Shown: one piece after another, positions 1-378 of the stretch | How the letters are laid out: each line of letters opens with the position of its first letter | Position numbering within the stretch: position 1 is the stretch's first letter | NCBI RefSeq assembly: GCF_003334305.1 | Contig: NZ_QOWS01000081.1 | Source: Escherichia coli | Lineage (GTDB): Bacteria > Pseudomonadota > Gammaproteobacteria > Enterobacterales > Enterobacteriaceae | Length of the DNA stretch: 378 bases | Direction: 5' to 3' (one strand) | Made by a program: the position numbers and the translations under genes | Notes under the pieces: model-generated | The model's input: only the letters and a program-made list of their open reading frames with translations | Database searches by the model: none | What the model was told of the DNA's origin: nothing

Positions 1-378
1 CGCCTCCCCCGGCAGCAGCGGCTCAAAGTGAATGCTCCGCCCGCCGTTGTCGTTGAGTACCAGTGCATCATCGCGTAGCTGTAAGCGGATATCAGAAGGC
101 GCTTTCCAGCCGGGGCCAAACACTCCCACCGGCGCGGGTGTCCTGGTCCGGTAGCTGCTGTAGGTGCGGGAGAGAATGAACGGCAGCGGGCCGGGCAGCG
201 CAAGGTCCGTCTCGCCGGGCAGCACCTTCGCCCCCAGCAGCGGATTTACCGGGTTGCCCGAAGTCATCCCGCCCGGACACACCGAGCACGCCACGCCGGT
301 GGGCGCGCCAATTCTTACACCTGCCGAACCCTGGACAATGGGACCGCCATACTGAGTCATATCTCCCTGACGCGCCGC
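1..378 (-). CDS. rhs: Rhs-family polymorphic toxin protein, N-terminal portion (PAAR-like domain plus linker); partial at both ends, true start just beyond position 378, gene continues beyond position 1
   Basis: Seen in sequence: the reverse complement read in phase from position 378 gives 126 sense codons and no stop. The translation begins AARQGDMTQYGGPIVQGSAGVRIGAPTGVACSVCPGG, which from memory matches the conserved N-terminus of E. coli-type Rhs proteins (MSGKPAARQGDMTQYGG...), followed by the Pro/Gly-rich stretch LPGETDLALPGPLPFILSRTYSSYRTRTPAPVGVFGPGWKAPSDIRLQLRDD. GC3 in this frame is about 73% by hand count, consistent with a genuine reading frame. The paralog (rhsA/B/C/D-like) cannot be resolved from 378 nt, so only a family-level symbol is given. 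Confidence 0.9.
220..378 (-). other. Region encoding a PAAR-like domain (PAAR_RHS type) at the N-terminus of the Rhs protein; boundaries approximate, and the first residues of the PAAR motif lie outside the window
   Basis: The translation shows the pattern (P)AARxGD...GGPIVQGSxxVRIGxPxxG...C-x-x-C, which resembles the PAARxGD / GSxxVxIGG signature of PAAR repeat proteins. Established knowledge: many Rhs proteins carry an N-terminal PAAR-like domain. The domain end was placed by eye, not by HMM. Confidence 0.55.

Follow-up and report, generated by a model that had tools for sequence, protein, structure and literature searches.

A 378-nt window of Escherichia coli DNA holds the 5′ end of an Rhs element core gene

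The 378-nt stretch of E. coli DNA analyzed here, which we call the window, raises the question of what gene it belongs to when the list of its open reading frames (ORFs) offers two short entries on opposite strands. A six-frame translation gives the first part of the answer. As an earlier note on this DNA had described, minus-strand frame 1, read from base 378 to base 1, is the sole stop-free frame and stays in phase with the window at either edge. It comprises 126 codons, and the remaining five frames contain two to five stops each. The peptide begins AARQGDMTQYGGPIVQGSAGVRIGAPTGVACSVCPGGMTSGNPVNPLLGAKVLPGE, and the full 126-aa translation is AARQGDMTQYGGPIVQGSAGVRIGAPTGVACSVCPGGMTSGNPVNPLLGAKVLPGETDLALPGPLPFILSRTYSSYRTRTPAPVGVFGPGWKAPSDIRLQLRDDALVLNDNGGRSIHFEPLLPGEA. 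The peptide quoted in that note matches this translation apart from the leading P of its "PAAR", which lies one codon beyond base 378 (CCA, just outside the window in identical loci); the window itself holds A-A-R. With a G+C content of 66% in the window, the frame has G+C values of 0.68, 0.56 and 0.73 at codon positions 1, 2 and 3, which are compatible with coding. A given frame nevertheless stays open in 4.7% of mononucleotide shuffles, or about one time in four over six frames, and on this figure we rejected open-frame statistics as sole proof of a gene. A 126-codon open frame at 66% G+C is unremarkable and by itself weak evidence of coding. At its default 60-aa threshold the ORF lister returns the same two out-of-frame ORFs (Table 1), reproducing the remark of the earlier note that such a track misses the real gene. 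The real frame is missing because the lister leaves out any ORF that crosses an end of the source, so that its absence is a mechanical artefact with no biological meaning. As a lesson of method, ORF lists that drop end-crossing ORFs will miss any gene that spans a short window.

Since the open frame alone is weak evidence, the identity of the gene was decided by homology. Compared with the NCBIfam model RHS_core (NF041261), the 126-aa peptide gives an E-value of 3.9e-81 and 273 bits, collinear with model positions 6–131 of 1261; the whole-protein cut-off of 2,000 bits is out of reach for a fragment that covers 10% of the model, and the full gene of E. coli C, whose locus is 100% identical to the window, scores 2,777 bits against that cut-off, over model positions 1–1261. 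Among 5,426 complete E. coli genomes searched by megablast, 3,872 contain a match to the window, with a median of three matching places per genome (range 1–8) and a best place at least 99% identical to the window in 1,174 records. The best 20 matches listed are all 100% identical to the window, and the annotations beneath them read RHS element core protein, RHS repeat-associated core domain-containing protein or rhsD. We conclude with high confidence that the window is the 5′ end (codons 6–131) of an RhsD/RhsE-subfamily core gene of an E. coli Rhs element, and that this gene lies on the minus strand and encodes a polymorphic toxin of about 1,400 aa. The earlier note had placed an Rhs N-terminus on this strand, and both the RHS_core match and the 100% identity to annotated rhs genes bear it out.

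The homology also bears on the two listed ORFs. Both do appear mechanically in the ORF list, and one of them could in principle be the real gene, or the window could hold a non-coding RNA, but we give these readings a near-negligible chance: ORFs of this kind are expected in DNA of 66% G+C, the homology is specific to minus frame 1, and among the matches listed rhs is the only annotated feature beneath the window match. An Rfam scan of both window strands at E ≤ 1 returned no family. The plus-strand and other out-of-frame ORFs were accordingly rejected as by-products of high G+C that have neither homology support nor annotation. What the window carries is a member of a textbook gene family that is already annotated and already known. 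Descriptions of Rhs elements in E. coli go back decades, thousands of genomes have this gene annotated, and a homologue with this N-terminal architecture has already been solved; the finding is an ordinary one within a known family, and its significance is slight. Across the complete E. coli genomes, 7 of the 10,546 matching places are plasmid-borne and the rest are chromosomal.

Table 1 Features of the 378-nt window, in window coordinates.
Feature	Position	Strand	Basis or remark
Rhs element core gene, codons 6–131, running off both window ends	1..378	minus	RHS_core match, 100% DNA identity
Leader residues 6–47, AARQGDMTQYGGPIVQGSAGVRIGAPTGVACSVCPGGMTSGN; one PAAR-like repeat and a CxxC-containing linker	253..378	minus	phmmer, likeness to Tse5
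Predicted autoproteolysis site N47/P48 (N47 253–255, P48 250–252)	250..255	minus	homology to Tse5
DUF6531 N-terminal plug, protein residues 46–123	25..258	minus	Pfam PF20148
Listed ORF	92..289	minus	65 aa, out of frame
Listed ORF	164..355	plus	63 aa, out of frame

Features beyond the window were read from the full-length gene at the identical locus in E. coli C, where the window corresponds to bases 9001–9378 inside a minus-strand coding sequence (5170–9393) of 1,407 aa; strain 720632 has the same layout. In identical loci the frame continues for 15 nt beyond base 378 (upstream) and for 3,831 nt beyond base 1 (downstream), which answers the check on ORF extent that the earlier note had proposed. 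The proteins WP_000014859.1 (E. coli C; named "rhs element protein RhsD" by PGAP) and WP_001547367.1 (720632) are 100% identical to the window at both the nucleotide and the amino acid level, so that the intact gene of this locus (residues 6–131 of 1,407) shows zero differences within it. The gene order at the identical loci is yncH, vgrG, rhs, ydcD, yncO, two ISAs1/H-rpt transposase genes and pptA, with one or both of the transposase genes degraded, depending on the strain. The arrangement from yncH through ISAs1 is present in four strains (E. coli C, 720632, AS19 and 203740), and this yncH–ydcD locus is the one known in K-12 as the "rhsE" locus. As looked for in a Tse5-type effector, the gene is linked to vgrG: of five inspected loci with an exact match, four have vgrG on the same strand 66 nt upstream, and its product matches TIGR03361 (NCBIfam, E 1.7e-184). 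On the other side, rhs and ydcD share 17 nt at the rhs stop, and YdcD matches NF050020 (NCBIfam, E 4.3e-64). This small downstream gene had been predicted in the earlier note, and it sits at the position expected of an immunity gene in identical loci. A scan for promoter and terminator consensus sequences upstream of vgrG–rhs gave no enrichment over shuffles.

Comparison with K-12 separates the window from each of the rhs genes of that strain. K-12 RhsD (b0497, NP_415030.1) shares 96.8% nucleotide identity with the window, with 12 mismatches and 123 of 126 residues the same, and it is 94% identical to the full protein over core residues 1–1326, in keeping with membership of the same RhsD/E subfamily (PMC2935791). 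Its surroundings are different: K-12 rhsD sits at ybbP–ybbC, is followed by ybbC rather than ydcD, has a different C-terminal tip and has no vgrG upstream. The K-12 rhsA, rhsB and rhsC genes are 80–81% identical to the window in nucleotides and share 108 of its 126 residues. Finally, K-12 rhsE is a pseudogene that lacks the window segment altogether. At its locus a 4,468-bp segment (E. coli C locus 7186–11653) is replaced by 18 bp (K-12 locus 7906–7923), and the segment absent from K-12 comprises vgrG and the first 2.2 kb of rhs, the whole window included; K-12 rhsE is thus a 5′-truncated pseudogene through loss of this segment. A K-12 copy was therefore ruled out as the window sequence, given the 12 mismatches of rhsD, the roughly 80% identity of rhsA, rhsB and rhsC, and the missing segment of rhsE. 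A point of nomenclature follows the same lines. PGAP calls the intact yncH–ydcD gene "rhsD", and judged by where it lies and by the ydcD next to it, this gene corresponds, in intact form, to the K-12 rhsE pseudogene; the PGAP name tracks core similarity, and neither the locus nor the toxin tip. K-12 also contains the ylbI pseudogene (K-12 rhsD locus 10498–10593), the remnant of an Rhs 5′ end (32 codons, ISGKPAARQGDMPQYGGPIVQGSAGVLIVAPT) located about 2 kb downstream of rhsD and 76% identical to window bases 299–378. The ylbI pseudogene is thus an orphan N-terminal fragment, unlike the usual orphan C-terminal tips.

An exact copy of all 378 nt is also found at the ybbP–rhs ("rhsD") locus of strain 2015C-3163 (locus bases 6001–6378), where the gene is frameshifted and truncated (annotated "frameshifted; incomplete") and has no vgrG beside it. 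Because exact copies occur at both rhsE-type and rhsD-type loci, the window is not assignable to one locus, and an attempt to place it at a single paralogous locus failed on this account. Identical 378-nt 5′ ends at the rhsD and rhsE loci of different strains are consistent with recombination or gene conversion that homogenizes Rhs cores. The copy in 2015C-3163, together with the K-12 rhsE pseudogene and the existence of short 5′ relics such as ylbI, raises the prospect that the sampled copy belongs to a defective Rhs element, a frameshifted or truncated pseudogene from which no functional effector is made. We consider this unlikely, since the vgrG-linked yncH–ydcD locus accounts for four of the five inspected loci with an exact match, and the window has no stop or frameshift across its 126 codons. 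Three of those four yncH–ydcD loci carry intact genes of about 1,405–1,407 aa, and the fourth is flagged as partial only through the start of its record. That fourth gene, from strain AS19-RrmA- (record bases 1–3774), is labeled "incomplete, missing C-terminus", which is an annotation artefact, as the start point chosen for the circular record falls within the gene and the coding sequence begins at base 1. The particular copy sampled may still be non-functional or not linked to VgrG, and the reading we prefer, and pursue below, is that the window opens an intact core gene.

The full protein of E. coli C has the anatomy of an Rhs core protein. Behind its N-terminal DUF6531 domain (Table 1), Pfam recognizes eight RHS repeats (PF05593) at E ≤ 0.001 and 15 at E ≤ 10. 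YD_repeat_2x (TIGR01643) matches in six stretches with an E-value of 5.7e-47, and Rhs_assc_core matches as well, so the RHS-repeat and Rhs core matches that had been predicted for the sequence beyond position 1 are indeed present. The core ends in an RHS domain (PF03527, E 4.2e-17), after which comes a C-terminal DUF6973. An aspartyl autoprotease motif, DPIG-x18-DPMG, occupies residues 1232–1257, with PxxxxDPxGL at 1249–1258. The protein resembles K-12 RhsD up to residue 1326, and RhsA, RhsB and RhsC up to about 1261–1290; these end points mark the variable C-terminal tip expected of the family. Composition changes along the gene, with 62–69% G+C in the Rhs core and 32–35% in the region of the tip and ydcD. 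A G+C-rich core followed by an A+T-rich part is the classical Rhs composite, and the rhsDE subfamily is recorded in the same work (PMC2935791). The gene therefore combines what defines an Rhs core protein, namely the RHS_core match, YD/RHS repeats, a core end followed by a variable tip, and a G+C-rich core with an A+T-rich extension accompanied by ISAs1. What this gene is, how its domains are arranged and which genes surround it are all direct observations.

Within the window, Pfam recognizes the DUF6531 plug. The window peptide matches PF20148 with an E-value of 5.2e-20 over window residues 41–118, covering the full model (1–74), and its best match among PDB sequences is the shell chain of Pseudomonas aeruginosa Tse5 (8cp6_B, E 9.8e-11), a protein from a study that also describes the N-terminal plug of the Rhs shell (PMC10684867). 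The 8cp6_B chain starts at P48 of Tse5 (PVNPMLGSKLLPEE), and its first residue aligns with the E. coli protein's own P48 (window residue 43; PVNPLLGAKVLPGE). The two proteins thus share a 47-residue leader and then a shell that begins P48-V-N-P-x-L-G, with residues 48–129 aligned. Self-cleavage of Tse5 at K47/P48 has been established experimentally and is abolished by the K47G-P48A substitution (PMC10684867). By analogy, we predict that N47/P48 is the N-terminal autoproteolysis site of the E. coli protein, separating the leader from a shell that starts PVNPLLG. The residue before the scissile bond, a putative bond in E. coli Rhs, is N47 there and K47 in Tse5, and residues tied to N-terminal cleavage in other Rhs studies are conserved in neither Tse5 nor RhsA (PMC10684867). 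Additionally, the literal P-A-A-R of the E. coli leader is reported to be lacking from that of Tse5 (PMC9637101), and the toxins are unlike, Tse5 being a pore-former and E. coli Rhs carrying a DUF6973 tip.

Other Rhs structures align with the plug region at much greater distances from their N-termini. Residues 238–304 of Pseudomonas protegens RhsA (7q97_A) align with the E. coli DUF6531 region at an E-value of 3e-4, and the core of Salmonella bongori Rhs (8qjb/8qjc) aligns weakly with it, at 0.13–0.48. The plug begins 240–360 residues into these chains, whereas in E. coli Rhs it comes after just 47 residues. RhsA, Rhs1 and TseI have N-terminal fragments of 25–45 kDa that contain predicted transmembrane regions (PMC10684867). 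Our reading of the literature found no experiment on secretion, cleavage or toxicity of this E. coli Rhs protein.

The short leader raises the question of whether it is a PAAR domain. The earlier note had expected a PAAR match in Pfam, and here the result went against it: PAAR_motif (PF05488) gives no match to the window peptide even at E ≤ 10, and against the full protein it gives a sub-threshold match (E 0.26) at residues 3–20. A literal P-A-A-R is nonetheless present at residues 5–8 of the full protein. When residues 1–57 were compared with PDB sequences by phmmer, PAAR proteins came out on top, each aligned through its last repeat with residues 2–29 (4jiv_D, residues 67–93, E 0.02; 9rce_c, 0.021; 4jiw_D, 0.63; 8gra_J, 1.8). 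In the canonical PAAR proteins VCA0105 of Vibrio cholerae (4jiv_D) and c1882 of E. coli (4jiw_D), it is this last repeat that aligns with residues 2–29 of E. coli Rhs (SGKPAARQGDMTQYGGPIVQGSAGVRIG). These canonical chains hold three repeats in 93 aa, whereas the E. coli Rhs leader has 47 aa and one recognizable repeat. Set against the features of the PF05488 domain, the leader thus has the P-A-A-R motif, and lacks the profile match and the three-repeat domain of about 90 aa. The idea that it is a canonical PAAR domain was rejected for these reasons, as there is no significant PF05488 match and one repeat only. The 47-aa N-terminal leader of Tse5 is described as a PAAR-like domain and is required for secretion (PMC10684867; PMC9637101). 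Judged on its sequence, the E. coli leader is PAAR-like in a weak, single-repeat sense and outside the canonical domain family, and the label is acceptable as it is used in the Tse5 literature.

The leader contains a CxxC motif (C-S-V-C, within ACSVCPGG) at residues 36–39, window bases 262–273 on the minus strand, placed after the PAAR-like repeat and ahead of the putative cleavage site. The motif is kept in K-12 RhsA, RhsB, RhsC and RhsD, and it is possible that it binds metal. By analogy with Tse5, the leader is presumably a VgrG-docking peptide. It is conceivable, although we hold it as a doubtful conjecture, that the leader is a minimal single-repeat PAAR element that docks on or caps VgrG in a manner unlike the three-repeat cone, either by complementing a C-terminal extension of VgrG or by oligomerizing, with the CxxC motif binding metal and the whole being freed by self-cleavage at N47/P48.

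Taken together with its neighbors, the gene suggests the following mode of action. The leader would dock the effector on its cognate VgrG spike, part of a type VI secretion system (T6SS), as proposed from the analogy with Tse5 and from the adjacent vgrG. A β-shell built of YD repeats would enclose the variable C-terminal toxin, here the DUF6973 tip, and the DUF6531 plug would close this shell at its N-terminal end, being joined to the leader at N47/P48, the position at which Tse5 cleaves itself. At the end of the core, the aspartyl autoprotease motif would release the toxin. The producer would be protected by YdcD, and ydcD is presumed from its position to be the immunity gene for the DUF6973 tip. 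Docking on VgrG, cleavage at the N-terminus, the activities of toxin and immunity protein and delivery by T6SS are all inferred from homologues and from the literature.

A different reading is that the Rhs protein acts independently of the T6SS, for example at the cell surface or in adhesion, or that the locus serves mainly as a substrate for recombination, in which case the leader would be no VgrG adaptor. The Rhs core is a repeat present one to eight times per genome, and a repeated core is the property behind the name "rearrangement hot spot". K-12 has four intact rhs genes (rhsA, rhsB, rhsC and rhsD) with the same N-terminus and no adjoining vgrG, the exact copy at the rhsD locus is likewise without an adjacent vgrG, and the PAAR match is sub-threshold. 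Furthermore, an in-silico study of RhsE from EHEC draws on weak structural matches to propose other roles, including an adhesin-like tip; the same study places EHEC rhsE downstream of a vgrG and groups it with rhsD (PMC7216683). Against this stand the same-strand vgrG just upstream of rhs at the locus with most of the inspected exact copies, and the intact toxin-release motif and overlapping small downstream gene. On balance we regard a T6SS-independent role as quite improbable and retain the reading of a VgrG-docked effector. At the far end of this locus, yncO (4604–4789, plus strand, in the E. coli C locus) overlaps the 3′ end of ydcD (4704–5186, minus strand) on the opposite strand, and the overlap is present in every rhsE-type locus that shows that stretch.

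What the first reader, a model, noticed from the sequence alone, without database searches (positions are those of the whole stretch)
220..378. PAAR-like domain implies spike-tip (T6SS-type) delivery of this Rhs toxin
PAAR repeat proteins form the conical tip on the VgrG spike of the type VI secretion system, and Rhs proteins with an N-terminal PAAR-like domain are delivered this way in several Enterobacteriaceae. The motifs AARQGD, GSAGVRIGAPTG and the CxxC pair are visible here. Whether this copy is functional depends on the host encoding a T6SS with a cognate VgrG; some hosts, including E. coli K-12, carry rhs genes without a T6SS.
Basis: partly seen in the sequence, partly recalled or inferred. 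Interest (0 to 1): 0.45.

Follow-up and report, generated by a model that had tools for sequence, protein, structure and literature searches.

The report
One-third PAAR tag on E. coli Rhs
The window encodes the start of a well-known E. coli Rhs toxin whose N-terminus carries only one of the three repeats of a PAAR spike-tip domain, so the link to type VI secretion is real and already published, but calling it a PAAR domain overstates what is there.

Summary
The motifs are real. The minus strand of the window encodes residues 6-131 of an RhsD/E-type Rhs core protein. It is 100% identical to many E. coli chromosomes.

Pfam and NCBIfam place no PAAR domain here: 13.8 bits for Pfam, and 14.4 bits against a cut-off of 124 for NCBIfam. 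A family profile of residues 1-33 does match solved PAAR proteins significantly (4JIV E 6e-9), but only one 27-residue repeat, the third. Related Rhs proteins carry all three repeats before the same junction and score 62 bits.

The window therefore encodes four parts:
- one PAAR repeat (residues 4-29);
- a tether that contains the CxxC pair (residues 30-47);
- the conserved N47|P48 junction, which is an autocleavage site in Pseudomonas Tse5;
- the DUF6531 plug (residues 48-123).

The identical 378 bases occur directly downstream of vgrG at the yncH-ydcD locus, and also at the ybbP locus with no vgrG. The host's T6SS status cannot be read from the window.

The literature already calls these proteins "PAAR-Rhs" and calls the Tse5 version "cryptic PAAR-like". 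How one repeat docks on a trimeric spike is unresolved. AlphaFold2 models were too poor to test it.

The parts
307..378 (-). Single PAAR repeat, protein residues 6-29 (the repeat starts at K4, just outside the window): AARQGDMTQYGGPIVQGSAGVRIG
   Evidence: A profile of residues 1-33 matches one repeat, the last, of solved PAAR proteins: 4JIV_D 67-93 E 5.8e-9, 4JIW_D E 1.8e-8, 9rce_c E 1.1e-14. HHalign against three-repeat relatives gives 98.5% probability, aligned to their third repeat. Pfam and NCBIfam PAAR models stay below threshold.
253..306 (-). Tether, residues 30-47 (APTGVACSVCPGGMTSGN), which includes the CxxC pair C36/C39 at nt 277-288
   Evidence: It aligns with Tse5-NT residues 30-47. 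In the Tse5 cryo-EM structure these residues are threaded through the N-terminal plug and anchored inside the Rhs cage (PMC10684867). The same G-x-AC-S-x-CPGG segment follows the complete PAAR in three-repeat relatives.
241..255 (-). Conserved junction N47|P48-V-N-P, the putative N-terminal autocleavage site
   Evidence: PDB chain 8cp6_B (Tse5 shell) begins exactly at PVNP and aligns from here. Tse5 is cleaved between K47 and P48 (PMC10684867). P48 and V49 are invariant in 35 homologues. Cleavage in the E. coli protein is inferred, not shown.
25..252 (-). DUF6531 domain, residues 48-123, the N-terminal plug of the Rhs cage
   Evidence: Pfam PF20148, i-E 5e-20, full model. It is identified as the N-terminal plug in Tse5 (PMC10684867).
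1..24 (-). Residues 124-131, the start of the Rhs shell after the plug
   Evidence: NCBIfam RHS_core NF041261 aligns residues 1-131 to model positions 1-131. The full-length protein scores 2777 bits against a cut-off of 2000.

Best explanation
The window encodes the N-terminal delivery module of an RhsD/E-subfamily Rhs polymorphic toxin of E. coli. The module is a Tse5-type 'mini-PAAR', with four parts: one 27-residue PAAR repeat (residues 4-29), an 18-residue cysteine-containing tether (30-47), a conserved X|PVNP junction, and the DUF6531 plug that closes the N-terminal mouth of the Rhs cage.

Inferred mechanism:
- The tether is held in the plug and cage, as in Tse5.
- The exposed single repeat docks the roughly 155-kDa cage on the blunt end of a cognate VgrG trimer.
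- The T6SS then fires spike and toxin together.

What is shown here: the sequence anatomy, homology to a single PAAR repeat, homology to Tse5, and gene adjacency to vgrG. What is inferred: VgrG binding through the repeat, cleavage at N47|P48, and the stoichiometry on the spike. Where the copy has no vgrG or the host has no T6SS (K-12 rhsD; the ybbP locus), the module has no evident delivery route.
For: - Identity and frame.
- Rhs membership: NCBIfam RHS_core 2777 bits against a cut-off of 2000, and DUF6531 E 5e-20.
- Single-repeat homology to PAAR: phmmer to 4JIV residues 67-93; family profile to 4JIV E 5.8e-9, 4JIW E 1.8e-8, SalCis10 E 1e-14, Tas1 and Tre23, always one repeat; HHalign 98.5% to the third repeat of three-repeat relatives.
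- Positive control: the three-repeat relative P0060 gives Pfam PAAR_motif 62.2 bits over the full model. Precomputed Pfam lists PAAR_motif for three-repeat P0113 but for none of the one-repeat representatives.
- Architecture census: about 101 of 119 complete N-termini have 45-51 residues before PVNP, and 6 have 101-108.
- Tse5 parallel: the same 47-residue N-terminal fragment and the shell chain starting at PVNP. [quoted passage not shown] Tse5/RhsP1 killing is VgrG1c- and H1-T6SS-dependent (PMC4067218).
- Context: vgrG lies immediately upstream. The vgrG-rhs junction is present in 2704 of 5426 E. coli genomes. The same gene order occurs inside the Sakai T6SS island, and none of six short or unnamed ORFs scanned there (five of 73-198 aa, plus a 469-aa protein that matched TssA) matched a stand-alone PAAR model. 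Distant one-repeat members also follow vgrG.
- Literature: the E. coli proteins are called PAAR-Rhs, and this N-terminus is reported to be required for T6SS translocation (Ma et al. 2017, as cited in PMC7216683, and PMC8651086).
Against: - No direct evidence here that residues 4-29 contact VgrG.
- AF2 gave no confident structure for residues 1-100 (pLDDT below 60).
- One repeat supplies at most a third of the canonical PAAR-VgrG interface, so stable monomeric capping is not obvious.
- The identical sequence also sits at a locus with no vgrG, sometimes as a pseudogene.
- REL606 keeps the vgrG-rhs pair but lacks the aspV T6SS island.
- In the Sakai copy the GG after the motif is replaced (KGL), so part of the repeat is not conserved.
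Confidence: 0.7

Rival explanations
1. It is a complete, canonical PAAR domain that caps the VgrG trimer as a monomeric cone.
For: The literature labels these proteins PAAR-Rhs. A literal KPAAR motif followed by GD is present. Six short or unnamed ORFs of the Sakai T6SS island were scanned (five of 73-198 aa, plus a 469-aa protein that matched TssA), and none matched a stand-alone PAAR model.
Against: Only 47 residues precede the cage junction, against about 90 for a PAAR cone. The start codon is fixed by an in-frame stop two codons upstream. Pfam scores 13.8 bits over 19 of 70 positions and NCBIfam 14.4 bits against a cut-off of 124. All matches to solved PAARs cover one repeat only. Three-repeat relatives exist and score normally. 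Residues 30-47 are homologous to a Tse5 segment buried in the cage, so they are not free to build a cone.
Confidence: 0.07
2. The cap is assembled from three chains. Three Rhs N-termini, from the same or different Rhs paralogues, each give one repeat and together rebuild a three-fold PAAR-like tip on the VgrG trimer.
For: PAAR is a pseudo-threefold triplication of this repeat. The repeat is strongly conserved although it cannot fold alone: R8 and D11 are invariant, AF2 pLDDT is about 50, and the equivalent Tse5 residues 1-29 are disordered. E. coli genomes carry a median of 3 copies of this N-terminus. VgrG C-terminal ends look alike upstream of one-repeat and three-repeat Rhs genes.
Against: A tandem 3x(1-33) construct did not fold in AF2 (mean pLDDT 36). 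That is weak evidence, because the construct is artificial. Three 155-kDa cages around one spike tip may clash. The published VgrG-Rhs complex with a full PAAR, as I recall it, is 1:3. No stoichiometry data were found for Tse5 or E. coli Rhs.
Confidence: 0.15
3. The repeat is an evolutionary remnant that no longer docks on VgrG. Loading would use another surface, such as the plug, the shell, or the conserved VgrG C-terminal tail. In vgrG-less loci the protein is not a T6SS substrate at all.
For: Tse5 has lost the PAAR letters (PVSH, GE) and is still delivered. Many copies lack an adjacent vgrG. VgrG proteins at these loci share a conserved tail, PDMR(E/Q)(Y/F).
Against: PAAR-motif residues are invariant or nearly invariant across homologues down to 51% identity, which indicates selection. 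The length of the N-terminal fragment is held at 46-48 residues. The Tse5 paper calls the N-terminal fragment's PAAR-like domain necessary and essential for secretion and says its function seems reduced to VgrG spike interaction.
Confidence: 0.08

Closest known systems
Tse5 (RhsP1, PA2684) of Pseudomonas aeruginosa; PDB 8CP6
   Same: It has a 47-residue N-terminal fragment with one PAAR-like repeat, then a tether, an X|PVNP junction, the DUF6531 plug and the Rhs cage. It is encoded directly downstream of its cognate vgrG (vgrG1c), and delivery depends on that VgrG.
   Different: Tse5 has lost the literal PAAR/GD letters (PVSH..GE) and the CxxC pair (D36..S39, with a single C41). The E. coli protein keeps KPAAR-x-GD and C36/C39. 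The C-terminal toxins are unrelated. Cleavage and VgrG dependence are shown for Tse5 but were not tested for this protein.
E. coli 'PAAR-Rhs' effectors (Rhs-CT1 to CT10, Ma et al. 2017; EHEC Z0268 'paar')
   Same: This is the same protein family and the same N-terminus. The Sakai ECs_0237 N-terminus is 316/378 nt identical and has the same layout. It sits in vgrG-rhs-immunity islands.
   Different: Nothing substantive; this window is a member. The published label 'PAAR domain' is broader than the sequence justifies, because only one repeat of three is present.
Canonical PAAR proteins (VCA0105, PDB 4JIV; c1882, PDB 4JIW; Pfam PF05488)
   Same: Residues 2-29 align with the third repeat, 67-93, including PAAR-x-GD and the G-S-x-x-V-x-I-G strand.
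   Different: The canonical domain has three repeats and about 90 residues; this one has a single repeat. The position aligned with the Cys of 'DCGG' in 4JIV is Tyr15 here. From my own knowledge, that Cys is a metal ligand.
Rhs proteins with a full N-terminal PAAR (three-repeat relatives P0060/P0086/P0113; Photorhabdus Rhs1/Tre23, PDB 7PQ5)
   Same: They share the same tether, junction, plug and cage downstream, and are also preceded by vgrG.
   Different: They carry about 60 extra N-terminal residues, which form repeats 1 and 2. They pass the Pfam PAAR model (62 bits). P0086, P0099 and P0113 have His/His/Cys at the ligand-equivalent positions.
prePAAR effectors (split PAAR; Ahmad et al. 2020)
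   Same: In both, an AARxxD motif at the extreme N-terminus belongs to an incomplete PAAR.
   Different: In prePAAR effectors the motif completes a PAAR domain further downstream, after transmembrane helices, and needs Eag chaperones. Here there is no downstream PAAR, no transmembrane region, and no chaperone gene between vgrG and rhs.

Membership tests
PAAR domain (Pfam PF05488 / NCBIfam NF033420) | The family HMM matches above threshold over most of the model | tested here: not met
   Pfam finds no hit on the window translation. With the full N-terminus it gives 13.8 bits, i-E 0.068, model positions 51-69 of 70. NCBIfam gives 14.4 bits against a cut-off of 124, model positions 68-94 of 94. 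Control: the three-repeat relative scores 62.2 bits over positions 1-68 of 70.
PAAR domain (Pfam PF05488 / NCBIfam NF033420) | Three tandem PAAR repeats (about 90 residues) that build a pseudo-threefold cone | tested here: not met
   There is one repeat, and 47 residues lie before the cage junction. No upstream extension is possible, because an in-frame stop lies two codons before the ATG.
PAAR domain (Pfam PF05488 / NCBIfam NF033420) | Sequence homology to the PAAR repeat unit | tested here: met
   A profile of residues 1-33 hits 4JIV E 5.8e-9, 4JIW E 1.8e-8 and 9rce_c E 1.1e-14. HHalign gives 98.5% probability.
PAAR domain (Pfam PF05488 / NCBIfam NF033420) | Conical beta fold comparable with solved PAAR structures | tested here: inconclusive
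   AF2 on residues 1-147 gave pLDDT below 60 over residues 1-100. AF2 on 3x(1-33) gave mean pLDDT 36. No fold search was justified.
PAAR domain (Pfam PF05488 / NCBIfam NF033420) | Binds the blunt end of the VgrG beta-helix | not testable with these tools
   There is only indirect support: vgrG adjacency and the VgrG1c dependence of the homologue Tse5.
Rhs element core protein (NCBIfam NF041261) | Equivalog HMM above its curated cut-off, with YD repeats and the Rhs-associated core | tested here: met
   The full-length protein of the 100%-identical locus scores 2777 bits against a cut-off of 2000. YD_repeat_2x matches 9 stretches and Rhs_assc_core is present. The window region aligns to model positions 1-131.
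Rhs element core protein (NCBIfam NF041261) | DUF6531 N-terminal plug | tested here: met
   PF20148, i-E 5.2e-20, model positions 1-74 of 74, residues 46-123.
Tse5-type one-repeat ('cryptic PAAR-like') Rhs N-terminus | An N-terminal fragment of about 47 residues, with one repeat and a tether, ending at X|PVNP | tested here: met
   The layout matches 8cp6_A and 8cp6_B. P48 and V49 are invariant. 95 of 119 complete N-termini have 45-49 residues before PVNP, and about 101 have 45-51.
Tse5-type one-repeat ('cryptic PAAR-like') Rhs N-terminus | Autoproteolysis at the junction, with the tether anchored in the cage | not testable with these tools
   This is shown for Tse5 only (PMC10684867) and inferred here from alignment.
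Tse5-type one-repeat ('cryptic PAAR-like') Rhs N-terminus | Cognate vgrG immediately upstream, and VgrG/T6SS-dependent delivery | tested here: inconclusive
   Adjacency holds at the yncH-ydcD locus, and 2704 genomes carry the junction. The identical window also lies at the ybbP locus without vgrG. The source locus of the window is unknown, and delivery was not tested.

The most novel reading that the evidence does not exclude
The single PAAR repeat is one subunit of a tip built from three chains. Three Rhs N-termini, possibly from different Rhs paralogues in the same cell, would assemble on the three VgrG protomers into a symmetric PAAR-like cap. One spike could then carry up to three Rhs cages, and the one-repeat form would represent the un-triplicated state of the PAAR fold.
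Probability: 0.12. Interest if true: 0.65.

Novelty: already known. Interest (0 to 1): 0.22.

Why it matters
As stated, the finding repeats published knowledge. The genes vgrE and vgrG were first named at E. coli rhs loci, and these proteins are called PAAR-Rhs T6SS effectors. This analysis adds a correction of anatomy. The N-terminus is one PAAR repeat plus a cage tether, not a PAAR domain, and HMM-based annotation will miss it. That matters for annotation: pipelines that require PF05488 will not flag these Rhs proteins as spike-loaded. It also points to a real but narrow open question, already hinted at by the term 'cryptic PAAR-like' for Tse5: how can a third of a PAAR dock on a three-fold spike, and with what stoichiometry?

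Tried and rejected
- AF2 of residues 1-147 with a 35-sequence alignment gave mean pLDDT 59.7, and residues 1-100 were below 60.
- AF2 of an artificial tandem 3x(1-33) with a matching alignment gave mean pLDDT 36. This gives no support for a three-copy cone, but it is not a refutation because the construct is artificial. No fold search was run, because both models were poor.
- I looked for a stand-alone PAAR in the Sakai T6SS island by scanning six short or unnamed ORFs (five of 73-198 aa, plus one of 469 aa) with NCBIfam. There was no PAAR hit. Only those ORFs were tested, not the whole genome.
- I tried to establish the host's T6SS status. The aspV region of REL606 has no T6SS island. The tssM of the Sakai-type island is in 2715 of 5426 genomes, against 3872 genomes with the window. 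Per-genome co-occurrence, and other T6SS types, could not be tabulated with these tools.
- Ma et al. 2017 (PubMed id 27871130) is not held. Its claims are cited second-hand.
- I considered that the ORF might start further upstream and hide more PAAR repeats. This is rejected, because an in-frame stop lies two codons upstream.
- I considered K-12 as the source. This is rejected: K-12 rhsD is 366/378 identical, and rhsA and rhsC are 301 and 306 of 378.
- The plus-strand ORFs of the window are shadows of the minus-strand gene.

Full report
**What is in the window.** The minus strand, frame 1, is open over all 378 bases and reads AARQGDMTQYGGPIVQGSAGVRIGAPTGVACSVCPGGMTSGNPVNPLLGAKVL.... It is 100% identical to chromosomal genes annotated as 'RHS element core protein' or 'rhsD' in many E. 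coli genomes. In total, 3872 of 5426 complete genomes have a match, with a median of 3 copies each. In E. coli C the gene starts 15 bases beyond the window (MSGKP...), so the window encodes residues 6-131 of a 1407-residue protein. That protein passes the NCBIfam RHS_core equivalog model (2777 bits against a cut-off of 2000).

Pfam places only DUF6531 on the window translation and reports no PAAR hit even at E up to 10. With the complete N-terminus, PAAR_motif reaches 13.8 bits (i-E 0.068) over model positions 51-69 of 70. The NCBIfam T6SS_PAAR_dom model gives 14.4 bits against a cut-off of 124, over model positions 68-94 of 94.

The resemblance is nevertheless real homology. phmmer of residues 1-47 finds the solved PAAR proteins 4JIV and 4JIW, matching their last repeat. 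A profile built from residues 1-33 of 32 family members hits several solved structures, and in each case the match covers one repeat of about 27 residues:

| PDB chain | Protein | E-value |
|---|---|---|
| 9rce_c | SalCis10 | 1.1e-14 |
| 4JIV_D (residues 67-93) | VCA0105 PAAR | 5.8e-9 |
| 4JIW_D | c1882 PAAR | 1.8e-8 |
| 6ox6_A | Tas1 | 1.7e-5 |
| 7pq5_L | Tre23 Rhs | 5e-5 |

**Relatives show what is missing.** I searched 1.8 billion representative proteins with residues 1-131. Of 119 N-termini that begin with Met and contain the junction, about 101 have 45-51 residues before the PVNP junction and contain one PAAR repeat. Six have 101-108 residues and contain three tandem repeats before the same G-x-ACSxCPGG...PVNP junction. 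One three-repeat relative, P0060, gives a normal Pfam PAAR_motif hit (62.2 bits, E 5.6e-17, model positions 1-68 of 70). Precomputed Pfam annotation lists PAAR_motif for the three-repeat P0113 but for none of the one-repeat proteins. HHalign places the E. coli repeat on the third repeat of the three-repeat group with 98.5% probability. A hidden upstream extension is excluded, because an in-frame TGA lies two codons before the ATG and a Shine-Dalgarno-like AGAAGGAA precedes it. The E. coli N-terminus is therefore one third of a PAAR domain.

**Anatomy of the rest of the window.** From residue 48 onward the sequence aligns with PDB chain 8cp6_B, the shell of the Pseudomonas aeruginosa Rhs effector Tse5. 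That chain begins exactly at PVNP. The Tse5 paper reports the following (PMC10684867):
- autoproteolysis between K47 and P48;
- a 5-kDa N-terminal fragment (residues 1-47), described as carrying 'a PAAR-like domain';
- residues 1-29 not resolved in the map;
- residues 30-47 threaded through the N-terminal plug (DUF6531, residues 48-124) and anchored inside the cage.

The Tse5 N-terminal sequence recovered from 8cp6_A (MSGLPVSHVGEKVSGGVISTGSPTVHVGSSAVGLADRVSACVPLVGK) has the same 47-residue layout. By homology, the window encodes:
- the single repeat, nt 307-378;
- the tether, nt 253-306;
- the junction N47|P48, with PVNP at nt 241-252;
- the DUF6531 plug, nt 25-252.

It also follows the complete PAAR of the three-repeat relatives, beyond the end of the Pfam match, so it is not part of the PAAR fold. 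It is at least 90% conserved in the family but absent in Tse5. Its role is unknown.

**Genomic context.** That holds at the yncH-vgrG-rhs-ydcD locus, which is the intact form of K-12's truncated rhsE pseudogene locus. It is seen in E. coli C, 720632, M217, ECONIH6 and REL606, with a 66-base gap and no chaperone gene between the two. The upstream protein is a bona fide VgrG: TIGR03361 scores 614 bits, and Pfam finds Phage_GPD, Phage_base_V and Gp5_trimer_C. The vgrG-rhs junction is present in 2704 of 5426 genomes.

The identical 378 bases also occur at the ybbP-rhs (rhsD) locus with no vgrG, where in two STEC strains the gene is a frameshifted pseudogene. That type of junction is present in 2855 genomes. 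The source locus of the window therefore cannot be known.

K-12 MG1655 is not the source. Its rhsD is 366/378 identical, and its rhsA and rhsC are 301 and 306 of 378. K-12 RhsD is nevertheless identical over the finding's range and has neither a vgrG neighbour nor, from my own knowledge, a T6SS.

In O157 Sakai, a related Rhs with the same N-terminal layout follows hcp and vgrG inside the T6SS core island at aspV. Six short or unnamed ORFs of that island were scanned (five of 73-198 aa, plus a 469-aa protein that matched TssA), and none matched a stand-alone PAAR model. REL606 keeps the vgrG-rhs pair but has only IS remnants at aspV. The tssM of the Sakai-type island is found in 2715 genomes, fewer than the 3872 that carry the window sequence. 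Many carriers therefore lack at least this type of T6SS.

In distant family members, linkage to vgrG is frequent but not universal. The one-repeat P0097 and P0068 follow or sit among vgrG genes, P0112 is an orphan, and the three-repeat P0113 lies within a T6SS cluster.

**Mechanism.** Best-supported reading (confidence about 0.7): this is a Tse5-type delivery module. The tether holds the N-terminal fragment in the plug and cage. The exposed single PAAR repeat docks the cage on the end of a cognate VgrG trimer, and the T6SS fires both together.

Shown here: the anatomy, the homologies and the gene adjacency. Taken from papers:
- Tse5/RhsP1 killing requires VgrG1c and the H1-T6SS (PMC4067218).
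- The Tse5 N-terminal fragment's PAAR-like domain is described as essential for secretion.
- The E. coli 'PAAR domain' is reported to be required for Rhs translocation (Ma et al. 2017, as cited in PMC7216683).

Inferred: that residues 4-29 make the VgrG contact, that cleavage occurs at N47|P48, and the stoichiometry.

A single repeat can supply only about a third of a canonical PAAR-VgrG interface. It is unlikely to fold alone, which is consistent with the AF2 pLDDT of about 50 and with the disorder of Tse5 residues 1-29. I therefore considered a cap built from three Rhs N-termini. A tandem 3x(1-33) construct did not fold in AF2 (pLDDT 36). This gives the idea no support but does not exclude it.

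VgrG C-terminal ends look alike upstream of one-repeat (E. coli) and three-repeat (L011) Rhs genes (...HLEL..G.AR.V....G.I...GT.IH..G....GD...I.WN...). VgrG therefore does not visibly compensate for the missing repeats.

**Comparison with what is known, and novelty.** The finding restates published knowledge. Long E. coli Rhs proteins are called PAAR-Rhs T6SS effectors, and rhs genes downstream of vgrG are a textbook arrangement (PMC10433429). [quoted passage not shown]

What I add is a sharper description. The segment is a single PAAR repeat, the third, plus a cage tether. It fails the family HMMs. The CxxC pair is outside the repeat. Three-repeat relatives reveal the relationship. I found no paper stating the one-of-three point explicitly, but I searched only the held library.

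**Verdict.** Novelty is 'already known', and interest is low (0.22). One narrow open question remains: how this mini-PAAR docks on a three-fold spike.

Noticed in passing
window 1-378; L001:12001-12378 and L007:5001-5378: The identical 378-base sequence occurs at two different chromosomal loci. One is yncH-vgrG-rhs-ydcD (rhsE-type, intact, vgrG upstream). The other is ybbP-rhs (rhsD-type, no vgrG, a frameshifted pseudogene in two STEC strains). This implies recent gene conversion or recombination between rhs paralogues, and it means the source locus cannot be inferred.
   Followed up: partly
L001:12000-17000: Classic Rhs composition. The core is 62-67% G+C (the window is 66%). G+C falls to about 32% in the C-terminal toxin tip and the ydcD immunity region, and is about 35% upstream of vgrG.
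   Followed up: no
L001, near 10120-10160 (VgrG residues 107-120): The E. coli C VgrG carries a tandem 6-residue duplication (NFRIFQNFRIFQ) relative to the Sakai VgrG (NFRIFQ). The two VgrGs also lose similarity in their last 25 or so residues, except for a shared C-terminal PDMR(E/Q)(Y/F) tail whose function is unknown.
   Followed up: no
proteins P0086, P0099, P0113 versus window nt 349-351 (Tyr15): Three-repeat relatives have His, His and Cys at the position after PAARxGDxxx in repeats 1-3. This position aligns with the Cys of 'DCGG' in 4JIV and is probably a metal ligand. The E. coli single repeat has Tyr there, the Sakai copy has Lys, and the three-repeat relative P0060 has Tyr in all three repeats.
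   Followed up: no
proteins P0024, P0025, P0027, P0033 (tether region): Some E. coli-like Rhs N-termini have a variant tether in which CPGG(I/M)T(S/Y)(G/A)N is replaced by CP(K/T)KKDSPNYG(N/S) or CPNSPIEEQKGN. This small indel hotspot lies just before the PVNP junction.
   Followed up: no
proteins P0004, P0012, P0031, P0034, P0041, P0066: Many database 'proteins' that begin with this N-terminus are chimeras or fragments. In some the N-terminus is joined directly to the end of the Rhs core (...HDEESGLYYNRHRHYDP). Others run into IS1 InsA-like sequence. This is consistent with frequent deletion, recombination and IS insertion within rhs genes, or with assembly artefacts in repeats.
   Followed up: no
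L004 (REL606, 239,855-245,000 of NC_012967.1): E. coli B REL606 retains an intact vgrG-rhs pair that is 100% identical to the window. At aspV, where O157 Sakai has its T6SS island, REL606 has only IS1 and ISAs1 elements and a ykfM fragment. The pair is an apparently stranded spike-toxin pair.
   Followed up: partly
L013:207-11989: In a distant genome (GCA_028069655.1) two one-repeat Rhs genes, each with a small downstream gene, lie in tandem after one vgrG. A second vgrG with a DUF2169 gene follows them. This is an array of Rhs effectors sharing one spike gene.
   Followed up: no
L005:8971-10382: The Sakai T6SS island carries a pseudogene (ECs_0219) between tssM and the next core gene, so that island may not be fully functional.
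   Followed up: no

What the first reader, a model, noticed from the sequence alone, without database searches (positions are those of the whole stretch)
277..288. Cys-x-x-Cys pair (CSVCPGG) inside the PAAR-like region, a candidate metal-binding site
Minus-strand codons TGC (286-288) and TGT (277-279) encode two cysteines spaced CxxC, immediately followed by PGG. PAAR domains are known to coordinate a metal ion near the apex using His/Cys residues, so these would be candidate ligands. Only two ligands are visible in the window; the others would have to come from elsewhere in the fold.
Basis: partly seen in the sequence, partly recalled or inferred. Interest (0 to 1): 0.3.

Follow-up and report, generated by a model that had tools for sequence, protein, structure and literature searches.

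The report
Conserved cysteine pair in Rhs seal peptide
The two cysteines are real and almost invariant in this family of E. coli-type Rhs toxins, but they lie just after a one-third PAAR repeat, in the short peptide that plugs the toxin cage next to its self-cleavage site, not at a PAAR metal-binding tip; what they do is untested.

Summary
The window's minus strand encodes residues 6-131 of an E. coli RHS core protein ("rhsD"), which sits directly downstream of a vgrG. The CSVCPGG codons are exactly where the finding says (C36, C39).

The pair is strongly conserved. CxxC is present in 135 of 141 unique homologues from Enterobacterales and Comamonadaceae, and both Cys codons vary synonymously.

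Homology to PAAR covers residues 2-29 only, which is one of the three repeats. The usual DxxxH/C zinc-ligand position is DxxxY. The CxxC lies after the point where PAAR homology ends, in the 18-residue peptide before the conserved self-cleavage site (N47|P48).

In Tse5, the closest solved relative, that peptide is threaded into the cage through the DUF6531 plug. Relatives with a full three-repeat PAAR and their own ligands still carry the motif. In a model of a three-repeat relative, the cone folds but the CxxC tail does not join it. No conserved third or fourth ligand exists, and Tse5 has no cysteine at either aligned position.

Best reading: the pair belongs to a GxACSxCPGG seal/anchor motif that contacts an invariant plug arginine. 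Metal binding, a redox latch or a role in cleavage remain open and could be tested by mutagenesis. Interest is moderate.

The parts
1..378 (-). Coding sequence for residues 6-131 of an RHS element core protein (100% identical to 'rhsD' WP_000014859.1 of E. coli C); the gene continues beyond both ends of the window
   Evidence: It is the only frame without stops. There is a 100% megablast match to annotated RHS core genes, found in 3872 of 5426 complete E. coli genomes with a median of 3 copies each. Residues 1-131 match NCBIfam RHS_core at E 6.6e-85.
307..378 (-). Residues 6-29 of a single PAAR-type repeat (the full repeat is residues 2-29, SGKPAARQGDMTQYGGPIVQGSAGVRIG). This is one third of a PAAR domain, with Tyr15 (window 349-351) where canonical PAARs carry a His or Cys zinc ligand
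   Evidence: phmmer and hmmsearch align residues 2-29 to the last repeat of 4jiv_D (67-93), 9rce_c (71-98) and 8gra_J. The NCBIfam T6SS_PAAR_dom profile matches only at positions 68-94 of 94, at 14.4 bits against a cut-off of 124. Pfam gave no PAAR hit on the window peptide. AlphaFold2 leaves residues 1-35 below pLDDT 50.
253..306 (-). Residues 30-47 (APTGVACSVCPGGMTSGN): the seal/anchor peptide between the PAAR-type repeat and the N-terminal self-cleavage site
   Evidence: It has the same length and register as Tse5 residues 30-47. In the 2.45 A cryo-EM structure those residues are anchored in the shell cavity by the DUF6531 plug (PMC10684867; sequence; alignment). The 'seal peptide' concept comes from RhsA (PMC8765631).
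268..297 (-). Conserved motif G33-x-A35-C36-S37-x-C39-P40-G41-G42
   Evidence: Column conservation over 141 unique homologues: G33 97%, A35 97%, C36 96%, S37 96%, C39 99%, P40 96%, G41 87%, G42 90%. The flanking positions 30-32 and 43-45 are variable.
277..288 (-). The CxxC itself (C36-S37-V38-C39)
   Evidence: Searches give the coordinates. CxxC is present in 135 of 141 unique sequences and CxxxxC in two more. The codons alternate TGC/TGT. In the profile alignment to Tse5-NT, C36 aligns with D36 and C39 with S39, both of which contact Tse5 R116 (= RhsD R119, invariant).
226..258 (-). Predicted N-terminal self-cleavage site G46-N47 | P48-V49-N50-P51-x-L53-G54-A55-K56
   Evidence: Tse5 is cleaved at K47|P48, and PDB chain 8cp6_B starts at PVNPMLGSK. 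G46, P48, V49, G54 and K56 are invariant in 141 sequences. Cleavage of RhsD itself was not tested.
25..258 (-). DUF6531 domain (residues 46-123), the N-terminal plug of the Rhs cocoon. It includes the invariant R119 (window 37-39) and the non-conserved H122 (window 28-30)
   Evidence: Pfam PF20148 matches at E 5.2e-20. The AlphaFold2 model of residues 1-1200 has mean pLDDT 84.6 and best matches Tse5 8cp6_B (E 1.3e-84, TM 0.77/0.84). R119 is 46/46 and H122 13/46 in the alignment of long members.

Best explanation
C36 and C39 belong to a short conserved motif, G-x-A-C-S-x-C-P-G-G. The motif lies in the 18-residue 'seal/anchor' peptide that links a one-third PAAR repeat (residues 2-29, presumed to bind VgrG) to the N-terminal self-cleavage site (N47|P48) of the Rhs toxin cage.

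By homology with Tse5, this peptide runs along a strand of the DUF6531 plug and threads into the cocoon. That keeps the small N-terminal adaptor attached to the cage after cleavage and helps close the cage. The residues aligned with the two cysteines in Tse5 (D36 and S39) both touch the invariant plug arginine (R116 in Tse5, R119 here). The two thiols therefore most likely face that arginine and act as a local clamp for docking the peptide in the plug.

They are not the zinc ligands of a PAAR tip.

What is shown: the coordinates, the conservation, the position relative to PAAR homology and the cleavage motif, and the absence of conserved partner ligands.

What is inferred: the threaded location, which comes from Tse5 and not from a structure of this protein, and the contact with the arginine.

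What is unknown: whether the thiols are free, metal-bound or oxidised.
For: - PAAR homology ends at G29.
- The peptide from residue 30 to 47 has the same length and register as in Tse5, whose residues 30-47 are anchored in the shell by the plug, and which is cleaved at K47|P48.
- The profile alignment puts C36 and C39 opposite Tse5 D36 and S39. The Tse5 paper reports that both contact R116. The equivalent R119 is 46/46 invariant.
- The RhsD model's best structural match is Tse5.
- The motif is conserved at 87-99% per position between variable flanks, in 141 unique sequences from two bacterial orders.
- It occurs whether the protein has one, two or three PAAR repeats, and whether or not those repeats carry His/Cys ligands.
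- In the Mixta three-repeat model, the cone (residues 1-83) folds and matches the PAAR structures 4jiw_D and 4jiv_D, while residues 84-98, which include the CxxC, stay below pLDDT 50.
Against: - Packing alone rarely keeps two cysteines at 96-99%; Ser, Ala or Val would normally be tolerated. The conservation therefore points to thiol chemistry that this explanation leaves unspecified.
- Tse5 itself lacks the pair, so the structural inference rests on a relative that differs at exactly these residues.
- MAFFT and HMMER agree on the Tse5 register, but a two-residue shift that pairs Tse5 C41 with C39 cannot be excluded.
- AlphaFold2 places the segment with low confidence: the 31-40 block averages pLDDT 43 and the 41-50 block averages 72.
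- No model coordinates were available, so no distances could be measured.
Confidence: 0.5

Rival explanations
1. The two cysteines chelate a metal ion (most likely zinc) within the seal peptide and plug region. The remaining ligands would be lineage-specific, or come from water or carboxylates, or come from another chain such as a second Rhs N-terminus or the VgrG C-terminus. The metal would staple the peptide in place.
For: - Both cysteines are near-invariant, and the CxxC-P-G-G spacing resembles a zinc knuckle (my own knowledge of knuckle motifs).
- Two relatives keep a pair with different spacing (GCADxxCK), and one has four cysteines in this stretch (ECGKACSPCPTC in L065).
- A sister clade adds His and Cys in the plug (YVNxEHGxxCGLLG).
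- Partner VgrGs carry conserved cysteines at 'xCG' and at the near-terminal '(W/L)NC'.
- PAAR-like proteins with all-cysteine metal sites do exist, for example IglG/DUF4280 (PMC5014421).
Against: - Only two ligands are conserved. Candidate partner positions 85, 89 and 122 vary (H/T/Y/R, V/C, T/E/Q/K).
- The only other conserved His in residues 1-470 (H353) is also present in Tse5, which lacks the pair.
- The text of the Tse5 paper (2.45 A map) mentions no zinc or bound metal.
- One partner VgrG (L050) has Thr instead of the terminal Cys while its Rhs keeps the CxxC.
Confidence: 0.2
2. One of the cysteines takes part in the still unexplained N-terminal self-cleavage at N47|P48, for example as a nucleophile or by positioning the scissile bond.
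For: - The mechanism of N-terminal cleavage is unknown in every Rhs studied. [quoted passage not shown]
- The motif lies 8-11 residues upstream of the invariant G|PVNPxLGAK site and is conserved together with it.
- The second Cys followed by Pro is the best-kept part: C39 is at 99%, and both P0224 and Tse5 keep one Cys near it.
Against: - Tse5 cleaves at the same site, yet in the best alignment it has no cysteine at either aligned position.
- RhsA and Rhs1 also cleave but have no CxxC in their seal regions.
- Known self-cleaving nucleophiles normally sit immediately next to the scissile bond (own knowledge).
- Mutating a nearby cysteine in RhsA (C538A) had no effect on cleavage.
Confidence: 0.1
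3. The pair is a redox latch. It stays reduced in the attacker's cytoplasm and forms a disulfide in the target's periplasm, which changes the seal peptide and helps open the cage or release the toxin.
For: - CxxC is the classic spacing for a reversible disulfide.
- T6SS cargo passes from a reducing into an oxidising compartment.
- Some T6SS effectors need DsbA in the target cell (PMC5792426).
- The CxxxxC variants keep two cysteines.
Against: - There is no thioredoxin-like fold around the motif.
- Killing by Serratia Rhs2 did not depend on DsbA in the target, although that protein belongs to a different Rhs subfamily.
- If the segment is buried in the plug, as in Tse5, an oxidase could not easily reach it.
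Confidence: 0.08
4. One reading: the cysteines are ligands of the zinc site at the tip of a PAAR cone.
For: - PAAR domains do bind zinc through His and Cys residues.
- The full-PAAR relatives show only three obvious DxxxH/C ligands, so a fourth ligand from downstream is conceivable.
Against: - The cysteines lie after the end of PAAR homology.
- RhsD has one repeat only, with Tyr at the ligand position.
- The Mixta three-repeat PAAR has no His or Cys in any repeat, and its CxxC tail is not folded onto the cone in the model.
- Conservation of the CxxC is independent of whether PAAR ligands are present.
- The equivalent segment in Tse5 is inside the shell.
Confidence: 0.05

Closest known systems
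Tse5 (PA2684/RhsP1) of Pseudomonas aeruginosa: N-terminal fragment Tse5-NT and its anchoring in the shell (PDB 8cp6; PMC10684867)
   Same: Both have a 47-residue N-terminal fragment with a cryptic PAAR-like stretch followed by an 18-residue peptide, and the cleavage site is in the same register (x47|P48-V-N-P-x-L-G-x-K). Both have a DUF6531 plug with the same invariant Arg. Tse5 is the best sequence and fold match to RhsD. In both, the gene lies next to its cognate vgrG.
   Different: Tse5 has D36 and S39 where RhsD has C36 and C39, and it has a single Cys at position 41. Its PAAR-like stretch is more degenerate (LPVSHVGE versus KPAARQGD). RhsD and most of the family therefore carry a cysteine pair that the only solved structure cannot illustrate.
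Seal peptide and plug of Pseudomonas protegens RhsA (PDB 7q97; PMC8765631)
   Same: In both, the peptide between the PAAR domain and the N-terminal cleavage site closes the cocoon together with the plug. In RhsA it is proposed to be pulled out on firing. The cleavage site is at an x|P-V bond (H304|P305).
   Different: RhsA has a full split PAAR with prePAAR and transmembrane helices, plus an anchor helix. Its seal region (..TQAVVASTH|PV..) has no CxxC.
Canonical PAAR zinc site (VCA0105 4jiv, c1882 4jiw; PF05488)
   Same: RhsD residues 2-29 are homologous to one PAAR repeat, including the PAAR motif, the Asp and the GS..V.IG strand.
   Different: A canonical PAAR has three repeats and four His/Cys ligands near the tip, in DxxxH/C motifs. 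RhsD has one repeat, DxxxY at that position, and its cysteines lie outside the fold.
prePAAR / split-PAAR effectors (Ahmad et al. 2020, PMC7773334)
   Same: They set a precedent for a PAAR that is incomplete within one stretch of sequence and is completed by a separate piece supplying a ligand (AARxxDxxxH). The RhsD N-terminus reads AARQGDMTQY.
   Different: In prePAAR effectors the rest of the PAAR domain lies downstream in the same chain. In RhsD there is no further PAAR sequence; DUF6531 starts at residue 46.
IglG / DUF4280 PAAR-like proteins with four conserved cysteines (PMC5014421)
   Same: They are PAAR-related T6SS tip proteins in which cysteines, not histidines, bind the metal, and each cysteine is needed for function.
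   Different: They have four cysteines spread across a complete PAAR-like fold. RhsD has two adjacent cysteines outside the fold.

Membership tests
RHS element core protein / T6SS Rhs cocoon effector | N-terminal DUF6531 plug followed by a YD-repeat shell that forms a closed cocoon | tested here: met
   Pfam DUF6531 matches at E 5.2e-20. NCBIfam RHS_core matches residues 1-131 to profile positions 1-131 at E 6.6e-85. The AlphaFold2 model of residues 1-1200 has pLDDT 84.6 and matches Tse5, RhsA and other Rhs cocoons at TM 0.7-0.84.
RHS element core protein / T6SS Rhs cocoon effector | Genetic linkage to a VgrG spike gene | tested here: met
   A vgrG (TIGR03361, E 1.7e-184) ends 66 bp upstream of the identical gene in E. 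coli C. About half of the 80 related loci also have a vgrG immediately upstream. Many E. coli copies are orphan loci without one.
Tse5-like Rhs with a short, cleaved N-terminal adaptor | N-terminal self-cleavage before P-V-N-P, releasing a ~5 kDa fragment that stays bound inside the shell | not testable with these tools
   The sequence motif and register are identical to Tse5. Whether RhsD is actually cleaved and retains the fragment needs biochemistry.
Canonical PAAR domain (PF05488 / NF033420) | Three PAAR repeats forming a cone of about 90 residues | tested here: not met
   Only residues 2-29 match, to profile positions 68-94 of 94, at 14.4 bits against a cut-off of 124. Pfam gave no PAAR hit on the window peptide. 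DUF6531 begins at residue 46. AlphaFold2 leaves residues 1-35 below pLDDT 50.
Canonical PAAR domain (PF05488 / NF033420) | Tetrahedral zinc site made of four His/Cys, mostly in DxxxH/C motifs near the tip | tested here: not met
   RhsD has D11-x-x-x-Y15 and no His or Cys in residues 1-35. The ligand rule comes from PMC7773334 and PMC5014421.
Zinc knuckle / zinc ribbon type site (two CxxC-like knuckles, four ligands) | A second pair of conserved Cys/His ligands | tested here: not met
   No other conserved Cys or His column exists in residues 1-470 apart from H353, which is shared with Tse5, a protein that lacks the pair. Positions 85, 89 and 122 are variable. Ligands supplied by another chain could not be tested.
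Thioredoxin-like redox CxxC | CxxC at the start of a helix within a thioredoxin fold | tested here: not met
   The model shows no helix or thioredoxin fold. The segment is coil between a disordered N-terminus and the plug. No Pfam thioredoxin hit was found.
Bacterial lipoprotein lipobox (L-[AS]-[GA]-C) | A signal peptide with a hydrophobic core directly before the Cys | tested here: not met
   G-V-A-C looks superficially like a lipobox, but residues 1-35 (MSGKPAARQGDMTQYGGPIVQGSAGVRIGAPTGVA) have no hydrophobic core, and they are homologous to a PAAR repeat. This was judged from the sequence only; no signal-peptide predictor was run.

The most novel reading that the evidence does not exclude
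The single 28-residue repeat is a true one-third PAAR. Three Rhs N-termini, one for each VgrG protomer, would assemble into a symmetric PAAR-like cone on the spike, so that three toxin cages ride on one VgrG trimer. The CxxC just below the cone would act between chains, for example as a shared thiol or metal cluster with the other two copies or with the conserved near-terminal cysteine of the partner VgrG ((W/L)NC), locking the assembly.

Support:
- A Mixta relative carries three tandem copies of this same repeat type. They are 63-70% identical to each other and 61-75% identical to the E. coli repeat.
- Pfam recognises that N-terminus as PAAR, and one of its five models folds like c1882.
- VgrG-Rhs fusions with three Rhs per spike are already known.
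Probability: 0.15. Interest if true: 0.7.

Novelty: new variant of a known kind. Interest (0 to 1): 0.35.

Why it matters
Rhs toxins are among the commonest T6SS weapons, and E. coli genomes carry several copies. Two steps of their mechanism are still unexplained: how the N-terminal fragment is cut off, and how the cage is opened after delivery.

A two-cysteine motif that is almost invariant, sits 8-11 residues from the cleavage site, and lies in the very peptide thought to seal the cage gives a cheap and precise handle on both questions through point mutants. No paper in the library I could search describes it.

The observation that the PAAR-like part is only one repeat of three also raises the question of how many Rhs cages load onto one spike.

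If the pair turns out to be only a packing feature, the result is a modest annotation of a well-known protein family.

Tried and rejected
Rejected on the alignment to PAAR structures and profiles, on the Tse5 structure, and on relatives with full PAAR domains.
- **A third or fourth ligand in the plug.** H122 aligns with Tse5 G119, which contacts the N-terminal fragment, and looked promising. It is H, T, Y or R across the family. The HGxxCG His/Cys of a sister clade are absent from the E. coli clade.
- **Co-variation with VgrG cysteines.** The partner VgrGs do carry conserved cysteines, but one VgrG lacks the terminal Cys while its Rhs keeps the CxxC, and about half of the loci have no adjacent vgrG. 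No link could be shown.
- **Lipobox reading of G-V-A-C.** Rejected because there is no signal peptide.
- **Supplementary Table 2 of the Tse5 paper** (contacts between the N-terminal fragment and the shell). It is held only as an image, so no per-residue environment could be extracted.
- **The original PAAR structure paper** (PMC3792578) is not held. The ligand rules were taken from later papers instead.
- **First protein search** with residues 1-68. It returned only near-identical enterobacterial fragments. The diversity came from the 50%-identity cluster representatives and from the genome scan.
- **AlphaFold2 geometry.** The tool returns no coordinates, so S-S distances and neighbouring residues could not be measured. 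Only confidence and secondary structure were usable.
- **Plus-strand ORFs in the window** (38-63 aa). They were not pursued, because the minus-strand frame has overwhelming homology.

Full report
**What the window is.** Only one of the six frames stays open across all 378 bases. It is the minus-strand frame, and it reads AARQGDMTQYGGPIVQGSAGVRIGAPTGVACSVCPGGMTSGNPVNPLLGAKVLPGE.... The DNA is 100% identical to the 5' part of annotated RHS element core genes. Matches occur in 3872 of 5426 complete E. coli genomes, with a median of three copies per genome. In E. coli C the identical gene (annotated rhsD, 1407 aa) lies 66 bp downstream of a vgrG and upstream of ydcD. The window therefore covers residues 6-131 of the protein. 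The full N-terminus is MSGKPAARQGDMTQYGGPIVQGSAGVRIGAPTGVACSVCPGGMTSGN followed by PVNPLLGAKVL.

**Checking the observation.** TGC at 288-286 and TGT at 279-277 encode C36 and C39, followed by P40-G41-G42. They are the only cysteines in the first 548 residues. A CxxC is expected by chance about 0.01 times in a fragment of this length. Conservation is the real evidence.

I pooled representatives of clusters at 50% identity with 80 loci from a scan of named genomes. The scan pattern, G[SN]PVNPxLG[AI], does not include the cysteines. Among the 141 unique sequences, C36 is present in 136 and C39 in 139. CxxC is intact in 135, and two more have CxxxxC. The loci come from many Enterobacterales genera and from Comamonadaceae, Azoarcus, Ignatzschineria and Chromatiales. 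Both codons alternate between TGC and TGT across 78 distinct DNA contexts, so selection acts on the amino acid. The conserved block is G33-x-A35-C36-S37-x-C39-P40-G41-G42, and its flanks are variable.

**Where the pair sits relative to PAAR.** Pfam finds only DUF6531, from residue 46 onward, and no PAAR match on the window peptide. Sequence and profile searches of the PDB align residues 2-29 to the last of the three repeats of solved PAAR proteins: 4jiv_D residues 67-93, where that chain ends, 9rce_c residues 71-98, and 8gra_J. The NCBIfam T6SS PAAR profile matches only at its positions 68-94 of 94, at 14.4 bits against a cut-off of 124. RhsD therefore has one PAAR-type repeat, not a PAAR domain, and that repeat ends at G29, seven residues before C36.

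Canonical PAARs hold a zinc ion with four His/Cys ligands, typically in DxxxH/C motifs (PMC7773334; PMC5014421). Where VCA0105 has DAVDC and SalCis10 has DTTSH, RhsD has DMTQY. Residues 1-35 contain no His or Cys.

**What the segment is.** The closest solved relative by sequence and by fold is Tse5 of P. aeruginosa. Tse5 cuts itself at K47|P48, and PDB chain 8cp6_B starts at PVNPMLGSK. Its 5 kDa N-terminal fragment is disordered over residues 1-29, while residues 30-47 are anchored in the inner cavity of the shell, mainly by the DUF6531 plug (PMC10684867). RhsD has the same count of 47 residues before an invariant P-V-N-P-x-L-G-A-K.

For P. protegens RhsA, the equivalent stretch between PAAR and the cleavage site was named the seal peptide. 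It is proposed to close the cocoon together with the plug and to be pulled out on firing (PMC8765631). The CxxC therefore lies in the seal/anchor peptide.

The Tse5 N-terminal sequence (supplement) aligns by both MAFFT and HMMER with D36 opposite C36, S39 opposite C39, and its only cysteine, C41, opposite G41. The Tse5 paper states that R116 contacts D36 and S39. The equivalent RhsD residue, R119, is invariant. Both RhsD thiols therefore probably face that arginine. This is an inference from homology, not an observation.

**Structure prediction.** An AlphaFold2 model of RhsD 1-1200 is confident for the shell (mean pLDDT 84.6). Residues 1-35 stay below pLDDT 50, the 31-40 block averages 43, and the 41-50 block averages 72. 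This mirrors the disorder of Tse5 residues 1-29 and gives no support for a folded metal site in the monomer. The tool returns no coordinates, so distances could not be measured.

**The CxxC is independent of the PAAR metal site.** Some relatives have a complete three-repeat PAAR with DxxxH, DxxxH and DxxxC, and they still carry ...NVFIG-DGADGR-ACSACPG...|PVNP further downstream (P0194, P0206, P0207, P0215, P0218).

A Mixta tenebrionis relative (L037) has three tandem copies of the E. coli-type repeat with no His or Cys in any of them (DNTAG, DETAA, DATSG), followed by ACSACPGG. Its repeats are 63-70% identical to each other and 61-75% identical to the E. coli repeat. Pfam calls it a PAAR motif at E 7.5e-13. 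Its best AlphaFold2 model folds residues 1-83 and matches c1882 and VCA0105 (TM 0.68/0.71 and 0.60/0.63), while residues 84-98, which contain the CxxC, stay below pLDDT 50. Two caveats apply: only one of the five models was confident, and I deepened the alignment with artificial triple concatemers of single repeats.

**Search for further ligands.** In the first 470 residues of 46 long members, the only conserved Cys/His columns are C36, C39 and H353. Tse5 also has H353, although it lacks the pair. RhsD H122 aligns with Tse5 G119, a contact of the N-terminal fragment, but across the family this position is H, T, Y or R. A sister clade has extra His and Cys in the plug (YVNxEHGxxCGLLG) that the E. 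coli clade lacks.

A few variants hint at chemistry that depends on a pair of cysteines: GCADxxCK in P0239 and P0247, and ECGKACSPCPTC in L065. Single-cysteine exceptions also exist: Tse5, P0187 and P0224.

Partner VgrGs carry conserved cysteines at xCG and at (W/L)NC near or at the C-terminus. One VgrG (L050) lacks the latter while its Rhs keeps the CxxC, and about half of the loci have no adjacent vgrG.

**Literature.** In the library I could search, no paper describes this motif. Tse5's N-terminus is called a cryptic PAAR-like domain. The mechanism of N-terminal cleavage is unknown for Tse5 and RhsA. Killing by Serratia Rhs2, which belongs to a different subfamily, does not need DsbA in the target cell.

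**Conclusion.** The proposal that it supplies ligands of a PAAR apex metal site is not supported.

The best-supported reading (about 0.5) is a conserved seal/anchor motif that docks the N-terminal adaptor peptide in the DUF6531 plug, beside the self-cleavage site, with the thiols facing an invariant arginine. The chemistry that keeps two cysteines nearly invariant remains open:
- a metal staple with variable or inter-chain ligands (about 0.2);
- a role in self-cleavage (about 0.1);
- a redox latch (about 0.08).

Point mutants and metal analysis would decide between them.

The most novel reading still allowed is that the single repeat is a one-third PAAR that assembles three Rhs cages on one spike, with the CxxC acting between chains (about 0.15).

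Noticed in passing
window 307-378 (minus strand; the repeat begins just beyond the window at residue 2): The 'PAAR-like region' is a single 28-residue PAAR repeat, one third of a domain, with Tyr at the zinc-ligand position (DMTQY). A Mixta relative (L037, Rhs start at nt 2214) carries three tandem copies of this repeat type. Pfam recognises it as PAAR, and its best model matches solved PAAR proteins. P0176 has three repeats that each carry DxxxY. This raises the possibility that three Rhs N-termini together cap one VgrG trimer.
   Followed up: partly
window 226-258 (minus strand): G46-N47|P48-V-N-P-x-L-G-A-K is the predicted N-terminal self-cleavage site, in the same register as Tse5 K47|P48. 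G46, P48, V49, G54 and K56 are invariant in 141 sequences. The residue before the cut varies (N, S, H or K), which argues against a general Asn-cyclisation mechanism.
   Followed up: partly
L001:5793-7919; L002:1-291; L003:3-482; L005:1-504; and the upstream ORFs of about 35 other loci: The partner VgrG proteins share two conserved cysteines in their last ~60 residues. One is in 'L-x-C-G'. The other is in '(W/L)NC', which is either the very last residue (...LDKLNC*) or is followed by a Pro-rich tail (...INWNCGA..PP..). In a VgrG trimer that would place three cysteines at the blunt end of the spike, where PAAR binds. L050 has Thr instead.
   Followed up: partly
L004 (P0194) compared with L001, L002, L003 and L005: The sampled single-repeat Rhs genes have a vgrG ending 58-86 bp upstream. 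The sampled full three-repeat PAAR relative has no vgrG upstream; an EamA-family gene lies there instead. The Mixta three-repeat gene does have a vgrG upstream, so this is not a strict rule.
   Followed up: partly
plug region, residues 81-96 of relatives such as P0181, P0205, P0217, P0230 and P0233: A sister clade has YSSYVNxEHGxxCGLLG[HY]GW, which adds a His and a Cys in the DUF6531 plug where the E. coli clade has T85 and V89. The Cys is present in about 41 of 141 sequences. It is unknown whether these residues lie near the CxxC.
   Followed up: partly
L065:2936-3334 and the sequence upstream of it; P0239; P0247: There are variant seal peptides. L065 has four cysteines (ECGKACSPCPTC) after a two-repeat PAAR. 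P0239 and P0247 have GCADxxCK (CxxxxC) together with Ile in place of Ala in PVNPxLG[I]K.
   Followed up: no
L006, L027, L065, L044: E. coli-type Rhs sequences (100% and 82% identical to the query) appear in metagenome-assembled genomes labelled Lentisphaerae and Collinsella. A related one appears in a Propionibacteriaceae MAG. L044 is flagged UNVERIFIED_CONTAM. These are most likely binning or contamination artefacts, not true hosts.
   Followed up: no
L047 and L048 (Citrobacter amalonaticus); proteins P0162, P0170, P0183, P0225 and others: Some copies have a disrupted N-terminus, with only MTSGN in frame before PVNP. Several database 'proteins' are out-of-frame translations of this region. 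This fits with frameshifted or decaying Rhs copies and miscalled starts.
   Followed up: no
L002:5350-7233 and L005:5483-7366: In two metagenomic loci a second Rhs gene with the same kind of N-terminus (including the CxxC) follows the first Rhs and a small presumed immunity gene. These are tandem Rhs arrays.
   Followed up: no
window 32-154, 63-179 and 164-355 (plus strand); 92-289 (minus strand, another frame): Four short ORFs of 38-65 aa overlap the Rhs frame. They have no support and are most likely by-products of the GC-rich coding sequence.
   Followed up: no

What the first reader, a model, noticed from the sequence alone, without database searches (positions are those of the whole stretch)
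352..369. Internal in-frame ATG with an adjacent AGGGAGA motif: risk of mis-called start that truncates the PAAR motif
On the minus strand, an ATG at 358-360 (the M of MTQYGG) is immediately preceded by AGGGAGA (362-368), a Shine-Dalgarno-like hexamer. The spacing is only about 1-2 nt, shorter than the usual 5-9 nt, and the six upstream in-frame codons (AARQGD) encode part of the conserved PAARxGD motif. The real start is therefore most likely an upstream ATG outside the window, about 15 nt beyond position 378 if the remembered MSGKP prefix applies. Gene callers may nevertheless choose 360 as the start.
Basis: partly seen in the sequence, partly recalled or inferred. Interest (0 to 1): 0.3.

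Follow-up and report, generated by a model that had tools for sequence, protein, structure and literature searches.

The report
Decoy start codon inside Rhs gene

Summary
On the minus strand, ATG lies at 358-360, AGGGAGA at 362-368, with one base between them. The six codons upstream read AARQGD. The window is 100% identical to the 5' end of rhsD-type "RHS element core protein" genes in many E. coli genomes, directly downstream of vgrG.

In those genomes the sequence beyond position 378 is ATG-AGC-GGA-AAA-CCA (MSGKP). It has an AAGGA Shine-Dalgarno 8 nt upstream and an in-frame TGA one codon before the ATG. RefSeq, K-12 rhsA-D and NCBI's curated RHS_core model all start there.

AGGGAGA is a by-product of the codons CAG-GGA-GAT (Gln9-Gly10-Asp11). 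Paralogues and orthologues mostly use GGC or GGT, so the motif is not conserved. It lies 2 nt from the ATG (optimum 5-9 nt). SD-like motifs next to in-frame start-like codons occur at chance level in this G-rich gene.

Gene callers almost never pick Met12: 3 of about 218 cluster representatives do. One is a clear mis-call in a locus without the SD-like motif. One of the other two (the only one inspected) has a damaged upstream start.

The N-terminus is one PAAR-like repeat, not a full PAAR domain. The finding is ordinary and already reflected in annotation.

The parts
358..360 (-). Internal in-frame ATG, the Met12 codon of the Rhs core protein. It is a sense codon, not the start.
   Evidence: The annotated start is 33 nt upstream of it. 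Met is present here in 107 of 114 homologues and is replaced by A, G or L in 7.
362..368 (-). SD-like heptamer AGGGAGA, formed by the codons CAG-GGA-GAT (Gln9-Gly10-Asp11, window 369-361). It is a by-product of coding.
   Evidence: duplex with the anti-SD is -8.2 kcal/mol, and the paired part ends 2 nt before the ATG. Synonymous variants remove it in rhsA and rhsC (GGC GAC) and rhsB (GGT GAC). In 28 N-terminal loci the Gly codon is GGC 19, GGA 4, GGT 4, GGG 1.
307..378 (-). Residues 6-29 of a single PAAR-like repeat. The whole repeat is residues 2-29, and residues 1-5 (MSGKP) lie just outside the window.
   Evidence: A profile of the N-terminal 47 aa aligns residues 2-29 to the last repeat of solved PAAR proteins: 9rce_c E 4e-9, 4jiv_D 1.2e-5, 4jiw_D 2.5e-3, also Tre23 7pq5 and Tas1 6ox6. 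Pfam PAAR_motif scores only below threshold.
253..306 (-). Residues 30-47, a linker with invariant Cys36 and Cys39 (ACSVCPGG). By position it corresponds to the Tse5-NT segment that anchors inside the Rhs shell. This is inferred.
   Evidence: Invariant columns. In Tse5, residues 30-47 are anchored in the shell (PMC10684867). No direct sequence match to Tse5-NT was obtained.
250..252 (-). Pro48 codon. It aligns with Pro48 of Tse5, the first residue after that protein's N-terminal self-cleavage site (K47|P48). Cleavage here is inferred.
   Evidence: RhsD residues 48-129 align with residues 1-79 of 8cp6 chain B, E 1.1e-10. The cleavage site is taken from PMC10684867.
25..258 (-). DUF6531 (PF20148), the N-terminal plug of the Rhs shell, residues 46-123.
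   Evidence: E 1.8e-19, model positions 1-74 of 74.
1..378 (-). Coding sequence for residues 6-131 of an rhsD-type RHS element core protein. The true start ATG lies 15 nt beyond position 378, outside the window.
   Evidence: 100% identity to many E. coli chromosomes; annotation. NF041261 RHS_core scores 2486 bits against a cut-off of 2000, with protein 1-1131 aligned to profile 1-1134.
2..9 (-). A second, stronger SD-like motif, GGGGAGGC (codons for Pro-Gly-Glu-Ala), one base before an in-frame GTG (codon 132) just outside the window. It is another coding by-product and serves as an internal control.
   Evidence: -10.9 kcal/mol.

Best explanation
The ATG at 358-360 (-) is the codon for Met12 of an E. 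coli rhsD-type Rhs core protein. Translation starts 33 nt upstream of it, 15 nt beyond the window, at ATG-AGC-GGA-AAA-CCA (MSGKP). That start is served by an AAGGA Shine-Dalgarno with an 8-nt spacer in the 66-nt gap after vgrG. The adjacent AGGGAGA is not a ribosome-binding site. It arises from the codons CAG-GGA-GAT for Gln9-Gly10-Asp11 of the PAARxGD motif, with Gly10 happening to use GGA in the rhsD lineage. Its GGAG core ends only 2 nt before the ATG, so a 30S subunit bound there cannot place that ATG in the P site efficiently. The eleven residues upstream of Met12 carry the PAAR signature of a single PAAR-like repeat. By analogy with Tse5, this repeat is the part that docks the toxin on the VgrG spike.

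Shown here: the sequence, the upstream start, the annotation, the lack of conservation of the motif, and the homology to PAAR repeats.

Inferred: that no initiation occurs at Met12, and that the N-terminal segment binds VgrG and is cleaved before Pro48.
For: - Upstream sequence and the in-frame TGA one codon before the MSGKP ATG.
- Annotated starts at MSGKP in 3 RefSeq records identical to the window and in K-12 rhsA-D. In each K-12 paralogue no other in-frame start codon follows the preceding stop.
- The NCBIfam RHS_core equivalog aligns from residue 1, at 2486 bits against a cut-off of 2000.
- 215 of about 218 cluster representatives with a complete N-terminus begin Mxx(x)KPA(A/E)R. K4, P5, A6, A7, R8 and D11 are invariant in 114 of 114.
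- Among K-12 rhsA-D, every difference in codons 2-11 is synonymous: CCA/CCG, GCG/GCA, GGA/GGC/GGT, GAT/GAC. That is the signature of translated sequence.
- The SD-like form is confined to a minority: Gly10 is GGA in 4 of 28 N-terminal loci.
- The spacer is 2 nt against an optimum of 5-9 nt (PMC7264876).
- SD-like motifs next to in-frame start-like codons occur at chance level in this gene.
- A profile of residues 1-47 matches solved PAAR proteins.
- vgrG lies immediately upstream.
Against: - The internal motif pairs with the anti-SD more strongly than the real RBS does: -8.2 against -5.7 kcal/mol in the E. coli C context, and against -4.4 in K-12.
- Met12 is well conserved, in 107 of 114 homologues.
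- No experimental initiation data for rhs genes could be consulted. The Ribo-RET paper does not mention rhs in its text, and its tables are not held.
- The predicted mRNA fold around the site is no more stable than shuffled sequence (z = -0.84), so structure does not obviously block the internal site.
Confidence: 0.94

Rival explanations
1. Met12 is a genuine secondary initiation site in the rhsD lineage. It gives a minor isoform that lacks residues 1-11, and so lacks the PAAR signature and cannot load on VgrG.
For: A strong anti-SD duplex (-8.2 kcal/mol) lies directly upstream. The true RBS is weak in the K-12 context (-4.4). In-frame internal starts near the 5' end exist in other E. coli genes (bioRxiv 10.1101/520783).
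Against: The 2-nt spacer is well below the 5-9 nt optimum (PMC7264876). The motif is lost through synonymous changes in rhsA, rhsB, rhsC and most orthologues, so it is not under selection. Met12 is replaced by A, G or L in some homologues. A stronger SD-like motif next to an in-frame GTG occurs by chance in the same window.
Confidence: 0.03
2. The internal AGGGAGA acts during elongation or initiation, either as a pause site or as a standby site that holds 30S subunits near the true start 24 nt upstream.
For: Intragenic SD-like sequences have been reported to slow ribosomes or stimulate frameshifting (abstract of bioRxiv 10.1101/2020.04.16.045807). The motif lies close to the real start.
Against: It is not conserved at synonymous positions among paralogues or orthologues. 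SD-like sites occur throughout this gene at a composition-driven rate. No structure or RNA family is detected.
Confidence: 0.02
3. Met12 is the only real start, and the upstream MSGKPAARQGD is untranslated leader.
For: One database entry (P0110) is called this way although its upstream ATG is intact.
Against: KPAAR and D11 are invariant, with only synonymous DNA changes among paralogues. Residues 2-29 are homologous to PAAR repeats in solved structures, beginning at residue 2. A properly spaced RBS lies before the upstream ATG. The curated HMM begins at residue 1.
Confidence: 0.005

Closest known systems
E. coli K-12 RhsD (b0497) and its paralogues RhsA, RhsB and RhsC (RHS element core proteins, NCBIfam NF041261)
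   Same: Same gene family and the same N-terminus, MSGKPAARQGDMTQYGG. The window is 96.8% identical to K-12 rhsD (12 mismatches in 378) and 100% identical to rhsD of E. coli C and many other strains. K-12 rhsD carries the same AGGGAGAT-ATG.
   Different: The window is not the K-12 allele. In E. coli C and similar strains an intact vgrG and an AAGGA RBS precede the gene. In K-12 the upstream flank is different and the RBS is weaker. rhsA, rhsB and rhsC lack the SD-like motif.
Pseudomonas aeruginosa Tse5 (PA2684; PDB 8cp6), an Rhs toxin with a 47-residue PAAR-like N-terminal fragment
   Same: Same layout: a short N-terminal segment of 47 residues, then Pro48, then the DUF6531 plug. RhsD 48-129 aligns with the Tse5 shell chain from its first residue (E 1.1e-10). 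Tse5-NT is described as containing only a PAAR-like domain needed for VgrG-dependent secretion (PMC10684867).
   Different: No detectable sequence match between RhsD 1-47 and the Tse5-NT chain. Cleavage before Pro48 and VgrG binding are untested for RhsD.
Stand-alone PAAR proteins (Pfam PF05488; solved examples 4jiv, 4jiw, 9rce chain c)
   Same: Residues 2-29, (G)KPAARxGDxTxxGGxIxxGSxxVxIG, align with the last PAAR repeat of these proteins.
   Different: Those domains have three repeats that together form the cone. RhsD has room for only one repeat before DUF6531 starts at residue 46, and it scores below Pfam's threshold.
Documented in-frame internal translation start sites in E. coli (infB, clpB, mrcB, arcB, speA)
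   Same: An in-frame ATG preceded by an SD-like sequence inside a gene, near the 5' end (bioRxiv 10.1101/520783).
   Different: Those sites have experimental support, and some are conserved. This one has a 2-nt spacer, no conservation of the SD-like motif and no experimental support.

Membership tests
RHS element core protein (NCBIfam NF041261, equivalog) | Whole-protein score above the curated cut-off (2000 bits), aligned from profile position 1 | tested here: met
   2486 bits for the first 1131 residues of the gene that contains the window. Protein 1-1131 aligns to profile 1-1134 of 1261.
RHS element core protein (NCBIfam NF041261, equivalog) | DUF6531 plug and YD repeats | tested here: met
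   PF20148 E 1.8e-19. TIGR01643 YD repeat E 3.2e-48.
PAAR domain (Pfam PF05488) | Significant match to the Pfam model | tested here: not met
   best i-Evalue is 0.005-0.06 for the query protein and 1.1e-3 for the best of the 18 family members. None of the 18 reaches E <= 0.001.
PAAR domain (Pfam PF05488) | Three PAAR repeats forming the cone | tested here: not met
   Only residues 2-29 resemble a repeat, and DUF6531 begins at residue 46.
PAAR-like repeat (homology to one PAAR repeat) | Significant profile match to repeats of solved PAAR proteins | tested here: met
   9rce_c E 4e-9, 4jiv_D 1.2e-5, 4jiw_D 2.5e-3. In every case the match is to the last repeat.
Functional bacterial translation initiation site (for the ATG at 358-360) | Complementarity to the anti-SD | tested here: met
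   -8.2 kcal/mol.
Functional bacterial translation initiation site (for the ATG at 358-360) | SD to start-codon spacing of about 5-9 nt | tested here: not met
   2 nt from the GGAG core, 1 nt from the heptamer. The optimum is taken from PMC7264876.
Functional bacterial translation initiation site (for the ATG at 358-360) | Conservation of the SD-like motif among homologues | tested here: not met
   GGA at Gly10 in 4 of 28 loci, and absent from rhsA, rhsB and rhsC.
Functional bacterial translation initiation site (for the ATG at 358-360) | Experimental evidence of initiation (toeprint, Ribo-RET, N-terminal peptide) | not testable with these tools
   The Ribo-RET paper's text has no rhs entry, and its supplementary tables are not held.
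Tse5-type Rhs with a short cleaved PAAR-like N-terminal fragment | Pro at the start of the DUF6531 plug, aligned with Tse5 Pro48, after a 47-residue N-terminal segment | tested here: met
   alignment; PMC10684867.
Tse5-type Rhs with a short cleaved PAAR-like N-terminal fragment | Self-cleavage before Pro48 and VgrG-dependent secretion | not testable with these tools
   Needs protein biochemistry. Only the adjacency to vgrG is shown.

The most novel reading that the evidence does not exclude
In the rhsD lineage only, the chance-born AGGGAGA allows weak initiation at Met12. This would yield a small amount of Rhs protein without the PAAR signature. Such a protein cannot load on VgrG and stays in the producing cell.
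Probability: 0.03. Interest if true: 0.3.

Novelty: already known. Interest (0 to 1): 0.05.

Why it matters
It matters only as an annotation safeguard. A start called at Met12 removes MSGKPAARQGD, the signature of the PAAR-like segment that presumably docks this Rhs toxin on the VgrG spike of the type VI secretion system. A truncated model could then be mislabelled as a plain DUF6531 or YD-repeat protein. Public annotation already places the start correctly in nearly all cases, so nothing new is learned about biology.

Tried and rejected
1. Experimental evidence for internal initiation. The Ribo-RET preprint (10.1101/520783) has no mention of rhs in its text, and its supplementary tables are not held. 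A search for 'rhsD' plus 'start codon' gave nothing relevant.

2. Chen et al. 1994 on minimum SD spacing (PMC523762) is not held. I used the 5-9 nt statement in PMC7264876 instead.

3. RNA explanations. There is no Rfam match in the window at E <= 1. The fold of the start region is not better than shuffles (z = -0.84).

4. Promoter or terminator between vgrG and rhsD. None was found by the consensus scan. This is consistent with co-transcription but does not prove it.

5. A full PAAR domain was rejected. Pfam scores below threshold, and only one repeat fits before DUF6531.

6. Direct similarity of RhsD 1-47 to Tse5-NT. No hit appeared with a single sequence or with the profile.

7. The first protein search returned only short, partial proteins, so a second search with 1131 residues was needed to sample full-length proteins. 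Only the best 120 of each search are listed, so the mis-call rate is a sample, not a census.

8. The invariance of P-A-A-R-Q-G-D-M-T in the loci is by construction of the search pattern. Only the third codon positions and the flanks of those loci were used as evidence.

Full report
**What is in the window.** The minus strand is one open frame. It reads AARQGDMTQYGGPIVQGSAGVRIGAPTGVACSVCPGGMTSGNPVNPLLGAK...LLPGEA. The ATG is at 358-360 (-), AGGGAGA is at 362-368 (-), and one T (361) lies between them.

**Where it comes from.** A megablast search against complete E. coli genomes finds the window in 3,872 of 5,426 genomes, usually in several paralogous copies. Many chromosomes match at 100%, and the match lies under genes annotated 'RHS element core protein' or 'rhs element protein RhsD'. 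In three records that are 100% identical to the window, the CDS begins exactly 15 nt beyond window position 378. A type VI secretion vgrG gene ends 66 nt before that start.

**The real start.**
- In E. coli C the sequence is ...cagaagAAGGAattgaatc ATG AGC GGA AAA CCA GCG GCG CGT CAG GGA GAT ATG ACT..., which translates as N-stop-I-M-S-G-K-P-A-A-R-Q-G-D-M.
The only difference is CCA instead of CCG for Pro.
- An in-frame TGA lies one codon before the ATG, so no earlier start is possible.
- The ATG has an AAGGA Shine-Dalgarno with an 8-nt spacer.
- In K-12, rhsA, rhsB, rhsC and rhsD are all annotated from MSGKP. None has another in-frame start codon between the preceding stop and that ATG.
- The first 1131 residues score 2486 bits against NCBIfam NF041261 RHS_core (cut-off 2000), and residue 1 aligns with profile position 1.

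**Is the upstream stretch really translated?**
- Two protein searches were made, one with the first 131 residues and one with the first 1131 residues. Among their hits, 215 of about 218 cluster representatives with a complete N-terminus begin Mxx(x)KPA(A/E)R.
- K4, P5, A6, A7, R8 and D11 are invariant in 114 of 114.
- Among the four K-12 paralogues, every nucleotide difference in codons 2-11 is synonymous: CCA/CCG, GCG/GCA, GGA/GGC/GGT, GAT/GAC.
- This is the pattern of coding sequence, not of a leader.

**What the AGGGAGA is.**
- It is made of the codons CAG-GGA-GAT for Gln9-Gly10-Asp11. Gly-Asp forces GGNGAY, and the motif looks like a ribosome-binding site only when N is A.
- rhsA and rhsC have GGC-GAC, and rhsB has GGT-GAC.
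- A degenerate pattern for PAARQGDMT was scanned across one genome per species and found 30 stretches. In the 28 N-terminal-type sites tabulated (27 from that scan plus the E. coli C reference locus), Gly10 is GGC 19 times, GGA 4, GGT 4 and GGG 1. The SD-like form is thus a minority synonymous variant and is not conserved.
- It does pair well with the anti-SD: -8.2 kcal/mol, against -5.7 for the true RBS and -4.4 for the K-12 flank.
- However, its GGAG core ends 2 nt before the ATG, whereas efficient initiation needs about 5-9 nt (PMC7264876). No start codon lies at the proper distance.
- In the same gene, 3 of 53 in-frame ATG/GTG/TTG codons have an equally good or better SD-like motif within 18 nt. 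One of these is GGGGAGGC at window 2-9 (-), -10.9 kcal/mol, next to an in-frame GTG.
- The coincidence is therefore at the level expected from this G-rich coding sequence.

**Do gene callers fall for it?** Rarely. Three representatives start at Met12.
- P0110 comes from an rhsA-type locus next to yibF-selAB. Its upstream ATG is intact and in frame, so this is a true mis-call. The motif there is AGGGCGAC, which is not SD-like.
- P0136 and P0183 are from Shigella sonnei. In the P0183 contig the normal start is destroyed: gggagNgcggaaaa, directly after Rhs-core-like sequence. P0136 has no contig on record and its locus was not inspected.
- None of the rhsD-lineage representatives listed, which carry AGGGAGA, was called at Met12.
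- The sample is limited to the best 120 hits of each search.

**What the eleven residues belong to.**
- Pfam finds DUF6531 at residues 46-123 (E 1.8e-19). PAAR_motif matches only below threshold at residues 2-29.
- A profile built from 18 diverse N-terminal 47-mers matches solved PAAR proteins: 9rce chain c at 4e-9, 4jiv at 1.2e-5, 4jiw at 2.5e-3, and the PAAR regions of Tre23 7pq5 and Tas1 6ox6. In each case residues 2-29 align to the last repeat.
- The N-terminus is therefore a single PAAR-like repeat, not a three-repeat PAAR domain.
- Residues 48-129 align with the shell chain of P. aeruginosa Tse5 from its first residue, Pro48.
- Tse5 is cleaved between K47 and P48. Its 47-residue N-terminal fragment is described as containing only a PAAR-like domain needed for secretion with VgrG (PMC10684867).
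- By analogy, RhsD 1-47 is the VgrG-docking piece, and a start at Met12 would delete its signature. That functional step is inferred, not shown.

**Other checks.**
- No Rfam family matches the window.
- The fold of the start region is not better than shuffled sequence.
- No promoter-like or terminator-like site lies between vgrG and rhsD.
- No experimental initiation data for rhs genes could be reached.

**Verdict.** The feature is an internal methionine codon with a coincidental, coding-derived SD-like neighbour. The correct start is already used by RefSeq, by the K-12 reference annotation and by NCBI's curated family model. It is ordinary and scores low for interest. The residual possibility of weak initiation at Met12 in the rhsD lineage is unlikely, about 3%.

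Noticed in passing
window 253-378 (-); L001 2986-3126: The 'PAAR' of E. coli RhsA-D-type proteins is a single repeat (residues 2-29), followed by an invariant ACSVCPGG linker and then DUF6531. It always aligns to the last repeat of three-repeat PAAR domains. How one repeat would cap a trimeric VgrG tip is not obvious.
   Followed up: partly
window 2-9 (-): A stronger SD-like motif, GGGGAGGC (-10.9 kcal/mol), lies one base before an in-frame GTG (codon 132) just outside the low end of the window. It is another coding by-product (Pro-Gly-Glu-Ala).
   Followed up: partly
P0186-P0190: E. coli proteins of 1662-1717 residues combine VgrG domains (PF04717, PF05954) with the Rhs shell. They start MSTGLRF... 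and cover 85% of the query. These are VgrG-Rhs fusions that lack the PAAR-like N-terminus.
   Followed up: no
L011-L013 (Collinsella MAG), L016 (Akkermansia muciniphila MAG), L024 (Lentisphaerae MAG): Short contigs binned into non-enterobacterial metagenome-assembled genomes carry E. coli-type rhs 5' ends. The start region of L024 matches the E. coli sequence in the window apart from one extra T in the RBS spacer. This is probably binning contamination.
   Followed up: no
L025 4087-4112 and 4303-4328 (Trabulsiella odontotermitis): There are two copies of the rhs 5' end 216 nt apart. The first runs into unrelated sequence after about 23 codons, and the second continues as the full gene. It looks like a duplicated or displaced N-terminal fragment.
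   Followed up: no
L040 1400-1500 (Shigella sonnei FTZJ01000140.1): Rhs-core-like coding sequence (…GGLKRVVKKEHADG) runs directly into the KPAARQGD region across an N. This removes the normal start codon. It is either a recombination junction or an assembly artefact, and it explains why P0183 was called from Met12.
   Followed up: partly
L035 1180-1262 (K-12 rhsD upstream) against L001 2920-2985: K-12 rhsD has a different 5' flank, with no vgrG and a weak AAAGGG RBS, although the coding start is identical. The K-12 copy is detached from its T6SS partner gene.
   Followed up: partly
P0054, P0166: Other downstream starts are occasionally called in homologues: Met43 (MTSGHPVNP...) and a start at about residue 28 (MGAPTGV...). 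The loci were not inspected.
   Followed up: no

What the first reader, a model, noticed from the sequence alone, without database searches (positions are those of the whole stretch)
1..378. High GC (about 66%) and strong GC3 bias, consistent with a horizontally acquired Rhs core
By hand count the window has about 249 G+C out of 378 (roughly 66%), and third codon positions in the coding frame are about 73% G/C. Rhs core regions are known to be markedly more GC-rich than typical enterobacterial chromosomes (about 50-52%), which has been taken as evidence of foreign origin. If the host is an enterobacterium, this window is compositionally atypical.
Basis: partly seen in the sequence, partly recalled or inferred. 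Interest (0 to 1): 0.3.

Follow-up and report, generated by a model that had tools for sequence, protein, structure and literature searches.

The report
GC-rich start of E. coli Rhs toxin gene
The window is the start of a well-known E. coli Rhs toxin gene, read on the opposite strand, and it really is far more GC-rich than E. coli DNA; this has been known for decades, and about two thirds of the excess in this stretch comes from a glycine- and proline-rich protein, not from foreign codon usage.

Summary
In detail: 249/378 G+C (65.9%). GC3 is 73.0% in the only open frame, which lies on the minus strand.

The window is 100% identical to nt 16-393 of the RHS element core gene in many E. coli genomes. 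All three exact hits I inspected sit at the rhsE locus (yncH-vgrG-rhs-ydcD-ISAs1-pptA).

It encodes the PAAR-like N-terminal fragment, a predicted N47|P48 cleavage site and the DUF6531 N-terminal plug of a T6SS polymorphic toxin.

Only 20 of 148,869 E. coli background windows are as GC-rich.

Two caveats apply. About 70% of this window's excess is amino-acid-driven (GC2 0.56; Gly 15%, Pro 12%). GC3 of 0.73 is reached by 6% of ordinary E. coli windows.

The stronger evidence is at whole-core level: GC3 0.77 against 0.59 expected, and an outlying tetranucleotide signature.

The homologous segment exceeds its flanks in 38/38 loci from other Enterobacterales but matches them in Paracidovorax/Acidovorax. 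Foreign origin is therefore plausible but not proven. A GC-richness maintained within the family remains a live rival.

This is already known and of low interest.

The parts
1..378 (-). Codons 6-131 of an E. coli RHS element core ORF of the RhsD/E subfamily, most likely the intact rhsE element. This is the only open frame in the window.
   Evidence: Frame analysis. 100% identity to nt 16-393 of the gene at L001 19986-24209. NCBIfam NF041261 positions 6-131, E = 4e-81.
253..378 (-). Residues 6-47 of the short PAAR-like N-terminal fragment. The full protein starts MSGKPAARQGD..., so the literal PAAR motif is cut by the window edge. This fragment is presumed to be the part that mounts the effector on VgrG.
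   Evidence: N-terminal sequence. There is only a weak, non-significant Pfam PAAR_motif hit at residues 3-20 (E = 0.16). The role is assigned by analogy with the 47-residue Tse5-NT PAAR-like fragment (PMC10684867) and is an inference.
250..255 (-). Predicted N-terminal autoproteolysis site N47|P48 (codons AAC CCG), followed by P-V-N-P-L-L-G-A-K.
   Evidence: The Tse5 shell chain 8cp6_B begins with PVNPMLGSK, which aligns to window residues 43-51. Tse5 is cleaved between K47 and P48. The site here is predicted by homology only and was not tested.
25..258 (-). DUF6531, the N-terminal plug domain that closes the Rhs YD-repeat shell.
   Evidence: Pfam PF20148, window residues 41-118, E = 5e-20; the same domain lies at residues 46-123 of the full protein. 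DUF6531 is equated with the N-terminal plug in the Tse5 structure paper.

Best explanation
Shown:
- The window is the reverse complement of nt 16-393 of an E. coli Rhs core gene of the RhsD/E subfamily.
- All three exact matches I inspected lie in the intact rhsE element, between yncH and pptA. The element is ordered vgrG, rhs, ydcD, then ISAs1/H-repeat copies.
- The parent gene has the full Rhs architecture: short PAAR-like N-terminus, DUF6531 plug, YD-repeat shell, DPxG(x18)DPxG aspartyl-protease motif and a variable AT-rich tip (DUF6973).

Inferred from established T6SS-Rhs biology:
- The protein rides on the VgrG spike.
- The shell encloses the C-terminal toxin, which is released by autoproteolysis.
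- YdcD, whose gene overlaps the rhs stop, is the cognate immunity protein.

Why the window is 66% GC. There are two additive causes.
1. The encoded segment is Gly/Pro-rich (15% and 12%), which forces GC2 to 0.56. This is conserved in every homologue whatever the host, and it accounts for about 70% of the window's excess.
2. Synonymous sites are GC-shifted (GC3 0.73 here, 0.77 over the core). That level is typical of DNA of about 58-60% GC.

For the second component, the most likely explanation is the classical one. The conserved core belongs to a mobile VgrG-Rhs module whose composition was set outside E. coli and which is exchanged among enteric bacteria, so it has not equilibrated to the host. 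The AT-rich tip and immunity cassette come from a different gene pool and are swapped by recombination at the core/tip junction.
For: Identity:
- The window is 100% identical in E. coli genomes (>=99% in 1174 records); 3872 of 5426 genomes hold a copy, with a median of 3 places per genome.
- RHS_core scores 2777 bits against a cut-off of 2000; VgrG and YdcD_fam are also recognised.
- Pfam finds DUF6531, at least 10 RHS_repeat hits, RHS and DUF6973.

Composition:
- The window is 0.659 GC against flanks of 0.50.
- Expected GC with E. coli codon usage is 0.618 for the window. For the core it is 0.579, with expected GC3 0.588, against observed 0.643 and 0.773.
- CAI is 0.326 for the window (8th percentile) and 0.366 for the core (26th percentile), against 0.684 for ribosomal/EF genes. 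The GC3 shift is therefore not expression-linked codon adaptation.
- The core's tetranucleotide and dinucleotide signatures lie outside all 117 background 3.6-kb chunks: 0.386 against a maximum of 0.225, correlation 0.524 against a minimum of 0.812, and 0.144 against a maximum of 0.074.
- The element is a mosaic: core 0.61-0.69, last 600 nt 0.42-0.48, ydcD 0.273, vgrG 0.558.
- It is bordered by ISAs1 copies and is 5'-deleted in K-12.

Cross-species:
- In Paracidovorax/Acidovorax the segment's GC (0.709) equals its flanks (0.694).
- In 38/38 Enterobacterales loci it exceeds the flanks, by +0.10 on average, and shows no correlation with host GC within the order.

Literature: the G+C-rich core and A+T-rich tip are described, and the title of Wang, Zhao & Hill 1998 states that the subfamilies diverged before acquisition by E. 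coli.
Against: - Composition alone cannot show transfer. Most of this window's excess is protein-determined.
- The excess is universal across about 15 enteric genera. Jackson et al. 2009 conclude that rhs is ancient in Enterobacteriaceae, with most lineages predating the family. If so, a gene resident for that long should have drifted toward host composition unless something maintains its GC.
- Polarised substitutions on the E. coli lineage show no clear net GC loss: S>W 44 against W>S 42 at all positions, and 28 against 18 at third positions. This test is low-powered and is confounded by gene conversion between paralogues.
- No integrase or tRNA boundary appears in the annotation of the 40-kb locus.
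- I did not test phylogenetic incongruence.
Confidence: 0.6

Rival explanations
1. GC-richness maintained within the family. The Rhs core is an old resident of enteric genomes, and its GC3 is kept high by an ongoing process. One candidate is GC-biased gene conversion among the multiple near-identical core copies, since Rhs elements are 'rearrangement hot spots'. The other is selection on the DNA or mRNA. Under this view high GC is not a relic of foreign origin.
For: - The excess over flanks is found in 38/38 Enterobacterales loci from about 15 genera and is uncorrelated with host GC.
- E. coli genomes that hold the segment have a median of 3 places.
- High GC is confined to the conserved, recombining core and stops where the unique tip begins. 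Conversion limited to homologous sequence predicts exactly this.
- The E. coli lineage shows S>W roughly equal to W>S (44 against 42) and no clear decay.
- Jackson et al. [quoted passage not shown]
Against: - There is no visible relation between the number of loci per genome in the scan and core GC3. Trabulsiella odontotermitis has 4 loci at about 0.68, while the single-locus Buttiauxella brennerae is at 0.775.
- The tetranucleotide signature is also deviant, not only GC3.
- The element is patchily distributed (71% of genomes) and linked to IS elements.
- The third-position count of 28 against 18 is compatible with decay.
- I made no direct test of biased conversion.
Confidence: 0.25
2. The high GC is purely a by-product of amino-acid composition (Gly, Pro, Arg, Ala codons) and says nothing about origin.
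For: - In this window GC2 is the most deviant position (z = +3.4).
- The same peptide encoded with ordinary E. coli codons would be 0.618 GC, about 70% of the excess.
- GC2 is constant at 0.50-0.57 in all homologues, whatever the host.
Against: - The remaining roughly 30% of the window's excess is synonymous.
- Over the core, composition explains only about 45% of the excess (expected 0.579 against observed 0.643).
- Core GC3 is 0.773 against 0.588 expected, above every one of the 131 background genes.
Confidence: 0.06
3. The composition is unremarkable because the host genome is itself about 65% GC.
For: Homologues exist in about 70% GC Paracidovorax/Acidovorax, where the segment does match its flanks.
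Against: Those homologues are only 60-64% identical at the protein level. The window itself is 100% identical at the nucleotide level in E. coli chromosomes, whose flanks are 0.50 GC.
Confidence: 0.01
4. The GC3 bias reflects translational selection for preferred codons in a highly expressed gene.
For: None beyond the raw GC3 value.
Against: CAI, with weights from 30 ribosomal-protein, rpoA and elongation-factor genes, is 0.326 for the window (8th percentile of ordinary genes) and 0.366 for the core. The reference set averages 0.684. Re-encoding the peptide with highly-expressed-gene codon usage would lower GC3 to 0.544.
Confidence: 0.01

Closest known systems
E. coli K-12 RhsD (b0497) and the rhsE element (b1456, a pseudogene in K-12)
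   Same: - Same subfamily. The window is 96.8% identical to K-12 rhsD nt 16-393, and the cores are 98.6% identical.
- The strain C gene carries the RhsE tip (148/149 residues) and the same downstream ydcD.
- Core composition is the same: 0.640 GC and GC3 0.766 in rhsD.
   Different: - K-12 rhsE lacks this segment altogether. Relative to strain C, K-12 is deleted for about 4.5 kb covering vgrG and the first 2.2 kb of the core.
- The RhsD tip is unrelated (30/168 residues).
- RefSeq/PGAP labels the intact rhsE-locus gene 'rhsD' in several genomes.
E. coli K-12 RhsA/B/C (the RhsABCF subfamily)
   Same: Same architecture and the same compositional pattern, with cores at about 0.62 GC and GC3 about 0.73.
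   Different: Only 80-81% nucleotide identity over the window, so this is a different subfamily.
Pseudomonas aeruginosa Tse5 (PDB 8cp6; PMC10684867)
   Same: - Same N-terminal layout: a fragment of about 47 residues, then P-V-N-P...
- Same DUF6531 plug (E = 1e-10, window residues 43-124 aligned to chain residues 1-79).
- Cleavage at K47|P48 aligns with N47|P48 here.
   Different: - The relationship is distant.
- The residue before the scissile bond differs (Asn rather than Lys).
- Cleavage of the E. coli protein has not been tested.
- The host is GC-rich (own knowledge, not measured here), so the gene would not be expected to stand out compositionally there.
Serratia marcescens Db11 clade II rhs (SMA1610), as described by Jackson et al. 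2009
   Same: The core is much more GC-rich than the tip (67.7% against 46.4%), with an AT-rich trough extending downstream. This is the same mosaic seen here (core 0.64, tip about 0.45, ydcD 0.27).
   Different: A different Rhs clade and a more GC-rich host. It also carries arrays of dissociated tips downstream, which that paper says are generally absent at E. coli clade I loci.

Membership tests
RHS element core protein (NCBIfam NF041261, equivalog) | The whole protein scores above the curated cut-off of 2000 bits. | tested here: met
   The parent gene L001:19986-24206 scores 2777.4 bits over profile positions 1-1261. The window alone gives 273 bits over positions 6-131.
RHS element core protein | Tandem YD/RHS repeats forming the shell. 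| tested here: met
   There are 10 Pfam RHS_repeat hits with E <= 0.001 in residues 320-678, and TIGR01643 also matches. None of the repeats lies inside the window itself.
RHS element core protein | An N-terminal plug domain (DUF6531) following a short N-terminal fragment. | tested here: met
   PF20148, E = 5e-20, window residues 41-118. Homology to the Tse5 shell N-terminus supports it.
RHS element core protein | A C-terminal aspartyl-protease motif (DPxG x18 DPxG / PxxxxDPxGL) marking the core/tip junction. | tested here: met
   DPIG...DPMG begins at residue 1232 and PIQVIDPMGL at residue 1249 of the parent protein. TIGR03696 matches residues 1181-1258. These lie outside the window.
RHS element core protein | A GC-rich core joined to an AT-rich variable tip, followed by a small downstream ORF. 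| tested here: met
   300-nt bins run at 0.61-0.69 GC up to nt 3600, then 0.48 and 0.42. ydcD is 0.273 GC and overlaps the rhs stop by 17 nt.
T6SS-delivered PAAR-Rhs effector | Genetic linkage to vgrG. | tested here: met
   VgrG (TIGR03361, 614 bits) ends 66 nt upstream of rhs in strains C, ECCHD184 and 720632.
T6SS-delivered PAAR-Rhs effector | A recognisable PAAR domain at the N-terminus. | tested here: inconclusive
   The literal K-P-A-A-R is at residues 4-8, but the Pfam PAAR_motif hit is only E = 0.16 over 18 residues. The fragment is too short for a full PAAR fold. The Tse5 authors call the equivalent fragment 'PAAR-like'.
T6SS-delivered PAAR-Rhs effector | T6SS-dependent secretion, toxicity of the tip, and neutralisation by the downstream immunity protein. 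| not testable with these tools
   This requires competition and secretion assays.
Horizontally acquired genomic island (compositional and contextual criteria) | GC and oligonucleotide signature deviate from the host. | tested here: met
   Window 0.659 and core 0.643 against 0.50-0.52 for the host. Tetranucleotide and dinucleotide distances lie outside all 117 background chunks. Caveat: part of the deviation is driven by the protein sequence and its repeats.
Horizontally acquired genomic island | Codon usage poorly adapted to the host. | tested here: inconclusive
   CAI is at the 8th percentile for the window and the 26th for the core. That is low but within the range of native genes.
Horizontally acquired genomic island | Patchy distribution within the species and association with mobility genes. 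| tested here: met
   The segment is present in 3872 of 5426 complete E. coli genomes. ISAs1/H-repeat transposase genes lie immediately downstream. The K-12 copy is partly deleted.
Horizontally acquired genomic island | The gene phylogeny is incongruent with the species phylogeny, or a donor lineage is identified. | not tested
   I made only composition comparisons across 64 loci. No tree reconciliation was done.

The most novel reading that the evidence does not exclude
The GC3 excess of this Rhs core clade is seen in every enteric host examined, is independent of host GC, and is confined to the recombining conserved core. It may therefore be no fossil of foreign origin. It could instead be actively maintained, for example by GC-biased gene conversion among paralogous cores. 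That would make Rhs cores a natural multi-copy reporter of biased gene conversion in Enterobacterales.
Probability: 0.2. Interest if true: 0.4.

Novelty: already known. Interest (0 to 1): 0.1.

Why it matters
It matters little as a discovery. The GC-rich core and AT-rich tip of E. coli Rhs elements have been textbook material since the 1990s, and the gene is correctly annotated in thousands of genomes.

The useful outcome is methodological. For a short window, total GC can greatly overstate how foreign a sequence is when the encoded peptide is Gly/Pro-rich. Here GC2, not GC3, is the most deviant codon position.

The cross-genus comparison also sharpens an old disagreement between 'acquired' and 'ancient resident' into a testable question: is the core's GC3 decaying in enteric hosts, or is it being maintained?

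Tried and rejected
1. A calibration of GC3 against DNA GC using stop-to-stop ORFs in the flanks gave a slope of 0.65 and absurd implied values (0.70-0.76). I discarded it.
2. A version using non-overlapping longest ORFs validated on K-12 (0.567-0.617 against the true 0.588). It gave implausibly low GC3 (0.76) for the roughly 70% GC Paracidovorax flanks, probably from shadow ORFs. I used only the Enterobacterales genus means (slope 2.1).
3. Polarised substitution counts, meant to detect decay toward host composition, were inconclusive: 44 against 42 at all positions and 28 against 18 at third positions. The outgroups are paralogues from the same genome (23% divergent) and gene conversion is likely.
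4. Wang, Zhao & Hill 1998 (PMC107404) is not held. I could cite only its title, through Jackson 2009's reference list.
5. PMC6730261 contained nothing on Rhs core GC.
6. There are no Chi sites in the window or the core.
7. I initially recalled that the strain C tip was the RhsD tip. That was wrong: it is the RhsE tip.
8. Codon adaptation as a cause of the high GC3 is rejected.
9. I did not use the large protein-database searches, structure prediction or RNA tools. The identity was unambiguous without them.

Full report
**Observation.** The window contains C133, G116, A69 and T60, so G+C = 249/378 = 65.9%. Only one of the six reading frames is open throughout: minus strand, frame 1. In that frame GC1, GC2 and GC3 are 0.683, 0.563 and 0.730. 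The numbers in the finding are therefore right, but the coding strand is the reverse complement of the window as given.

**What the sequence is.** A megablast of the window against 5,426 complete E. coli genomes finds it in 3,872 of them, with a median of 3 places per genome. 1,174 records are >=99% identical, many of them 100%, and the matches lie under genes annotated 'RHS element core protein' or 'rhsD'.

In E. coli strain C the window is nt 16-393 (codons 6-131) of a 4,224-nt gene. That gene scores 2,777 bits against the NCBIfam equivalog RHS_core, whose cut-off is 2,000. The window's peptide alone gives E = 4e-81 over profile positions 6-131.

All three 100% hits whose context I inspected have the same order: yncH - vgrG - rhs - ydcD - ISAs1/H-repeat - pptA. 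This is the rhsE locus. The C-terminal tip is 148/149 identical to the K-12 RhsE tip and unrelated to the RhsD tip, even though PGAP names the gene 'rhsD' in several genomes.

K-12's own rhsE is a 5'-deleted relic. It lacks about 4.5 kb covering vgrG and the first 2.2 kb of the core, including this segment. In K-12 the window's best match is rhsD at 96.8%, against about 80% for rhsA/B/C.

**What the window encodes.**
- Pfam places DUF6531 at window residues 41-118 (E = 5e-20).
- A search of PDB sequences finds P. aeruginosa Tse5 (8cp6_B, E = 1e-10). Its shell chain begins PVNPMLGSK, aligned to PVNPLLGAK at window residue 43.
- The Tse5 structure paper shows autocleavage at K47|P48. It yields a 47-residue PAAR-like N-terminal fragment anchored by the DUF6531 'N-terminal plug' at residues 48-124 (PMC10684867).
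- By homology, the window therefore encodes residues 6-47 of the PAAR-like fragment, a predicted N47|P48 cleavage site, and the N-terminal plug. The full protein begins MSGKPAARQGD.
- The PAAR assignment itself is weak in Pfam (E = 0.16).

The rest of the gene has at least 10 RHS repeats, the PF03527/TIGR03696 core-associated domain, DPIG(x18)DPMG and PIQVIDPMGL motifs at residues 1232-1258, and a DUF6973 tip. VgrG lies 66 nt upstream, and ydcD overlaps the rhs stop codon by 17 nt.

The mechanism is inferred from the established T6SS-Rhs literature and was not tested here. The effector is mounted on VgrG, the YD-repeat shell encloses the toxin tip, autoproteolysis releases it, and YdcD is the presumed immunity protein.

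**Is the composition atypical for the host?** Yes.
- The 30 kb of the same locus outside the element is 0.501 GC, and no 378-nt window there exceeds 0.598.
- In 150 kb of K-12 sampled at three arbitrary positions, GC is 0.518 overall. The 131 annotated genes average 0.526 +/- 0.042.
- Only 20 of 148,869 windows there reach 0.6587, all in the phn operon.

**How much of the excess is foreign codon usage?** Less than the headline suggests.
- The most deviant codon position in the window is the second (z = +3.4), not the third (z = +1.9).
- The peptide is 15% Gly and 12% Pro, against 7.2% and 4.5% in the background.
- Encoding it with ordinary E. coli codon frequencies would already give 0.618 GC. 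About 70% of the excess is thus dictated by the protein.
- GC3 >= 0.730 occurs in 5.9% of in-frame 126-codon windows of ordinary genes.

The stronger signal comes from the core taken as a whole (nt 1-3600).
- GC is 0.643 against 0.579 expected. GC3 is 0.773 against 0.588 expected, above all 131 background genes.
- CAI is low: 0.326 for the window (8th percentile) and 0.366 for the core (26th percentile), against 0.684 for ribosomal/EF genes. The GC3 shift is therefore not translational selection.
- The core's tetranucleotide and dinucleotide signatures lie outside every one of 117 background 3.6-kb chunks. Its repetitive, compositionally skewed protein contributes to that.
- The element is a mosaic: vgrG 0.558, core 0.61-0.69, last 600 nt 0.42-0.48, ydcD 0.273.

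**Cross-species test.** One scan of a collection with one genome per species returned 64 loci.
- In 38 Enterobacterales loci with at least 3 kb of distant flank (about 15 genera; flank GC 0.43-0.61), the homologous segment averages 0.633 GC. It exceeds its own flanks in 38/38 cases, by +0.10 on average, and shows no correlation with host GC within the order.
- In five Paracidovorax/Acidovorax loci (60-64% protein identity) the segment is 0.709 GC against flanks of 0.694, which is essentially native.
- GC2 is constant at 0.50-0.57 everywhere, whereas GC3 ranges from 0.55 to 0.93.
- Using Enterobacterales genus means only, ordinary flanking genes reach GC3 of 0.773 at about 0.60 DNA GC, and 0.730 at about 0.58. 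The synonymous composition thus points to a background of about 58-60% GC, not 66%.
- Calibrations that included the high-GC loci were unreliable and are discarded.

**Interpretation.** These data fit the classical Hill-laboratory view that the core's composition was set outside E. coli. The title of Wang et al. [quoted passage not shown] The GC-rich core and AT-rich tip are described in PMC2935791.

They fit almost equally well a GC-richness maintained within a family that Jackson et al. [quoted passage not shown] One candidate process is GC-biased conversion among the multiple core copies. That would explain why high GC stops exactly where the unique tip begins.

A polarised substitution count could not separate the two. 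On the E. coli lineage S>W against W>S is 44:42 at all positions and 28:18 at third positions. About 70% S>W would be expected under decay toward E. coli's GC3. Power is low and paralogue conversion confounds the test.

I put about 0.6 on the acquired, laterally exchanged module explanation and about 0.25 on the maintained-GC explanation. 'Pure amino-acid artefact', 'GC-rich host' and 'codon adaptation' are each refuted as complete explanations.

**Verdict.** The identification as an Rhs core and the compositional atypicality are correct. The step from this window's GC to horizontal acquisition is only partly supported. The phenomenon is already known, so interest is low.

Noticed in passing
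L001 19986-24209 (E. coli C); also L075 and L076: RefSeq/PGAP names this gene 'rhsD', but it lies at the rhsE locus (yncH...ydcD-pptA). It carries the RhsE tip (148/149 identical to the K-12 rhsE tip, against 30/168 for the RhsD tip). The name seems to follow the nearly identical core, not the locus or the toxin tip.
   Followed up: yes
L007 9891-11939 (K-12 rhsE) compared with L001 17726-22193: The K-12 rhsE pseudogene is a deletion derivative of the intact element seen in strain C. About 4.5 kb is missing, covering vgrG and the first 2.2 kb of the core. The flanks on either side of the deletion are 99-100% identical.
   Followed up: yes
L011, L040, L051, L066: Short contigs assigned to Lentisphaerae, Collinsella, Oscillospiraceae and Akkermansia metagenome-assembled genomes carry this enterobacterial rhs segment at 75-100% protein identity. 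L011 is 100% identical. These are almost certainly mis-binned Enterobacteriaceae contigs, not real occurrences in those phyla.
   Followed up: partly
L057, L058, L061-L063, L067 (Paracidovorax/Acidovorax); L068-L073 (Azoarcus MAGs); L064, L065, L074 (Chromatiales MAG): The same N-terminal module (51-64% protein identity over about 125 residues) occurs in high-GC Betaproteobacteria and Gammaproteobacteria. In Comamonadaceae its GC equals that of the flanks. This is a lead on the kind of genome in which this composition is native, but it does not identify a donor.
   Followed up: partly
L001 24193-24675 (ydcD) and 24590-24775 (yncO): ydcD is the presumed immunity gene. It is 27% GC, overlaps the rhs stop codon by 17 nt, and is itself overlapped on the opposite strand by the small ORF yncO. 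In strain ECCHD184 ydcD is annotated as frameshifted while the rhs gene is intact (L075).
   Followed up: no
L055 and L056 (Citrobacter amalonaticus): Two of the five loci in this genome have the reading frame interrupted 126 nt after the start of the match. The tblastn E-values are also weaker despite 88-89% identity. These are probably frameshifted or pseudogenised rhs copies.
   Followed up: no
L010 about 14899-18550 (K-12 phnP-phnL): The only 378-nt windows in the 150 kb of K-12 background that reach the window's GC (>= 0.659) all fall in the phn (carbon-phosphorus lyase) operon.
   Followed up: no
L001 17793-19919 (vgrG): The linked vgrG is compositionally intermediate (GC 0.558, GC3 0.684). 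Its tetranucleotide signature is also deviant (distance 0.280, correlation 0.681). The atypical block therefore extends upstream of rhs.
   Followed up: partly

Follow-up and report, generated by a model that had tools for sequence, protein, structure and literature searches.

The window analysed here, a 378-nt stretch of DNA from Escherichia coli, is open throughout in frame 0 of the minus strand, and a six-frame translation gives stops in each of the other five frames. The 126-residue translation of the open frame starts with AARQGDMTQYGG…, continues through PVNPLLGAKVLPGETD… and has …FEPLLPGEA at its C-terminal end. It matches the NCBIfam profile NF041261 ('RHS element core protein') over profile positions 6-131 (273 bits, E 3.9e-81) and the Pfam family DUF6531 (PF20148; E 5.2e-20), values far beyond chance. 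From the ORF, the profile match and 100% DNA identity to known genes, window 1-378 (minus strand) corresponds to codons 6-131 of an RHS core protein gene of the RhsD/E subfamily, that is, gene nt 16-393, with the ATG lying 15 nt past window position 378. The base composition (65.9% GC, GC3 73%) is in keeping with the high GC that is typical for the Rhs core. By its sequence, then, the window is identified as the 5' end of an E. coli rhs gene of the RhsD/E subfamily, in reverse complement, and the minus-strand ORF together with the NF041261 and DUF6531 matches bears out the view of the earlier note that the stretch lies in the conserved N-terminal part of rhs. The plus strand holds just three ORFs of 38-63 aa, which are antisense to 66% GC coding DNA and were set aside as GC-rich antisense artefacts. 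No Rfam family was matched at E <= 1 on either strand of the window. Repeats internal to the window amount to one 19-nt direct pair (79%) and one 13-nt inverted pair, which is chance level, so the repeat discussed below is one between loci and not inside the window.

A gene with an identical window is found in E. coli C, where it occupies the position of K-12 rhsE, the gene order being yncH - vgrG - rhs - ydcD - ISAs1, and encodes 1407 aa. The full gene scores 2777 bits over positions 1-1261 of NF041261, an equivalog built on a 1261-position core with a curated cutoff of 2000 bits; the window alone falls under this cutoff because it is only a fragment. YD repeats were found in the carrier gene with TIGR01643 (YD_repeat, E 6e-47), Rhs_assc_core was also matched, and Pfam RHS_repeat gives 8 matches at E <= 0.001 within residues 365-678, so placed that the window lies upstream of the repeats. 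The end of the core is marked outside the window by the PxxxxDPxGL motif at residues 1249-1258 (PIQVIDPMGL / PLQQIDPMGL), after which the C-terminal tips of the two loci described below are unrelated to each other. In the carrier gene, the core has 64.3% GC and the tip 40.5%. Small genes of the immunity type, ydcD at the rhsE locus and ybbC at the rhsD locus, follow downstream of rhs, again outside the window. With YD/RHS repeats, PxxxxDPxGL, a variable tip and a GC-rich core all present, the carrier gene shows every hallmark of Rhs and can be classed with the Rhs/YD-repeat polymorphic toxins.

Within the translated window two segments can be told apart. Window 253-378 (minus strand) encodes residues 6-47, a small N-terminal domain upstream of the Rhs shell that is delimited by the translation and its equivalent in Tse5, and window 25-258 (minus strand) encodes residues 46-123, the DUF6531 segment (PF20148; E 2.9e-18 on the full protein), which is the first structural element of the shell. 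The N-terminal domain contains the literal sequence P5-A-A-R8, of which the window takes in A6 onward, and two Cys residues. A PAAR domain by Pfam was considered and rejected, PAAR_motif aligning to residues 3-20 of the full protein with a non-significant E of 0.28; because of this, that the domain is a PAAR-like adaptor docking VgrG is something that we infer, and the role is a presumed one. The nearest described layout is that of Pseudomonas aeruginosa Tse5 (PA2684), a T6SS PAAR-like Rhs effector, in which a PAAR-like domain without the motif (Met1-Lys47), an Rhs domain (Pro48-Leu1168) and a C-terminal toxin are released as three self-cleaved fragments (PMC9637101). Both proteins begin with a domain of ~47 residues, followed by a shell whose first residues, from Pro48 on, read PVNP(L/M)LG(A/S)K, and PDB entry 8cp6 chain B, the Tse5 shell fragment, starts with PVNPMLGSK directly opposite window aa 43, which is residue P48 (E 1e-10). 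By this homology the boundary between N-terminal domain and shell, and with it N-terminal self-cleavage, is predicted between N47 and P48, whose codons occupy window 250-255 (minus strand) between …SGN and PVNPLLGAK…. Tse5 differs from the E. coli protein in being distant in sequence (E 1e-10 over ~80 residues), and cleavage and T6SS delivery are putative for the latter. In E. coli C, both STEC strains examined and ATCC 8739, the rhsE-locus copy is preceded, at a distance of 66 nt, by a vgrG gene (confirmed by TIGR03361, 614 bits), an arrangement that fits the VgrG-docking reading of the N-terminal domain; the rhsD-locus copy has no adjacent vgrG and has ybbP upstream instead. On the alignment to Tse5 and the Tse5 domain limits, the window probably encodes a VgrG-docking N-terminal domain, the cleavage junction and the first element of the shell.

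To which of the rhs genes the window is related was determined by comparison with E. coli K-12. Its identity to rhsD (b0497) is 96.8%, with 12 differences and 3 amino-acid changes, and DNA identity is 81.0% to rhsC, 80.2% to rhsB and 79.6% to rhsA, three genes that are 98-99% identical to one another in K-12; 108/126 residues are shared with the N-terminal region of RhsA/B/C. The same division holds for the full core, which is 98.1-99.1% identical over 3774 nt within RhsD/E and 77% identical to the RhsA/B/C type. Since identity is 96.8-100% to genes at the rhsD and rhsE loci and 79.6-81.0% to rhsA/B/C, the window belongs to the RhsD/E subfamily. In alignment to K-12 rhsD, all 12 differences fall in an allele-specific patch at window 60-145 (positions 60, 65, 67, 73, 118, 121, 124, 133, 136, 139, 143 and 145), and window 146-378 shows no difference. 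The longest exact runs shared with the other type are 23 nt (rhsA, rhsB) and 44 nt (rhsC), the latter at window 155-198 in the alignment to the K-12 rhs genes, and it is the sole stretch long enough for megablast seeding or minimal RecA pairing against RhsA/B/C. K-12 rhsD and rhsE, the RhsD/E subfamily of Hill and co-workers, thus share family, subfamily and chromosomal loci with the window gene. K-12 departs from the usual state in its single copy of this region: the 5' half of rhsE is gone there (b1456 is a truncated remnant), and so is the vgrG. K-12 rhsA, rhsB and rhsC, of the RhsA-B-C-F subfamily, are like the window gene in their homologous N-terminal region and in being a dispersed repeat of the same kind, and unlike it in that, where mapping and recombination are concerned, they effectively make up a repeat family of their own. 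Copies that are ~20% divergent, such as rhsA/B/C, make poor RecA substrates owing to the minimal length for pairing and to the barrier that divergence sets. At ~80% identity, judged from the alignments, copies of the rhsA/B/C type are neither ambiguous for mapping nor good RecA substrates for the window.

Genes of the window's own subfamily normally occupy two fixed chromosomal loci, ybbP-rhsD-ybbC and yncH-vgrG-rhs-ydcD (the 'rhsE' locus), ~1.0-1.4 Mb apart, and the flanking genes of both are the same in K-12, E. coli C, STEC 2011C-4251 and STEC 2015C-3163. Three closed genomes served for comparing the copies within a genome, those of E. coli C and of the two STEC strains, which are close relatives of each other. 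E. coli C carries the window at 100% identity at both the rhsE locus (L001 12001-12378) and the rhsD locus (L008 16304-16681), and its two paralogues (L001 8170-12393 and L008 12416-16696) have 0 mismatches over nt 1-3460, 33 mismatches after nt 3460 up to nt 3774, and then unrelated tips. Identity of these paralogues begins exactly at the ATG, with no shared bases upstream. In both STEC strains, identity to the window is 100% for the copy at the rhsD locus and 99.7% for the one at the rhsE locus, the alignment showing a single synonymous base at window 340 (G in the window, A in the rhsE-locus paralogue); the STEC paralogues have 1 mismatch over nt 1-1946 and then 85-121 mismatches over nt 1947-3460. 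Comparison over nt 1-1946 gives 0-1 nt of difference for the paralogues of one genome and 30-54 nt for a given locus compared across strains. Identity breaks off abruptly, at nt 1946 in STEC and at nt 3460 in E. coli C. The dispersed repeat is ~3.5-3.8 kb long, from the gene ATG to the core end at ~nt 3774, and the window is one arm of it: 15 nt past window position 378 the loci become unrelated, with ybbP-side intergenic DNA at one and vgrG-side intergenic DNA at the other.

Two further rhs remnants were seen in these chromosomes. An 80-nt fragment, 76% identical to window 299-378, lies in the ylbI pseudogene of K-12 (L002 10513-10592) and at L008 10367-10446 of E. coli C, ~2 kb downstream of rhsD, as a degenerate extra copy of the rhs gene start. 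Between cusS and nfrB, E. coli C has a decayed third vgrG-rhs island (L007 7413-9420) without the window sequence, in which a truncated tssI/vgrG is fused to an rhs C-terminal remnant; small ORFs and an ISAs1 transposase adjoin it.

To count copies across the species, the window was compared by megablast with 5426 complete E. coli genomes and was found in 3872 of them, at 10,546 places, where the annotation reads 'RHS element core protein' or 'rhsD'. The best match is at least 99% identical in 1174 records, and is 100% in 40/40 among the matches listed. Places per genome have a median of 3 (range 1-8), a figure that we rejected as a count of ambiguous copies: it takes in rhsC-type copies at 81%, because the one shared 44-nt run (window 155-198) seeds megablast, and misses rhsA/B types, since these share no run of more than 23 nt with the window. 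It was replaced by a count with window 1-154, a D/E-specific query that has no long run in common with RhsA/B/C, which gave matches in 3664/5426 genomes at 5717 places, with a median of 2 and a maximum of 4 per genome. In genomes with the exact allele, among the matches listed (n=60), this query finds two D/E places in 52/60 and one in 8/60, so that ~13% of the sampled carriers, roughly one in eight, have a single D/E copy. ATCC 8739 is a genome with one D/E-type copy found, at the vgrG locus. The vgrG-linked rhs of that strain (L013 1396-2576) is shortened by an IS1 insertion, after which orphan rhs C-terminal fragments follow, and an ISEc1 copy lies between yncH and vgrG.

The earlier note had suggested that the stretch may lie at more than one locus, with near-identical cores. 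The first point holds in closed genomes with the exact allele, both in the 52/60 listed and in the three compared directly. The second holds for the same-subfamily D/E copy; it fails for the rhsA/B/C type at 79.6-81.0% and for the 8/60 listed genomes that have a single copy. One may then ask whether the source genome could itself have one RhsD/E gene with an intact 5' end, in which case the window would be single-copy at near-identity and caution over it inapplicable. The eight one-place genomes speak for this, as do ATCC 8739 with its vgrG-linked copy alone and K-12 with an rhsE that lacks the region, and any aligner could resolve rhsA/B/C copies at 79.6-81.0% with exact runs of 23-44 nt. Against it, two copies are present in 52/60 of the listed exact-allele genomes, and the second copy is 99.7-100% identical in 3/3 two-copy genomes compared; we regard a single-copy source as unlikely.

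Each locus has the same neighbours in K-12, in E. coli C and in the STEC strains, so the duplication that gave the two loci is old. An old duplication, paralogues that are closer than orthologues, and sharp tract ends together lead to concerted evolution of the rhsD and rhsE loci by gene conversion, which we infer from the alignments and hold to be strongly indicated. The alternative is that the near-identity of the paralogues reflects recent duplication or purifying selection on the protein, leaving a repeat that is multi-copy and recombinationally inert in nature. In its favor, Jackson et al. 2009 dispute rhs elements as natural rearrangement hot spots, noting the lack of any published case of a natural chromosomal rearrangement through rhs and calling the original phenotype artefactual (PMC2935791), and no rhs-bounded inversion is seen at the loci of both STEC strains. 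Recent duplication is contradicted, however, by the shared flanks, which place the event before the lineages separated, and selection at the protein level would be unable to erase synonymous differences, whereas the strain-specific substitutions that the paralogues have in common are for the most part silent (0-1 against 30-54 differences over nt 1-1946). The sharp tract ends at nt 1946 and nt 3460 and a reported experimental rhsD x rhsE crossover (PMC9551528) also speak against inertness, and we consider this alternative very improbable. As to a transposable element moving around the genome, ISAs1/H-repeat transposase genes do adjoin rhs loci and a handful of matches are on plasmid-labelled records, but this reading is effectively refuted, since the copies are at the same chromosomal sites in unrelated strains, the homology starts from the exact ATG, terminal repeats and common bases upstream are absent, the repeat does not include the ISAs1 copies, and the inspected 'plasmid' records are linear stray chromosome pieces.

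The account that we favor is a two-locus RhsD/E repeat, at ybbP-rhsD-ybbC and yncH-vgrG-rhs-ydcD, homogenised by RecA-dependent gene conversion, and as a whole we think it highly probable. In this account RecA-dependent exchange between the two loci would keep long tracts identical within a genome, and crossing-over between them could lead to duplication or excision of the interval for direct copies and to its inversion for inverted ones. Short-read assemblies break or collapse at the window repeat. Because exchange would keep the tracts identical, the window is not assignable to one locus by its own sequence, and neither rhsD nor rhsE can be named as its origin from the window alone.

Crossing-over between direct copies is known to give duplication or a (lethal) deletion, and between inverted copies an inversion. 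The rhsD and rhsE copies are direct in K-12, E. coli C and STEC 2015C-3163, and inverted in the related STEC 2011C-4251. A large inversion separates 2011C-4251 (CP027388.1; L009 at 2.35 Mb, L010 at 1.10 Mb) from 2015C-3163 (CP027219.1; L011/L012). We considered rhs as an endpoint of this inversion and rejected it: the native flanks of both loci of 2011C-4251 are intact on either side, and the inversion thus did not go via rhs and has its endpoints elsewhere. No inversion or other rearrangement with rhs endpoints was found at either locus of 2011C-4251 or 2015C-3163. Under laboratory conditions, rhsD x rhsE recombination has circularised a ~957-kb E. coli fragment in Hfr hybrids (PMC9551528). 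The term 'rearrangement hot spot' was, according to the passage of PMC3045373 that cites Lin, Capage & Hill 1984, defined on rhsA/rhsB/rhsC. The suggestion that the stretch is a recombination substrate and rearrangement hot spot can thus be retained in its first part, given tracts of 1946-3460 nt, the conversion signature and the rhsD x rhsE crossover (PMC9551528); the hot-spot part rests on laboratory selections, its natural role is disputed (PMC2935791) and no rhs-bounded rearrangement was found.

For mapping and assembly, the relevant geometry is that the window lies at the very end of the repeat, with 15 nt between it and locus-specific DNA, so that reads or mates across the ATG are uniquely placed; away from the ATG, repetitive sequence goes on for 1.5-3 kb. 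In 454 assemblies, 5/62 of the common contig breaks fall at rhs elements, with each of the five of K-12 represented, and a misassembled rhs accounted for one false polymorphism (PMC3045373). In this respect rhs resembles rRNA operons, IS elements and tufA/B, multi-kb repeats longer than short-read insert sizes that cause contig breaks (PMC3045373; PMC7430833), and it differs from them in having two near-identical copies that are protein-coding, carry hypervariable 3' ends and are not mobile. The warning that reads and contigs here may be ambiguous was therefore sound for the same-subfamily copy at 99.7-100%, in line with the published contig breaks at rhs, and too broad for the rhsA/B/C copies and for reads that are anchored across the ATG.

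Records labelled as plasmids were also examined. A plasmid or mobile origin was rejected: of 9 PLSDB records with the window, two were inspected and are linear contigs of stray chromosomal DNA, and another is 4.8 Mb long and evidently a mislabelled chromosome. CP048292.1 (L014), a 7,010-bp 'plasmid', is linear, consists of fragmented rhs ORFs and transposase pieces and starts inside the window; it looks like an assembly artefact at the window repeat. NZ_CP069916.1 (L015), a 19,343-bp 'plasmid' of Klebsiella oxytoca, is a linear E. coli ybbA-rhsD-allW chromosome segment and probably represents contamination.

The multiplicity of Rhs elements, their subfamilies, their GC-rich core and laboratory-selected rhs recombination have been known since the 1980s-1990s, so that a caution over multi-copy rhs repeats, correct as it is, is already textbook knowledge and biologically nothing new. 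Its use is practical, in that variant calls, read depth and contig ends in the window need the care due to a two-copy repeat. Of mild interest, as a by-product, is how cleanly the rhsD and rhsE loci bear the mark of concerted evolution. Going beyond the three genomes compared, we lean towards the view that rhsD x rhsE gene conversion may be frequent in natural E. coli, homogenising the first 1.9-3.5 kb from the ATG with tract ends that are specific to the strain. If this is true, it would contradict the picture of rhs repeats as recombinationally silent in nature, and it would offer a route by which toxin tips could pass between a T6SS-deliverable locus and a non-linked one.
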